Part shown: positions 1 to 64,000 of the stretch, piece by piece
Layout: each line of letters opens with the position of its first letter
Position numbering within the stretch: the stretch's first letter is position 1
Origin: an uncultured Acidobacteriota bacterium
GTDB lineage: Bacteria > Acidobacteriota > Thermoanaerobaculia > UBA5066
DNA length: 64,000 nt
Assembly (NCBI GenBank): GCA_963779415.1
Contig: CAVZYA010000001.1
Location: 480,001 to 544,000 of the forward strand
Reading direction: 5' to 3'
Notes under the pieces: model-generated
The model's input: the letters and a program-made list of their open reading frames with translations, nothing else
What the model was told of the DNA's origin: nothing
Databases searched by the model: none
Position numbers and translations under genes: made by a program

Positions 1-234
1 GTGCCAGATGTGATCGAGGCCGGGGATCTTGTCGGCGAAAAACTCGAGAAGGAAGAGGACCGAGAAGAGGGCGAGTGCCGGCGTCGACGCGAAAAGGTGC
101 GCGATCGGCCCGGGAAAGGCGTCGGGAAAGAGCCGCGAGATCCCCCCGTAGACGAGGAGAACGGCGTACGCGTTCAGGCCGGCACCGGCGGCGAGCCCCA
201 GCCCGGTCCCGAGGAGAGGAAGGGCGTTCTCCAT
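1..234 (-). CDS. DUF4126-like integral membrane protein (5' part; runs off the window edge)
   Basis: Translated manually, not in the ORF track: MENALPLLGTGLGLAAGAGLNAYAVLLVYG...LFLLEFFADKIPGLDHIWH. The GLNAY and EFFADKIP motifs are typical of this family. Confidence 0.75.
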   Translation of the reverse strand, partial: MENALPLLGTGLGLAAGAGLNAYAVLLVYGGISRLFPDAFPGPIAHLFASTPALALFSVLFLLEFFADKIPGLDHIWH

Positions 235-242
235 CCCGTCCC

Positions 243-1748
243 CTATTCCTTCGCCGCGCCCATCTCGGCGAGCGCCGCCTTGGCACGCCGGTTCTTGCTG
301 TCGAGCTTGAGGATCTCCTGCAACGCCTTGATCCGCTCCGGCTGGTTCCGCTCGGCGCGGCACGCCTCGGAGAGCTCCCAGAAGAGCTCCACGCTGGCCG
401 GGATGTTCTTGATCGCGCGCCGCATCGTGTCCGACGACTGCCGGAGCCACTTCGGGTTCTTCCGCTGGATTCGCGAAAGGAGGATCCAGTAGTCCTTTTC
501 CTCGGGATCGAACTCGACGGACTGCCGGACCATCTCGAACGCCGGGAAGAAGTCCTCCTCCTCGAAAAGGACCTTTGCCCGGGAGTAGTTCGCCTTCGCG
601 ATCTGCTTCCGGAGGGTGACGTTCGACTCCGTCTTCGGCAGGTCGATCGTTTCGAGGATGCCGCGGGCGAGCGTCGCGTCATACGAAGCACGCGACGCCG
701 CCGAGCGGAACGCGCGCTCCGACTGCCGGACCTTCTGGAAGAGCGATTCGAGGGCGTCACGCATCCCGGACATGTGGGGCTTCAGGTGGTTATCGGGATG
801 GAAGAGCCGCGCCCGCTCGTGGACCGCCCGGTGCAGGAGGTCGTCCGGAACATCCCGCTCGACGCCGAGGAGGTCGTACAGCGTCGACCAGTCGAGCCTC
901 CGGTATGCCGTCTCGACCGTACGCGCCTGCGTCTCGAGCATCTCGGCGCGCCGCGCGGGCGGAGGGCTCCCGGCTACCTCGACGTTCAGGAGGTCGAGGC
1001 CTCCGCCCGGAAACGGCTCGAGCGTCTTGTGGGCGGCGATGAACTGGATCAGGCCGGCCCCCGCGAGACGGGAGAGGAGCGCCGCATCGCGCGTCACGTC
1101 CTCGGTCAGGCGGAGGCCGTCCACCCGCCCGAGCACGTCGAATTCCTCGGGCGAGAGCGTCAGGACCTGATAGCGAAGGAGCAGATCGGGATGGAGGATC
1201 GGCCGGGACCGCGGCTCCACCACGGAGACGCCGCCGCGGCCGCGCCCTCCCGGAAGGCGGCGAAGGCCTTCGAGGATGAGGGTCCCCGTCGTCTTGTCGA
1301 ACCGGACCGGGAGGTCGGGCGTCTCTTCCATCGGGGCGGCCGTGAAGATGCCCGAGGTCCAGCGAAACGTTTCGTAGAGGATTCCCTCGGCGAGCGCACG
1401 CACGGCCGCCTGCGCTACGTACGACGGGACGGCGCCTGATTCGGTGAGGACCTTCGCGAGCCCGCGCCCCGGCTCGGCCATCGCCCGCTCGAACGCCGCG
1501 AGGAGGAGCTCCTCGTTCGCGAGGTCGAACCGCCGCAGCAGGTCGCCGACGCGCTGGGCCTCGCGGTTCGACGCGGCCGAGAGGAGCTGCCCGCGGTCGA
1601 ACCAGAACGTCCGCTCGTCCCCCGCGTGCGAAACGACGAGGCGCGTGCTCGTCCGGTCCCGGTAGAGGTTGCGGATCGTCTCCGCGAGCGACGTCCGCTC
1701 GAGCGAACCGCCAGCGAACAGTCCGGAGGACGGTCTCGATCCCGACAT
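243..1748 (-). CDS. DUF4388-like N-terminal domain + J-domain + TPR protein
   Basis: ORF 243..1871, probable start MSGSRP at 1748. N-terminal GSLERTSLAETIR...FDRGQL pattern, J-domain (LYDLLGV...RLFHPD) and C-terminal TPR-like helices. Confidence 0.75.
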   Translation of the reverse strand: MSGSRPSSGLFAGGSLERTSLAETIRNLYRDRTSTRLVVSHAGDERTFWFDRGQLLSAASNREAQRVGDLLRRFDLANEELLLAAFERAMAEPGRGLAKVLTESGAVPSYVAQAAVRALAEGILYETFRWTSGIFTAAPMEETPDLPVRFDKTTGTLILEGLRRLPGGRGRGGVSVVEPRSRPILHPDLLLRYQVLTLSPEEFDVLGRVDGLRLTEDVTRDAALLSRLAGAGLIQFIAAHKTLEPFPGGGLDLLNVEVAGSPPPARRAEMLETQARTVETAYRRLDWSTLYDLLGVERDVPDDLLHRAVHERARLFHPDNHLKPHMSGMRDALESLFQKVRQSERAFRSAASRASYDATLARGILETIDLPKTESNVTLRKQIAKANYSRAKVLFEEEDFFPAFEMVRQSVEFDPEEKDYWILLSRIQRKNPKWLRQSSDTMRRAIKNIPASVELFWELSEACRAERNQPERIKALQEILKLDSKNRRAKAALAEMGAAKE

Positions 1749-1758
1749 TCCGAAAATG

Positions 1759-3567
1759 TTAACCGGAAACGGGCCCGCCTCGTTCGCGAAAGCGGACGAT
1801 CCGCGAGGCGACGCTCTTTCCGGCCACGACCGCGAGCGCCTCCTCGCCCGCCGAAAGGACCGCGTCGGCACCTCCGAAGGCGGAGAGGAGCATGCGGACG
1901 CGCGCGGGTCCGAGCCCCGGGATCGCGAGCAGCGGGCTTTCCAGCGCCCGCTTTCCGCGGGCCCGGCGATGGCTCGCGAGGCTGAACCGGTGAGCCTCGT
2001 CCCGCGCCCGCTGCAGCAGCCGGAGGCCCGGGCTCCGGCGCGGGAGGACCAGCGGGGCGGAGCGCCCCGGGACGAAAACCTCTTCTTCGCGCTTCGCGAG
2101 CCCGGCGGCCGGAACCTCGAGTCCCAGCCGGTCGAGAGCCGCGAGGGCGGCCGAGAGCTGTCCCTTTCCGCCGTCGATGAGGAGGAGGTCCGGGAGCGGC
2201 ACCCCTTCCGCCGACATCCGGCCGTAGCGTCGCGTCACGGCTTCGGAGATCGAGGCGAAGTCGTCGGGTCCGGGGCTCCCGATCCGGAAGAGACGGTATT
2301 CGCCCTTCGCCGGCTCGCCGTCCACGAACACCACGCAGGCCGCGTACGTCTCCGACCCTTGCAGGTGGGAGACGTCGAAGCACTCGATCCGGGCGGGGCG
2401 CCGGTCGAGATCGAGGGCGCGGGCGAGCGCGAGCGTCGCCTTCTCCCCCGCTTCCCGGATCTTCCGGAACCTCCGTACGTGGTTCTGCCGGGCGTTGTCT
2501 CGCGCGATCCGGACCCTTTCGAAGGCGGAGCCCCGCTGCGGCGTCCGGATGGTGACACGGCTTCCCCGCCGCTCCGTGAGCCACCGTTCCACCGGCTCGA
2601 GGGCTTCGGGCGGGACCTCCGCGGGAAGGTGAATCTCCCGCGGGAGGAAGGTCGTCGTGTCGTAGTACTGCGAGAGGAGCGCCACCCAGAACTCTTCCGG
2701 ATCGACTTCCCCGATTCCCTCCCAGAAATACTCGCGCGAGTCGAGAACGGCGCCCCCCCGGACGAAGAGAAGGGAGACGGAGAGATTTCCGGCGTCGAGA
2801 AACTCCCCGAAGACATCCACGTCCTCGCCCGCCACGCTCTGGACCCGCTGCTTTTCGGCCAGCTCCTCGACCGTCCGGAGGCAGTCCCGGTAGGCCGCCG
2901 CCATCTCGAAGCTCTCCGCCTCGGCCGCGGAGCGCATCTTCGCCTCGAGGCGCGGCGCCAGCTCCTCGTTCTTCCCGGAGAGAAAGAGGAGCACGTCCCG
3001 GACGGCGTCGTCGTACGCGGCCTTCGTCGTGAGGCCGGCGACGCAGGGGGCGAGACAGGCATGCATGTCCCAGTAGAGACAGGGGCGCGGAAGGCGTCCG
3101 TCGATCTCGATCCGGCAGGTCCGGATCTGGAACATCCGCTGGATCATCCGCATCGCGCCGCGGGCCGTCCGGCCCGGGAGATAGGGGCCGAAGTAGCTGG
3201 CGCCGTCCTTCAGGACGCGTCGGGTCACGAACGCGCGAGGCCACTCCTCGCCCGTCGTCACCTTGATGTACGGGTAGGTCTTGTCGTCGCGGAGGCAGAT
3301 GTTGTAGCGGGGCTTGTGCCGCTTGATGAAGGCGTTCTCCAGCGCCAGCGCCTCGCTCTCCGTGTTCGCGACGACGGTGTCGACGGTCGCGAAGTCCGCA
3401 AGGAGCGCCTCCGTCTTCGGGTGCTTCGGCCCGGCGGTGAAGTACGAGGCGAGCCTTTTCCTTATCGACCGCGCCTTCCCGACGTAGAGGATCTTCCCCT
3501 TCGCATCCTTGAAGAGGTAGATCCCCGGCTGGTCGGGATAGGTCGCGAGGTCCGGCGGGGCGCCCAT
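1759..3567 (-). CDS. uvrC: Excinuclease ABC subunit C
   Basis: GIY-YIG (PGIYLFKD...LYVGKA), RIECFDVSH and LLIDGGKGQL RNase H-like domain, C-terminal HhH (IPGLG). Confidence 0.97.
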   Translation of the reverse strand: MGAPPDLATYPDQPGIYLFKDAKGKILYVGKARSIRKRLASYFTAGPKHPKTEALLADFATVDTVVANTESEALALENAFIKRHKPRYNICLRDDKTYPYIKVTTGEEWPRAFVTRRVLKDGASYFGPYLPGRTARGAMRMIQRMFQIRTCRIEIDGRLPRPCLYWDMHACLAPCVAGLTTKAAYDDAVRDVLLFLSGKNEELAPRLEAKMRSAAEAESFEMAAAYRDCLRTVEELAEKQRVQSVAGEDVDVFGEFLDAGNLSVSLLFVRGGAVLDSREYFWEGIGEVDPEEFWVALLSQYYDTTTFLPREIHLPAEVPPEALEPVERWLTERRGSRVTIRTPQRGSAFERVRIARDNARQNHVRRFRKIREAGEKATLALARALDLDRRPARIECFDVSHLQGSETYAACVVFVDGEPAKGEYRLFRIGSPGPDDFASISEAVTRRYGRMSAEGVPLPDLLLIDGGKGQLSAALAALDRLGLEVPAAGLAKREEEVFVPGRSAPLVLPRRSPGLRLLQRARDEAHRFSLASHRRARGKRALESPLLAIPGLGPARVRMLLSAFGGADAVLSAGEEALAVVAGKSVASRIVRFRERGGPVSG

Positions 3568-3592
3568 CGTCCCCGATTCTAGGGAGACGCCC

Positions 3593-5242
3593 TCAGAGGA
3601 CCTTTCCGATCCCCTTCGCCAGCGTCGACATCTTTACGTACCCGAAGAAGCGCCCGCTTCCCATCAGGCCGAGCGCTTCGGGGATCTTGGTGCGCGGGTC
3701 CTTCGCGTAGAGGGTCCCGAAGGCGCGGCGCGTGAACTTCTGGAACGCGCCGTCGTAGGGGTACCACCACGGCATCGCCGGAGCCGCCCCCATGTCCATG
3801 CTGACGTGCTTGAGGTTGACGAGCTCGTAGAGGCCGTAGATGGCGTGACTCCGCCCGAGCCCCGACTTCTTGATCCCGCCCCAGCTCGCCGTCGGCTCGC
3901 CGAACGAGAAGAGATGGTCGTTGATCGTGACGGTGCCGGCGGCCAGCTCGGAGGCGAAGCGCTCGGCGGTCTTCCGCGAGCGGGTCCAGCCGGAGGCCGT
4001 CAGGCCGAACTCCGAGTCGTTCGCCAGCGTGATGGCCTCGTCGAGAGTCTTCACGACCTGTATCGGAAGGGTCGGACCGAACGTCTCCTCGCGCATGGCG
4101 CGCATCGAGTGATTCACCTTCGTCAGGACGGTCGGCGGAAACCAGAATCCCTTCGCGGACGGGCGCTCTCCGCCATGCAGCACCTTCGCTCCCCGGGCCA
4201 CGGCGTCGGCCACGTGCTCCTCGACGACGGCGCGCTGCTCGGACGTCGTCATCGGCCCCATGTCCGTCGCCTCCGCCGTCGGGTCTCCGACCCGGAGGGC
4301 CTTCGTCCGGGCGACCACCTTCCCGATGAACTCGTCCGCGACGCTCCGGACGACGTAGACCCGCTCGACGGAGCCGCAGGCCTGCCCCGAGTTCATGAAT
4401 GCCGCCCAGACGATCCCCGCCGCGGCCCGGTCCAGGTCCGCGTCGGCCGCGACGATCGAGGGGTCCTTCCCGCCCAGCTCGAGAACGGAGCCCGTCAGGT
4501 TTCCGGCCGCCGTCTCCAGGACGTGCCGACCGGTCTCGACGGAGCCCGTGAAGAGGATCTTGGCGAGTCCGGGGTGCCTGATGAGCCGGTCCGTGTCGGA
4601 GCCGCCCGCCGTCACGACGTTCACGACGCCCGGCGGGAGCCCCGCGCGACGGCAGAGGTCCCCGATCAGGATCCCGGTCAACGCGGTGGCCGACGCCGGC
4701 TTCAGGACGACGGTGTTCCCCGCCGCGAGGCAGGCCGAGATCTCGACCATCGGGATGGCGAACGGAAAGTTCCACGGCGTCACGACGGCGATGACCCCGA
4801 GCGGGTCGAACCGGAACGACGCCTCCTTGTGGGCGAAGAGGATCTGCTCGTAGTCGACTCGTTTCGGCGCAAGCAGCTCGCCGAGGAACCTCGAGAGGTA
4901 GCGGAGGGTATCGGCGGCCGGGACGATGTCCACGGCACGCGCCTCCCCGATCGGCTTGCCCTGCTCGACGGCGATCAGCCGCTCGATCTCGCCGTGATTC
5001 TTCCGGACCGTCTCCAGGAGCCGGCCGAGGTGCTTCTGCCGCTCGGCGAACGAAGTTCCCGACCAGTGCCGGAACGCCTTGGCCGCCGCGGCGACGGCGG
5101 CGTCGATCTCGGGGGCGCCGGCCCGCTCGACCTCGGCGAAGGGCTCCCCCGTGGAGGGCCTGATCGCGGGAACCACCCGCCCCGTCGCCACGTCCTGCCC
5201 GTCGATGATGGGATGGCGGTTCGGGGCGAGCGCGCTCTTCAT
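3593..5242 (-). CDS. NAD(P)-dependent aldehyde dehydrogenase
   Basis: TPWNFP, FTGSVETG, LELGGKD, GQAC and EETFGP motifs. Start MKSALAP at 5242 overlaps the upstream stop. Confidence 0.92.
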   Translation of the reverse strand: MKSALAPNRHPIIDGQDVATGRVVPAIRPSTGEPFAEVERAGAPEIDAAVAAAAKAFRHWSGTSFAERQKHLGRLLETVRKNHGEIERLIAVEQGKPIGEARAVDIVPAADTLRYLSRFLGELLAPKRVDYEQILFAHKEASFRFDPLGVIAVVTPWNFPFAIPMVEISACLAAGNTVVLKPASATALTGILIGDLCRRAGLPPGVVNVVTAGGSDTDRLIRHPGLAKILFTGSVETGRHVLETAAGNLTGSVLELGGKDPSIVAADADLDRAAAGIVWAAFMNSGQACGSVERVYVVRSVADEFIGKVVARTKALRVGDPTAEATDMGPMTTSEQRAVVEEHVADAVARGAKVLHGGERPSAKGFWFPPTVLTKVNHSMRAMREETFGPTLPIQVVKTLDEAITLANDSEFGLTASGWTRSRKTAERFASELAAGTVTINDHLFSFGEPTASWGGIKKSGLGRSHAIYGLYELVNLKHVSMDMGAAPAMPWWYPYDGAFQKFTRRAFGTLYAKDPRTKIPEALGLMGSGRFFGYVKMSTLAKGIGKVL

Positions 5243-6360
5243 ACCATCGCCCCCCGCGTGATCTCGCTTCGCTTCTTCTTCCAGAACGCCACGAGCTTCT
5301 GGACGTATTGCTCGAAGTCGGGACAGGCCACGCCGAAGCGGGAGAGGTCGTGCGTCGCCTGCGAGGCGTCGTAGTGGACGGGGTGATCGAAGTAGTCGAG
5401 CGTCTGCGCCGGCATCCCGAGGAGGTGGGAGACCTGGGGCAACGAGAAGACGAGCCGCCCGATCGGGAGCGGGACCGGGAGGAAGACGAACGATTTTCCG
5501 ATCGACTTCGCGAGGATCTCCGCCACTGCGAGGGCCGACTTCGGCTTCGGGTCCGTCAGGTGGTAGGTCTTTCGCTTCGCGCCGTCCCACGAGGAGAGCC
5601 GCGCGATGGCCTCGAGGACGAAGTCAACCGGAACGAGATTGACCTCGGCCGACCCATCGCCGATCCGGAGGAAGAGCCCGGGCGACGGAAGGAGGTCCAT
5701 GGCGTTCAGGGCGAAGTAGGGACCGTCGAACTTCGCGGTCACACCCGTGGCGGAATCGCCGACGACGATCCCCGGCCGGTAGATCGTGGCGGGGATTCCG
5801 CTCTCGGCCACGGCGACCTCGGCCAGGAACTTCGTCTCCTCGTAGAAGTTCTTGAACGACTGCCCGACGTCGAGATCGCTCTCGTGGTACGTGCCGACGG
5901 CCGTGCCCGAAACATAGGCCGTCGAGACGTAGTCGAGCCGCTTCAGGTGCGGCGCGTCGGCGAGGAACTCGAGGACGTTCCGCGTCCCTTCGACGTTGAT
6001 CCGGAGGGCCACGTCGCGCGCGACGGCGAGGTCGTAGACGGCGGCGAGATGGAAGCAGCCGACGAGGACCTTCCGGAGACGGTTCGCGTCGCGCTCGCCG
6101 AGGCCGAGCCCGGGCGAGGTGATGTCCCCCACCACGAGACCGATCCGCCCCTTCGTGCCGGGGTGGGCTTTCTCCATCGCGGTGACCGCCTCGCGGGCGG
6201 CGCCGAGGAATTTTTCCTGGACGAGGCAGGCGAGACGAATGCCGGGCCGAAGCTCGAGGAGGCGGGGGATGAGGCGGGCTCCGATGAAGCCGGGAAAGCC
6301 CGTGAAGAGGACGGTTCCGGCCTTCTCGGAGGGGGCGGGGCGGGTGTGTCTGGTGGCCAT
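5239..6360 (-). CDS. Extended SDR / thioester-reductase-like NAD-binding oxidoreductase
   Basis: TGFPGFIG Rossmann motif, HLAAVYD, YVSTAYVSG, YEETK catalytic YxxxK, YRPGIVVG. Confidence 0.88.
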   Translation of the reverse strand: MATRHTRPAPSEKAGTVLFTGFPGFIGARLIPRLLELRPGIRLACLVQEKFLGAAREAVTAMEKAHPGTKGRIGLVVGDITSPGLGLGERDANRLRKVLVGCFHLAAVYDLAVARDVALRINVEGTRNVLEFLADAPHLKRLDYVSTAYVSGTAVGTYHESDLDVGQSFKNFYEETKFLAEVAVAESGIPATIYRPGIVVGDSATGVTAKFDGPYFALNAMDLLPSPGLFLRIGDGSAEVNLVPVDFVLEAIARLSSWDGAKRKTYHLTDPKPKSALAVAEILAKSIGKSFVFLPVPLPIGRLVFSLPQVSHLLGMPAQTLDYFDHPVHYDASQATHDLSRFGVACPDFEQYVQKLVAFWKKKRSEITRGAMV

Positions 6361-6397
6361 ATTTCCAGTCTACTCGCGGCCCGCTCCGCCGGCGTCG

Positions 6398-7186
6398 CTA
6401 CAACATCGTGCCGAGCGCCGGGTCGGAGAGGAGCCGCCGGTTGAAGTCGCGGATCCGCTCGTCCATCGCCGCCGGGACGACGCACGGCGCGCCGTCGAGG
6501 GCGATGAGCGGAACCGCGAGCGTGAGCGAGCCGCAGAGAAGCGAGCCGGCGCGAAGCGTCTCCGGCGTCAGCGGCACCGTCGCGTCCCCCTCCGAGAGGA
6601 ACGCGGCCGCCGTGACGCTCGGCAGGAACCCGGAGAGGGCCCGGAGGGGGCGCCCGCCGTTCCACGCGATCAGCGACGTCGCCGTCCCTTCCAGACAGCT
6701 CCCGTCGGGCGCCGTGAAGAGCCCTTCGTCGGCGCCGTCTTTCCGCGCCATCCGGAGCCCGATGATTGCCGCGAAGTAGCTCGTGGATTTCACCTCCGGC
6801 GTGTCGCGCCGTAGCCACGAAGGGAGCGTCCTCACCCGGCAACCGGTCCGCCGCGCCCGCGTCGACTCGGGGATGGGGCGCATCGAGACGTCGAGCCGCC
6901 ACGAAGCAGGTTCCTCGAGATCGGAGCCGACCGCGATCCACGCGAGGCGCAGCGCCCGCTCCTCCCCCGCCGCCAGCGACGCTTCGCTCAAGGCGGCGCG
7001 CGCCGCCCCCTCCACCTTCTCCCGGCCCGGCCCGGGGAACGAGAAGCGCCGGACGGTCGTCTCGAGGCGCGAGAGGTGCGGCTCCCAGAGGGCGGCGCGC
7101 CGCCCCGCGACGAGGACGGTCTCGAAGAACCCGACGCCCCGCTCGACGATCGGGGCGTCGAAGGGAACGTCAGCCGGTCGGCCCAT
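6398..7186 (-). CDS. Class IV PLP aminotransferase, probable 4-amino-4-deoxychorismate lyase (PabC-like)
   Basis: GVGFFET, HLSRL, KSTSY (PLP Lys), EG motifs. Translationally coupled to the pabB-like gene. Confidence 0.78.
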   Translation of the reverse strand: MGRPADVPFDAPIVERGVGFFETVLVAGRRAALWEPHLSRLETTVRRFSFPGPGREKVEGAARAALSEASLAAGEERALRLAWIAVGSDLEEPASWRLDVSMRPIPESTRARRTGCRVRTLPSWLRRDTPEVKSTSYFAAIIGLRMARKDGADEGLFTAPDGSCLEGTATSLIAWNGGRPLRALSGFLPSVTAAAFLSEGDATVPLTPETLRAGSLLCGSLTLAVPLIALDGAPCVVPAAMDERIRDFNRRLLSDPALGTML

Positions 7187-8379
7187 CAGGTCGATTCTCC
7201 TCCTGATCCGGGGCTGCGGCTCGAGAGAAGGGCAAGGAACTCCCGGGACTTCGTCTCGGCCTCGGCAGACTCGGCCGCCGGATCGGAGTCCCAGACGATT
7301 CCGCCACCGGCGTGGTAGTCGACGAGTCCGCCGTGGAGGATGGCCGTGCGGATCGCGACGTTGAAGACGGCGCGCCCGTCACCGCGGACGAAGCCCGCCG
7401 CTCCGGTGTAGGCGCCACGCGGACAAGGTTCGATCTCGCGGATGAAGCGGAGGGCCGCGCTCTTCGGCGCACCCGTGATGGATCCCCCCGGGAGTGTGGC
7501 GCGAAAGAGGTCGGACGGAGCCACGCCGGGCGCGAGGCGTGCCACCACGGTCGATTCGAGGTGATGAAGGTGCCGGAACGTCTTCACCTCCCGGAAGCGC
7601 GGGACGGAGATGCCTCCGGGCACCGCCGTCCGGCCGAGGTCGTTCCGGATCAGATCGACGATCATCACGTGCTCCGCCGCGTCCTTGGCCGAGGCGATCA
7701 GATGCCCTTTCGCGTTCTCGTCGCCCGCTGACGTCTCTCCCCGGGCAATAGTCCCTTTGATCGGCGCGCTCGAGGCCCTGCCCCTCGCGAGATCCGCGTC
7801 CAGAAAGAGCTCGGGCGAATTGGAGACGACGGCCCAGTTCGTCGCCGCGACGGTGATCGCATACGGAACGGGGTTGCCGGCGAAGAGGGCCCGGGCCAGC
7901 GCAAACGGATCCGCGACGGCGCGCAGACGCGTCCGACGCGTGAGGTTCACCTGGTAGACGTCGCCTCGCGCGATGCCGGCGCGGATCGTCTCGACGCCTC
8001 GCGCCCACTCGAGGGGAGAAATCGACGCCTTCGGCGTCGACGATTCCTCGAAGGGGAATCGGGCTCCGGGAACCGCGGGCGCGCCTCTTGCGGCGTCCCG
8101 CATCCTGTAGACGCCGAAGGCGGCCAGCGGAGTTCCCTCGGGAAATCGGAACAGCGATGTGGAGCCTTCCAGCCAAACGCCGGCCTCGTAAGTGATGAAG
8201 CCGGCCGCAAGAAGATCAGCATCTCCGGACGCCGCAACCTCATCCAGCGACGAGAGGACGCCGCCAAGCTCCTCCGGCGTCTCGGCGAGCAGGCATCTTT
8301 CTTCATTCTCGAAGAAAATCGGGGTTGCGCCTGTTTCAAATGCCCAACCACGGCCAGTGAAGAGAGTCTTGAGCCCCAT
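7186..8379 (-). CDS. pabB: Aminodeoxychorismate/anthranilate synthase component I family
   Basis: YQVNLT, SPELF, PIKGT, EHVMIVDL.RNDL, PGGSITGAPK and GGGIVWDS chorismate-binding motifs. PIKGT favours PabB. Confidence 0.85.
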   Translation of the reverse strand: MGLKTLFTGRGWAFETGATPIFFENEERCLLAETPEELGGVLSSLDEVAASGDADLLAAGFITYEAGVWLEGSTSLFRFPEGTPLAAFGVYRMRDAARGAPAVPGARFPFEESSTPKASISPLEWARGVETIRAGIARGDVYQVNLTRRTRLRAVADPFALARALFAGNPVPYAITVAATNWAVVSNSPELFLDADLARGRASSAPIKGTIARGETSAGDENAKGHLIASAKDAAEHVMIVDLIRNDLGRTAVPGGISVPRFREVKTFRHLHHLESTVVARLAPGVAPSDLFRATLPGGSITGAPKSAALRFIREIEPCPRGAYTGAAGFVRGDGRAVFNVAIRTAILHGGLVDYHAGGGIVWDSDPAAESAEAETKSREFLALLSSRSPGSGGEST

Positions 8380-8408
8380 CGTCGGCTAGTCTAGGCGCCG
8401 GAGGATCG

Positions 8409-8828
8409 ATGAAGCCGACAGGCCCGGTCGTCGAGTCGAAGGTGCGGGTCCGCTATGCGGAGACCGACGCGCAGCGGATCGTCTATCACGCGAACTACCT
8501 CGTCTGGTTCGAGGTGGGGCGAACGGACTACTGCGAGGCCGCCGGGTATCCGTATGCCCGGATGGAGTCCGAGGGGGTCCTCATCGCCGTCGTGGAAGCC
8601 CATGCCCGCTTCCGGCGCGGCGCGCGCTACGGAGAAGTCGTCTCCGTCCGGACCCGGTTCGCCGGGCTGAAGAGCCGTGGCTGCGCTTTCGTCTACGAGG
8701 TGGTTCTTCCGGACGGCACCCTCTCGGCCGAGGGGGAGACCCACCACATCTTCCTGGATCCTGCCGGTCGTCCGATGAGGGTGCCGCCCGCCATCGCCGG
8801 GGCCTTCCGCGCGTATGCCGGGGCGTAG
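8409..8828 (+). CDS. Acyl-CoA thioesterase, 4HBT/YbgC hot-dog family
   Basis: VRYAETDAQRIVYHANYLVWFEVGR signature. Confidence 0.9.
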   Translation: MKPTGPVVESKVRVRYAETDAQRIVYHANYLVWFEVGRTDYCEAAGYPYARMESEGVLIAVVEAHARFRRGARYGEVVSVRTRFAGLKSRGCAFVYEVVLPDGTLSAEGETHHIFLDPAGRPMRVPPAIAGAFRAYAGA

Positions 8829-8834
8829 GAGCCG

Positions 8835-9323
8835 TCAGCCTCGCTGTGGCAGCTTCTTCAGAAGCGCGCGGTGGACGAGCGGAGGGACGAGACCCGAGAC
8901 GTCGCCTCCCAGCTCGTGGACCTGCTTGACGAGGCGGCTCGAGAGAAAGGAAAGCTCTTCCTTGGGCGTCAGGAAGATCGTCTCGACCTCCGGATCGAGG
9001 CGCCGGTTCATCAGCGCCATCTGGAACTCGTACTCGAAGTCCGACATCACCCGGAGGCCGCGGACGACGACGTGCGCCCCCTCCTTCCGGACGAAGTCGA
9101 CGAGGAGGCCCGAGAACGCCTTCACGACGACCTTCGGCTCGCGCCGGAAGATCGCCCGGATCATCCGGATCCGCTCCGTCACGTCGAAGAGCGGTGCCTT
9201 CTCGACGTTCTGAAGCACGGCCACGAGAACGCGGTCGAAAATGCGGCAGCCGCGCAGGACGATGTCGACGTGTCCGTTCGTCATCGGATCGAATGACCCC
9301 GGATAGATGGCGATGCGTTTCAC
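8835..9323 (-). CDS. coaD: Phosphopantetheine adenylyltransferase
   Basis: YPGSFDPMTNGH, RGLR..SDFEYE, LSSRLVK. Confidence 0.97.
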   Translation of the reverse strand: MKRIAIYPGSFDPMTNGHVDIVLRGCRIFDRVLVAVLQNVEKAPLFDVTERIRMIRAIFRREPKVVVKAFSGLLVDFVRKEGAHVVVRGLRVMSDFEYEFQMALMNRRLDPEVETIFLTPKEELSFLSSRLVKQVHELGGDVSGLVPPLVHRALLKKLPQRG

Positions 9324-10183
9324 GGTCCGGGCATTCTAGACCGCTCCGCGACGGCGTCTCCGAGCCGGCGGGCGGCGAGGATCAGGAGGACGAGGGCCAC
9401 CGCCGGGGGAATGGCGCACCAGGGAGCCGTCGTGACGAGGTCCCGGGCGTCGGCGATGGAACGCCCCCACGACGCCGCAGGCGGCGGCGTCCCGAGGCCG
9501 AGGAACGACAGTCCCGACTCCGTCAGGACGGCCGCCCCGAGGACGTAGGGAGCCGTGGCGATCGCCGGCGGAAGGGCATGCGGGAGGACGTGGCGGAAGA
9601 GGAGGCGTGGGACACCCGCTCCCGCCGCGCGGGCTGCCGCCACGAACGGGGCCGCGCGGAGCCGGCGCGCCTCGGCCCGGACGATTCGGGCCGAGTCGGT
9701 CCATCCCGTCAGACCGATCAGGACCGCCGCGAGAAGGAACGATGGCGGAAGGAACGCCGCCACGGCGGCGACGAGAACGAGCGCGGGAAGCGCCTGGATC
9801 ACCTCGATCCCGAAGAGGACGGTCCGTTCCGTCCGCCCTCCCGAAAACCCCGCGAGCGCACCGAGGAGCGACCCGACGACGAGGGCCACGCCCGAAGCGA
9901 CGACTCCCGCCCCCACGGAGACGCGCGCTCCGTGGAGAAGGCGGGAAAGGACGTCCCGCCCCAGATCGTCCGTTCCGAGCCAGTGGGTGAGCGACGGCGG
10001 GCGGAGCCGCCGGTCGAGATCGACCCCGTCGGGGTCCCATGGAACCGGGGCGGCGATCACGACCTCGCCGCGCGCGTTCTCCATCCACGGACGGGAGCGC
10101 GCGAGAACCGGAGCGAGAAGCGCCACGGCGCCGATCGCGAGAAGACCGGCCGCCGCGGCCGTCCGGCCGGGAAGGCGTTTCAT
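9320..10183 (-). CDS. Peptide ABC transporter permease (OppC/DppC-like)
   Basis: C-terminal part of ORF 9320..10939 from MKRLPG. HWLGTDDLGRD, EAA-like loop, ESGLSFLGLG. Confidence 0.9.
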   Translation of the reverse strand: MKRLPGRTAAAAGLLAIGAVALLAPVLARSRPWMENARGEVVIAAPVPWDPDGVDLDRRLRPPSLTHWLGTDDLGRDVLSRLLHGARVSVGAGVVASGVALVVGSLLGALAGFSGGRTERTVLFGIEVIQALPALVLVAAVAAFLPPSFLLAAVLIGLTGWTDSARIVRAEARRLRAAPFVAAARAAGAGVPRLLFRHVLPHALPPAIATAPYVLGAAVLTESGLSFLGLGTPPPAASWGRSIADARDLVTTAPWCAIPPAVALVLLILAARRLGDAVAERSRMPGP

Positions 10184-11151
10184 CACGCTTCTCCGCCCTC
10201 CCGCCCCCGCTCCGCGAGCGCGTCGCCGAGGCGCGGGTCGAGCCATGCCGAGACGACGTCCGCCGCCGTGCTCGCCGTGACGACGGCGAGGCCGGAGAGG
10301 AGCGAGGCCCCGAGGACGACGGGGACGTCGCGTGCGAAGACGCCGTCGGCGAGGAGCCGTCCGGCCCCGGGCCACGCGAAGAGCCTCTCCACGAGGACGG
10401 AGCCGGCGATGAGGGAAGGAACGAGGATCGCGGCGAGCGCCGAGAAGGCTCCCGCGGAGCGGCGCAGCGCGCGAAGGACGGCTCCGGTCTCCCCTTCGCC
10501 CCGGGCGCGCGCCGCGAGGGCTGCCGGGTCTTCCAGCGCCTGCCGGACGCAGGTCCGGACGAAACGCGAGAGAAGGCCGAGCGCCCCGAGCCCCATCGTC
10601 GCGACCGGAAGGACGATTCCCCGAAGGCCCTCCTCCGGGTCGGAGAAGAACGGCGTCCACTTCAGCTTCCCCGAAAAGACGAAAAGGAGGAGAAGGCCGA
10701 GGGCGAACGGGGGCGCGGCGAAGAGGACGTCGAAGAGGGCGCCGCTCGTCCGGTCGAAACCCCCTTCCGGTCTCCGCGCGGCCGCGACGCCCGCCGGAAC
10801 GGCGATGAGAAGAGCGGCCAGAAGGGCGCAGCCGTTCAGGAGAAGCGTAGCGGGGAGCGTCTCGGCGAGCCGGTCGCGCACCTCGCGCCCGTCCTGGAAC
10901 GACCGGCCGAGGTCGAGGCGGACCGCGTGGACGCACCACGAAAGGTACCGGACGGGGAGCGGCTGGTCGAGACCGTGAAGCTTCCGGAAAGCCTCGACCG
11001 CTTCCGGCGCGACCGGCCTCGTTCCCCCGCTCCGGGCCGCGACGAGGGCCGGATCTCCCGGAGCCGCGGCGAGAAGAAAGAAAACGAGCGTCAGGACGCC
11101 GGCCAGTGTCGCGAGCGCCGAAAGGAGACGCCGCAACGCGAAGGCGAGCAT
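10183..11151 (-). CDS. Peptide ABC transporter permease (OppB/DppB-like)
   Basis: PGDP, GLDQPL..RY, DLGRSF, VERLFAWPG.G motifs. Confidence 0.9.
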   Translation of the reverse strand: MLAFALRRLLSALATLAGVLTLVFFLLAAAPGDPALVAARSGGTRPVAPEAVEAFRKLHGLDQPLPVRYLSWCVHAVRLDLGRSFQDGREVRDRLAETLPATLLLNGCALLAALLIAVPAGVAAARRPEGGFDRTSGALFDVLFAAPPFALGLLLLFVFSGKLKWTPFFSDPEEGLRGIVLPVATMGLGALGLLSRFVRTCVRQALEDPAALAARARGEGETGAVLRALRRSAGAFSALAAILVPSLIAGSVLVERLFAWPGAGRLLADGVFARDVPVVLGASLLSGLAVVTASTAADVVSAWLDPRLGDALAERGREGGEA

Positions 11152-11170
11152 GCGGGAATGTTACGCGGCG

Positions 11171-12754
11171 TCAGAGAGGGGCCAGACCCGGACCGACCTT
11201 CCAGGCCGAGGCTCCGGGCCAGAAGAGGAAGAGGCCGAGCGGCGAGGTCCGGACGTTCTCGAGCCGCTTCGAGACGCCCCACCGGGATTTGACGTTGTGG
11301 AGGAAGGTGACCGGCTCGTCCTCGTGGAGGATCCGGAGGAGCTGGCCATAGAGCTTCCGGGCCTCCTCGCGGTCGAAGGTGGTCCGGAGCCGGTCCATCA
11401 GCGCGTCCGCCTCCGGGTTCGAGTAGCCGACCGTGTTCCATCCTTTCGGAGCCCTCTGGCTGGAATGCCAGTAGACGGCGAGATCGGGGTTCGGATCGAG
11501 GCTGTACGCGAGGATCGCCGCTTCGAAGTCCCCTTCGTCCACCTTCGCGCCGAAAGACGCCCACTCCATCGGCCGGACGGTCATTTCGATCCCCGCCTTC
11601 CGGTAGGACTGCTGGACGATTTCCACGATCTGACGCTGAAGCTCGCTCCCCGTCCCGAGGAGAAGCGTGAAGGCGAAGGGCCGGCCTCCCCGCCGGCGGA
11701 CGCCGTCGGGCCCCTTGGGGAACCCGGCCTCGTCGAGAAGCGCCTCGGCCTTGCTCGGGTCGTACGGCCACGGCGCGATCGAGGGGTCGTAGGGCCAGAG
11801 ACCGGGGGGAATCGGCCCGGAGGCGGGAACCGCGAGGCCTCCGTAGAGAGTCCGCGCGATCGTCGCGCGGTCGATGAGCATCGTCAGCGCCCGGCGGACC
11901 TTCGGGGAGGCGAAAAGCGGGTTGTCGTTCTTCCAGGCCAGATACGTGTAGCCGAGTTCGTCGAAGACGAGCGACCGTGCGGCGGCCGCGGGGTCGCCGT
12001 CGAGGCGCGTCTTCTGCTCGTAGCTCACGCGCATCTCGTGCAGCTCGCCGGAGAGAAGGGCCTGGAAGGCCGACGCGTTCTCCGGGACGACCCGGAAGAA
12101 GACGCGCCCCGGCCCGGGGCGCTCACCGGCGTACTGCGTGTTCCGGACCAGCTCGATCGTCCGGCCCGTTTCCCACCGCGCGATCCGGTAAGGGCCGTTC
12201 GCGAGCGGATTCCGGTTTCGCGGGTTCGTGTTGACGTCCTTCCCGGCATAGTCGGCCGCGGGAAGGAGCGGGAGATTGAAGGCCCCGAGCCGCTCGGCAT
12301 ACGGCTCGCGGAAGACGACGCGCGCCGTTCGGGGGCCGACGACGTCCACGCGCTCGAAGCCGTCCCAGTAGCTCTTCCGCGACAGGGCGGGCGTCTTCGG
12401 GTCGACGAGGATCCGGATCGTGGTCGCCACATCCTCGGCCGTCACCGGGCTCCCGTCCTCCCAGCGCAGCCCCGGGTGAAGCGTCACCGTGAAGGTCCGG
12501 TAGTCCGCCGACGCCGTCACGGACTCCGCGAGCCCGGGGACGAGCTTCAGCGTCTCGTCGTACTCGAGGAGGTTCCTGAGGACGAGCGAGAGGACGATGT
12601 TCTCCGGGTCGGTCGTGGCGAGGATCGGGTTCAGCGTCCTCGGCTCGCCTTCCAGGCGCCGCTGGACGACGCTCTCGGGGTGCTTCCCCGCCGGACCGCA
12701 CGCCGTGAGGAGGAAGGCGAACGCCAAAGCGGCGAGGGCGCGGCGCGCGATCAC
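11171..12754 (-). CDS. Peptide ABC transporter substrate-binding lipoprotein (family 5)
   Basis: GTG start with lipobox LLTAC. TLNP, PGLAES, DGSPVTAEDV, ANGPY, VRRALTMLIDR motifs. Confidence 0.9.
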   Translation of the reverse strand: MIARRALAALAFAFLLTACGPAGKHPESVVQRRLEGEPRTLNPILATTDPENIVLSLVLRNLLEYDETLKLVPGLAESVTASADYRTFTVTLHPGLRWEDGSPVTAEDVATTIRILVDPKTPALSRKSYWDGFERVDVVGPRTARVVFREPYAERLGAFNLPLLPAADYAGKDVNTNPRNRNPLANGPYRIARWETGRTIELVRNTQYAGERPGPGRVFFRVVPENASAFQALLSGELHEMRVSYEQKTRLDGDPAAAARSLVFDELGYTYLAWKNDNPLFASPKVRRALTMLIDRATIARTLYGGLAVPASGPIPPGLWPYDPSIAPWPYDPSKAEALLDEAGFPKGPDGVRRRGGRPFAFTLLLGTGSELQRQIVEIVQQSYRKAGIEMTVRPMEWASFGAKVDEGDFEAAILAYSLDPNPDLAVYWHSSQRAPKGWNTVGYSNPEADALMDRLRTTFDREEARKLYGQLLRILHEDEPVTFLHNVKSRWGVSKRLENVRTSPLGLFLFWPGASAWKVGPGLAPL

Positions 12755-14993
12755 CGGAAGTCCTTCGGGTACTCGACGGACGCGGCCGCCCAGTTCCCCG
12801 CGGCGTCGAGAACGCGGATCGAGAGGACGGCGGCTCTTTCGGGCTTGGGAACCCGGAAGATGAATCGGGCGGACGTAGAGCCGCCGGCGCCGTCGTCCGA
12901 CGCGAGCGGCCGCCAGCGGTCGGCGTTTACCGCGCCTTCCCCCTTCACGACGGGAGAAAGAGCGTCGGTGGCGAGGAGGCGGATCTCCAGTCTCTCCGCC
13001 GACGACCTTCGCCGACTCCACTTTCATCGCGGGGGGCGTGTTGTCGATGACGACGATCGGCGTTTCCTCCGTCGCGGTGAGGGCTTCCGGCTCGGGGTTC
13101 GCGAGATGGTCGGACGCGGTGACCCGGAACCGGTATCTTCCGTCGGGGAGGGCGGTCGTGTCGAAGGAGCAGAACGGCTCCTCGACCTCCTTCCGGATCA
13201 GGAACCAGAGGTCCGTTCCCTCTCTTCTCGCATCGACGTCGTAGCGGAGCGGATCGCCGTTCGGGTCGATTCCCCGCCAGCTGATCGTCCGGAATCCCTT
13301 CCGGTAGAGGCGCCGCGCCCCGGGCTCCCCCCCGGCCGGTTCCCGAGAAGGCTCGAGCCCGGCGTAGATGCCGTTCTCGTCGGGATTCGTCACCGAGAGG
13401 ACGTTCGCCCCCGACGAGCCCGGCCTCGGGATGACGGCGCCGGGATCGAGGACCGTCACGTTCTCGAGGACGGGGCGGGCATTCCGCTCCGCATACGAGA
13501 AATCCACGCGCTCGACCGACAGGCGTCCCGCCTTTCGCGTTCCCGGTGAGAGTGGCCCTCCACTGGAAGAAGCGCGCCCCCGGCAGCTTCGCCGAGCCGT
13601 CGGACGCCACCGACGCCCACTCCGTCCAGGTGTCATCGGGCTTCTCGGAGTTGCCGGCGCGCACGTCGAAGGAGAGGCGGCAGCCTCCCGGCACGACTCC
13701 TTCGTACCGGAGGCGCCCGAAGGCCGAAAGGCGCGACGCATCCCGCACGGCGGAGGTGAAGGTTCCCGTCGGTGTTCCGGAGGCCGGGCAGGAAGACGCC
13801 GGGAGCGCCCATCGTGACGACGGCGAAGCCCGCTCCGGAGGGAGGCGCGTCCACGGCGAGCTTCTCCCCCGTCTGCGCCACGAGCCGAAGGCTCCGGTCC
13901 TTCAGGGCGTAGACGCGCCCGCGTGCGCCGGTCGCGACGAGGATGCCCCCGTCGCGGTCGGCCCGGATCGAATAGGCCGCTTCCTCGGGAAAGGTCCACT
14001 CGGGCTCGACGAAGCCGTCGGGAGAGATCGCGACGACCTCGCTGCTTCCTCCGCCGCCGGGCGCCGGAGTCGGCGAGACGCGCGCCGTCCGCGCGGAGAT
14101 CGAGACCGAGCCCCGTGGAGTCTCCTCGCCGGCGGCGGGTGATGGCGTCGGGGTCGGGGTCGGGACGGCCGGACGGGACGCGCGCAGATCCGGAAGCGCC
14201 GTCCGCGGCGCCCCGGCTTCGGCGCTCGCCGCAGCCGCGTGGATCTTCCCCGAGGCGTCCACGACGATTCCGACGACCTCCGGCTTCGAGAAATCGTAGA
14301 GGGTCCTCTTCTTCCCGTCCGGCGTCGCGGCGATCAGAAGGCCGCGATCGGAGGTTCCGGCGTAGACGGTGCCGTCCCGGCCCACGGTGAGGGAGCGGGC
14401 GTGCACGTCCTCCGTCTCGAGGAACATCTCGAGCTTTCCGGAAGGGGTCCGGCGCCAGATCCGTCCCTTGTTCCCGGTTCCCGCATAGAGCGTCCCGTCC
14501 GGTCCGAAAGCCAGCGACCAGATCGCCGCTTCCTGGGGCGAGCCCCAGTCGGTTCCCGCCGACGCCGGATCCTTCGCCCCCGGGTCGATCCGGTAGATCC
14601 TCCCGTTCGGCGACGTCGCGCAGACGACCGTTCCGTCGGACGCCACCGCCACGGCCGTGACGTTCGGCTCGGCGGCGCGGAAGACGACGCGAGATCTTTC
14701 CCCCGTTCCCGGTCGCGAAGAGCCGGCCGATGCCCCCTCCGGTCGCGACGTAGACCCGTCCCTGACGCGTCGGACGCCGCGCCGAAGACGACCGCGTCCG
14801 CGGCATCCTCCGGCCACTCCTTCGGACCGAGCGGAATTCCGAGCGTCAGCCGCCCGTCGGCCGTCACGGCCGTTCCTTTCGCGTCGCCGGCGAGGAAGTC
14901 ACGGGCCGACGCCGTCGACGCGATGCGGGGCGTCCCGGCCGAAAGGGGGAGAGCCACCAGGAGAGCGAGCACGAGAGACGACGCCTTCGACAC
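12751..14993 (-). pseudogene. Secreted beta-propeller + Ig/FN3-like protein, interrupted by about 5 frameshifts (probably assembly errors)
   Basis: One protein can be stitched across ORFs 14334..15026, 11171..14806, 13633..14817, 12945..13748 and 12751..12948: signal peptide, repeated 'DGTLYAGT' blades, DPNGD and LPDGRYRFRVTASD...DNTPP. Confidence 0.75.
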
Positions 14994-15022
14994 GCAGAAT
15001 TCCTCCGGGCCGCGGCGCGACG

Positions 15023-16815
15023 TCACGAGCGCGGCCTCTCGACTTCGAACGGCAGGCGGACGGACCCCGTCACCGGACGGTCGAGGACGACGAGCCGCTC
15101 GTCCACGATCCGGGATCCGAGACTGTGGCGCGACCCTTCTCCCTGTTCTCCGTCGCCGAGGAGAGCCGCCGCCGAGGGGGGAAGCGCCGTGAGCGTGGAG
15201 GATCCCGTCGACGGCCCCGCGCCCGGAGACGACGAGCGCCGCTCCGAGCCGGTCGGCCGGGACGATCCGTTCGACGAACCGGCGCAGGTCCCCGAGGGAG
15301 CGCGGCTCACCGGGCTCCAGCGAGAAGACGGAGAGAGGAGATCGAGTTTCCGTCCCCGATGAAGAGAGTCGCCCGCCCGTCCGGAAGCTCGCGCGGAACC
15401 TTCAGCCGGACGACTTCGGTCCTCTCCGCTCCCCGCCGGTCCGCGAGACGCACCGTCGCGACGACGTCGGACCCGGGCGCGACGCGGCGGGAGACGAGAG
15501 CCGCGTCCACGATCCGGAAGCGGCGTTCGCCGGCGTCGCTCACGGCGTCGATCGTCACCCCCGAGATCATCGGGTCGGCGAAATCGTTGTCCGCGAGGAG
15601 CCCCGCGAGGACCGACGTCGTGAGGACGGCGGCCTCCTTCGCGTGCGGCCCCGAGAGGAGGTCCTCCCAGACCACCGGTCCGGCCGCCGTGTCGAACGAA
15701 ACCCGAAAGCGGAGCGTCCGGTCCTTCGGCGTCGGATCGGAGGTCGTCAGGGCCGCGTCCGTCGAGATCGCCAGGAGAAGCGGGAGGAGCTGCGGAAGAG
15801 GCACCACGCGGTATGCGAGATCGCGCGTCGTCGCCCCGGAGCGGAACCGGAACTTCACCGGCACCATCGGCGCCGTCCCGTCGGCACGGCCGGCAACGCC
15901 GGAGTCCCGGTCCCTCGTCAGCCGCCATCTCGCGGTCCCGGCCGGATGGCCGATCTTGAACGAAGTGTAGACGCTCGGAATGACCGTCAGAACCGTCGCC
16001 GGCGCGACGGGGACCTCAAGCTCGCCCATCCCGAGGAAGGGATGTCCGAAGGCGACGAATCGCCCGTCGCCGTCCACCTCCGTCACGGTCCCCGTGGCGC
16101 CCAATTGGTAGTCGCCGTCCACGAGGAGCGCGGTGATCGCGCCTCCCGCTGCGAGCGTGGGCGGCAGCGAGGGAGCCGGGACGGGGCCCCCGACGGTGGG
16201 CGCCGCCGCAACGGCTTCCGTCACGCCTATCTTCGCGAGGAGCCGGTCGTGCCGGAGAAGCGTCTCGGCCGGAATCGCGCTCCACGAGGGAGCGAGGAGA
16301 TTCGTCGACGCCTCGGGGAGGAACGATTCCATCTCGCGGAAGCGGCGTTCGAGCGTTCCGAACCCGGAGCCGGCGGGCGAGGAGAGCGCCTCGAGGAGCT
16401 CGGAAGGCCGGAACGTCGAGACAGGCCTCCCCACGGGCGCGGCGGAGGTGTTCTCGATCGAGAGCATCGCCTCGATCGGCGTCACGCCCCCGATCGCCTC
16501 CTTCTCGAACGGAATGCCGCTCGAGAGGGCTCCGGCGAGCTTGCCGTCGAGATAGATCGGGCTTCCGCTCATCCCCGCGACGATTCCGCTGTTTTCGAGC
16601 CCGAGCCCCGACGCGCGGACCATGATCGTGGACCGCCCGGGGGTGAGGGCGTGAATGACCCCGAGGACCTCCACCTCGAACCGCTCGATCTTCTCCCCCT
16701 TCACGACCGTCAACCCCCATCCCTTCATCCCCGGAACGACTTTCGAGAGCGGGAGGATCTCCTCGGCCCGGACGCCGGCGGCTCCGAGGAGCAGGGCCAG
16801 GACGACGGCCGTCAC
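15023..16815 (-). CDS. SpoIVB-like peptidase S55 (two frameshifts near the C-terminus)
   Basis: Signal peptide, GIVAGMSGSP catalytic Ser motif, AFGHPF. Reading continues through two shifts (~15325, ~15210) to ...FEVERPRS stop at 15023. Confidence 0.85.
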
Positions 16816-16900
16816 AACTTTTGACCGCGGCGGAAGGGGCGTGCTACCTTGCCGGGACGGTCCGCGACGGGTCCGTCGAAGGAGTGCAGCAAGGGGGGAC

Positions 16901-17596
16901 ATGACGGAAACCGGCGGCAGCAACATCATCCAGTTGTTCCTCGGCGCCGGCTGGACGGCGAAGGTCGTCCTCGGCATCCTCGCGGTCTTCTCCCTCGCGT
17001 CGTGGGCGATCATCGTCGCCAAGGCGTGGAGTTTCGCACGGGCGCGCGGCCAGAGCCGCGGCTTCCTTTCGAACTTCCGGAAGAGCCGGAAATTCGCCGA
17101 CGTCCTCTCCGTCTGCGACCGGTTCGAGTCGAGCCCGCTCGTGGGGCTCTTCCGGTCCGGGTACGCCGAGCTGGACCAGCAGGTCCGCGACGGCCGCGAG
17201 GTGGCCCCCTCCGACGCCGGGAGACTCTTCGTGAAGAGCCTTCCGGCCATCGAGCGGGCTCTCCAGCGCGCGGCCGGGGTCGAGACGACCCGGCTGACGC
17301 GCAGCATGCAGTTCCTCGCGACGACGGCCTCCGCGACCCCTTTCATCGGCCTCTTCGGGACGGTCTGGGGAATCATGGTCTCCTTCTCGCAGATCGCGGC
17401 CAAGGGGAACTCCTCGATCGTCGCGGTCGCGCCCGGAATCGCCGAGGCCCTCATCAACACGGCCGCGGGCCTCGTCGCCGCCGTTCCCGCCCTGATCGCC
17501 TACAACAACCTGAACGGCAAGGTCCGGGTGATGCGCGCGGAGATGAACGACTTCGCGCTGGAGTTCCTGAACCTCGCCGAGCGGCACTTCACCTGA
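16901..17596 (+). CDS. tolQ: TolQ (MotA/TolQ/ExbB family)
   Basis: PFIGLFGTVWGIM and PGIAEALINTAAGL..A.PA motifs. First gene of a tol-pal operon. Confidence 0.93.
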   Translation: MTETGGSNIIQLFLGAGWTAKVVLGILAVFSLASWAIIVAKAWSFARARGQSRGFLSNFRKSRKFADVLSVCDRFESSPLVGLFRSGYAELDQQVRDGREVAPSDAGRLFVKSLPAIERALQRAAGVETTRLTRSMQFLATTASATPFIGLFGTVWGIMVSFSQIAAKGNSSIVAVAPGIAEALINTAAGLVAAVPALIAYNNLNGKVRVMRAEMNDFALEFLNLAERHFT

Positions 17597-17609
17597 GGCG
17601 GCCGCGGCG

Positions 17610-18032
17610 ATGTCCTTCCATCTGGACGACGAGACGCACGCCCTTTCCGACATCAACGTCACCCCGCTCGTGGACGTGATGCTCGTCCTCCTCGTCATCT
17701 TCATGGTGACGGCGCCGCTCCTCCAGCAGGGGATCGACGTCCAGCTCCCGAAGTCGGTGGCGCAGAACCTCCCCCAGGCGCCGGAGGACCCGATCATCCT
17801 CTCGATCACGAAGAACCAAGTCTACTACCTGAACGAGACGCCCGTCCCCCGCCAGCAGCTCTCGGAGCGCCTGAAGGTCATCCTCCGGAACCGGAGGAGC
17901 AAGGCGATCTACCTCAAGGCGGACCGGAACCTCCCGTACGGCACCGTCGTCGAGACGATGGACATCCTGAACCGCCTCGGCGTGGAAAGTCTCGGGATGG
18001 TGACCGAACTCCGGAGCGTCGAGAAACCGTGA
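17610..18032 (+). CDS. tolR: TolR/ExbD
   Basis: INVTPLVDVMLVLLVIFMVTAP, LKAD. Confidence 0.92.
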   Translation: MSFHLDDETHALSDINVTPLVDVMLVLLVIFMVTAPLLQQGIDVQLPKSVAQNLPQAPEDPIILSITKNQVYYLNETPVPRQQLSERLKVILRNRRSKAIYLKADRNLPYGTVVETMDILNRLGVESLGMVTELRSVEKP

Positions 18033-18757
18033 CCGTTTCGGAGGTCCTGGAGCGGCGTCTCGAACGGGCCGACGCCCCGTTCGGCCTCGGGCCGGGGGTT
18101 TCTCTCGCGGCGCACGTCGCCTTCCTCGCCCTCCTCATCCTCGTGTCGCGCCCGCGCCCGGTGACCCTCATCCCGGTGGCGCTCCCGGTCCGGGTCGTCT
18201 CTCCCGGGGCGCTCCGCGTGCGGCCGGCTCCTCCCGTCGCGCCCGCGCCGACCCCGGTTCCCGAAAAGCCGGCGAAGCCGAAGCACTTCATCGAGAAGCT
18301 GAACCAGAAACCGGTCCCGTCCGCCACCGCCATGCCCGACCCGTTCGCGAAGAAGAAGTCCGCGCCGACGCCGGTCCCGGCGCCCCCCGCCGTCCCCGCG
18401 CTCGACCTCCCGACCGCCGGCGCGAACGGCGGCGCGGCCGGCGCGCCGGGGCTCAGCTTCGGCACCGACGTCGCCGCCCTCGATGCCGACTTTCCGTTCG
18501 CCTTCTACGTCGACCAGATGCTCACCCTGATCGGCGGCAACTGGCTGAAGCCGGAGGTCTCCGAAGGGACCGCCGCCATCATCGCCTTCAACATCCAGCG
18601 CGACGGCCGGGTCACGGAAGTGAAGCTGATCTCTCCCTCGGGCGTCGGCGTCTATGACCGCGCCGCCATCCGGGCCGTCTATGCCGCCAATCCGCTCCCG
18701 CCGCTCCCGCCGGAGTTCACCGGCGAGCGGCTCGGCGTCCATCTCCGATTCCGGTAA
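18029..18757 (+). CDS. tolA: TolA/TonB C-terminal-domain protein
   Basis: TM helix with S-x3-H (SLAAH), Pro-rich linker, C-terminal IQRDG...SG...DRAAIRAV..ANPLPPLP. Lies between tolR and tolB. Confidence 0.78.
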   Translation: MTVSEVLERRLERADAPFGLGPGVSLAAHVAFLALLILVSRPRPVTLIPVALPVRVVSPGALRVRPAPPVAPAPTPVPEKPAKPKHFIEKLNQKPVPSATAMPDPFAKKKSAPTPVPAPPAVPALDLPTAGANGGAAGAPGLSFGTDVAALDADFPFAFYVDQMLTLIGGNWLKPEVSEGTAAIIAFNIQRDGRVTEVKLISPSGVGVYDRAAIRAVYAANPLPPLPPEFTGERLGVHLRFR

Positions 18758-18778
18758 CGCTCCCACGGAGGAACCTTC

Positions 18779-20161
18779 GTGAAGATCCGCCTGATCGCCC
18801 TTCCGGTAATCCTCGCCGCCCGCCTCGCCGCCGGGGCGCAGGGGCCGCCGGTACCGACACCCGTCCCGCCGGCCACGCCCTCCACCCTCTCTCCGGCGTC
18901 GCCCCAGGAGACGATCATCGCCGTCGACATCTCGAAGCCGAGCGGCGTGAGGACGGCGCTCGCGATCCCGGTCCCGATCTCCCCCCTGACGCCGGAGCTC
19001 CGGACGAAGGCGGTCGATCCGTTCTTCAAGGCGCTGACCGACGACCTCTCCGGCTATCCCGCGTTCGTCGTCGCCGACCCGTCGCTCTACCCCAAGGGGA
19101 CGCGGCCTCCGGTCGCCCGCGAGGACGGCGACGCGTGGATCGCGTCGGGAGCGCAGTTTCTCCTCGATACGCAGGTCCACCCTTCGGGCGCCGGTATCGA
19201 GGTGAGCGCCCAGCTCTACGACCTGAAGTCGCTGCGGAGCGTTCTCGGCAAGGCGTACACGAGCGAGCTGGCCGGGGCGAGGCGGATCGCCCACACGCTC
19301 GCGAACGACGTCGTCCGGCAGTTCACCGGACGGCCGGGCCCCTTCCTCGCAAGGCTCGCCTTCGTCTCCGATCGGACGTCGCCGAAAGGACAGCGGCTGG
19401 AGAAGGAGATCTACCTGATGGACTGGGACGGCGAGAACCAGTGGCGCCTGACGGCGACGCGAAACCTCGCCCTCGCGCCGGACTGGTCCCCGGACGGGAA
19501 GTCGATCGTCTTCCAGTCTTATTTCAAGGGGACGCCCGGCCTCTTCCTAGTCCCGACCGCCGGTGGCCTGCCGAAGGAGATTCCCCTCTCGACCGAGCTG
19601 AACTCCTCGCCGTCCTTCTCCCCCGACGGCAGGTCGATCGCCTACTGCGGCAGCGTGCGCGGAAATCCCGAGATCTTCGTCGTGAGCCCGGACGGCACCG
19701 GCCTTCGCCGCCTCACGGACAACCAGGCCGTCGACTCCACCCCCCGATGGGCGCCGAACGGGCGGGAGATGGCCTTCACGTCGAATCGGCAGGGCTCCCC
19801 CCAGATCTACCTGATGGACGGCGAAGGGGCGAACGTGCGGCGGGTTTCGCTGGCGGGAAACTGGAACGACGAGGCGGTTTTCGCGCCCGACGGCTCGCGG
19901 ATCGCCTTCGCCTGCGGGAACGAGGGAGCGCTCCAGGTCTGCATCCTCGACCTCCTCTCCGGCCGGACGTTCCAGATCTCGACCGGGCCCGGCGCCCACG
20001 AGAATCCGACGTGGTCCCCCGACGGCTCCAAGATCGCGTGGGAGGTGACGACGGACGACGGGACGCAGATCCGCGTCGCCAACACGGACGGCTCGTCGCC
20101 CCGGATCGTGACCTCCGTCGGGAACAACTCCTCGCCCGCGTGGTCGAAGACGCTAGAATGA
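18779..20161 (+). CDS. tolB: TolB beta-propeller periplasmic protein
   Basis: TolB N-domain (RRIAHTLAND) plus WSPDG repeats. Operon context. Confidence 0.93.
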   Translation: MKIRLIALPVILAARLAAGAQGPPVPTPVPPATPSTLSPASPQETIIAVDISKPSGVRTALAIPVPISPLTPELRTKAVDPFFKALTDDLSGYPAFVVADPSLYPKGTRPPVAREDGDAWIASGAQFLLDTQVHPSGAGIEVSAQLYDLKSLRSVLGKAYTSELAGARRIAHTLANDVVRQFTGRPGPFLARLAFVSDRTSPKGQRLEKEIYLMDWDGENQWRLTATRNLALAPDWSPDGKSIVFQSYFKGTPGLFLVPTAGGLPKEIPLSTELNSSPSFSPDGRSIAYCGSVRGNPEIFVVSPDGTGLRRLTDNQAVDSTPRWAPNGREMAFTSNRQGSPQIYLMDGEGANVRRVSLAGNWNDEAVFAPDGSRIAFACGNEGALQVCILDLLSGRTFQISTGPGAHENPTWSPDGSKIAWEVTTDDGTQIRVANTDGSSPRIVTSVGNNSSPAWSKTLE

Positions 20162-20237
20162 CCGCCGCCCCCGGGACGGCCGGGGCTCTTCCGGTCAGAG
20201 GTTGCCCGGACCCCAGCGCCCCAGAAAGGACTCCGAG

Positions 20238-20804
20238 ATGATTCGTCCTCTGCGCACGTTGCGACCGGTCGCCATCGCCGCCTTCGTCGTCTTCGCGGCC
20301 GCCTGTTCCAAGCAGCCCAAGCCCGAGACGACGCCCGGGCCGACCCCGACCCCCGTCCCGGTGGTGGTGAAGCCGATGCCGACTCCCATTCCCGTCCCCG
20401 AGAAGCCTCCCGAGACGCCCCGGGTCGCGGAGATGACGATCGCGAACCGGACCCTCGCCGAGATTTCCGGGTATCTCAAGCCTGCCTTTTTCGATTACGA
20501 CGCGGCCGAGATCCGGCCCGACGCCCGTGAGGTCCTCGGCGCCGACGCCGACTTCCTCAAGAAGTGGCCCACGGTGAAGGTCACGATCGAGGGGTACTGC
20601 GACGATCGCGGCACCCGCGAATACAACATGGCTCTCGGCCAGCGCCGGGCCTCGGCCGCGAGGGACTTCCTCGTCTCCCTCGGCATCGACTCGCGCCGCA
20701 TCCAGATCATCTCCTACGGCAAGGAGCGTCCGTTCTGTTCGGAGCGGAACGAGGAGTGCTGGCAGAAGAACCGCCGGGCGAACTTCGTGGTGACGGCGAA
20801 GTGA
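20238..20804 (+). CDS. pal: Peptidoglycan-associated lipoprotein
   Basis: Lipobox AAAC, FDYD, IEGYCDDRGTREYNMALGQRRA, SYGKERP, NRRA. Confidence 0.96.
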   Translation: MIRPLRTLRPVAIAAFVVFAAACSKQPKPETTPGPTPTPVPVVVKPMPTPIPVPEKPPETPRVAEMTIANRTLAEISGYLKPAFFDYDAAEIRPDAREVLGADADFLKKWPTVKVTIEGYCDDRGTREYNMALGQRRASAARDFLVSLGIDSRRIQIISYGKERPFCSERNEECWQKNRRANFVVTAK

Positions 20805-21589
20805 GAATCGCTTTCCCTCTCGCCGCCCGGCTCCTCCCGATGGCCGCGGCGCTCTTCGTCGGGGGCTGCGTCAGCGGCAGCGACATCGAGAGGCTTCAGC
20901 GCCAGATCAGCGGCGTCGAGAAGAAGGTCGACGCGCTCTCGTCGCAGGCCTCGTCGCGCGAGGAGGTCCAGAAGCTGAGCGACAGCCTCGGCAAGCAGTC
21001 GACGGCGCTCCTCCGCTCGAACGCCGAGATCGGGACGAAGTTCGACGACCTGAGCCGCGACATGCAGACCCTCGCCGGGAAGCTGGAGGACGCGAACCGC
21101 CGGCTCCGCGAGGTCTCGCAGCAGCTCGCCGAGATGCAGGCCCGCGCCTCCGGCGCCGCGGGAGCCCCCCCGGCCACGGCCGCCGCCGCCGGGGCAAAGG
21201 CCGCCTCACCCGCCGATCTCTACTCGCAGGCGACGGCGGATTACCAGCGCGGGCAGTTCGACCTCGCCCGCCAGGGTTTCCAGGAATACCTCGACTCCTA
21301 CCCGAAGACCGACCTCTCCGACGACGCCGCCTACTGGATCGGCGAGTGCTACGCCGCCCAGAAGAAGCCGCGGGAGGCGATCGCCGCATGGGAGCGCCTC
21401 TTCAAACAGTACCCCGACAGCGACCGGGCCGCGGCGGCGCACCTGAAGAAAGGGGTCGCCCACCTCGATCTCGGCGAAAAGGCGCAGGCCATCGTCGAGA
21501 TGCAGTTCGTCGTTCACGAGTATCCCCGCTCGGACGAGGCGAAGAGCGCGCGGCAGCGCCTGAAGACGCTGGGCGCCGACGCCCGTTAG
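20801..21589 (+). CDS. cpoB: Tol-Pal coordinator CpoB/YbgF (coiled coil + TPR)
   Basis: Lipoprotein-like signal, coiled coil, TPRs (AAYWIGECY). Directly after pal. Confidence 0.9.
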   Translation: MRIAFPLAARLLPMAAALFVGGCVSGSDIERLQRQISGVEKKVDALSSQASSREEVQKLSDSLGKQSTALLRSNAEIGTKFDDLSRDMQTLAGKLEDANRRLREVSQQLAEMQARASGAAGAPPATAAAAGAKAASPADLYSQATADYQRGQFDLARQGFQEYLDSYPKTDLSDDAAYWIGECYAAQKKPREAIAAWERLFKQYPDSDRAAAAHLKKGVAHLDLGEKAQAIVEMQFVVHEYPRSDEAKSARQRLKTLGADAR

Positions 21590-21626
21590 GGTCCGCGCGA
21601 CACCACGAAGCCAGAAGGAAGGAAGA

Positions 21627-21902
21627 ATGGCCAACACCAAGCAGGCGAAGAAGCGCGCCGCCCAGAACGTCCGGCGCCGCGTGAGAAACCGCTCCATCCT
21701 CACCCGCGTCCGGCATGCCGTCCGCGACCTCCGCGCCGCCGCGGTCGAAGGGGCCGAGAAGGCGCCCGAGACGCTCAGGCAGATCGTCTCCGACCTCGAC
21801 CGCGCCGTGAAGAAAGGGGTCGTTCATCACAACACGGCATCGCGGCTGAAGTCCCGCGTGACGAAGTCCGTGGCGAAAGGGGCAACGGGCGCGAAGAAGT
21901 AG
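21627..21902 (+). CDS. rpsT: 30S ribosomal protein S20
   Basis: MANTKQAKKRA...DRAVKKGVVHHNTASRLKSR. Confidence 0.97.
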   Translation: MANTKQAKKRAAQNVRRRVRNRSILTRVRHAVRDLRAAAVEGAEKAPETLRQIVSDLDRAVKKGVVHHNTASRLKSRVTKSVAKGATGAKK

Positions 21903-21905
21903 CGG

Positions 21906-22418
21906 CTAGAACCCTTCGAGGATCGTCGCGACGACGCTCCGGGCGAAGGGCTGGGCGAGCTGGTCCACGGCGAGGATCTCCGGGTTGAAGTAAGTCGAGT
22001 TCTGGACCGGGACGGGGTACGGCTGCCGGAAGAGGAACGCCGGGTCGTCGAAGAGGACCTTGTCCGTCTTCCGGTCGGTGAGCGTGATCCGGGCCATGAC
22101 CATGACCTGGTACTCGAGCGCCCGCCCCTGTGCGTCGAACTGGACCGGCTGGAGCGAGTAGCTCGTCACCCGGCCGACGAGGACGGAGTCCGCCTGCTCG
22201 AGGCTCCTGGCAGGCGTGAGCCGGCGGCGCGCCGATAGCTCGCGGAGGACAGCGCTCGTGAGCCGCTGCTCGAGGCTGACGACGCTCGTATCGTTGATGA
22301 ACGCCGGGACCCAGACCGTCCGGACGTCCTCGGGGAGCCACCCCTTGCTCGTCCCGACGAGGCTGTATCCGCAGCCGGCGAGGCCGAGCACGATGGCGGT
22401 CGCGACAAGGGAGCGCAT
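21906..22418 (-). CDS. lptE: LPS assembly lipoprotein LptE family
   Basis: Lipobox LAGCGY, VWVPAFINDT. Immediately downstream of leuS, the conserved synteny. Confidence 0.85.
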   Translation of the reverse strand: MRSLVATAIVLGLAGCGYSLVGTSKGWLPEDVRTVWVPAFINDTSVVSLEQRLTSAVLRELSARRRLTPARSLEQADSVLVGRVTSYSLQPVQFDAQGRALEYQVMVMARITLTDRKTDKVLFDDPAFLFRQPYPVPVQNSTYFNPEILAVDQLAQPFARSVVATILEGF

Positions 22419-24961
22419 CACCGGACCACGAGGTTCAGGAGCCGGTCCGGAACGAAGACCGTCCGGACGCGGGTCTTCCCGTCCAGCCATTTCGCGATCG
22501 ACGGGTCGCGGCCGGCTTCCGCCACGACCTCGGCCTCGGCGGTTCCCCGCGCGACATGGATCTGGCCCCGCACCTTGCCGCTCACCTGCACGATCACGGT
22601 CGCACGCTCCTCCACCGCGAGGGCCGGATCGAACGAGGGCCAGCCGGCGAGGAGGAGGCTCGTCCCGAAGCCGATCCGCTCGTTCAGCTCCTCGGTCAGG
22701 TGCGGGGCGACCGGGTGCATGAGCGAAAGGAGCGTCCGGACCGAGGCCGCGGTCTCTCCCGGCTCGGCGGCCGGATCGTTCACGAGGTCCGCGACCTGGC
22801 GGGAGAACTCCATCAGGCGGGCGACCGCCGTGTGGAAGGAGAAGGCGTCGAAATCCTCCGTCACACGCCTCACGGCCATGTGACGAAGGCGCGCCGCCGG
22901 CGTGTCGGCTCTCTTCGGGGCGCCGTTCGGGTCGCCGCCCGAGGCGGCGAACTTCTCCACCGCCGTCCGGACGCGCGAGAGGAAGCGCTCCACCCCCGCG
23001 ATCCCGTCGTCGCTCCACTCGGCCTCCTTCTCGGCCGGCCCGAGGAAGAGGACGAAAGCCCGGACGGCGTCGGAGCCTTTCTCGGCGATCAGAGGGTCGA
23101 GCGACACCGCGTTCCCGCGCGACTTGGACATCTTCTCGACGCGCCCCGTGGGAGAGAGGCGCGTGATCATCCCCTGGTTGAAGAGGGCCGAGAACGGCTC
23201 CTCGAAGGAGACGAGGCCGAGGTCCTTCATGACCCGGGCGAAGAAACGCGCGTAGAGAAGGTGCAGGATCGCGTGCTCGATCCCGCCGATGTACTGCGTC
23301 ACCGGCGCCCATCGCCGGACGATCTCCCGGTCGAAGGGGGCGGCGCGGTTCCTGGGGTCGAGGTACCGGAGGAAATACCAGGAAGAGTCGACGAACGTGT
23401 CCATCGTGTCGGTCTCGCGCCGGGCCGCGCGCCCGCAGCGCGGGCACGGCGTCCTGACGAACGAATCGACTTTCGTCAGCGGATTTCCCCCCTCTCCCGT
23501 GAAGGGAGCGTCGGGGGGGAGGATGACCGGAAGCTCCGACTCCGGCACCGGAACCCAGCCGCACCTCTCACAATGGACCATCGGGATCGGCGTCCCCCAG
23601 TAGCGCTGCCGCGAAATGAGCCAGTCGCGAAGCCGGTAGCGGACGCGCGCCCCTCCGATCCCCCGCTTTTCGGCCTCCGCGGCGATCGCCTCGCCGGCCG
23701 GTGAAGAAGACATTCCCGTGAAAGGACCAGAGGCGACCAGCACGCCTTCTCCCGCGTAGCACTCGATCGAACCCGCCGCCGCGACCGTGCCGCCCGTGCT
23801 TCGAGTTTCTCTTTCTTTCTTTCTAAGAGAATCTTCCGGGTCTTTCCTTCCATCCGCTTCCGGCTCGATGACCTTCACGATCCCGATGCCGTACTTGTTC
23901 GCGAACTCGTAGTCGCGCGTGTCGTGCGCGGGGACGGCCATCAGCGCACCGGTTCCGTATCCGGCGATGACGAAGTTCGCAAGCCAGACCGGGATCGTCT
24001 CTCCGGTGAACGGGTTGATCGCGGTCCGCCCCGTGTCGCGCCCGTCCTTCTCTGCTTCTTCCGCCTCCCGGTCGATACGCTGCTGGTTCCGGATGGAGGT
24101 GACCCACGTCTCCAGAGCGGCGCGGTCGGGGTGTCCCTCGAGAAGCCGAGGGACCATCGGGTGCTCGGGCGCCAGGATCAGCGCCGTGGCGCCGAAGACG
24201 GTGTCGGGGCGGGTCGTGAAGACGCGGATCTTCTCGCCGAGGGAGGGGATCGCGAAGTCGAGGTCCGCCCCCACGGACCGGCCGATCCAGTTCTTCTGCA
24301 TGAGGCGGACCTTCTCGGGCCACTTCCCGAGCTGATCCAGACCGGCGAGGAGGGAGTCCGCATACTCGGTGATCCGGAGGAACCACTGCTCCAGCTCGCG
24401 CTGGACGACGGGCGTCCCGCACCGCTCGCAGGTCCCCCCTTCCGCCTGCTCGTTCGCGAGGACGGTGGCGCAGGAAGGGCACCAGTTCACCGGCGCCTTC
24501 CGCCGGACGGCGAGCCCTCGCTCGAGCATCTTCAGGAAGAGCCACTGGTTCCACCGGTAGTACTCCGGCTCGCAGGTGGTGACTTCCTTCGTCCAGTCGT
24601 AGAGGACGCCCCACGACCGGAACTGTTCCTTCATCACCCGGATGTTCTCGAGCGTCGAGGCACGCGGATGGATCCCCTTCTGGATGGCGTAGTTCTCGGC
24701 CGGAAGTCCGAAGGCGTCCCACCCCATCGGGTTGAAGACCGTCCGGCCGCGCTGCCGGAGATACCGGTAGAGCGCGTCGGTCAGGTAGTACGTCCGGGCG
24801 TGCCCGACGTGAAGCCGGTCTCCGGAAGGGTACGGGAGCATCACGAGGAGATAGGTCCCGGATCGGGAGGGGTCGGCGGTGTCGACGTACGCGATCCGGT
24901 CGGCGTCCCAGCGCGCCTGCCATTTCTTCTCGACGGCGAGGATCTCTTCGCTCCGGCTCAT
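22418..24961 (-). CDS. leuS: Leucine--tRNA ligase
   Basis: [47 protein letters not shown]. Confidence 0.98.
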
Positions 24962-24997
24962 GCGAGGCGCGAGTGTAGACGAATCGGGTCCGTGCGA

Positions 24998-26266
24998 TCA
25001 GTCGCCGCGCGACGCGACGGCGGCCTGGCGCGGACGCGCGAGAACGCTTCCCTTCTCCGCCGAGGGAAGAGGAGGCGCCCCGGCCTCGCCCGAGGCCAGG
25101 GCCGGCCGGACGCCGAAGCGCCGGTCGGGCGGATCGGCGAGGGCGAGATGGCGGACGGTGAGGCGGTTCGCGAGCCCTCCGGGGTCGGAAGGAATCCAGC
25201 CGAGACCCGGGATGAAGGCCTCGATCCAGCGGTGACGCACCCCGCCGAGACCGGCGTTCCATGCCGCGCGCGATTCGGGCGCCAGCTCGTCGGGCGTGGC
25301 CGCGACGAGAACTCCCGTCACCTGCCGCGCCGGAATCCCGGCCCGGACGAGAAGGTCTTCCGCGAGGAGGGAGCGCCCGACGCACGAGCCGCGTCCGGTT
25401 CGGAGCGTCCGCTCCGCCGTCTCCCGCTCTCCGTCGGGAAGCGCATACCCGATCTCCCCCGCCGTGTACCCGATCACCTGCTCCACGGCCTCGAGCGCCG
25501 AGCGGCAGTCGGACGTGAGCCGGCGCGAGAGAGCTTCCGCTGCCGGATCGGCAGGGCGCCTTGCGGATAGCACGGCGCGCGCGTCGGGCGGAAGAGAGTC
25601 CCGTCGAAGCGGAATCGCCACCGAGTCGGGAAGCGGGCTGAGGTCGATACCGACGGTGGCCACGAGCGTTTTTCCGTCCCGGGACGAGAGGACCACGCGG
25701 TAGCCGTCATCCTCCACGGCCTGAACGTGCCGCCACGGAGCGGGACCGGAAAGGACGTACGCCATCTCGTCCTTCCCGGCGGCCGGCGCCCCCGCCAGAG
25801 GGCTCGCCAGAAGCGCGGCGAGAAGAAGAACGCCGGCCTGACGCCCGCTTCCCTTCCCGTCCGCTCGCGCCCTCCGGATCCCGTCGAGGACGCCGTTCAC
25901 GAAGGAGCCCGAGGAGGGGGTCGAGAACTTCTTGGCGATCTCGACGGCTTCGTTGATGACGACGGGGGCCGGCGTCTCGGGCTCGTGGAGGAGCTCGTAG
26001 AGGGCGAGCCGGAGGAGGTTGCGGTCCACCGCCGGCATTCGCCCTAGCCGCCAGTGCTCCGAGCGCTCCGAGAGGATGTCGTCCAGCTCCGCCCGCCGGG
26101 CGAGCGTCCCCGCGACGAGGCGCGCCGCGTACTCCTGGACGTCGGGACGGGAGAGAACGAACTCCTCCGTCCGGGCGTACATCTCCTCGGGAGGCGTTCC
26201 GGCGAGGTCGTTCTGATAGAGGAGCTGGAGGGCCAGCTCCCGCGCTTTCCGGCGGCGACCGCTCAT
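24998..26266 (-). CDS. nusB: NusB fused via a hydrophobic segment to a transglutaminase-like domain
   Basis: N-terminal RRKARELALQLLY...DRNLLRL...NEAVEIAKKF...FVNGVLD. C-terminal GSCVG / HRWIE / SDP Cys-His-Asp triad. Follows ribH. Confidence 0.85.
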   Translation of the reverse strand: MSGRRRKARELALQLLYQNDLAGTPPEEMYARTEEFVLSRPDVQEYAARLVAGTLARRAELDDILSERSEHWRLGRMPAVDRNLLRLALYELLHEPETPAPVVINEAVEIAKKFSTPSSGSFVNGVLDGIRRARADGKGSGRQAGVLLLAALLASPLAGAPAAGKDEMAYVLSGPAPWRHVQAVEDDGYRVVLSSRDGKTLVATVGIDLSPLPDSVAIPLRRDSLPPDARAVLSARRPADPAAEALSRRLTSDCRSALEAVEQVIGYTAGEIGYALPDGERETAERTLRTGRGSCVGRSLLAEDLLVRAGIPARQVTGVLVAATPDELAPESRAAWNAGLGGVRHRWIEAFIPGLGWIPSDPGGLANRLTVRHLALADPPDRRFGVRPALASGEAGAPPLPSAEKGSVLARPRQAAVASRGD

Positions 26267-26282
26267 GGATCGCCCGGCCGGC

Positions 26283-26774
26283 CTACTGGCCCTTCCGGCC
26301 CGATGAGCCCTTCAGTCGCGCGCGGAGGTCGGCGGACTCGATGGCGGCGACGGCCGCTTCGTACCCCTTGTTGCCCCCCTTCGCCCCGGAACGCTCCAGC
26401 GCCTGCTCGAGCGTGTCGCACGTGAGGACTCCGAGGGAGATGGGAAGGTCCACTTCGAGCGAGACGTGAAAGACCCCCTTGGCGACTTCGCTCGCGATGT
26501 AGTCGAAGTGCGGCGTCCCCCCCCGGACGACCGCCCCGATCGCGATCAGCGCGTCGAAGCGCCCGACCCGCGCGAGGTCGCGCAGCGAGAGCGGGAGTTC
26601 CCAGGCGCCGGGTGTCCGGACGACGACGATGTCGTCCTCGGCCGCCCCGTGCCGGCGGAGCGCGTCGAGGGCGCCGTCGAGAAGGCGCGAGACGACGAGG
26701 TCGTTCGTGCGCGACGCCACGAGACCGAAGCGGCGGCCCTTGGCGGAGAGGTTCCCTTCGATTGTGGAAGTCAT
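26283..26774 (-). CDS. ribH: 6,7-dimethyl-8-ribityllumazine synthase
   Basis: PGAWELP, GAVVRGGTPHFDY, GNKG. Confidence 0.97.
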   Translation of the reverse strand: MTSTIEGNLSAKGRRFGLVASRTNDLVVSRLLDGALDALRRHGAAEDDIVVVRTPGAWELPLSLRDLARVGRFDALIAIGAVVRGGTPHFDYIASEVAKGVFHVSLEVDLPISLGVLTCDTLEQALERSGAKGGNKGYEAAVAAIESADLRARLKGSSGRKGQ

Positions 26775-26789
26775 CGATCGCGAAGTTTA

Positions 26790-27809
26790 TCAGGCGCCCG
26801 CCGGCGCGGCGAGGGCGCCGATCCGGGCGTGGATCCCCGCCGTTCCGAAGTTCTCCGCGTACCGCGCGACGAACTCGCTTCGTGAGTAGCGGCGAGGCTG
26901 CGGGCCGAGGCTCTCCAGCGCGAAGACGGCGGCGATGCTCCCGGCCCGGCCGGCCACCTCCCAGGGAAGGCCGCGGCGCCGCGCCGCGAGGAGACCCGCA
27001 CGGAAGGCGTCGCCCACGCCCGTCGGATCCAGAGCCGAGGTCCGGAGCCGGGCCGGCGGGATACGGCACGTCACGGCGCCGTCCGGCGCATCCGGCGTCC
27101 CGCCCCGGAGGGCGATCGTGGAGCCGTCCCCGCCGCGTGTCACGATGACGACGGGAACGCGCGCGAGGATCTCGGCTTCGGAGAGCCCGGTCTTCTTCCC
27201 GATGATCCCGAACTCGTATTCGTTCCCGATCAGGATCTCCGCCCCGTCGAGCCCCGTCAGGAGGTCCTCCGCCGAGAGGCGCGCGACCTGCTGGCTCGGG
27301 TCGTAGAGGAACGGAATTCCCAGTTCCCGGCACTCGCGCGAGTACGCATCCATCGCGGCGGGGTCGTTCGGTGCGACGACGGCGAGGCCGATCGTCGACG
27401 GCTCGAAGCGGGAGAGAGGGATCTCACCGGCCCTCTTCATCGCTCCCGCATAGAACGTCGCGATCTGGTTCTGCTCCTGATCGGTCGAGACGAAGAAGCT
27501 CGCCGTGAAGAGGTCCTCGAAGAGGACGAACCCCGAGACGTCCACCCCGTCGGCCGCGAGCGAGTCGCGGTAGTCCGCCGCGTCGATTCCGCCCGCCGCC
27601 ACGACGAGCGGCCGTTCCCCGAGGAGCGCCAGGCTGTACGCGATGTTCGGGGCGACGCCCCCACGGACGCGGCGCATCTCGTCGACGAGGAACGAGACGG
27701 AGAGGCGGTGCATCCGGTCCGGGACGACGACGTCGAGAAACTTCCCGGGGAAGGTCATCAGGTAGTCGAAGGCGACCGACCCGGTGACGGCGATCCGTCC
27801 GGCCCTCAT
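26790..27809 (-). CDS. PfkB-family carbohydrate kinase, adenosine-kinase-like
   Basis: VTGSVAFDYLMTFPG, GGVAPNIAY, YDPSQQ, DPTGVGDAFRAG. Adjacent to MTAP. Confidence 0.85.
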   Translation of the reverse strand: MRAGRIAVTGSVAFDYLMTFPGKFLDVVVPDRMHRLSVSFLVDEMRRVRGGVAPNIAYSLALLGERPLVVAAGGIDAADYRDSLAADGVDVSGFVLFEDLFTASFFVSTDQEQNQIATFYAGAMKRAGEIPLSRFEPSTIGLAVVAPNDPAAMDAYSRECRELGIPFLYDPSQQVARLSAEDLLTGLDGAEILIGNEYEFGIIGKKTGLSEAEILARVPVVIVTRGGDGSTIALRGGTPDAPDGAVTCRIPPARLRTSALDPTGVGDAFRAGLLAARRRGLPWEVAGRAGSIAAVFALESLGPQPRRYSRSEFVARYAENFGTAGIHARIGALAAPAGA

Positions 27810-28675
27810 CTCCAGTACTTCTCCATCAGGAGCGAGAGACGCTTCCGCGTCGGCTCCGGGACGTCCTCGCGGCGGGTCAGGACGGCGAACCTCAGCGCCT
27901 CGCGGCAGGCGCAGCGCCGCGCGGCGTCGATCCGGGGGACGGCGGCGGCGAAGACGGCATTGGCCGTCCCCGCGTTGGCCCGAAGGACCTCGAGGATCGT
28001 CCCGACGGAGACGGCCTGCTCCTCCTCGTGCCAGCAGTCGTAGTCGGTCACGAGGGCCATCGTCGCGTAGCAGATCTCGGCTTCGCGGCAGAGCTTCGCT
28101 TCCTGGACGTTCGTCATCCCGATCACGTCCACGCCCCAGGAGCGGTAGAGGAAAGACTCGGCTTTCGTCGAGAACTGCGGCCCCTCCATCCCGAGGTAGA
28201 CCCCCCCCGTGTGGACGCGGGCGCCTCCTGAACGGGCGGCGGCGTCCAGCACTTCGAGAAGCTGCGGGCAGACGGGGTGGGCGAGCGAAACGTGGGCCAC
28301 GCACCCCTCCCCGAAGAAGGTCGCGGTCCTCCGGTGGGTCCGGTCGATGAACTGATCCGGAAGGACGAGATCCGTCGGCCGGTAGGAATCCTTCATCGAC
28401 CCGCATGCGGAGGCCGAGATCAGGGCGTCGCACCCCAGCTCCTTGAAGCCCCAGACGTTCGCGCGGAAGTTGATCTCCGACGGAAGGATGTCGTGCTTCC
28501 GGCCGTGCCGGGCGAGGAAGGCGACCGGCGTCCCGGAAAGCTCTCCCACGACGAACGCATCGGAGGGCCATCCGAAAGGGGTCTCGAGCCGGACCTCGCT
28601 CGTGGTCTCGAGGCCGGGAAGGCCGTAGAGACCCGACCCGCCGATCAGGCCGATCCGGCCGCGCGGCTGGGTCAT
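27806..28675 (-). CDS. mtnP: S-methyl-5'-thioadenosine phosphorylase
   Basis: IGGSGLY, ARHG, EGPQFST.AES, GMT..QEAKLCRE, VTDYDCW. Confidence 0.93.
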   Translation of the reverse strand: MTQPRGRIGLIGGSGLYGLPGLETTSEVRLETPFGWPSDAFVVGELSGTPVAFLARHGRKHDILPSEINFRANVWGFKELGCDALISASACGSMKDSYRPTDLVLPDQFIDRTHRRTATFFGEGCVAHVSLAHPVCPQLLEVLDAAARSGGARVHTGGVYLGMEGPQFSTKAESFLYRSWGVDVIGMTNVQEAKLCREAEICYATMALVTDYDCWHEEEQAVSVGTILEVLRANAGTANAVFAAAVPRIDAARRCACREALRFAVLTRREDVPEPTRKRLSLLMEKYWR

Positions 28676-29622
28676 CGGCTCCGGCCGATCTCCTCGAGGA
28701 TCTCGAGAGCGAGACTCAGCGCGGCGCGCCCCGCCTCTCCCGTCACCTCGGGCTCGGACCGCTCGCGGCAGGCCCGGAGGAATGCGGCATCCTCGCTCGT
28801 GAGGGGATCGGCCGGCAGAACCGCCACCGGCCACTCCACGATCCGGGGCGGGCCCGTGAAGCGGTCGAGCCGGAAGGCGGTGACGTCGCGCTTCTGCGTG
28901 TCGATGGAGAAATACCAGTCGGGCTGGAAGAAGCGGAACTTCCGCGTCCGTTCCTGCGAGACGCGAGAGGCCGTCAGGTTGGCCACGCACCCGCCCTCGA
29001 AGGAGAGCCGGACCGACGCGATGTCGATCCGATCCGTGAGAATGGGGACGCCGACGGCGCGAATCTCCTTCACGGGGCGCCCCACGAGGTCGAGCGCGAT
29101 GTCGAGATCGTGGACGAGAAGGTCGAGGACGACGTCCACGTCGAGAGCCCGGGGGACGAAGACGCCGAGGCGGTGTGCTTCGATGAACTTCACGTCCGTC
29201 ACGAGCGGCCGGACCGCGGCCACGGCCGGATTGAACCGCTCGATGTGTCCGACCTGGAGGATCCGCCCCTTCTCCCGCGCCAGGCGGACGAGGCCGTCCG
29301 CCTCGGGGAGCGTCGCGGTGACCGGCTTCTCGACGAGGACGTCGGCGCCCCCGGCGAGCAGCTCCTCGGCCACGTCGGCGTGCGTCGACGTCGGCGACGC
29401 GACGACGACGGCGGTTGCACCCGCTTCGAGAAGCTCGCGGATCGATCCGCGCCGGACCATTCCGCTGGCGCCGTGCGCCGCTTCGATCGCGGCGGCCTTC
29501 GCGTCGTCCGGCTCGACGAATCCGATCGGCGCCGAGCCATCCAGCTCGCAGAGAATCCGCGCGTGGTGACGCCCGAGGTATCCACAGCCGACGACGCCCG
29601 TCCGAATCCGCTCTTCCGGCAT
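28672..29622 (-). CDS. Gfo/Idh/MocA oxidoreductase (GnnA-like)
   Basis: [38 protein letters not shown]. Confidence 0.85.
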
Positions 29623-29696
29623 GGCGCGCGAAGTGTACATGGCGTCGTGCGACGACTTGCTCTTCGCGGCGGCGGCGGGTTACCTTCGCCGGTCCG

Positions 29697-32669
29697 ATGG
29701 CCGACCGCGACTGGAAATCGACGCTCCTCCTCCCGAAGACCCCCTTCCCGATGAAAGGGGATCTGCCGAAGCGGGAGCCGGAGCGTCTGAAGAGGTGGGT
29801 CGAGACGGATCTCTACGGGAGGATCCGGAAGGCCCGCGCCGGCGCCCCCGTCTTCATCCTTCACGACGGGCCCCCGTACGCGAACGGGAAGATCCATCTC
29901 GGCACCGCGATGAACAAGACGCTCAAGGACCTCGTCGTCCGCTCGCGGTCGCTCGCCGGATTCGACGCCCCGTACCTCCCGGGCTGGGACTGCCACGGCC
30001 TTCCGATCGAGCGGAACATGGTGAAGGAGCTCGGGCCACAAAAGGCCGGAATCTCCGACGTGGATTTCCGGCGCGCCTGCCGCGCCTTCGCGGAGAAGTG
30101 GATCGCGGACCAGCGCGCCGACTTCATGCGCCTCGGCATCCTCGGTTCTTGGGACCGGCCCTACAAGACGATGGACTTCGCCTATCAGGCCGAGATCGCG
30201 CGCGCCTTCGGCGTCTTCGCCGCGAAAGGACTCGTGACGTTCGGCTTCAAGGCGGTCCTCTGGTGCGTCAACGACCGCACCGCCCTCGCCGAAGCGGAGG
30301 TCGAGTACGCCGACAAGACCGACCCCTCGATCTACGTCGCGATGCCGCTCGAAGACGAGTCCGCACGAAGAGTCTGGCCGTCGGCCGCCTTCGGCGGCCG
30401 TGCTTCGAAGGTCTATGCGGTCATCTGGACCACGACGCCGTGGACACTTCCGGCGAACCGGGCGATCGCGCTCGGGCCGGACATCCAGTACGTCTTGATC
30501 CACCGGACGGCTCCGACGAACGACCCCGACGAGTGGTTCCTCGTCGCAGAGTCCCTCGTCCCCGCGGTCGTGCAGGCGCTCGGGTGGTCACCGACTTCCA
30601 TCGCGCGTGACGAGGCATCCCGACGCCTCGGTTCCGCACTCGCAGGAAAACTCCGGTATCACCGCCCCTTCGATCTCGACGGAACCAGCTTCGGCTTTCT
30701 CGTCGGCGAGCACGTCTCGACGACGGACGGTACCGGCCTCGTCCACACGGCGCCGGGGCACGGGAGGGACGATTACGAGGTGGTCCGGCGGAGCGGCTTC
30801 GACGTGGGCGACCCCGCTCTCTGTCCCGTCGACGAAGGGGGCTTCTATGACATCCACGCGCCGGAAGCGCTCCGGGGCAAGCGCGTCGTCTCGGCGCGGA
30901 CGCCCGAGGACGACGCCAGCCGCGCCGTTCTCGCGGCGCTCGCGGCCGGGGACCCCTCCGGCTCGCGGCTCCTCGCCCGCTCCGACGTTTCGCACTCGTA
31001 TCCGCACTGCTGGCGCTGCAAGAAGCCCGTCGTCTTCCGGGCGACGCACCAGTGGTTCATCGACCTCGGCGCCCTGAAGGAGACGGCGCTCTCGGAGATC
31101 CACAGCCGCGTCACGTGGATCCCCGCCTTCGGGGAGAACCGGATCGGCGCGATGGTGGAGAACCGCCTCGAGTGGACGATCTCCCGGCAGCGCCGCTGGG
31201 GCTCGCCCATCACCTTCCTGAAGTGCCGGACCTGCGCCGAAAAAGGCGTGATCTCGCACTTCCCGGCAGTTTCTTCGGACATCTCGCAGGAGGAAAGAAC
31301 GGCGAGGGAAGAGTTCTTCGAGAAGGTCTGGACGACGTTTCGAGAACATGGCGCCGATGCCTGGTACGACGACCGCTTTCCTCCCTCCTTCTTTCTGGGA
31401 ACGTCTTCTCGGTGCTCCTCTTGCGGCGGGACGTCGTTCGAGAAGCTGAAGGACATCCTCGACGTCTGGTTCGACTCGGGCGTCTCGCACGAGGCGGTCC
31501 TTCGCTCGGGCGCCTATTCCGACCGGACGCCGGACCCGGAGACGGCGAAGGCCCCGGTCGTCTACCTCGAGGGGCACGACCAGCACCGGGGCTGGTTCCA
31601 GTCGTCGCTCCTGACGGGGATCGCCCTGCACGGCCGGGCTCCCTTCGACGTCGTCATCACACACGGCTTCGTGGTGGACGGCGCCGGCCGGAAGATGTCG
31701 AAATCGCTCGGAAACGTCGTCGTGCCGCAGGAACTCATCGCCCGGCACGGCGCCGACGTCCTTCGCCTCTGGGTCGCCTCGCTCGACTACACGAACGACG
31801 ACCCGCTCGACGAGGAGATCCTCGCCCGGACGGCCGAGGCGTACCGGAAGCTCCGGAATACCGCGAAGTTCCTCCTCGGAAACCTCTTCGACTTCGACCC
31901 GGGCATGGACGCCGTCGCCGACGCGCGGCTCGAGCCGTTCGACCGCTGGGCCCTCGACGCGGCCGGGCGGGTCGTGGCCGAGGCCCGGGAGGCTTACGCA
32001 CGATACGAGTTCCACCACGTCGTCCGGCACCTCCTCGATCTCGTCACGACGACCCTTTCCGCCCTTTGGTGCGACGTCCGGAAAGACGCCTTCTACGTCC
32101 TCCCCGTGAACGACCCGGTCCGCCGCTCGGCCCAGACCGCGGCGCTCCGCCTCGTCGAGACGATCGCGATCACCCTCTCGCCGATCTGCCCCTTCACCTG
32201 CGAGGAGATCTGGGAGGCGATCCCGGGGAACGCAGCCGATCCGGCGGCACTCTTCCTGAAGACCTGGAGCGACGTCCGGCTCCCGGAGCTTTCTCAGAAG
32301 GAGAGAGAGGCCTGGGAAACGGTGCTGGAGCTGCGAGCCCGGTTCGTCACGATGCTCGAGCCGCTTCGCCGGAACGGTCTCGTGGGCGGCGCCGCCCAGG
32401 CCGCGATCACGCTCTCGGCGCCTCCCGCGTTCGACGCCTGGCTCGAGACGATCGGCCTCGATCCTCCGCGCTTCGCAGAGATCTTCGGCGTTCCCACGGT
32501 CGTCCGGACGAAACCGTCGGGCGACGGATCCTCTGCGGTCGACCTCTCCGTCTCGCCGGCCGACGGAGCGAAGTGCCCCCGATGCTGGCAGGTCAAGGGG
32601 GACGTCAACGGAGACGGTCTCTGCGCGCGCTGTCACGCGGTCGTCGACGCGCTCCCGCGTACCGCGTGA
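29697..32669 (+). CDS. ileS: Isoleucine--tRNA ligase (type 1)
   Basis: [32 protein letters not shown]-terminal CPRCW...LCARC zinc finger. Confidence 0.98.
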
Positions 32670-32686
32670 CCCGTACAATCCCCTTC

Positions 32687-33220
32687 GTGACCGAGCCTGC
32701 CGGCGGAGCGGCGCGTCTCCGCATCTCCTACCTCGCCCTCGCGGCGGGGGTCGCGCTCCTCGACCAGATCACGAAGGCCGCAATCGCCGCATGGATCCCG
32801 CTTCACGCGACGGTGAACGTCATTCCCGGCTTCTTCGACCTGACGCACCTCCGCAACCCGGGTGCCGCCTTCAGCCTCTTCGCCGACGGATCCGGACCCG
32901 GCCGATCGCTCCTCCTGACCGGCACGACCGTTCTCGTCCTCGGCGGCGTCCTCGTCTACGCCTTTCGCGCGTCGGCGCGCGACTTCCTCCTCCAGACCGC
33001 CCTCGCGCTCATCTCGGGGGGCGCCGTCGGGAATCTCGCCGATCGCCTCCGCGCCGGGTCGGTCACCGACTTCCTCCGCTTCTACATCGGGACGCACGAG
33101 TGGCCCTCCTTCAACGTCGCCGACAGCGCCATCACCGTCGGCGTGGCGCTTCTCGCGTGGGACCTCTTCCGCCGTCCGGATCACGAGAAGGCCGGATCCG
33201 CCGGCCGCGCGGCGGCCTGA
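32687..33220 (+). CDS. lspA: Lipoprotein signal peptidase II
   Basis: DQITK, NPGAAFS, GNLADR...VTDF, FNVADSAI. Confidence 0.96.
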   Translation: MTEPAGGAARLRISYLALAAGVALLDQITKAAIAAWIPLHATVNVIPGFFDLTHLRNPGAAFSLFADGSGPGRSLLLTGTTVLVLGGVLVYAFRASARDFLLQTALALISGGAVGNLADRLRAGSVTDFLRFYIGTHEWPSFNVADSAITVGVALLAWDLFRRPDHEKAGSAGRAAA

Positions 33221-33232
33221 GGCGGAGTCGCG

Positions 33233-34015
33233 ATGCACCCCGAACTCCTCCGGATCGGCTCGTTCGCGCTCCCCTCTTACGGCGTCGCGCTCGCCACGGC
33301 CTTTCTCCTCTCCGTCTGGCTCCTCCGTCGCCGTGCCCCGTCCTTCGGCGTCCGGCCCGACGACGCCGCCGACGTCGCCATCTGGCTCCTCCTCTCCGGC
33401 CTCCTCGGCGCCAAGATCCTTCTTCTGGTCATCGAGGGGCCCCGCTACGTCGAGTCCTGGGAGGGCTTCGTCGAGTTCGTCAGGTCGGGGGGGGTCTTCT
33501 ACGGAGGACTGATCGGCGCCGTTCTCGCCCTCGCCATCGTTCTCCGCCGCCACCACATCAGCTTCTGGACCTTCGGGGACATGGCCGCTCCCGCGGTCGC
33601 CCTCGGCCACGCCATCGGAAGGATCGGCTGCTTCCTCGCCGGCTGCTGCTGGGGACGGGAGTGCTCCTACCCGTGGGCCGTCACCTTCACCAATCCTGCC
33701 GCGGAGCGGAACGTCGGCGTCCCGATCGGCGTCCCGCTCCATCCGACGCAGCTCTACGAGTCGATCGGGCTCTTCGCCCTCTGCGGCCTCCTTCTCTTCT
33801 TCGAGAAGCGTCGCTGGCCCGGCCAGACATTCGCGTGGTACCTCGGCTCCTACGCGGTCCTCCGCGGGACGATCGAGTTCTTCCGGGGCGATCCGCGGGG
33901 CTCGATCCTCGGGGGCGCCGTCTCGACCTCCCAGCTCATCGCCCTCGCCGGCCTCGCCGCCGCTTTCGGGATCGCCGCCGTGAACCGGAAGAAGTCGGCA
34001 ACCGTCCCGGCGTGA
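33233..34015 (+). CDS. lgt: Prolipoprotein diacylglyceryl transferase
   Basis: GG.FYGG, GRIGCF, HPTQLYE, EFFRGD. Confidence 0.95.
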   Translation: MHPELLRIGSFALPSYGVALATAFLLSVWLLRRRAPSFGVRPDDAADVAIWLLLSGLLGAKILLLVIEGPRYVESWEGFVEFVRSGGVFYGGLIGAVLALAIVLRRHHISFWTFGDMAAPAVALGHAIGRIGCFLAGCCWGRECSYPWAVTFTNPAAERNVGVPIGVPLHPTQLYESIGLFALCGLLLFFEKRRWPGQTFAWYLGSYAVLRGTIEFFRGDPRGSILGGAVSTSQLIALAGLAAAFGIAAVNRKKSATVPA

Positions 34016-34996
34016 CCGCCCCCCGACGGACGATCACGGCGGACCGCGGCGACGACCGCGAGCGGCTCGACCGCGTCCTCCTCCGGCATCTCGCCGATCT
34101 CCCGGAGGCGACGCGGACGAAGATCCAGGCGTGGATTCAGGACGGCCTCGTCACGGTGAACGGGAAAAGGCCCAAGAGATCCTCCGAGAAGGTCAGGACG
34201 GGAGAGACGATCGAAATCCAGCTGCCGGCCCCGCCGCCCGCGCCCTCCGCGCTGGTCGCGCAAGACATCCCATTGTCGATTCTCTTCGAAGATCCTCATC
34301 TCCTCGTTCTCGACAAGCCGGCCGGCCTCGTCGTCCATCCCGCCGTCGGCCACCGGGACGGGACTCTCGTGAACGCGCTCCTTCACCGCTCGAAGGAGTG
34401 GGCAGGCCCCTCGGACCGTCCCGGCCTCGTCCATCGCCTCGACAAGGACACGTCCGGGGTCCTCGTGGTCGCGAAGACCGAGCTTGCGATGGCGGCGCTC
34501 GGCAAGGCCATGAGAGAAAGATGCCTGGAAAAGGAATATCTTGCCGTGGTCTATGGCAAGGCGCCTCTCAGAAAGGGGCGCATCGACTTGAAGATTCGCC
34601 GCGATCCGGCCAATCGCAAGCGCATGGCCGTTTCGATGAGCGAAGGCCGCGACTCCTCTACTTCCTACGAGATTCTCTCCGAATCCTCAGGCTCCCTCTC
34701 CGGCCTCACGCTCCTGAAGTGCCGTCTCGTCACGGGACGCACGCACCAGATCCGCGTCCACCTCAAGGCGATTCGTCTTCCGATCGTCGGCGACCCGGTC
34801 TACGGCGCCGCGAGGTGGAAAGGGCTGAAGGACGACGGTCCTCCGCGAAGCCTGCCGCGCCTTCCCGCGCCAGGCGCTCCATGCGTGGCGGCTCTCGCTT
34901 TCCCATCCGGCCACCGGCAAACGCCTCACGTTCACGGCGCCGGCGCCGTCGGATTTCAAGAGTCTTCTCGAAGCCGCCGGGCTGGCGGTCGCCTGA
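34012..34996 (+). CDS. rluD: RluA/RluD-family pseudouridine synthase (frameshift near 34835)
   Basis: S4 domain, KPAGLVVHP, HRLDKDTSG, GRTHQIRVH, GDPVY. The terminal RQALHA motif lies in another frame, ending TGA at 34996. Confidence 0.88.
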
Positions 34997-35021
34997 AACT
35001 CGAGCTCTCGTCAGGAGGGCC

Positions 35022-37676
35022 TTATAGCCGCACCCGGTCGATCAAGACGACGTCGGAGTTCTCGCGGTAGCGGTCGAAGAGGATCTGCTTGCCGTCGGGC
35101 GATATGTCGAAGCTCTTGATGTCGAAGCCCGGGCGCAGCTTCGTGAGCTGCCGCAGCCGCCCGGTCGAGAGCTCCAGCAACCAGAAGTCCTGATTCCGGT
35201 AATGACCCTGCATCAGCGCCAGCGCCTTGCCGTCCGGCAGGAACCGATAACGATTGCCTCCGGCCGCGACCGTGACCTCCGGTAGGGGGAATGGCTGCTT
35301 CTCGGGCGTGACTCCCTTCAGCTGGTACGTGGGTCCCCCGTGATGTTCGGAGTACGCGATGAACCGTCCATCCGGCGACCAGACCGGGTCGTAGTTGTTC
35401 CCGCCCACCAGCCGCACCGGAGCTCCACCGTCCACGGGAACCTTGAAGAGCGGCTGCTCTTTCCCCTCGGAAGCGACGGCGGCGATCCACTTTCCGTCCG
35501 GAGACCAGGATGGGGCATCGCGGACATCGAGCGACTCCGAGACGCGGCGAGCACCGGTGCCATCCACGGCCATCATATGGAGGCGGGCCTGGTCCCCTTC
35601 CTGGACCACGAAGCAGATCCGCGTGCCGTCCGGCGAGATCGCCGGCGCGGCAGTCACCGAGCCCTCGGCGCCATTCCAGAGCTCGGTGTCCGAGCCGTCC
35701 TTGAACTTCCAGAGCCCGTCGGCGCCCCCCTTGGACGACAGAAAGAGAATGTAGCCGGGCCCGAATCGCGGAGCCGCCGCGCGCACCGCAGGAAGAGAAA
35801 ACCGGCTGACTCCCGGTTCGTCCACGACGTGCTCGGAGATCGGCGCCTTCCAGAGATGCGAGGTCGGATTCGCAACGGTCACGACGAGACGCCGGCCGTC
35901 GGCGCTCGCCGCGACCGAAAAGTACTCCTCGAGACCGAAGCTCACGGCGTGGGGAATCCGCCGGTCGACGTCCATGGCGTAGAGCCCCGATCCTGAGCCG
36001 TCCGGGCGCGAAGCCGTGTAGAGCAGCGTCCGCTCGTCGAGAAACGAGGGGTATGCCACGAGCGAGTCGTAGTTCGTCAGGCGCTCGGCCGTGCCGCCGG
36101 TCGACGGGATTCGCCAGATGTCCATGTGAAACGGGCTCGGTATTCCGTGGGCGAAATAGATGAAACGTCCGTCGGGGGACCACGCCGGAAAGTGGTTGTG
36201 GATGCCCGGCTTGTCGATGAAGATCTGCTTGGGATTGTCCCCGTTACGGTCGGCAACGAAGATCGGATCCCCGGGATCGGCCGTGTGGTAGACGATGCGC
36301 GCCCGGTCCGGCGACCACGCGATCGAGACGGCCGCGGTCAGAAACGGGCGCGCGTTGCCGCCCATCGTGGGCACGAGCCAGGCGTCCTCTCCCTTCCGGC
36401 CCCGGCGCGTGATCCGCATCCATACGTGCGCGTCATCGCCGGAAAAGCCGACATTGCGGACTCGATCGAGGTAGAGGTCCGGAAACTGGCCCCTGGAGAG
36501 ATTGAGGAACTGGTCGCTGCCCACCTGGGTGATCCAGGCGTCGAAGGGACCGTCCCGATCGGAAAGAAACGCGACAAACGTCCCGTCGTTCGAGATCGCC
36601 GCGTCCACCTCGGACCCTTCCCAGTCCGTCAGCCGCGTGAAGCGGGCGCCGGCAAGAGGGTTCTTCCAGAAGTAGTCGCGCTGACGGAGACGCCATCCGC
36701 CGATCCCGAGGGCAAGCAGAATCGCCGCGGCGATGACCGCCGGGATCCACCAGCGTCGTCGGCGGATCCGCTCGGTCACTCTCGGAAAGCCCTCGGGCGC
36801 GCTGATGGCCTCAGAAAGATGATCTCGAATCGTCGCGAGCTCGCGAGCGAGATCCTCCGTCGAGGCGTATCGGTTCCGCGGCTCCTTGGCCAGGCATCGC
36901 TCGATGATCCAGCGAACGGGGGCCGGTATCTTCGGATTCAGCGCCGAGATCGGCCCGGGCTCGTCCTGAATGATCGCTGTCAGCGTTTGCGGCGGCGAGG
37001 CACGCTGGAAAGCGCGCATCCCCGTCGCCATTTCGTAGAGGATCGACCCGAACGAGAACTGGTCCGACCGGAAGTCGACAGACCCTCCCGTCGCCTGCTC
37101 GGGAGACATGTAGCCGACGGTCCCCAGAACGACACCCGCACCGGTCTGGCCCGATACCGTCGGCGCCTGCGTCGCTTCGCCGCCGCTCGTGTCCGGCTGC
37201 GTCAGCTTCGCCAGGCCGAAGTCCAGAATCTTGACTAGGCCGTCGTCGGTCAGCATGAGGTTTTCGGGCTTCAGGTCCCGGTGGACGATCCCCGCGGCAT
37301 GGGCCTTCGCCATGCCTTCAGCCACCTGCGTGCCGACTTGAAGGAGCCGGCGAACCGGCAGCGCTCCCTGCAGCAGTACGGACCGGAGGGAGTCCCCCTT
37401 CACCAGCTCCATCGCGATGTAGGAGATGGAATCGGCCGTGCCGATGTCGTGGATCGCGACGATGTTCGGGTGGTTGAGCGCCGACGCTGACTGCGCCTCG
37501 CGTTCGAAGCGCTTCAGACGCTGCGGGTCCGAGGCGACTTCGGCGGGCAGTACTTTGATTGCCACCTCACGGCCGAGCCGCGTGTCCCGCGCGCGGTAGA
37601 CCTCGCCCATTCCTCCGGCCCCGAGCAGGCCGAGCAGCTCGTAGGGGCCCAGCCGCGTTCCGGACGAGACGTGCAT
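35022..37676 (-). CDS. Hanks-type Ser/Thr protein kinase with TM helix and TolB-like beta-propeller
   Basis: [36 protein letters not shown] segment, WSPDG repeats. Confidence 0.95.
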
Positions 37677-37761
37677 GGCTCGTTCTTGAGACTGCCTCTC
37701 AGATTATAGGCCCGGGCACCGGACCGCTCCGATCCCGCGCCGCCGTTATAATCTCTCCGGC

Positions 37762-38982
37762 ATGTCGACGACCGTCTCGCCGAAGGTCTCCCACCGGGGC
37801 GAGGTGATGCCCCCCTCCCCGATCCGCAAGCTGATGCCGCTGGCCGACGAGGCGAAGAAGCGCGGCGTGAAGGTTCTCCACCTGAACATCGGGCAGCCGG
37901 ATCTCGAGACGCCCGAGCCGATGCGCCGGCGCCTGGCCCTCCTGAAGGAGAAGGTCTACGCCTACTCGCCCTCCGGCGGAACGCCGGAGTATCTCGACTT
38001 CCTGGCGACCTACTACCGCCGGATGGGGATCGACCTTGCGCCCGGCGAGATCCTCGGGACGACCGGCGGGAGCGAGGCGATCCTCTTCGCCTTCATGGCC
38101 TGCTCCGATCCGGGGGGCGAGATCCTGACGGTGGAGCCCTTCTACACGAACTACCGCTCCTTCGCGACGATGGCGGGGCTGTCGCTCTGCCCGATCGTGA
38201 CGCGCGGCGAGGACGGGTTCCACCTTCCGGGGCGCCCCGAGTGGGAAAAGGTCCGGACGCCGAAGACGCGCGTCGTCCTCCTCTGCAACCCGAACAATCC
38301 GACCGGGACCGTCTACTCCGGCGAGGAGATCCATGTCGTCGCGGAGTTCTGCCGCGACCACGGGCTCTTCTTCATCTGCGACGAGGTCTACCGGGAGTTC
38401 CTCTACGACGGGCGGGGGTCCCGGAGCGCCCTCTCCCTCGCCGGCTTCGAGGAACAGGTCGTCGTCGTCGACTCCCTCTCGAAGCGCTTCTCCGCCTGCG
38501 GCATCCGGCTCGGCGCCCTCGTGACGCGCAACGCCGACGTCGCCGGCGCTGCGGGCCGGATGGCACAGGGGCGGCTCTCGCCTCCCGGCCTCGCCCAGTT
38601 CATCGCTCCCGGCGCGCTGGAGCTGGGGCCGGAGTACTACCGGGGGGTCGTGACCGAGTACCAGAAGCGGCGCGACACCCTCTACGAAGGGCTCTCGAAG
38701 ATCCCCGGCGTCCTCCTTCGGAAGCCGGAGGGGGCGTTCTACTTCGTCGCCCGGCTGCCGATCGCGGACAGCGACGACTTCGCCGCGTGGCTCCTCACCG
38801 ACTTCTCCCTCCGCGGCAAGACCGTGATGGTCGCCCCCGCCAGCGGCTTCTACGTGACGCCGGGACTCGGGAAGAACGAGGTCCGGATCGCGTACGTCCT
38901 GAAGGACGAGGAGCTGCACGAAGCCGTGCAGCTCCTCGCCTCCGCGCTTCCCGTCTACCGGAGGGCCCGGAACCTCGTCTGA
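37762..38982 (+). CDS. Class I/II PLP-dependent aminotransferase (aspartate aminotransferase-like)
   Basis: LNIGQPD, NPNNPTG, DEVYREF, SLSKRFSACGIRLG. Confidence 0.92.
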   Translation: MSTTVSPKVSHRGEVMPPSPIRKLMPLADEAKKRGVKVLHLNIGQPDLETPEPMRRRLALLKEKVYAYSPSGGTPEYLDFLATYYRRMGIDLAPGEILGTTGGSEAILFAFMACSDPGGEILTVEPFYTNYRSFATMAGLSLCPIVTRGEDGFHLPGRPEWEKVRTPKTRVVLLCNPNNPTGTVYSGEEIHVVAEFCRDHGLFFICDEVYREFLYDGRGSRSALSLAGFEEQVVVVDSLSKRFSACGIRLGALVTRNADVAGAAGRMAQGRLSPPGLAQFIAPGALELGPEYYRGVVTEYQKRRDTLYEGLSKIPGVLLRKPEGAFYFVARLPIADSDDFAAWLLTDFSLRGKTVMVAPASGFYVTPGLGKNEVRIAYVLKDEELHEAVQLLASALPVYRRARNLV

Positions 38983-40509
38983 TCAGTGCTTCGACGTCTT
39001 CACGACCGGCTGGTCGGGGACGTCGATCTGCGCCTTCTGGATCTTTCCGGAGTAGTCGACGTAGATCGACTTCCACTCGGAAAAGACGTCGAGGCCCGCC
39101 GTGCCCGCCTCGCGGTGGCCGTTCCCCGTCTGCTTGATCCCGCCGAACGGAAGATGGGTCTCGGCCCCGATCGTCGGGAGGTTCACGTAGAAGATTCCGG
39201 CCTCGAGGTCCCGCATCGCCGTGAAGGCCTTGTTGACGTCCTGCGTGAAGATAGCCGAGGAGAGGCCGTAATCGCTGTCGTTCGCGACGTCGATCGCCTC
39301 CTCGAGGGACCCGACGGGGATCACGACAGTCACCGCCCCGAAGATCTCCTCGCGGGCGATCCTCATCTTCCGGTCCCCGTCGCCGAAGACGGTCGGCGAA
39401 AGGAACCATCCCCTGTCGAACGCCTTGCCCGTCAGTCGCCGTCCTCCCGCGACGAGCTTCGCCCCTTCGGCTTTTCCGATCGAGATGTAGTCGAGGACGG
39501 TGTCGAGCTGGCTCTCGTTGATGGCGGGGCCCATCTCGACGCTCTCGTCGAGGCCGCTCCCCACCTTCAGGGCCTTCGCCCGCTCGGCGAGAAGCTCCGT
39601 GAACTTCCTCGCGACCTTCCGGTGGACGAGGAGGCGCGAGGAGGCCGTGCACCGCTGTCCGCTCGTTCCGAAGGCCCCCCAGATCGCACCGTCCACGGCC
39701 AGCTCGAGGTTCGCGTCCTCAAGGACGATGATCGGGTTCTTCCCCCCCATCTCCAGGTGGACGTGCTTGAACGTGGGCGCGCAGGCCTCGTTGATCTTCT
39801 GCCCCACGGACGTCGAGCCGGTGAAGGAGATGACCTTCACGCGGGGATCCCTGATGATCGGGTTTCCGACCTTCGAGCCGCTCCCCGTGACGACGTTGAA
39901 GACCCCTTTCGGGAGGCCGGCTTCCTCGAGGGCCTGGGCGAAATGGATGACCGAATGCGGCGTGTCGGTGGCCGGCTTGATGACGATCGTGTTGCCGCAG
40001 ATGAGCGCCGCCGTCGACTTCCAGGCCGGGATCGCCATCGGGAAGTTCCACGGGGTGATGAAGCCGCAGACGCCGATCGGCGCACGGACCGACATCGCGA
40101 ACTTGTCCGGCAGCTCGGAAGGAGTCGTCTGCCCGTGGAGCCGCCGCCCCTCGCCGGCCATCAGGAACGCCATGTCGATGGCCTCCTGCACGTCGCCGCG
40201 CGCCTCCTTCAGGACCTTCCCCATCTCGCGAGTCATCGCGCGTGCGTACTCCTCCTTCCGCTCCCGGAGGATCTGGCCGAGCCGGTAGAGGACCTCGCCC
40301 CGCTGCGGGCCCGGGACGAGCCGCCAGCTCCGGTAGGCTTCCGTCGCCGCGTCGACGGCATCTTTCACGTCACGCTCGTCCGAATCGGCGAAGCGTCCGA
40401 TCAGGTCGGAGACGTCGGCCGGGTTACGGTTCTCGAAGGTCTTTCCCGAGCGGGCGCTGACCCACTCGCCTCCGATGAAGTTCCGGAGCACGGGAACGTT
40501 GCTCTTCAT
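38983..40509 (-). CDS. Aldehyde dehydrogenase family protein
   Basis: [35 protein letters not shown]. Confidence 0.93.
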
Positions 40510-40952
40510 GTCGCGTCCTTTCGCGGGGCGTCTCCGGCGGGTCCGTGCGGCCCGTCGGGAGACGCGACACCCTCGCCGCGCGCCTCCATGTCGACGCTCC
40601 CCCTGAATCTCGCTCCTTCGGCGATGACGATCTTCGGGGCCCGGATGTTCCCTTCGAGGGAGCCCGTCGGCAGCAGCTCGACCCTCTCGCCGGCGACGAC
40701 GTTCCCGACGACATGGCCGCCGATGACGACGACGTTCGCGGTCACGTCGGCGAGGACCTCTCCTTCGGGTCCGACCCGGAACGAGCGGGCGACGTTCACG
40801 CGCCCCTCGATGCGGCCGTCGAAGAGCATGTCCTCCTCCCCCGTCAGATCCCCATGGAGGCGGACCTTGGGCCCGACGTAGGTACGCCGGACCTCGTGGC
40901 GGGGGGACTCCTTCTCGGGAGAAGGGGATCCGGACTTTCCGAAGATCGCCAT
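40506..40952 (-). CDS. Bactofilin (polymer-forming cytoskeletal protein)
   Basis: Start MAIFGK. beta-helix repeats ([38 protein letters not shown]). Confidence 0.9.
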
Positions 40953-41437
40953 TCGAAACGAAACGAGTGTAACCGGGCTCGTCGGGGGGAACAATGAAGC
41001 CGGAACATCAGACGCCCCAGGCTCTTCAGAAGCTCCGACTTCGGCTCGCCTGCCCGAAACGGGACAGGAGTTCTTACTTGTGCCTTCGGCGAACAAGGTA
41101 GACCGGCTTCCGGACCCCTACGTGTTCGGAACGCCCCCTTTTACGGTTCGCGTTAATTCATGTCGTCTAGTGCAAGTGCTTCATCGGCCTCGCCAGATTC
41201 CTATTTGACTCGAACGGATTCTGGATATGATCGCCGCGAAGTCGCGATGAAGACGGAATCCGGGCGGTCGTCCTTGGCCTCCACTCGCTCGTTCTCAGCG
41301 GGAATTCCGGTCGATGCGAGCCCGGTCAGCCCAGGGAGATATTAATAATGATGGCTCAATAGAGGTCCGGCCTCTGGCGTTTCCCATTTCGTTCGAAGAC
41401 GAGGAGAGGAATGAAAGGAAAGGGAGGAAAGGGATAA

Positions 41438-42571
41438 ATGAAAGAAGTCAGAAAGTCGTTCTTCCGGTTCGTTCTTCCAGCCGCGATCGTCGTTACGATT
41501 CTGGTGGCCGCGGCGCCCGCAAACGCCCAGGCCATCCTCAAGGTCTCGGACACGGTGAACCTCAAGTTCGGCATCCTCATGCAGGGGTGGGCCGACTGGC
41601 AGCAGACCCAGGCGGCTGGGGAGACGAATGGCTACGCGCAGAACCTCTTCCTCCGCCGGATGCGCATCCTGATGGCCGGCCAGGTCGCGAAGGACGTCAC
41701 GTTCTTCCTCGAGACGGACGACCCCAACCTCGGCAAGGCCCCGAAGAATCTCTACAACGTCGCGGACACGGCGACTTCGCCGGGATTCATCATCCAGGAC
41801 GCGTTCATGCAGTGGAAGATCGCGAACGAGTTCATGATCCAGGGCGGCCTCATCCTGATCCCGCTCTGCCGCAACTGCAACACGAGCGCCGCCTCGCTGC
41901 TGACGCTCGACTATGGATCCTTCTCCTTCCTCGAGAGCGCGACCACGCAGTCGGTCGTCGGCCGTGACACCGGCTTCCAGGCCGTGGGCTATCTCCTGAG
42001 CGATCGCCTCGAGTACCGGGCCGGCGCTTATCAGGGCTTCCGCACGGCCAACTCCCACAACTCGTTCCGCTTCACCGGACGCCTCCAGTACGACTTCCTC
42101 GACGTCGAGAAGGGGCAGTTCTACCCGGGCACCTACCTCGGGAAGAAGAAGGTCCTCGCGATCGGCGCCGGCTACGACACGCAGGGCGACTACAAGGCGT
42201 ACGCCTTCGACGGCTTCCTCGATCTCCCGGTCGGAAAGGGGAACGGGCTCACTGTCGAGGCGGACTTCGTCCACTACGACGGCGGAACCTTCTTCACGAC
42301 CATGTACAACCAGGACACGGAGATGGTCCGGGCCGGCTTCTACTTCGGCGGCGTCAAGCTGATGCCGTTCCTCCAGTACGAGAACGAGTCGTTCAAGGAC
42401 GACATCCGGAAGGTCCTGAACAGCAGGAACTTCCAGGCGGGCCTCGCCTACTATCCCTACGGCTACAACTTCAACATCAAGCTCGCGTACACCCTCCGCG
42501 AGAGGCCGAACGACCCCGTGACCGCGAACACGAACGAGTTCACGCTCCAGATGCAGCTTTTCTACTTCTGA
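41438..42571 (+). CDS. Outer-membrane porin (OprO/P / short-chain-amide porin-like)
   Basis: Signal peptide ending ANA-Q, FLRRMR and GRDTG motifs, amphipathic strands, C-terminal Phe (QMQLFYF). Confidence 0.8.
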   Translation: MKEVRKSFFRFVLPAAIVVTILVAAAPANAQAILKVSDTVNLKFGILMQGWADWQQTQAAGETNGYAQNLFLRRMRILMAGQVAKDVTFFLETDDPNLGKAPKNLYNVADTATSPGFIIQDAFMQWKIANEFMIQGGLILIPLCRNCNTSAASLLTLDYGSFSFLESATTQSVVGRDTGFQAVGYLLSDRLEYRAGAYQGFRTANSHNSFRFTGRLQYDFLDVEKGQFYPGTYLGKKKVLAIGAGYDTQGDYKAYAFDGFLDLPVGKGNGLTVEADFVHYDGGTFFTTMYNQDTEMVRAGFYFGGVKLMPFLQYENESFKDDIRKVLNSRNFQAGLAYYPYGYNFNIKLAYTLRERPNDPVTANTNEFTLQMQLFYF

Positions 42572-42636
42572 CACGACGTTCAGACGTCTCGTCGATTCCT
42601 GTTCTTTCGATAAATCACGGAGGATAAGGAGGCTTC

Positions 42637-43863
42637 ATGGCGGAGGAAAAGCTACCCAACCGATGGATCATGGTCGTCGCGGCGCTGGTGATGCAGATAT
42701 GCCTCGGCATCCTGTACGCCTACAGCGTCGTCCGGGGGCCCCTGACGAAGGAGCTCGGCTATACCGTCAAGGAAACCGGATACCCACTCATGGCCTCGTT
42801 CTTCTTCTTCGCGGTCGGCATGATCGTGGCCGGCCGCTGGCAGGACAAGGCCGGGCCTCGAACGGTCGGGCTCTTCGGCGGCGTGCTCCTCGCGATCGGG
42901 GCTGCGGTTGCCGGTGCGATGTACAAGGACCTGACCATGCTGGTCATCGGCTACGGGGTCCTCGGTGGCCTCGGCGTCGGGTTCGCCTACGTCACACCGA
43001 TCGCAACGTGCATCAAGTGGTTCCCTGACAAGAGAGGCACGATCACCGGCCTCGCGGTCTTCGGGTTCGGCGCGGGGACTCTCGTATTCGGGCCGCTGCT
43101 CTCCAGCCTCATCGCCAGCAGCGGCATCGCCACCACCTTCTACACCGTGGCCGTCATCATGCTCGTCTTCGTCTGTGGCTCCGCGGCCGTCTTCAAGGTC
43201 CCGCCCGCGGGCTACAAGCCCGCCGGATGGAACCCGCCGGCGCCCGCGCCGGGCGCACAGGTGATCAAGACGAACTACCTGCCGAGCGAGATCATCAAGA
43301 CCGGCTCGTTCTGGATCCTCTGGTTCACCTACTTCATCGGCGCGTCGGCCGGCCTGATGATCATCGGGCAGGCGGTTCCCATCGGCGTCCAGGTGGCCAA
43401 GCTCACCGCGGCGGTGGCCGCCGGCGGCCTCGGCGTCATGGCCCTCCTGAACGGCCTCGGGCGGCTCTTCTGGGGGAGCGTCTCCGACAAGCTGGGCCGG
43501 ACGAAGACCGTCATCGTCATGTTCGTCGTCTACATCCTGGCCTTCGTCTTCGTCCTCCCGAACAGCAATACGTTCATGCTCTGGCTCGTGGGCATCTGCG
43601 CGGTCGGCTTCGCTTACGGCGGATACCTCGCTCTGATGCCTTCGCTCACGGCCGACTACTTCGGCACGAAGTCGCTCGGGGCGAACTACGGCTACCTCTT
43701 CACCGCGTGGGGCGTGGCCGGCGTGGGTGGCCCCTTCATGATCGACTGGATCAAGACGGCGACAGGCGCCTTCACGAACGCGATGTACGTCACGGCGGCC
43801 GCCTGCGTCGTCGGAATTATTCTCGCTGCGATCGCGAAGCCCCCGAAACCGGAGGCCGCATAG
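42637..43863 (+). CDS. MFS transporter, oxalate:formate antiporter (OFA/OxlT) family
   Basis: About 12 TM helices. GRWQDK.GPR, KWFPDKRG.ITG, NGLGRLFWG.VSD, G.NYG.LFTAWG. Strong RBS AGGAGG. Confidence 0.88.
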   Translation: MAEEKLPNRWIMVVAALVMQICLGILYAYSVVRGPLTKELGYTVKETGYPLMASFFFFAVGMIVAGRWQDKAGPRTVGLFGGVLLAIGAAVAGAMYKDLTMLVIGYGVLGGLGVGFAYVTPIATCIKWFPDKRGTITGLAVFGFGAGTLVFGPLLSSLIASSGIATTFYTVAVIMLVFVCGSAAVFKVPPAGYKPAGWNPPAPAPGAQVIKTNYLPSEIIKTGSFWILWFTYFIGASAGLMIIGQAVPIGVQVAKLTAAVAAGGLGVMALLNGLGRLFWGSVSDKLGRTKTVIVMFVVYILAFVFVLPNSNTFMLWLVGICAVGFAYGGYLALMPSLTADYFGTKSLGANYGYLFTAWGVAGVGGPFMIDWIKTATGAFTNAMYVTAAACVVGIILAAIAKPPKPEAA

Positions 43864-43864
43864 A

Positions 43865-43931
43865 CTTAGGAGAGAAACTCTCGTAAGTGATAAGCCCGCG
43901 GGGCCGGGAGTTCCGGGCCCGGCCTCGTGGG
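43865..43931. other. Two adjacent inverted repeats between the MFS and CoA-transferase genes
   Basis: CTTAGGAGAG-aaa-CTCTCGTAAG (43865-43887) and CCCGCGGGGCCGGG...CCCGGCCTCGTGGG (43895-43931). Confidence 0.55.
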
Positions 43932-43943
43932 TCATCTCTCGCA

Positions 43944-43959
43944 AGGCACCGGATTCGCT
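43944..43959 (+). promoter_or_regulatory. Putative sigma-54 (-24/-12) promoter
   Basis: AGGCACCGGATTCGCT has exact GG-N10-GC spacing and a GGCAC core. It ends about 40 nt before the CoA-transferase start. Confidence 0.45.
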
Positions 43960-43999
43960 CCGTCAGACTTAATAACGTGCCTTCATGGAGGTCCAAAAC

Positions 44000-45484
44000 A
44001 TGGCGGAAAAAAGAAATGTCGAGATCAAGAGCCGACAGGACACGCTGGCTCTGATCACTCCAGAAATCAGGCCCTGGCCTGTCTCACCACCCCCTTCGCC
44101 GGAGGAAGTGAAGAAGTCCTACGCCAAGCGGAAAGCCGAGGTGTTCGGCCAGTGGCTCGAAGACAACATGCGTCTCGAGTATTCCTGGCAGAAACCCGAG
44201 GCCCTGCAGGGCCTGAAGGTCCTCGACATCGGGCTCTGGAGGCTGGGGCACAAGTTCGGCGCCTCCACGCTCGCGCAGGCCGGTGCCGAGGTGATCTGTA
44301 TCGAGCCCCCCACGGGCGACCCGCTCAGACAGCTGACCCCCTTCGGGCGGGAAGAGTACATGCTCGCCGACAAGGAAACCGGCGAGAAGTGCGGCCTCGG
44401 GTTCATCGACATACACCGGAACACGCACTCGGTCACCCTCAACGTCGAGACTCCGGAGGGGCAGGAGCTGTTCAAGAAGCTCGCGGTCCACGCCGACATC
44501 GTCCTTGACGGGATGCTCCCCGGCTACATGGACAACCTCGGGATCGGGTACCGGGACCTCTCCCAGATCAACTCCCGCCTCATCTACGTGAACGTCATGC
44601 TCCGGGGATCCTGGGGCCCGGCAAAAGACCGCGTCTCCAAGTTCGGCCAGTGGGAACTGGATCCCTTCGCGCAGGCGACCAATTCGTACATTCACAACAC
44701 CGGCTTCGCTCAGGACGCGCTGCCGCGCGGCAAAGGGGGCGACCCGACCCGGGCCGGGTCGTGGCTCGCCGACTATGTCGCCGGCGAGCAGGCGGCCGTC
44801 AACGCCCTCGCGGCGATCTACTGGCGGGAAGAGGTCAGCAATGAGGGGCAGTTCATCGAGGTGACCGGCGCCGAGACCCTGATGGACATCCTCGACTTCG
44901 ACATCTCCTGGTACGGCTTCAACGGCAGCATCAAGGCGCGGACAGGGGGATGGGACCCCAACCTGAACCAGTATGCGTGGAACCCGTGCCGGGACGGCTA
45001 CATGATGATCGGCGGCCAGAGCGACCGGCTCTGGTACCGGATCGGCATGTGCATCGAGCGGGACTTCCCGCAGTTCGGCCGGCTCATCCACGAAGACCCC
45101 TTCCTGAAGGAAGTCGGCGCGCGGAACGCCCTCCACGCCCTCATCAAGACCTACACCGTCACGACGCGCTGGCTCCGGGAGACCAATCGGATCGAGGCCG
45201 AAGAGAAGCTGATGGACTACGAGATCGCGGCCGGCCCGCTCCTCTTCATCGACGAGACCTGCGAGTTCCCCCACTTCAAGTACCGGCCCTGGGTCTACAA
45301 CTGCGAGACGGACTACGGGACCGTCCTCTACTCGACGGTCAATAACGCCTATCAGATGAGGACGCCGCACCGGGTCAAGTGGCTCGGGAGACGGCTCGGC
45401 AAGGACAACTACGACGTCTACCAGCGCTGGGCCGGACTGGGCCCGAACAAGGTGGACCAGCTCAAGGGAAAGGGGGCGATCTAA
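44000..45484 (+). CDS. Family III (CaiB/BaiF) CoA-transferase, subunit 1
   Basis: [43 protein letters not shown], catalytic-Asp region WLADYVAG. N-terminal extension. Confidence 0.88.
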
Positions 45485-46872
45485 TGGCCGGCGAGATCAG
45501 ACCCAAGAGTGCGGGCGAGCTGCATGAGATGCGGGCGCCCTACGAGGAGTTCTGCCGGAAGGCCTTCGATCCCGGCAACGAGCACTCGAAGCCCGAGTCG
45601 CTGAAGGGGATCCGGTGGCTCTCCTGCACGATGTACATCTTCACGCCCCACTCGGCCGCGAACCTGGCCGAGCTGGGCGCCGAGGTGATCAAGATCGAGA
45701 TCCCCCGGATGGGCGACGCCATGCGGCACACCTCGCCCTTCAACGAGGCGTACCTCTATCCCCTCCACGACACCCGGCCGGGGACGGGAACCGGGTTCGG
45801 GTTCACGAACGCCAACCCGAACAAGCACTTCATCTCCCTCGACTATCACGTACCGGAGATGCGGGAAGTTTTCTACAACATGGTCCGGCAGAGCGACGGG
45901 CTGACCGAGCTCTACCGTCCCGGGACCTTTGACCGCTGGAAGATGAGCTACCCGACCCTCGCGCAGATCAACCCGCGGTTCATCTACGTCTGGGGCGGCG
46001 GGTTCGGCTACGGGCCGAAGGTCTTCGGGGGCTCCTATGACATCCTCGCGCAGTCCCACGCCGGGTTCGCGTCCATCACCGGAATGCACGACTTCATGGG
46101 CGGCCACTGCTCCAAGTCATCCAACTGGGTCATGGACTGGGCCTCCGGCACCCTGATCACGTTCGGGATCCTCGCCTCCATTCTCTGGCGCCGGAAGACC
46201 GGCCTCGGCACCATGATCGAGTTCTCGCAGGTGCAGACCTCCACGATGTTCACCGAGTATGCCGTTCCTCTTTACGGCCGGTTCGGCATCGTCCGGCAGC
46301 GGTGGGGAAACTGGGACACCCAGCTCTGCGCCCACGGGATCATCCTTTGCGGCAAATCCGACTTCCCCGATGCCCAAAACCCGCAGGACAAGTTTGACGC
46401 CCGGTACGTCATGGTCTCCGCCTTCCAGGATGCGGACTTCAAGGAACTCTGCAACGTCGTCGGCCGGAAAGACATCTACGATAAATACAAAACGCACAAG
46501 GACCGGCTCGACCCCCGGGCCCAGGTCGACATCTACCAGGCGCTCGAGAAATGGGCCGGAGACAAGACCCGGGCGGCGGTGGTCAAGGTCCTGACCGACG
46601 CCGGCATCCTCGCCTCCCCCGTCATGAACGACCGGGAAGTCTACGAGTACGAGCACTACCGCGAGCGGGGCACCGTCCGCTGGATCGACGACCCCCTCTT
46701 CGGCGACTTCCTCCTGCAGGCCGGCTACAGCGCCGGCCACCTGGCCAAGACCCCGAGAAGGACGAACTGGATCTGGCGGCCCGTTGGCGCCGACAATGTC
46801 AAGATCTACCGGGATCTGCTCGGCTATCCACTGAGCAAGATCGAGGAGTGGTATGGCAAGGCCTACATCTAA
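45484..46872 (+). CDS. Family III (CaiB/BaiF) CoA-transferase, subunit 2
   Basis: [35 protein letters not shown]...[14 protein letters not shown] overlap with the previous gene. Confidence 0.88.
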
Positions 46873-46886
46873 AAGGAGGCAGCGCC

Positions 46887-47372
46887 GTGTGTGACATCAT
46901 CTGGTGCAAGAAGCAGGTTTCCGGCAAGACGTGCAACACCGTCAATTACCTGGACCCGTACAACTTCTGGAACTGGGAAGGCAAGGTGAACTGCGCCGAG
47001 TGCGGGACCGTCTACGCCATCCACATGATCCAGGGCTTCATGTACAAGGGGCCAACGGAGAAACCCGGAGAGAAGCCCGACATGAGTCCCCTCTACGCCG
47101 ACAAGCCGCTGGAGGGCTACCGGTGTTACCTTCCCGGGATCGAGGGCAGGACGAGGCCTTGGCAGTGCCTCCCCCGACATATCTACCTCGGCCACGCGGA
47201 CACGGTGAAGTGGAGCCTCCGCGGAAGACCCGTGCGTGGCTGGCGTCCTCAGCCGAAGTCTGCAGGCATCGCTGGAAGCTTCGGCCACAAGTGGGATATC
47301 GAGAAACTCTCACCGGAGATCTGGGCCGAATACCAGGAGAAGCTGAAGAGCGGGAAGCTGAAGGACTGGTGA
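46887..47372 (+). CDS. Hypothetical 161-aa protein with N-terminal zinc-ribbon-like Cys motifs
   Basis: RBS AAGGAGG then GTG. MCDIIWCKK...TCNT...NCAECGTVY. Corresponds to the C-terminal part of ORF 46551..47372. Confidence 0.75.
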   Translation: MCDIIWCKKQVSGKTCNTVNYLDPYNFWNWEGKVNCAECGTVYAIHMIQGFMYKGPTEKPGEKPDMSPLYADKPLEGYRCYLPGIEGRTRPWQCLPRHIYLGHADTVKWSLRGRPVRGWRPQPKSAGIAGSFGHKWDIEKLSPEIWAEYQEKLKSGKLKDW

Positions 47373-47394
47373 GACATTCAGAAAGGAGCGCCAC

Positions 47395-47655
47395 ATGGCC
47401 GAGGGAAAACAGTTAACGCCTGAAGAATTCCTGGCTACGGTTCTCGTGCCGCAGTATGGCCGGGAAAGCGGGCACATGTGCTGGGATTGCAAGCACTTCA
47501 AACCGGTTCTGAAGGGCTCCAAGTTCCCGCCCACCGACACGATCGGCTGGTGCACGCAGATCCACTGGCCCTTCTACTGGTGCGTGACGGACTTCAACGT
47601 CGTCAAGAAGTGCTACGCCTTCGAGAAGGGCATTTACACCTTCAAGAAGTTCTGA
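47395..47655 (+). CDS. Small Cys-rich protein, BssB/BssC-like putative Fe-S subunit
   Basis: RBS AAGGAG. C-x2-C-x20-C-x9-C-x9-C: CWDCKHF...IGWC...YWC...KKCYAFEKG. Confidence 0.6.
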   Translation: MAEGKQLTPEEFLATVLVPQYGRESGHMCWDCKHFKPVLKGSKFPPTDTIGWCTQIHWPFYWCVTDFNVVKKCYAFEKGIYTFKKF

Positions 47656-47656
47656 C

Positions 47657-47950
47657 ATGGAGGAGAACGTCCGGAAGGAGCTGGATACGCTCACGGGGAT
47701 GGTGCTGACCTGGAAGAAGGACTATCTCGGGTCGGTATCATCCGATGAGGACTGCGAGTACCTCGCTCGGGAATTCCTGGACGAGGTGGAGACCCACGTC
47801 TACCCCTACGTGAGGAGGCTCATGGAATGCAATTTCCTCACGGGACCGGAGGCGACGGAGTTTCTCGACTCCTGCTATCGCCAGGCAGAGGAGCTGAACA
47901 AAGCCATCCAGCAGCCGGACGCCAAACAGGGTGAAACGATAGGAGGGTAA
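47657..47950 (+). CDS. Hypothetical acidic alpha-helical protein (97 aa)
   Basis: 1-nt gap after the previous stop, natural composition, in operon. Confidence 0.7.
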   Translation: MEENVRKELDTLTGMVLTWKKDYLGSVSSDEDCEYLAREFLDEVETHVYPYVRRLMECNFLTGPEATEFLDSCYRQAEELNKAIQQPDAKQGETIGG

Positions 47951-47952
47951 AC

Positions 47953-48372
47953 ATGGCTGAGAAATGCCGAGTGGGGGTCTGCGGGTACGACCCCGTTCTG
48001 GTGAAGGGATACGTCAAGACAGGCGAGCGAGCCCTCTGGTGGCACCTGTCGGACGAGGTGTACGAACAATACCAGGTGAAGCCGGGTGACACCGTCACCG
48101 GGAAGATCCTGGCGGTTTACGACGGGACCGGCACGAAGACGGCCTCCCCGAACGAGCCCTTCGAGTGGAAGTGCCCGAAGGAGTCGGGCCTGGCGGTCCT
48201 CCTGCCGCCTGCGACCATCGTCAAGTTCAAGCTCTCCGCTTTCCATTTCCTCGAGCTGCTCGTGGAGAAGGTCGGCGGAAAGGACGTCTATCCCGGCAAG
48301 GAGCAGATGAGCTTGAAATGGTGGCCCGAAGAGAGGATGAAGCTCGACTACAAGGTGCCTTACATCGAGTAG
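47953..48372 (+). CDS. Hypothetical 139-aa protein, possible AbrB-like/cradle-loop barrel
   Basis: RBS AGGAGG. LSDEVYEQYQVKPGDTV and LPPATIVKFKL resemble swapped-hairpin repeats. Confidence 0.7.
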   Translation: MAEKCRVGVCGYDPVLVKGYVKTGERALWWHLSDEVYEQYQVKPGDTVTGKILAVYDGTGTKTASPNEPFEWKCPKESGLAVLLPPATIVKFKLSAFHFLELLVEKVGGKDVYPGKEQMSLKWWPEERMKLDYKVPYIE

Positions 48373-48466
48373 AACACAGGACGCTCTCTCCCCCGCTCCC
48401 TTGAAGCGCCGGTTCCGTTCGGACCGGCGGGCAAGGACCGGGCGGGGCGAAATCAGTCGCTCACGG

Positions 48467-48511
48467 CCCCCTCTCCTGGCCCTGAAGCACCAGGAGAGGG
48501 GGATTCTTTTT
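48467..48511 (+). terminator. Rho-independent terminator
   Basis: Perfect 13-bp stem CCCCCTCTCCTGG / CCAGGAGAGGGGG with a 10-nt loop, followed by ATTCTTTTT. Confidence 0.75.
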
Positions 48512-48566
48512 CATGTATCCTCGGCGATGGAACGGTGACATTCGATCGGAAGGGAGAATCGCGTAC

Positions 48567-48809
48567 ATGACAGAACACGACAAGCCGAATGAAGAGGGCT
48601 ACACGGCTCCGGCGTACGTCGACCCGGCGATGGGCGACAGCCCCCCCGTCGGAGGCCTGATTGACAACGAGGCCGTCTGCCGGGACTGCATGACCGCCGC
48701 CGAGGAAGTCAGCATGCGGCGCGGGTTTGTCGACCCCGTCTCCGAGCAGCAGGCCAAGGCGAAGGGGACCGTCTGCGCCCGGTGCGGCAAGAAACTCGTC
48801 GCCGCGTAG
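48567..48809 (+). CDS. Small zinc-finger protein (CRDC...CARC)
   Basis: RBS GGGAG, start MTEHDK, two CxxC pairs, 80 aa. Confidence 0.72.
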   Translation: MTEHDKPNEEGYTAPAYVDPAMGDSPPVGGLIDNEAVCRDCMTAAEEVSMRRGFVDPVSEQQAKAKGTVCARCGKKLVAA

Positions 48810-48852
48810 CGCCCCCTTCAATCCAGCCGGACGGGGCGGGCGGAATCACCTC

Positions 48853-49266
48853 ATGGCAGAGCCGGAAAAGGCCCCACGACGAGAGGTCGTCGAGCAGCTC
48901 CTGCCGCTCGTGGTGGAGTTGATTCCAGGGCAGGCGGCTGAAGGCCTGATCGAAGTGCTCGAGCCGGGCAGCTACGAGGCCCATTCCCTCCGGACGCTTT
49001 GCGAGAATCTCCTCAGGAGAACGAACTGGAGCGTGGAGGAGCAGCAGGTCCTGGAGGACATCAGGAGACAGCTCGACGGGGGCCGGCTCCTCTGCCGGGG
49101 CCGACCCGTCGACGGCCGGGCTCTGGATCTCGCGGTGGTCGAGGAAACCGAAGCAGGCGAGAAGTATCTCTATGTGCCTGTCCACGCCATCAGGCCGCAG
49201 GAAGGCGGAGGCGCGGCACCCCGGATCGCGCACCAAAGTTCAGCAGACGAGAGCAGGAGCCTATGA
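48853..49266 (+). CDS. Putative ubiquitin-like (beta-grasp) protein with GG motif and C-terminal extension
   Basis: Start MAEPEK. Helix SLRTLCENLL, strand RLLCRGRPVD, terminal strand YLYVPVHAIRPQEGG, then an 18-aa tail. Co-operonic with JAB, E1 and E2-like genes. Confidence 0.62.
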   Translation: MAEPEKAPRREVVEQLLPLVVELIPGQAAEGLIEVLEPGSYEAHSLRTLCENLLRRTNWSVEEQQVLEDIRRQLDGGRLLCRGRPVDGRALDLAVVEETEAGEKYLYVPVHAIRPQEGGGAAPRIAHQSSADESRSL

Positions 49267-49469
49267 GTTCCAGGTTCGTAGTCACGGAGAGCACCACGGT
49301 GGACGATGTTGCCGCGGCGGGCCGGCCCGACCCCCTCTACTGCAAACTCGGCCTGGGCCAGCAGGCCCGCGTCCTCGCGGACGAGATCGATGCCGCGCTT
49401 GGTGGGGATACGAGCTGCGGGGGCGCCGGACTCGGATATGTTCCGGACATCGTAGAGGTTGAAGAATAG
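49263..49469 (+). CDS. Hypothetical 68-aa acidic protein
   Basis: RBS AGGAG, ATGA overlap with the Ubl gene. MSSRFVVTEST...DIVEVEE. Confidence 0.6.
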   Translation: MSSRFVVTESTTVDDVAAAGRPDPLYCKLGLGQQARVLADEIDAALGGDTSCGGAGLGYVPDIVEVEE

Positions 49470-49482
49470 CCTGGAGAATCGC

Positions 49483-49677
49483 GTGGAGATAGAGGCTCCC
49501 AAGGACTGGGACCCGAAGTGCCCAAAGTGCCAGGAAGAGCTTCGACGAATGCTCGAGCTGTCACAGTCGGTCTACGAGGACCTCGACCACGGCGCGGGGT
49601 TGTACCGGTTGCCGTTGCCACCTTGCACGCACCATGCGGCGCAGGGCGAGCACAAAGACGCAGGAGGGGTCGCTTGA
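49483..49677 (+). CDS. Small putative zinc-binding protein (CPKC...CTH)
   Basis: GGAG RBS before GTG (alternative TTG start at 49459). CxxC plus CxH ligands. Confidence 0.6.
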   Translation: MEIEAPKDWDPKCPKCQEELRRMLELSQSVYEDLDHGAGLYRLPLPPCTHHAAQGEHKDAGGVA

Positions 49678-49717
49678 CAGACCCACTTGTGGCTTTCCGG
49701 CCGTCGGGCGCCCCGGC

Positions 49718-50929
49718 ATGATGGATCTGCTGGAGTCCGACCTGGAGCTCGTCGTCCGGTCAGGATTCATCTACCTGCCGCTCCTCTTTGATCCTTCGGT
49801 GGCGACGGAGATCGAGGGGAACGTGGGCAATCACCTGGTCGCCCGGGACGCCGGCAGGCATTTCGTTCGGACGATGAGCCTGCGATCGCTCGTTTCAAGC
49901 TACGAGGCTCTCTGGCCGAAGTCGTACGAGAAGTTGCGGCGGTCGAAGCTGTGCCGGTTCTCCGGGGACCTTTCGCCGGCCGAAACGGGCGCCAGCGAGC
50001 GGCTGAAGGAGATCCTCTTCTCCGTCATGCCGCACTTCGTCAGGAGGGGGAAGCGGCTCGACAGGAGGCGGCTGACCGAGGAGGACGTGCTGGACCTCAT
50101 CGAGGAGAGAACCGGACTTCCCGGCGGATACGCCATGGCTGCAGCCAGCGCTCGGGATCCGGGCTCCATCCGGCAGATCCTCGTGGAACTCGAGGAACGC
50201 CGCCCGGCGGCCGAGCCGCTGCCCGAGGGCCGAATGTCTGCGCGGACCCTCGCGGATTGGCTTCTGCGCGCCCAGGAAGCCCGGATTCTGGAAGAGGAGA
50301 GCCAGCGACTGACGGGGTTTCTCTCCGCGCAGGAGGGCCTCGATACGAGGGCGGCCAGGCGGCTGGCGATTTTGCGGTGCGTCGCGGAGAAGGGGACGTT
50401 GGAAATCGACGGATTCGGCTTTCTGAGGACAGGACCCGGCGACGACTACGTGATCTACAAGCGCACCGGCGAGTTCGCTCTCAAGGACTACTACGGTCGG
50501 CTCTATCTGTTTCCGGATTGCCGGGTTGCCGTGTCGACGGCCGCTGGCCTCAGGCCCTTCGTCGTGGAGACCTACAAGCATCCGTTTCTCGAGGCCCACG
50601 ACTCCGGCCAGGAGATCTGCCTGGGCCGCACCACGGCGCGCCGCTTCTCCGGAGCGGCGGCGATCGTCGAGGCTCTGCAGGAGGGAATCAACGCCCTGCT
50701 CCATGGCTACAGCAGCCGGCGCCGAAACGGGTACCACAGACTGGAGGGACTGTTGAGGTCGGTCCGGCTCCCTGGCCCGGACGATCCCGGCTACCCGGAA
50801 CCGCCGGACGACAGGCCCCGCTCCAAGCGGCACATCCTGGACGTCGACTTCGACGACTACCGCATCCCGGCCGATCACCCCGGGATCGTGTCGGGTCGGG
50901 TCGAGATCACCAACGACGTCGTGCCGTGA
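49718..50929 (+). CDS. Putative prokaryotic E2 (ubiquitin-conjugating-like) domain protein with helical N-terminus
   Basis: C-terminal beta-meander, then PFVVETYKHPFLEAHDSGQEICLG (His codon at 50579, Cys codon at 50618) followed by a helix, resembling the E2 HPN...ICL signature. Confidence 0.6.
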   Translation: MMDLLESDLELVVRSGFIYLPLLFDPSVATEIEGNVGNHLVARDAGRHFVRTMSLRSLVSSYEALWPKSYEKLRRSKLCRFSGDLSPAETGASERLKEILFSVMPHFVRRGKRLDRRRLTEEDVLDLIEERTGLPGGYAMAAASARDPGSIRQILVELEERRPAAEPLPEGRMSARTLADWLLRAQEARILEEESQRLTGFLSAQEGLDTRAARRLAILRCVAEKGTLEIDGFGFLRTGPGDDYVIYKRTGEFALKDYYGRLYLFPDCRVAVSTAAGLRPFVVETYKHPFLEAHDSGQEICLGRTTARRFSGAAAIVEALQEGINALLHGYSSRRRNGYHRLEGLLRSVRLPGPDDPGYPEPPDDRPRSKRHILDVDFDDYRIPADHPGIVSGRVEITNDVVP

Positions 50930-51402
50930 TGACGACGGACGACACCCTCTCGCGGGACGAGCCGCCCCGGGCGACGCCGGATCTGTTGCGGGACATAAGA
51001 ACCATGCGCGCCGGCAGGCGGCGGAAGGAGCCCTTTCGGACGAGCCTCTACTCCCGGGTCGGGGGTCTGGTGAGGCGATATGGCCTGGACGAGGCGTTCC
51101 TCCGGGCGCTCGACTCCCCGGGCGGCTTCTCCCGGGACGGCCGTCCGGATGCCGTCCGGCCGAAGGGGAAAGCGCCCTATGCTCCTCCCCTCTTTTTCCT
51201 TTCCACGGAGAGAGAGCACCGCGTGACGACGGTCATCCTGGAGAAAGTGAAGAGCCCGTTCCTCGCGTACGCCACGTCGCCCGACGAGATTCTCCTCTGC
51301 GAACGCCTGTTCCGTGAGGACCCGTCCCTTTCTCAGGAAACGCTCGCGTGCCATCATTTCGAGACGTTGATGCCGGCCGGAGCGGATTCCGGGCCGGGCT
51401 GA
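50929..51402 (+). CDS. Hypothetical 157-aa protein
   Basis: TGATG overlap with the E2-like gene, start MTTDDT. C-terminal part of ORF 49951..51402. Confidence 0.65.
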   Translation: MTTDDTLSRDEPPRATPDLLRDIRTMRAGRRRKEPFRTSLYSRVGGLVRRYGLDEAFLRALDSPGGFSRDGRPDAVRPKGKAPYAPPLFFLSTEREHRVTTVILEKVKSPFLAYATSPDEILLCERLFREDPSLSQETLACHHFETLMPAGADSGPG

Positions 51403-51417
51403 GGCGGGAGGAGAGTC

Positions 51418-52518
51418 GTGGAACGGATTTCGCCGCAACGCCGCCGGGAGATCGGGGAGAGAGTCGGCGCATTCCGCGAGAGCCAGGTCGGCGACGCCGT
51501 CAATCAGATTCTCGAGTTCGACAAGACGCCGGCCGACCTCAAGGCCTACATGGACCGGTTCGTCATCGGCCAGGAGCAGGGGAAGAAGATCATCTCCGTC
51601 GGCATCGCCTACCATTACCGGAGGCTCGCGGCGGCCCTCAGGCGCGCCGTCGTCGAGAACGGCGAGGAGCTGGGCGCCGCCTTGCACGGCGCGGCCACGC
51701 CGAAGGCCAACATCCTGATCGTGGGGCCCCCCGGCTGCGGGAAGACCTACACGGGCGAGGTCGCCTCCCGGCTCGTGGGGGTGCCGTTCGCCGTGGAGGA
51801 CCTGACGAAGTTCAGCGAAACGGGCTACGTGGGCCAGAACGTGAGCGACATCCTCCTGGACCTGCTGATCGCGGCCGGCGGCAACCCCCAGGTGGCCCAG
51901 ATGGGCATCGTCTACCTGGACGAGATCGACAAGATCGCCGCCGAGCCGATCGTCTCGAAGGACGTGTCGGGGCGCGGGGTCCAGAAGGGGCTCCTCAAGC
52001 TCGTCGAGGGGGCCGAGAACACCATCGACCTGGGCCAAGAACGGATCTCCCTTTCCACCCGACACGTCCTGTTCATCGCAGGAGGCGTGTTCGAGGGGCT
52101 GGAAGGAACCGTCGGAAAGCGGATGGAAAGGGATCGTCTCGAAGGCGAGTGGAAGGACCACCTCCTCACGGACGACTTCGTCGGCTGCGGGATGGAGCGG
52201 CAGCTCATGGGGAGGTTCCCCGTTCGGGCCGTCTACGACCCGCTCAGCGTCGAAGACCTCAAGAACATCCTGCTCGAGAGCGAGGAGAGTCCGTCCCGCG
52301 CCTACATCGACGACCTGAAGGCGTGGAACATCGAACTCCGGTTCACGGACGGCGCTCTCACGGAGGTCGCGAGGCGCGCGCAGCAGGATCGGACGGGCGC
52401 CCGGGGACTCATCGGCATCCTCCACAAGGTGCTTCTGGAGGACATGTACCGGCTTCCGGGCGTCCACACCGGCGAGCTGGTGGTGGACGAGAAGTACATC
52501 CGGGAGCGGCTCGGGTGA
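51418..52518 (+). CDS. ClpX-like AAA+ ATPase lacking the zinc-binding domain and IGF loop
   Basis: VIGQE, Walker A GPPGCGKT, pore loop GYVG, Walker B YLDEIDK, DVSG.GVQ..LLKL, GRFP, GARGL. Confidence 0.88.
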
Positions 52519-53321
52519 GATTCCGGGGGCTCTCGGAGCTGAAGCGCGCGCCATGCTTCGAGGCTCCCGTGGGAACCCTGCCGGAGTGGATCCGGATGAC
52601 GCGTCACTCCCTCGCGAAGGCCTTCAAGATCAACGAGCTCGTCCGGTCCGTCCACGGGGACAGCTACGAGTGGTACGGATTCACCGTCGCCGAGCGGAGC
52701 GATCCGGAGCTGGTCGTGGACGTTCTTCTTCCGGCCAACGACGAGAACTTCACGGACCACACCCGCGTCGCACCCGAGGCGATCGACGCGTCGAGAGAGT
52801 CCCTCCCCCGGGATCGGGTGATCAACGGCTGGATCCACTCCCACGGGGCCCTGCCGTACGAAGGGTTCTCCTTCGTGGACGAGAGGAACCAGGAGGCCGT
52901 GACCGATTACGTGAACACGCTTCTCAGGAAGCCGGTGGCCAAGAAGGAGATCCTGATCAGGGACCTCGCGATCCTCGTCGAGGGCCGCTTCTCGGAGAAG
53001 GAGCTGGAGCAGGGAAGCGTCGCGCTCATCACCGACGCCCCCGTCAAGGAGGCCCGGATCATCGAGACCATATACGGAAGCTTCTGCTTCGCCATCGTCA
53101 TCGGCGACGACGGCTGGCACAGGCAGCAGGTCCATTACCGCAGGCGGGGCATCCTTTCCGGGCAGACGACCGAGGAGAGCCGGGACACCGACATCGTCCT
53201 TTCGGGCGACGCGCGGCCGCTCACCGAGGCGGAGATCCAGATGCTGGCGGACGAGGTCCGCACCCGGATCCGGCCGGGCGTGGCCGTTCCACCCGAGCGG
53301 TTCGAGCGGGAGGCGACATAA
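52515..53321 (+). CDS. JAB/JAMM (MPN+) metallopeptidase
   Basis: GTGA overlap with the ATPase. Upstream Glu (YEWYGF) and GWIHSHG...FSFVD (HxH-x7-S-x2-D type motif). Confidence 0.82.
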
Positions 53322-53358
53322 GGTCGGCGGCGGCCTGGGGCGAAGGGACGCGATCGGC

Positions 53359-54636
53359 ATGGAGACGGGACCGGCTCGCGAGAAGGCGCATGACCCGAGG
53401 CTGGACCGCCAGCTCCGGATCCCGAACTGGAACCAGCGGGCCCTCGAGGAGGCGCGGCTCGCCGTCTTCGGCGACGACGACCTTCTCGCCTCGCTCTACG
53501 TCCTCTCCGCCGCGGCCCTCGGCGTGAACGACGTCGTCCTGATCGCGCCCGCCTGGAATGAGAAGCTGATCGAAATCGCCCGCCAGCTCAATCCGAGGCT
53601 CAGGCTGGCCCTCCTCGAGGGGCTCCACACCCACCCGGTCCTGGAGGAGCTCTTCAGGCCCTGCACGGCCATCGTGGACCTCACCCGCTACGCTCTGGCC
53701 AACAAGCTTCTGCTGGAGACGGGCTACCGGTCGGGAATTCCGGTGATCCGTGGGTTCTGCCTCGAGAAAGACGGGTGGGAAGGGCTCTCCGTCTTCACCT
53801 ACAGGCGCGGCCGGGAGTGGGAGGAGCTCCGGGAGCTCGTCTCGCCCTCCAATCTTCCCTGCGACCACTTCGACGACGCGATTCTGGCCCTCGTCGCGGC
53901 CGGCATCGCCCTGGAAGAAACCAAGAACGTCATCATGGGACACCGGGTGTCGGAGGAGCTGATCGGCTACAGGCGGCCGAAGGTGGTTCCCCTGGAGCCC
54001 GACTCCGGCGTCATCATCGTCGGCGCCGGCGCCCTGGGTAACTTCGTCGGGCTCGGACTGGCCTGTACGGGGCTCCGGCGAATCACGGTCGTCGATCCCG
54101 ACGTGGTGGACGTGACTAACCTCAACAGGCAGGTGCTCCTGGCCGGCGGCGTAGGCCGAAGCAAGGCCGAGGTCCTCTGCGAGCGCCTGCACTCCCTCTT
54201 CGGAATCCGGGCGGAGGCCCGGGTGGCTTATTTCCGGAAGGACTCCGAGCTCGACGCCTCCGACGCTGTCTTCGATTGCGTGGACAACTTCGAGACCCGG
54301 GTGATCCTGAGTGAGAGGTGCCGGGAAGAGGGAAAGGTGCTCATCAGCGGCGGCACGGGCCCTCAGGCCGGACAGGTCATCGTGTTCGATCCGGCGCGCC
54401 CGAGCGAAACGCCCGCGGAGGTTCTGGGACTCTACGAAATCGTCGAGAGGCGGGAGATCGACGCCTTCCGGAGGGAGACGGCGTCCTGCGCCTACCAGCC
54501 CGATCCGTCCGTCGTCATGACGAATCAGATTATCGGAGGATTGATGGCCGATTCCTATCGTAGGCTCCTGGCCGGAGAGGAGACCCCGAATATCTTCTAC
54601 GATTCGAGGAACGACGCCCGGATCTTCGGGGGGTGA
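53359..54636 (+). CDS. E1-like ThiF-family enzyme with tandem inactive and active adenylation domains
   Basis: N-domain RLDRQLRI...AVFGDDDLLA (degenerate nucleotide loop). C-domain IVGAGALG, DPDVVDVTNLNRQ, DCVDNF, candidate catalytic Cys in TASCAYQPDP. Confidence 0.88.
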   Translation: METGPAREKAHDPRLDRQLRIPNWNQRALEEARLAVFGDDDLLASLYVLSAAALGVNDVVLIAPAWNEKLIEIARQLNPRLRLALLEGLHTHPVLEELFRPCTAIVDLTRYALANKLLLETGYRSGIPVIRGFCLEKDGWEGLSVFTYRRGREWEELRELVSPSNLPCDHFDDAILALVAAGIALEETKNVIMGHRVSEELIGYRRPKVVPLEPDSGVIIVGAGALGNFVGLGLACTGLRRITVVDPDVVDVTNLNRQVLLAGGVGRSKAEVLCERLHSLFGIRAEARVAYFRKDSELDASDAVFDCVDNFETRVILSERCREEGKVLISGGTGPQAGQVIVFDPARPSETPAEVLGLYEIVERREIDAFRRETASCAYQPDPSVVMTNQIIGGLMADSYRRLLAGEETPNIFYDSRNDARIFGG

Positions 54637-54709
54637 TAGAGTCGCGGCGAATTGCGTCCTGACGTGATGCGACGGCGAAAGGCCGCGGATCAGGGCCGAA
54701 GGAGCCGAG

Positions 54710-55933
54710 ATGAGCAGCGAGAACGACGTCGCGCAGACTCAGGAGGACCAGCCGATCGGCTGGCAGCGCCTCGGCGACGTCCTGACACCGCCGATTCCCG
54801 GCTTCGAGGACCTCCTCTTCCTTCCGAGCCTCGACAATCAGTCCTCCAACATCTACGTCCTGCCGGGGGACTGCGTAACGATCGTGGACCCGGGGAACGA
54901 TTACACGGCCTTAATGGAGCTCTTCCCTGCGAGAGCCAGGCCCGAGGACGTCAGGAAGATCGTCCTGACGCACGGGCATTTCGACCACGCCATGGGGGCG
55001 CTCGAGTTCCTCAGGACGTATCCGGATCGCCCCACGGGCGCGCGCATCGAGCTGATCCTCCACGAAGGGGGTCCCGACCAGTTCAAGCAGACGGCGAGGG
55101 AGCAGGGCGCCTCCGTGACCGAGGTACGGGGCGGGGAGACTCTCGAGCTGAGCGGCCTTTCCTTCGACGTGATCTACACGCCAGGCCATACCATCGACGG
55201 CATCGCCCTCTATCACGCCCCCTCGAGGACCGTCTTCAGCGGCGACGTCGTGCTGCCGCTCGCGGTAGCCGGACCCGATCCCAAGGCCGGGGGAAGCCTG
55301 GACCAGTACCTGTTCGGGCTGAGGGCGTTGCTCGCGAGGGAGATCGAGAACGTCCTCCCGGGCCACGGCCCCGTCGTCGGCCCGGGCGGGAGGAAGGTCA
55401 TCGAGCAGACCTACGAGGCCGTCATGATGAAGCTCCTGGGGGTCGAGAAGCCGATCCCGTGGATCCAGGGTGCCATTCAGCTCGCGGAGCGCGGGCTGCT
55501 GGAAGAGGCCGTTTTCTGCGCCGGGAAAGAGCTGGCCCGCGACCCGGGGCACGCCAAGGCCCTCGAGCTCAAGGCCGTGTGCCTCAACGATCTCGGGCGG
55601 TCGTCTGAGGCCCTCGAGGTCCTGGATCGGCTGCAGGAGCTGCAGGCCGGCGACGATGCGTTCATCCACGTCGGCAGGGGATATGCCCTCATGGGGCTTG
55701 GCCAGTTCGAGGAGAGCGTCAAGTGCTTCGACGCCGCTCTCCGCATCACGCCGGGCCTGAGGGACGCGCTCGTCTACAAGGGGATGGCCCTCCATCTCTC
55801 GGGGAACCACGAGGAGGCCATGGACATCGAGCCCTTCAGGACGGAGTTCATGGGGCGGTTCCGGAGCGAGCTGCTCAAGGCGTCGCGGCCCGCCCCGAAG
55901 GATGGCCTCGCCGAAGGCACTGGAAAGGCCTGA
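54710..55933 (+). CDS. Metallo-beta-lactamase-fold hydrolase with C-terminal TPR repeats
   Basis: THGHFDH, TPGHT, SGD, PGHG metal ligands. TPR-like helices in the last ~150 aa. Confidence 0.88.
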   Translation: MSSENDVAQTQEDQPIGWQRLGDVLTPPIPGFEDLLFLPSLDNQSSNIYVLPGDCVTIVDPGNDYTALMELFPARARPEDVRKIVLTHGHFDHAMGALEFLRTYPDRPTGARIELILHEGGPDQFKQTAREQGASVTEVRGGETLELSGLSFDVIYTPGHTIDGIALYHAPSRTVFSGDVVLPLAVAGPDPKAGGSLDQYLFGLRALLAREIENVLPGHGPVVGPGGRKVIEQTYEAVMMKLLGVEKPIPWIQGAIQLAERGLLEEAVFCAGKELARDPGHAKALELKAVCLNDLGRSSEALEVLDRLQELQAGDDAFIHVGRGYALMGLGQFEESVKCFDAALRITPGLRDALVYKGMALHLSGNHEEAMDIEPFRTEFMGRFRSELLKASRPAPKDGLAEGTGKA

Positions 55934-56058
55934 AAAAAGACTTCGAGATCCCGGGGCCAAGGGATAGACTCGCTCGCGTTTCACCCCAGATTCCGACCGC
56001 GGCCCGCGTCGCCGGCCTCTCCCGGCGAGCCGGGCAAGAGACAGGAGGAGACGTCGCC

Positions 56059-57732
56059 GTGAGCACGATTCCCGAAAACTATCTTCCCCCGAAGGAGTTC
56101 CAACCCGAGCGGATCTACAAGCTGAAGGAGTTCGCGAGCTACCCGGATCCGCTGAACAGCACCGAGGAGCTACTCGACAAACAGATCGCCGCGGGCCGGG
56201 GCGACAGCCCGGCGGTCCTCTTTGCGGACAAGGTCCTGACCTACAAGCAGCTTCTGGGGGCGTCCTGCAAGATCGGGAACGCGCTCCGGAAGCTGGGGGT
56301 CGAGGAGTCGGACCGGGTGTTGCTCCGCTCTCCGAACGTTCCGCCCGCCCTCTTCACGAACTTCGGGGTCCTGAGGCTCGGGGCGGTCATCGTCCCGACC
56401 TCTCACATGCTCTCCCCCCCGGAGATCATCCACATCGCCAACAACGCCGAGGCGAAGGTGATCGTGGTGGCGTCCGCGTTCCTCGAAGGGGTCATCAAGG
56501 CGCGCCCGAACCTGAAGACCGTCAAGCACGTCATCGTCTTCGGCGGCCAGCCCGAGGAGCTGAAGAAGCAGGATCTTCTCTGCTACGAGGAGCTCGTCGC
56601 GAACGAGGCGCCGGCCTTCGCCCCGGTACGCCGTCCGCGCAAAGCCGTCGCCGTTCTTCTTTACACCTCGGGCACGACCGGCCTGCCGAAAGGGACGGTC
56701 CACTACCAGGAAGAGGCCCTGATCGTTCCGGACACCTTCGGCAAGTACGGATGGAACGTCCAGCCGGAAGACATCATCTGCGGACCCGCGCCCATCTCGC
56801 TGGCCGGCGGATACTCGACCGTGGCGACGATCCCCTTCCGGTTCGGCGCCGCGGCCTCCCTGATTCCCAAATTCACGCCGGACGGGCTCTTCGAGACGGT
56901 CCAGAATCACAAGGTGACGATCCTGAGCGCCCTCCCCACGGCGTACCGCAAGATGCTCGAGGTTCCCGGCGCGGAGAAGAAATACAACCTCTCCACCCTC
57001 CGCGTCCTGACCGGTGGCGGTGAATCGCTGACCGCAAAAACCTACAACGACTGGAAGGGGCGCTTCGGCCAGGAGATCTACGAGGGGCTCGGCACGTCGG
57101 AGATGATGTACGTCTTCGTCTCGAGCGTGGTGACGCGGAAAGTCAAGCCCGGCGCGATCGGCACCGCCGTCCCCGGTTACGAGATCCAGGTCATCACCGA
57201 GGAGGGAAAGGTCGCCAAGCCCGGAGAGCTGGGCCGGCTTTACGCCCGCGGGCCGACGGGGACGCTCTACTGGCGCCCGTACGAGGACGGCGGCAGCATG
57301 CTGGAGAAGCAGAAAGCCGTCATCCGCGAGGGGTGGGTGCTCGTCGGGGACTTCTGCACGATAGACGACGACGGGTACCTCAGCTTCGTGTCGCGCCAGG
57401 AGGACCTGATCAAGAGCTCCGGCTACCGGATCGGACCCGAGGAGGTCGAGGACGCTCTTCTCAAGCACCCGGCCGTGGCGGACGCCGGCGTGATCGGGGT
57501 TCCGGACCCCGTCCGGGGCCACAACGTCAAGGCCTTCGTCCTCCTGAGGCCCGGACAGACGCCGAGCGACGAGCTGAAGCAGCAGATCATCGACAGTTGC
57601 CGAGATCACATCGCGATCTACAAGCTTCCCCGCATCATCGAATTCACGAGCGAACTCCCGCGCACCCTCCAGGGGAAGCTCCTCCGGCGGGTTCTGCGGG
57701 ACAAGGACAAGGGGGCGGCTCCCGCGAGCTAG
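56059..57732 (+). CDS. AMP-forming acyl-CoA ligase (benzoate/2-aminobenzoate-CoA ligase-like subfamily)
   Basis: RBS AGGAG + GTG. YTSGTTGLPKG, EGLGTSE, GD, SR.EDLIKSSGYRI.P.EVE, LPRT..GKL.R. Confidence 0.88.
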   Translation: MSTIPENYLPPKEFQPERIYKLKEFASYPDPLNSTEELLDKQIAAGRGDSPAVLFADKVLTYKQLLGASCKIGNALRKLGVEESDRVLLRSPNVPPALFTNFGVLRLGAVIVPTSHMLSPPEIIHIANNAEAKVIVVASAFLEGVIKARPNLKTVKHVIVFGGQPEELKKQDLLCYEELVANEAPAFAPVRRPRKAVAVLLYTSGTTGLPKGTVHYQEEALIVPDTFGKYGWNVQPEDIICGPAPISLAGGYSTVATIPFRFGAAASLIPKFTPDGLFETVQNHKVTILSALPTAYRKMLEVPGAEKKYNLSTLRVLTGGGESLTAKTYNDWKGRFGQEIYEGLGTSEMMYVFVSSVVTRKVKPGAIGTAVPGYEIQVITEEGKVAKPGELGRLYARGPTGTLYWRPYEDGGSMLEKQKAVIREGWVLVGDFCTIDDDGYLSFVSRQEDLIKSSGYRIGPEEVEDALLKHPAVADAGVIGVPDPVRGHNVKAFVLLRPGQTPSDELKQQIIDSCRDHIAIYKLPRIIEFTSELPRTLQGKLLRRVLRDKDKGAAPAS

Positions 57733-57759
57733 GCGCCGACCCCGGCGAGGAGGCCGGCC

Positions 57760-58572
57760 ATGGCGGTCGTCACGGTGTCGCGCGGAGCCGGGAGCAAGGG
57801 GCAGGCATTCGCCCGGCAGCTTGCCGACCGCCTTGGATACGAGCTCGTCAGCCGGGAGGACGTCGTTCAGGCGGCGGCTAAATCCGGCGTCCCCGCCGAG
57901 AGGTTGCAAAAAGCGCTTCTCGAGGCGCCCGGCTTCTGGGACAGGCTCACCCTCGACCGGAAGCGATATCTGGCGTTCGTCCAGGCGGCGCTTTCGGAGC
58001 GGGCCCGCAAGGACCGGATCGTCTACGAGGGGAACGCGGGACACCTGCTGCTCCGCGGCGTCTCGCACGTCGTCTGCATTCGTCTCCTGGCGCCGCTCTC
58101 GCACCGCGTCCAGACGGCCGTGGAAACTCTCGGGATGAGTCACGACGAAGCCGTTCGTTACATCGAGAGCTCGGATCACGAACGGGAGAACTGGACGCGC
58201 TTTCTCTACGGCGTGGACTGGCTCGATGCCGCCCTCTACGACGTCACCCTCAATCTGAGGACGCTCCTGATCGACGGCGCCGTCGAGGCGGCGCTGGCGG
58301 TCGTCCAGCGCCCGGAGTTCGCGCCGACCGGAGAGAGCCGGAGCGCGATGGAGAACCTCGTTCTGGAAAGCCGCGTGCAGGCGGCCCTCGCGTCCAATGG
58401 CGAGACCGCGGCGGCGGCGGTCCAGGTACATGCCGGGGACGGAGTCGTGTCGCTTCGGGGCCGGGTCCGCCCGGCCCGGATGGTCGACGCCGTCCTCGGC
58501 GTCGTCGGCCGCGTGGACGGTGTGAAGGAGATCGACTCGCGGGACCTCGGAGCGCCCGACTACACCGTTTAG
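57760..58572 (+). CDS. Cytidylate-kinase-like family protein with C-terminal BON domain
   Basis: VVTVSRGAGSKG P-loop-like, YD.TLN. BON-like VQVHAGDGVVSLRG. Confidence 0.8.
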   Translation: MAVVTVSRGAGSKGQAFARQLADRLGYELVSREDVVQAAAKSGVPAERLQKALLEAPGFWDRLTLDRKRYLAFVQAALSERARKDRIVYEGNAGHLLLRGVSHVVCIRLLAPLSHRVQTAVETLGMSHDEAVRYIESSDHERENWTRFLYGVDWLDAALYDVTLNLRTLLIDGAVEAALAVVQRPEFAPTGESRSAMENLVLESRVQAALASNGETAAAAVQVHAGDGVVSLRGRVRPARMVDAVLGVVGRVDGVKEIDSRDLGAPDYTV

Positions 58573-58600
58573 GCGAGACGGCCGAAAATCTCCGTTCCCC

Positions 58601-58978
58601 TCAGGACTTCGGACCCCCCGTCAGGCTCACGATGAGGTCCCGAAGCTGCGTGATCTTGAACGGCTTGGGAATGAAATCCACCGCTCCGCTCCGCATCGCC
58701 TCGCGCGCCGTGTCGACGGTGGCGAAACCGGTGATGATGATCACCTTCGTCGCCGGCGCGTGCTCCTGCGCAAACCGGAGGACATCGATGCCGTCCGGCC
58801 CCTGCATCTTGAGATCCGTCACGAGGACGTCGAATTTCTCTTCCATCAGCCGGTCGATGACCTTCTGGCTGTCCGTGTAGGTCTCCACTTCGAAGCCGCT
58901 CTTCTCCAGCGCCGGCTTGAGCCTCTCGCACACGATGGGCTCGTCGTCGAGGATCAGGATCCTCCGTTTGCCTCTCAT
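58601..58978 (-). CDS. Single-domain response regulator
   Basis: ILDDE, TDLKM, ITGF, KPF. Confidence 0.93.
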   Translation of the reverse strand: MRGKRRILILDDEPIVCERLKPALEKSGFEVETYTDSQKVIDRLMEEKFDVLVTDLKMQGPDGIDVLRFAQEHAPATKVIIITGFATVDTAREAMRSGAVDFIPKPFKITQLRDLIVSLTGGPKS

Positions 58979-61587
58979 CGCGTCTGTCGTCTCCTTTCCA
59001 TGCCGCCATCGTCAAAGCCCGACACCACGCCGTACTTCCCCTCCATGAAGCTGCTCACGAACCGGTCGACGAGACCGTCGTCGCGCAGGAGGATGTCGAG
59101 CTGTCTCGTGAAGCCGATCAGGCGCCCGATCATCCGGAGGCGATCGACCATGGCGTCGCAGGGGATCTTCTTCACCCTCCCGATCACGAGGTCGCCCGCC
59201 CCGCCGACCACGAAGTCGTGGGCCGTGAGAATCTGCCGGAGGAGGACGGCGCGACGGGCCCGACGCGTCATTTCGGTCACGCCGCCGGTGAAGCGGAAGT
59301 AGATGTAGTTGTCGCTGCGCGACTCCGAAAGAAAGGACTCCACGATGTTGAAGTGATACCCGAGCCGGAGGCTCAGGTTCAGGTAATCGGCGGCAACGAT
59401 GGCGACGTTCAGGTCCGGGCGCATCGACGACTGGTCGGTGAGCGCTTGGGAGCGGGTCATGCTCGACATGAAGCCGTCGAGGTCCATGTCGGCCGGCCCG
59501 GTGGCCCAGACGCCTTCGGTGGCCAGTCCCTCCATCACGGCCTGGAGCGGGCGCGAGCGGATCTGTTCGGGGCGGAGTGGCGTCCGGTCATCGCCGGATT
59601 CCACGCCCCCGCCGAGGTCGATGACGACGAGGTCGAGCGGCACCTTCAGGTCCAACCGGCGAACGGACCGGTCGCCCGGCCGGGGCGTCAGCCGGTGCCC
59701 TTCGGCCAGCTCCTCCATCGCCTTCTCGTGGGCGAAGCGGATGATGTCGTGGTACGTCAGGCAATACTTGGGGAAGAAGTTCGACCCCCGGGGATTCTTG
59801 AGGTTCAGCGGGGCGATCTTCCGGAGCATCCGCCGGAGGAGACGGAACTCGGGCGTGTCGGAGAACGTCGCCCGGCGTAGGAGCTGATCCTCCAGAAGCT
59901 CGCGGACGCAGCCCGCGTAGACCACGTTCTCTTCGGCGTCCACGGTCACCTCGCCGGCGTCCCTGAGAAGCTCCGTGGCGTTCCCGGCGTCGACGATGGC
60001 GGGCACGCGGAACTCGCGCGCGATGGCGGCGAGGTGGCCGGTGGAGGTGCCGATGTCGGTAATGACGGCGGCGGCCTGCGCCACGGCCGCCGCCAGCCGA
60101 GGCGAAGAGGTCCTCGCCACCAGAACGACGCCCGGGGTGACGACGTCCAGCTCCTCGGAGCCCGCGAGGATGCGGACGGGGCCGGAGCCGATGCCGCGGC
60201 ATGCCACGACGCCGCGGTTCTTCAAAAGGACGGGATGACGGCTCGTCACCTCGTCCAGATCGAGAGACAAAGGGGGCGGGAGATTCACGAGACGAAGCGG
60301 CCTCGATTGCAGGACGAAGAGACGCCCGTCGGGATCGATCGCCCACTCGATGTCCTGCGCTCCCTTCATGTACCTTTCGATCCGGAGCGCCGTGGCCGAA
60401 AGCTGCTGAAGCTCCGGATCCGACACCGCCGGGACCGATCTCTCGGCCGCCGGAACGAGGACTCTTTCCACGCCGCCGCGGCCGACCGAGTACATTTCCG
60501 TCTTCTCGGCCACTCTCCTCGCGAGCACTTCGTGCGGCGCCTCCCGCGACACTTCGAACCGGTCGACGGCGAGGTTCCCTTCGACGACCGCCCGTCCGAG
60601 GCCGCGGGCGGCGGAAATCTGGAGGACCCTTCTCGACGGGTCGTTCGGATCCAGTGTGTAGACGACGCCCGAAGCGCGCGCCGGGACCATGCTGAGGCAG
60701 GCCACGGCCATCAGCCCCTGTGCCGGATCGAGTCCGCCGCTCTTCCGGTACTGCATCACTCCGGCGGAGAAGAGGCTCGACACCACCTGCCGGTAGGCCG
60801 GGAGGACGTCCGCGGGCGAGACCCCCAGCCGGGTCTCGTACTGCCCGGCGAAGCTGAGCTCGCCGTCCTCGCCGAGCGCGCTGCTCCGGACGGCGAGGGC
60901 CACGAACTTCCCCTTCTGCTTCAGATCGTCGAGAGCTTTCCGGACCGCTCGCGCGAGCTCCTTCGGCAACGCCGCGTCCCGAACCTTCGCTTGGAGGGCG
61001 TTCGCCAGCCCGGCCATTCCAGCCGTCCGGTCCGCCTCGTTCCCGCTCCGCCAACTCTCGATCATGGCTCCGATTCCCGCCTGCTCGAGGAAGAGCTGGC
61101 AGGCGTAAGCCGTGATCACGAAGCCCTCCGGAACGTGGCAGCCTTCCAGCTTCTTCAGGGAGCCGAGGCGGGCGATCTTCTCGCCCACGGTGTCGGCCAG
61201 CTCCTCCCCGACGCTCTCGAGGGGAACGACGATGTCCGCCTCGGGGACGAAAAGGCGCGACTCCAGCGTGGCGCGCACCGAGGCGTCGGCGCGCTTGAGG
61301 GCGTCGACGAGATCCGGGTAGCGGTCGCCCGTGATGGCGTTGAGGTCGAAGACGACCGCGCGGGTCGCCGCCTCGAGCTGCCCGGCGAGGGTGGCGAGCG
61401 TGTTCCGGTCGAAGACGTACTCGCCTCCGAGCATCTCGCCCGCCTTCGCGATCAGTTCCAGGACCTCGTTGTTCTTGTCGACGAGGTCGCGCAGCCCCTC
61501 GATCCTCCGGCGAACGGCGTCGACCGTCTCCTCGGGCCGGGACTCCCGGGTGACCCTCTTCCAGAGGCTTCCCATATCGAGTGCCAC
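58975..61587 (-). CDS. PEP/pyruvate-binding (PEP-synthase N-domain) + swivelling His-domain protein
   Basis: VPEGFVIT, AVRSSALGED..SFAGQYET, QDIEWA, LQSRPL, and phospho-His motif TGHLAAIAREFRVP. The C-terminal domain is not a full PEP-utilizer TIM barrel. Confidence 0.85.
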   Translation of the reverse strand: MALDMGSLWKRVTRESRPEETVDAVRRRIEGLRDLVDKNNEVLELIAKAGEMLGGEYVFDRNTLATLAGQLEAATRAVVFDLNAITGDRYPDLVDALKRADASVRATLESRLFVPEADIVVPLESVGEELADTVGEKIARLGSLKKLEGCHVPEGFVITAYACQLFLEQAGIGAMIESWRSGNEADRTAGMAGLANALQAKVRDAALPKELARAVRKALDDLKQKGKFVALAVRSSALGEDGELSFAGQYETRLGVSPADVLPAYRQVVSSLFSAGVMQYRKSGGLDPAQGLMAVACLSMVPARASGVVYTLDPNDPSRRVLQISAARGLGRAVVEGNLAVDRFEVSREAPHEVLARRVAEKTEMYSVGRGGVERVLVPAAERSVPAVSDPELQQLSATALRIERYMKGAQDIEWAIDPDGRLFVLQSRPLRLVNLPPPLSLDLDEVTSRHPVLLKNRGVVACRGIGSGPVRILAGSEELDVVTPGVVLVARTSSPRLAAAVAQAAAVITDIGTSTGHLAAIAREFRVPAIVDAGNATELLRDAGEVTVDAEENVVYAGCVRELLEDQLLRRATFSDTPEFRLLRRMLRKIAPLNLKNPRGSNFFPKYCLTYHDIIRFAHEKAMEELAEGHRLTPRPGDRSVRRLDLKVPLDLVVIDLGGGVESGDDRTPLRPEQIRSRPLQAVMEGLATEGVWATGPADMDLDGFMSSMTRSQALTDQSSMRPDLNVAIVAADYLNLSLRLGYHFNIVESFLSESRSDNYIYFRFTGGVTEMTRRARRAVLLRQILTAHDFVVGGAGDLVIGRVKKIPCDAMVDRLRMIGRLIGFTRQLDILLRDDGLVDRFVSSFMEGKYGVVSGFDDGGMERRRQTR

Positions 61588-61588
61588 C

Positions 61589-62392
61589 CTAGTGCGGCCG
61601 TCTGGACCCGCGGCCGAAGACGACTCCGGTGAACATGCCCGCGGCGATCGCGACCACGACGGAGACGATTCCGTAGAGGAGGCCGCGCTCGTGCGCCATT
61701 CTCGAGGTGAACGCGGCGAATCCCACCTGCTGCACGATCATGGCCGTCCCGGCCACGGCGGCCCCCTCTCCGTCGCGAAACGAGAAGAGCCGGACCCGGT
61801 ACTCCCCGGGGGGGGTTTTCGCCGGGAGAAAGAGGTCCGCCGCGACCTCGAGGCGGCCTTCGCCCCCCGGTTTCAACGAGACCGTGCCTTCCACGAGGGA
61901 CCAGAGCCCTTCGCCCTTCTTGAGCCGCACCAGCTCGCCGAACAGCGCCGCGCTGCCGGCGGCTGCCTCTCCGGCGGTCGCCCGGGCCTCCAGGGCATCC
62001 ACGCCCACGCCGAGGCGTGCGAGGACCCCGGCGGGCGCGAGATCTCTCAGGGGCCCGGAGGTGCAGAGGAGATAGACGGACGGAACGTGGTCGAAGGCGA
62101 CATCGCCGGTATTCATCCAGAAGAGACCCCAGACTCTCCCCTTTCTCTTGAGATCGAGCCGGCCCTCGCTCCCCTCGCAGACGACGGCGGCCTTCTGGCC
62201 GGCCGGAATCGTCCCGTGGACGTGAAGCAGGGCCCCATTGAAGAAGAGGCCGACCCGGACGACATCGGGCTCCACCGAAAGCGTTCCGTGCCCTTCGGCG
62301 GGGTCGCCCGGCGTCTGGCCGCCGGATCGGGTCGCCAGGACGGCGAGGCCCAGTGCGCCCAGCGCCCGAAGCCCCCAGCGCGAGGCCCTCAT
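61589..62392 (-). CDS. TIGR02186-like membrane-anchored protein (TauE partner)
   Basis: FNGA, RKGRVWGLFWMN, VPSVY, PPGEYRV, C-terminal TM with LYG. Adjacent to TauE. Confidence 0.78.
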   Translation of the reverse strand: MRASRWGLRALGALGLAVLATRSGGQTPGDPAEGHGTLSVEPDVVRVGLFFNGALLHVHGTIPAGQKAAVVCEGSEGRLDLKRKGRVWGLFWMNTGDVAFDHVPSVYLLCTSGPLRDLAPAGVLARLGVGVDALEARATAGEAAAGSAALFGELVRLKKGEGLWSLVEGTVSLKPGGEGRLEVAADLFLPAKTPPGEYRVRLFSFRDGEGAAVAGTAMIVQQVGFAAFTSRMAHERGLLYGIVSVVVAIAAGMFTGVVFGRGSRRPH

Positions 62393-62395
62393 CGC

Positions 62396-63325
62396 TCAGT
62401 GCCCTCCCCCGTACGTCAGCATGACGTCCGGCTTCAGAAGAAGGCCGAGAAGCATCTTCACCATCACGGCCAGAACGATGACGGACATGAGGATCTTGAG
62501 CTGATCGGCCTGCAGCCGCTTGCTGAAGCGGGCGCCGACCTGGGCCCCGATGACCGAGCCGATCAGCAGTATCAGCGCCAGCACGACGTCCACGTTGTGG
62601 TTCACCGCGGCCTGGAGAATCGTCACGTTGATGCAGGTGGCGAGGATCTGGAAAAGGCTCGTCCCCACGACCACGTGCATCGGCATCCGGAGGAGGTAGA
62701 CCATCACCGGGACCATGATGAAGCCCCCTCCGACCCCCATCACGGCGGCGAGCGCGCCGACCACCACCCCGAAGAAGAGCGGGACGAGCGCCGAGAAAGT
62801 GACGTTCGAGCGCGCGAAGTGCATCTTCATGGGAAGGGCCTCGACGAGGCGAGCGAGCGGCGACCGACGCCGTTCCGCGCCCTGCGGAGTCGGACGGCGC
62901 CCCCCGCGAAGCCCCTGAAGGCTCTCGAAGAACATGTAGCTGCCGACGCCGCCGAGCATCAGGACGTACGTCGCCGTGATCACGAAACCCGCCTCGCCGG
63001 CGCTCCGGAGAAGCTTGATCAAAACGACGCCGAGCGACCCGCCGACGATGCCGCCGACGAGGAGCAGTCCCCCCATCCTGAAGTCGACCGACCCGGCCCG
63101 AGCGTGCGCATACGTCCCCGAGGCCGAGGCCGCCACGATCTGGTTGGAGTCCGAGGCGGCCGCGATCGTGGCGGGAACGCCGATCATCATCAGGAGGGGG
63201 GTCATCAGGAACCCGCCGCCCACCCCGAAGAGGCCCGAGAGGAAGCCGACGAGCCCTCCCAGCCCGAGGAGAAGGAAGACGTTCACCGCGTTGCCGGCGA
63301 TCGGCAGATAGACGGAGAAGCTCAT
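62396..63325 (-). CDS. TauE/SafE-family permease
   Basis: SGLFGVGGGFLMTP and MGVGGGFIMVP repeats, VGTSLFQI. Confidence 0.92.
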   Translation of the reverse strand: MSFSVYLPIAGNAVNVFLLLGLGGLVGFLSGLFGVGGGFLMTPLLMMIGVPATIAAASDSNQIVAASASGTYAHARAGSVDFRMGGLLLVGGIVGGSLGVVLIKLLRSAGEAGFVITATYVLMLGGVGSYMFFESLQGLRGGRRPTPQGAERRRSPLARLVEALPMKMHFARSNVTFSALVPLFFGVVVGALAAVMGVGGGFIMVPVMVYLLRMPMHVVVGTSLFQILATCINVTILQAAVNHNVDVVLALILLIGSVIGAQVGARFSKRLQADQLKILMSVIVLAVMVKMLLGLLLKPDVMLTYGGGH

Positions 63326-63332
63326 CGGCGCA

Positions 63333-64000
63333 TCAAGCCTCCGTTCTTTGAATCCGGGCGACGGGGATGAGGACGGTGAAAGTCGTCCCTTCTCCCACCG
63401 CGCTCTCGACCGAGATCTTCCCGCCGTGCTTCTCGACGATCGACTGCACCACGGTGAGGCCGAGCCCGGTCCCCTTGCCGGCTTCCTTCGTGGTGAAGAA
63501 GGGCTCGAAGATCTTTCCGAGATTCTCGGCGCTGATCCCCACTCCCGTGTCGCTCACGTCGACGCGGACCATCGACTCGCCTTCCGGGCGCGCCCGGATG
63601 CCGAGCACGCCCCCCTTCGGCATGGCGTGAATTCCGTTGAGGCAGAGGTTGAGGAAGACCTGCTGGAGGTTGCGCGGGTTGCCGAGGACGGGAGGGAGGT
63701 TCCCGTCGGTCTCCAGCCGGGGCTCCACCCGGGCCAGGCTCAGCTCGTTGCCGATCAGCTTGAGGGTCGATTCGAGGATCCCCGCGATGGCCACCTGCGT
63801 GAAGGCGGGCTGGTCCTTGCGGGTGAAGTCGAGAAGCTGGCGGACGGTCGCGCTCGCCCGCTCCACCTGCGTGGAGATCTGGTCGAGCATCCGGAGCTTT
63901 TCGTCCTCCGAAAAGCTCGCGAAGTCGTCGAGAAGGGTCTCGGTCGTCAGGCTGATGTTGTTGAGCGGGTTGTTCAGCTCGTGGGCGATGCCCGACGTGA
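63333..64000 (-). CDS. Sensor histidine kinase (C-terminal part; start lies beyond the window)
   Basis: H-box GIAHELNNPL read at 63960-63995, N-box QQVFLNLCLNG, DTGVG, FEPFFTTK, GTGLGL. Confidence 0.93.
   Translation of the reverse strand, partial: TSGIAHELNNPLNNISLTTETLLDDFASFSEDEKLRMLDQISTQVERASATVRQLLDFTRKDQPAFTQVAIAGILESTLKLIGNELSLARVEPRLETDGNLPPVLGNPRNLQQVFLNLCLNGIHAMPKGGVLGIRARPEGESMVRVDVSDTGVGISAENLGKIFEPFFTTKEAGKGTGLGLTVVQSIVEKHGGKISVESAVGEGTTFTVLIPVARIQRTEA

Follow-up and report, generated by a model that had tools for sequence, protein, structure and literature searches.

A ClpX-like AAA+ ATPase without the ClpP-docking loop, encoded next to a JAMM peptidase in a conserved, putative ubiquitin-like conjugation cluster

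Binding of ClpX to the ClpP peptidase requires the IGF loop of the ATPase, and proteasome activators use a C-terminal end of the hydrophobic-Tyr-X type. Cdc48/p97 acts on ubiquitin-tagged proteins without being bolted to a protease, and in bacteria the AAA+ unfoldase Mpa uses its N-terminal helices to recognise a small protein tag. To our knowledge, tag-dependent unfoldases are found in prokaryotes only in the Pup-Mpa system and where SAMP/ubiquitin-like tags operate with archaeal PAN or Cdc48, and the logic that combines ubiquitin, an unfoldase and a deubiquitinase is so far limited to the 19S particle and Cdc48. The experimentally studied prokaryotic E1/E2/Ubl/JAB operons known to us (Bil, Bub and CBASS Cap2/Cap3) are all devoid of an ATPase.

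The ClpX-like AAA+ ATPase described here (366 amino acids) is encoded at positions 51418..52518 of the + strand of the window, the 64,000-nucleotide stretch of DNA analysed, from a GTG start with GGGAGGAGAG just before it; the reading frame is intact and the start is conserved. The Walker A motif GPPGCGKT occupies residues 103-110 (51724..51747, +), with G103, G106, G108, K109 and T110 invariant, and the Walker B motif IVYLDEID (51907..51930, +) contains the invariant D168 and E169. Both pore loops are invariant at all four positions, the pore-1 loop GYVG at residues 136-139 (G136, Y137, V138 and G139; 51823..51834, +) and the pore-2 loop DVSG at residues 182-185 (D182, V183, S184 and G185; 51961..51972, +). 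The arginine finger R266 (52213..52215, +) and G265 are invariant and align to the 'IGRLPV' segment of ClpX, and the sensor-2 GARGL (residues 327-331; 52396..52410, +) maintains G327, A328 and R329. An earlier note on this DNA had described these motifs as intact, and indeed all are present and invariant in 19 aligned sequences, at identities down to 34%, and all line up with their counterparts in solved ClpX chains.

Walker A and B, sensor-2, an arginine finger, an aromatic pore-1 loop and a large plus a small AAA+ domain, the features of the ClpX/HslU-type AAA+ group, are all found in the protein, which shares the domain fold and the motor motifs of the ClpX of ClpXP (TIGR00382 / NF003745; PDB 4i34, 6wsg). 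Its NCBIfam ClpX match is far beyond chance (E 1.4e-76) and lies under the curated cut-offs, at 258.1 bits against 359 and 235.3 against 370.75. When the AF2 model (pLDDT 87.2) was compared with known structures by Foldseek, every one of the matches listed was a ClpX (TM 0.68-0.80, 31-37% identity). HslU is likewise a ClpX-related single-ring AAA+ unfoldase without an IGF loop and without a zinc domain; however, the ClpX-like protein has no I-domain insertion, and its NCBIfam HslU match, split into three pieces, reaches 152.4 bits where the cut-off is 362.45.

The protein differs from ClpX in the absence of the C4 zinc domain, the RKH loop and the IGF loop, and in the presence of an extra helical insert before Walker A. 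That the zinc domain is missing, as previously claimed, is seen in several ways: the protein starts about 48 residues after the start of the genome's own ClpX (CSFC...CDEC), its residues 1-37 do not include any cysteine, its alignment to the ClpX chain 8e91_A (424 amino acids) begins at about ClpX residue 66, and C..C motifs are found in none of the 18 cluster rows of the family. In the place of the zinc domain the AF2 model has an N-terminal helix (residues 6-32; 51433..51513, +; pLDDT 56-73), and its consensus, R.RI.EK...LRE.Q..EAV..I.EF, is conserved in the aligned ClpX-like sequences. An N-terminal helix is likewise present in Mpa/ARC, which works with Pup; nevertheless, Pup is a disordered protein whose ligation depends on PafA instead of on E1 and E2, and Mpa docks on the 20S and belongs to another ATPase lineage.

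The absence of an IGF or LGF tripeptide, also noticed earlier, holds true: residues 225-245 occupy the position of the IGF loop and the tripeptide [ILM]GF is missing, whereas this position reads 'GSGIGFGATV' in the PDB ClpX chain and 'KSMGFGAK' in the genome's own ClpX. The stump left (G223-D253; 52084..52176, +) has 31 residues compared with 44 in the own ClpX, the deletion being of 13-15 residues with respect to the PDB ClpX and the own ClpX. At the RKH position IDLGQERI takes the place of the GGRKHPQQEF of ClpX (GGRKHPHQEF in the own ClpX); this stump (residues 198-214; 52009..52059, +) has 17 residues instead of the 24 of the own ClpX, a 7-residue deletion, and is modelled as a tight beta-hairpin with strands 200-204 and 209-213. 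The earlier note had replaced the RKH loop by a helical insert. The insert is real, but it stands before Walker A, at residues about 71-97 (51628..51708, +; modelled helices 53-81 and 85-91), and the RKH site itself is a deletion closed by the hairpin. The insert is specific to the family and has 28 residues, where the own ClpX has 17 and most canonical rows have 10-26.

The ClpX-like gene forms part of a conserved cluster, in the order GG-ended modifier, E2-like protein, 156-amino-acid protein, ClpX-like protein, JAMM peptidase and E1, which is found in Desulfobacterota-type MAGs, Binatia and DPANN archaea. Over 18 loci, the JAMM gene lies directly downstream in 16, and the E2-like gene is present in 15, the Ubl gene in 13, the 156-amino-acid gene (traced by tblastn) in 13, and the E1 gene in 12 and as one fragment in another; most of the missing genes fall at contig ends. 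The Ubl candidate (137 amino acids; 48853..49266, +) has a conserved C-terminus, ...KPQEGG, and beyond it a variable tail 0-17 residues long; the sequence PQEGG (P115, Q116, E117, G118 and G119) is invariant in the Ubl sequences of the window and of 13 cluster homologues (14/14). Sequence searches did not recognise the modifier: its profile retrieved nothing usable from PDB sequences (best E 0.075), and its best Atlas score was 0.81. The E2-like protein (403 amino acids from the MMDLLESD start; 49718..50929, +) is a putative E2 judged from a short His-Pro...Cys motif, whose H288, P289 and C301 are invariant in 12/12 aligned sequences. The 156/157-amino-acid protein (50929..51402, +) begins with an ATG that shares one base with the stop codon of the E2-like gene; at the archaeal locus L017 a 402-amino-acid protein with a similar basic N-terminus occupies its slot. 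The 156-amino-acid protein has no convincing PDB match, the best being ribosomal protein L20 at an E of 0.0015, and the Atlas likewise gave nothing usable for it. The E1-like adenylating enzyme (425 amino acids; 53359..54636, +) contains a ThiF domain at residues 216-411 (Pfam E 1.7e-35); its NCBIfam ThiF/MoeB-type matches are all below the cut-offs, and it also gives generic weak PADLOC 'E1-E2' matches and a weak NCBIfam '6A-MBL cap2_3' match. The Ubl, E2-like, JAB and 156-amino-acid proteins match no Pfam, NCBIfam or PADLOC model.

Two further candidates were discarded. The MBL-TPR gene (54710..55933) is not regarded as an operon member, being missing in most loci and placed on the opposite strand in L012 and L018; in L008 it is found on the upstream side of the modifier, directly after CoA-transferase small genes. 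The 'IFGG' C-terminus of the E1 is not regarded as a fused tag, since it is not conserved and L007 ends in IFV. A divergent relative of the ClpX-like protein, L024 (43% identity, with a 200-amino-acid N-terminal extension), has neighbours that do not include E1, JAB or Ubl, and a metagenome scan with the distant IGF-less relative P0129 gave one weak locus only. A scan of positions 48300-56100 for promoters and terminators gave no promoter-like site and a single terminator-like site, within the E1 gene; shuffled sequences gave more, and the scan was uninformative. Among the sequencing runs listed for positions 48800-54700 there was no RNA run that contains the stretch, and the DNA shares were small, 0.17 at most.

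The JAMM/MPN peptidase (268 amino acids; 52515..53321, +) is encoded directly downstream of the ATPase. Its GTG start at 52515 overlaps the TGA of the ClpX-like gene at 52516-52518 (GTGA), which confirms the translational coupling proposed earlier for the pair, and this start adds a conserved 27-residue N-terminal extension that includes the conserved tail MRFKSLSxLKR. The overlap with the ClpX-like stop is of 4 nt in 15 of 17 cases, and the two genes lie within 7 nt in the other two. The E...HxH...S..D motif (E52, H108, S109, H110, S119 and D122) is invariant in 17/17 sequences, and the AF2 model (pLDDT 86.2) adopts an MPN/JAMM fold. Nearly all the Foldseek matches listed are MPN-domain proteins or complexes containing them, the best including CSN6, Rpn8/Rpn11, BRCC36, the Caldiarchaeum Rpn11 homologue and PfJAMM1. 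By model and motif, the peptidase is a genuine member of the MPN fold, and its metal site is intact. At the level of sequence, the protein gave no Pfam JAB or Prok-JAB match at E 0.01, its family profile retrieved nothing usable from PDB sequences, and a reference Prok-JAB gave no more than a sub-threshold match in the own genome. Of the 121 genomes of the order, the two that contain the ClpX-like family are also the two that contain the JAMM family, and both families are missing from the other 119. In one complete chromosome where the operon is split, the ClpX-like and JAMM genes stay together, at the site of the Ubl gene. Prediction of a ClpX-like-JAMM complex scored 0.00 in both runs and is uninformative; for a partner that binds the ring, a monomer may not be the right bait.

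The search for a separate canonical clpPX pair and the phylogeny, two checks suggested in the earlier note, both spoke for the interpretation given there. The genome encodes its own ClpX, which scores 635.7 bits, over the NCBIfam cut-off, and has clpP directly upstream, together with an hslU-hslV pair placed away from the ClpX-like gene. The single ClpP match and the single proteasome/HslV-family match of the genome are both located on another contig, C2, and the window is free of clpP and hslV, as had been stated. The tree (69 rows, quick IQ-TREE search, SH-aLRT support only, rooted on HslU) does not place the ClpX-like protein among the housekeeping ClpX sequences. These form a canonical clade of 20 rows with support 99, and the protein is found in a zinc-domain-less sister clade (support 96), inside an IGF-less branch (28 rows, support 99) that contains the core cluster clade (16 rows, support 97); the HslU rows, used as outgroup, form a separate clade with a branch length of 1.03. 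The fetched flanks contain clpP in 0 of 18 ClpX-like loci compared with 8 of 9 canonical clpX loci, a count that is silent on binding in trans, and a ClpP match was found in none of four genomes of archaeal hosts of the ClpX-like clade, which is weak evidence, these being small MAGs. As far as sequences can tell, independence of the ClpX-like protein from ClpP is supported. Automated annotation currently names members of the zinc-domain-less ClpX branch 'ClpX' or 'AAA family ATPase'.

Taking these data together, we propose, with moderate confidence, that the gene product, which is of the ClpX lineage, is a hexameric AAA+ unfoldase that works independently of ClpP and is dedicated to the surrounding Ubl conjugation pathway; the hexamer, the unfolding activity, the recognition of the Ubl or its conjugates, the contact with the JAMM peptidase and the fate of the substrate are all features that we infer. 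In the model, the E1 would adenylate the GG-ended modifier, and the E2-like protein, possibly helped by the 156-amino-acid protein, would pass it to target proteins. The ClpX-like ring would then grip the tagged protein or the modifier by its GYVG pore loops and use ATP to unfold, extract or remodel it. The JAMM peptidase, made in a fixed ratio with the ring through translational coupling, would trim the C-terminal tail of the modifier and take the modifier off substrates at the ring. Since no peptidase chamber is attached to the ring, the outcome would be unfolding or disassembly and not degradation.

The constant pairing of the ClpX-like and JAMM genes suggests a machine resembling a proteasome cap without a protease. 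The Rpt1-6 ring with Rpn11 (19S base and lid), and PAN or Cdc48 with JAMM, likewise pair an AAA+ unfoldase and an MPN-JAMM peptidase in a pathway whose modifier is GG-ended and which includes an E1 and an E2-like protein, and the role proposed for the JAMM peptidase on the ClpX-like ring would be that of Rpn11 on the proteasomal ATPase ring, a parallel drawn from genetic coupling. However, the present ATPase belongs to the ClpX lineage and not to the classical AAA proteins to which Rpt, PAN and Cdc48 belong, no OB ring or HbYX-type C-terminus is seen in it, and no 20S partner is encoded near its gene. In function, the proposed role would resemble that of Cdc48/p97 with Ufd1-Npl4 and deubiquitinases, an unfoldase or segregase acting on tagged proteins; yet Cdc48, of the classical AAA type, has two rings and N-domain cofactors, and its homology to the ClpX-like protein is limited to the AAA+ core.

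In the 26S proteasome the association of ubiquitin-like modifier, AAA+ ATPase and JAMM peptidase is established to lead to degradation, and by analogy the ClpX-like protein could be the substrate-delivery ATPase of a Ubl-dependent degradation, in which unfolded and deconjugated substrates would be handed to a protease through a non-canonical interface or through another protein of the operon. Candidate proteases would be ClpP or HslV in bacterial hosts and the 20S proteasome in archaeal ones, as one chambered peptidase or more is present in each of the hosts examined (ClpP and HslV in the own genome and 20S proteasome genes in 4/4 archaea). The docking surface could involve the 156-amino-acid protein or the stump of the IGF loop, which is not random: it contains a Trp (W245) conserved in 17/17 cluster members and in 10/13 other IGF-less relatives, a residue that could be part of a new docking surface, and the nearest sister group retains an IGF-type tripeptide. 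Nevertheless, the loop that ClpX needs to bind ClpP is deleted, a ClpP-family peptidase gene is absent from all the flanks mentioned above, and the C-termini of the ClpX-like proteins (...YVRERLG in bacteria; ...ARLKK, ...EKLGKR or ...RRLQNE in archaea) are not of the hydrophobic-Tyr-X type. Moreover, the same partner would have to serve bacteria and archaea despite their different chambered peptidases. We consider a delivery function unlikely.

The ATPase might instead act on the conjugation machinery itself, presenting or unfolding the targets for modification, disassembling oligomers of the modifier or recycling stalled E1/E2-like intermediates, with the JAMM peptidase mainly maturing the tail of the modifier. 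The 0-17 residues that follow the GG of the modifier must indeed be removed before activation, and homodimers and larger assemblies are formed by bacterial Ubls of other operon families, as reported in PMC11601603. One complete chromosome carries a split operon, with Ubl, ClpX-like and JAMM genes at one site and E2-like, 156-amino-acid and E1 genes about 750 kb away, so that the modifier gene lies beside the ClpX-like and JAMM genes and not beside those of the E1 and the E2-like protein. Yet three families of bacterial Ubl operons whose pathway is solved function without an ATPase, and tail trimming alone would not call for a motor whose pore loops are fully conserved. A role restricted to the machinery appears rather improbable, and an unfoldase acting on the products of conjugation is the reading that we favour.

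The distribution of the operon is very patchy and extends across domains. The ClpX-like family is present in the two genomes of the order referred to above and in 2 of 7 of the genus, and in 1 of 301 genomes in the phylum of one archaeal host, and it spans bacteria and DPANN archaea at 52-54% identity; nothing that corresponds to the 46.7-56.0 kb stretch is present in another genome of the genus, 99% complete. Such a pattern, together with the antiviral role reported for other bacterial E1/E2/JAB operons, would fit a mobile conflict or anti-phage system with the ClpX-like protein as an effector arm that unfolds Ubl-tagged phage proteins. However, PADLOC gave only weak P-loop matches for the ClpX-like protein and only generic E1-E2 matches for the E1, and no nuclease, integrase, restriction or other defence hallmark was found in the 42 flanking ORFs scanned (104 predicted, 11 loci). 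Conservation is also unusually high for a defence system, with identities of 52-84% for the ClpX-like protein and of 45-66% for the modifier. We give little credit to this explanation. Lastly, a decaying and functionless ClpX duplicate, to which the loss of three ClpX-specific elements and the scores below the curated ClpX cut-offs could point, is contradicted at the sequence level by the invariance of all the catalytic and pore residues from bacteria to archaea, by more than 120 clusters at 90% identity with a full length of about 367 amino acids, and by the intact frame and the conserved start and JAMM coupling, and seems highly improbable.

The dedicated unfoldase that we favour would set this operon apart from its nearest bacterial counterparts. 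Bil (BilABCD), Bub and type II CBASS Cap2/Cap3 likewise gather an E1, an E2 or E2-like protein, a GG-ended modifier and a peptidase in one sparse operon, and in Bil and CBASS, as here, the peptidase is a JAB; those systems, however, do not include an ATPase. The terms 'AAA', 'ATPase', 'unfold' and 'ClpX' have 0 occurrences in the 2023 Bil preprint and in the Ubl-structure preprint (PMC11601603). In the openly accessible literature searched, which included PMC1779556, PMC11601603 and the 2023 Bil preprint, neither the operon nor an IGF-less ClpX family was described.

A broader reading, which we put forward tentatively and with less confidence than the dedicated unfoldase itself, is that of a 'proteasome cap without a proteasome' in bacteria and DPANN archaea. 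A ClpX-lineage unfoldase complexed with an Rpn11-like JAMM peptidase would process proteins tagged by a dedicated E1/E2-like/Ubl cascade, having given up the zinc domain and the ClpP-docking and RKH loops and gained in exchange a new helix at the N-terminus, the helical insert and the stump with its Trp. This would represent an independent invention from a different AAA+ lineage, in an operon that moves between both prokaryotic domains.

From the analysis there emerges, within the ClpX family, a sizeable unannotated branch that is zinc-domain-less and with or without the IGF tripeptide. If the proposal is true, this would be the first case of bacterial Ubl tagging read out by a dedicated unfoldase, and it would mean that the ClpX scaffold can be released from ClpP. 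The six-gene system is small enough for expression in the laboratory, and could serve as a model for the cooperation between an AAA+ ring and a JAMM isopeptidase and for the origin of the ubiquitin-proteasome logic.

The ClpX-like ATPase is encoded on the + strand by an ORF of 366 amino acids (51418..52518), which has a GTG start with GGGAGGAGAG just 5′ of it. Pfam assigns to the protein the domains AAA_2, AAA and the ClpB_D2-small lid. Its top NCBIfam matches are the two ClpX equivalogs, whose scores of 258 and 235 bits fall far below the respective cut-offs of 359 and 371; HslU follows at 152 bits. Residues 37-361 align end to end with solved ClpX chains (E 2e-56) and, as the earlier note had read, the motor is intact in this alignment: Walker A (GPPGCGKT, residues 103-110), the pore loop GYVG (136-139), Walker B (D168-E169), DVSG (182-185), the arginine finger (R266) and GARGL (327-331). 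An AF2 model (pLDDT 87.2, pTM 0.85) was compared by Foldseek, and all the matches listed were ClpX. The alignment also confirms the claimed absence of the N-terminal C4 zinc-binding domain, the protein starting at about ClpX residue 30 of the delta-N constructs, and of the ClpP-docking IGF loop, at whose site there is a gap of 14+1 residues. The canonical ClpX of the same genome reads CSFC...CDEC and KSMGFGAK at those places, and GGRKHPHQEF at the RKH loop of the pore entrance. The proposal that this last loop had been replaced by a helical insert is mistaken as to position. The loop is gone and a family-specific helical insert exists, but the insert (residues ~71-97; 28 residues versus 17 in the canonical ClpX) lies N-terminal to Walker A, while the RKH stretch is merely shortened to 17 residues versus 24, with a 7-residue gap at the GGRKHPQQEF site and a tight hairpin in the AF2 model. 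All the ClpX-specific accessory elements are removed or replaced in the ClpX-like ATPase, and its motor residues are strictly conserved from bacteria to archaea.

The ATPase is a paralogue of the canonical ClpX of its genome, which scores 635.7 bits and is encoded in another contig (C2), immediately downstream of the sole ClpP match in the genome; hslU adjoins the only proteasome/HslV-family match. None of clpP, hslV, canonical clpX or hslU lies in the window, in agreement with what had been stated for clpP and hslV. For phylogeny, 192 sequences of at least 330 amino acids were gathered (the window protein, 17 from fetched loci, the genome's own ClpX, 25 proteins of other loci, further representatives and 4 HslU). 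The HslU-rooted tree holds 69 rows: 18 of the cluster, 13 other IGF-less, 14 long zinc-domain-less proteins keeping IGF, 17 canonical, 4 HslU (that of unpublished genome G006 was excluded) and 3 long rows labelled eukaryote-like and devoid of taxon record. Canonical ClpX forms a single clade (support 99), outside which the ClpX-like ATPase falls, and the sister of this clade comprises all zinc-domain-less rows (support 96); caution applies to the deep branches because the tree comes from a quick IQ-TREE search with SH-aLRT support only. Within the zinc-domain-less sister, an IGF-less branch of 28 rows (support 99) contains the core cluster clade of 16 rows (support 97). A grouping with housekeeping ClpX, which would have spoken against the earlier note, is not seen.

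The scan for relatives, with one genome per species, gave 80 loci, a relative being encoded in 527 of 600 candidate stretches. Identity is 52-84% for the ClpX-like proteins of seventeen loci (L007-L023) and 43% for that of L024, and it nowhere else exceeds 42%. A second large ClpX-like family, of ~500-600 amino acids (L025-L086, e.g. L025:8001-9038, L033 and L049; P0137, P0143, P0165), turns up in records labelled Myxococcota, Acidobacteriota, Verrucomicrobiota, Leptospira, Omnitrophota and others. Its members, sister of the IGF-less branch in the tree (support 91/96), lack the zinc domain, have 30-36 residues inserted at the site of the RKH loop and are extended at the C-terminus by ~120-260 amino acids, but they keep an IGF-type tripeptide. 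The highest-scoring representative, P0121 (1238 amino acids; 406 bits over three stretches), holds three tandem ClpX-like AAA+ modules without IGF-type loops. The Woesearchaeota protein of L024 (7410-8978) and P0127 has 522 amino acids, a 200-residue N-terminal extension and a still deeper IGF-site deletion, of 16 residues; E1, JAB and Ubl genes were not found beside it in L024.

Gene neighbourhood, like the deleted loop, speaks for independence from ClpP: in the fetched flanks, clpP was found at 8 of 9 canonical clpX loci, at none of the 18 paralogue loci and, in the IGF-bearing sister family, at none of 16. No ClpP match came from the four archaeal genomes in which the clade is represented, these being possibly incomplete MAGs of 0.6-1.7 Mb. 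All four have 20S proteasome genes, so that a protease partner of another kind is possible, and one rival explanation is that the ATPase delivers substrates to a protease through a new interface.

The neighbour genes, sought by tblastn with the window proteins in L007-L024, were recovered as follows: JAMM directly downstream of the ATPase in 16 of the 18 loci, the 403-residue protein in 15, the 137- and 156-residue proteins in 13 each, and E1 in 12, with a fragment besides. L024 lacks JAMM, as does L021, whose sequence stops within the ATPase gene, and most other absences lie at contig ends. Host labels include Desulfobacterales, Syntrophobacteraceae, Desulfarculales and Binatia, among others, and three hosts are DPANN archaea (Woesearchaeota, Aenigmatarchaeota, Nanoarchaeota). 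In L017, the Woesearchaeota locus, the slot of the 156-residue gene is occupied by a 402-residue protein with a similar basic N-terminus, and the modifier gene is directly preceded by one for a receiver-domain (response regulator) protein (4557-5096). Near its C-terminus the 137-residue protein carries PQEGG, invariant in all 14 aligned copies (window and 13 homologues), followed by 0-17 variable residues, which reads as the signature of a Ubl requiring C-terminal trimming. The putative E2-like protein of 403 residues has an invariant His-Pro...Cys, and E1 a ThiF domain (Pfam). A small Cys-rich protein with two CxxC pairs may sometimes be an additional operon member, since in the window it precedes the modifier gene (48513..48809) and in L009 it lies between the JAMM and E1 genes (2236-2466).

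The JAMM gene starts with a GTG at 52515 that overlaps the ATPase stop codon (GTGA), and its start lies at −3 in 15 of 17 cases (window and 16 loci), the other two being within 7 nt, which bears out the translational coupling proposed before. The 27 residues added by this start open with a conserved MRFKSLSxLKR. No Pfam, NCBIfam or PADLOC model matched the protein. E52, H108-S-H110, S119 and D122 are invariant in the family alignment, and the best structural neighbours of its model (pLDDT 86.2) are proteins of the MPN/JAMM type: CSN6, Rpn8/Rpn11, BRCC36, a Caldiarchaeum Rpn11 homologue and PfJAMM1 (E 1e-5 to 1e-3). In a sample of 121 genomes of the window's order, canonical ClpX (38-43% identity) occurs in 99 and the ATPase orthologue in two, its own and G111 (84% identity), which are also two of the seven genomes of the genus; the JAMM profile matches the identical two of the 121, next to the ATPase gene. 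Both denominators take in the unpublished G006 and G018, which have neither gene. The ATPase gene is firmly tied to that of the JAMM peptidase and is accompanied by a complete Ubl cascade. In the complete chromosome of G126 the cluster is split into modifier-ATPase-JAMM (~2.12 Mb) and E2-like-156aa-E1 (~2.867 Mb), which suggests two functional modules; a second rival places the ATPase on the conjugation side, as a chaperone. One in-frame TAG occurs within the match of the G126 E1 gene (L099, G126:C1:2868317-2869558) and one within that of the G127 E2-like gene (L101, G127:C16:259-1380), which could be sequencing error, decay or read-through. In two Syntrophobacteraceae loci the JAMM gene is closely followed by an Amidoligase_2 gene (L014:10603-12412, where a class-II glutamine amidotransferase comes next, and L012:4835-5881), and these genes may represent a further module for peptide tagging or ligation.

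The operon is seldom present and its distribution is patchy. Of 301 genomes in the phylum to which one archaeal host belongs, 1 has it, the host itself. The window stretch 46700..56000 comprises the Ubl operon, four small genes and a gene for an MBL-fold hydrolase with TPR repeats (54710..55933). Nothing corresponds to it in a same-genus genome (G003, 99% complete) that matches on both sides; there the match of the CoA-transferase genes is just 65-72% and the AMP-ligase gene follows almost directly. GC is 0.61-0.67 in this stretch versus 0.68-0.72 in the first 30 kb. The MBL-TPR protein is present in one of five same-genus genomes. Its gene probably belongs to the CoA-transferase operon, interrupted in the window by the Ubl operon, because it comes after the CoA-transferase small genes in L008 (502-1683) and adjoins them in L012 (9183-10322). 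An anti-phage role of the whole operon is the last rival. Of 104 flanking ORFs predicted in 11 loci, the 42 closest to the operon were scanned with Pfam and none carried a defence hallmark, the scanned genes being ordinary ones (MlaE, kinases, FKBP, SOD, TatC, Slp, a CysS fusion).

Searches covering the main text of openly accessible articles turned up no paper on a ClpX-like ATPase encoded within a Ubl operon of prokaryotes, nor on a ClpX family devoid of IGF. The terms 'ClpX' and 'AAA+' do not occur in Iyer et al. 2006 (PMC1779556), nor 'AAA', 'ATPase' or 'unfold' in the 2023 Bil preprint or the 2024 Ubl-structure preprint. The best-supported reading is that of a ClpP-independent unfoldase that would process Ubl-tagged proteins, or the Ubl itself, jointly with the JAMM enzyme, a mechanism similar in logic to Rpt/Rpn11 and to Cdc48 with its deubiquitinases.
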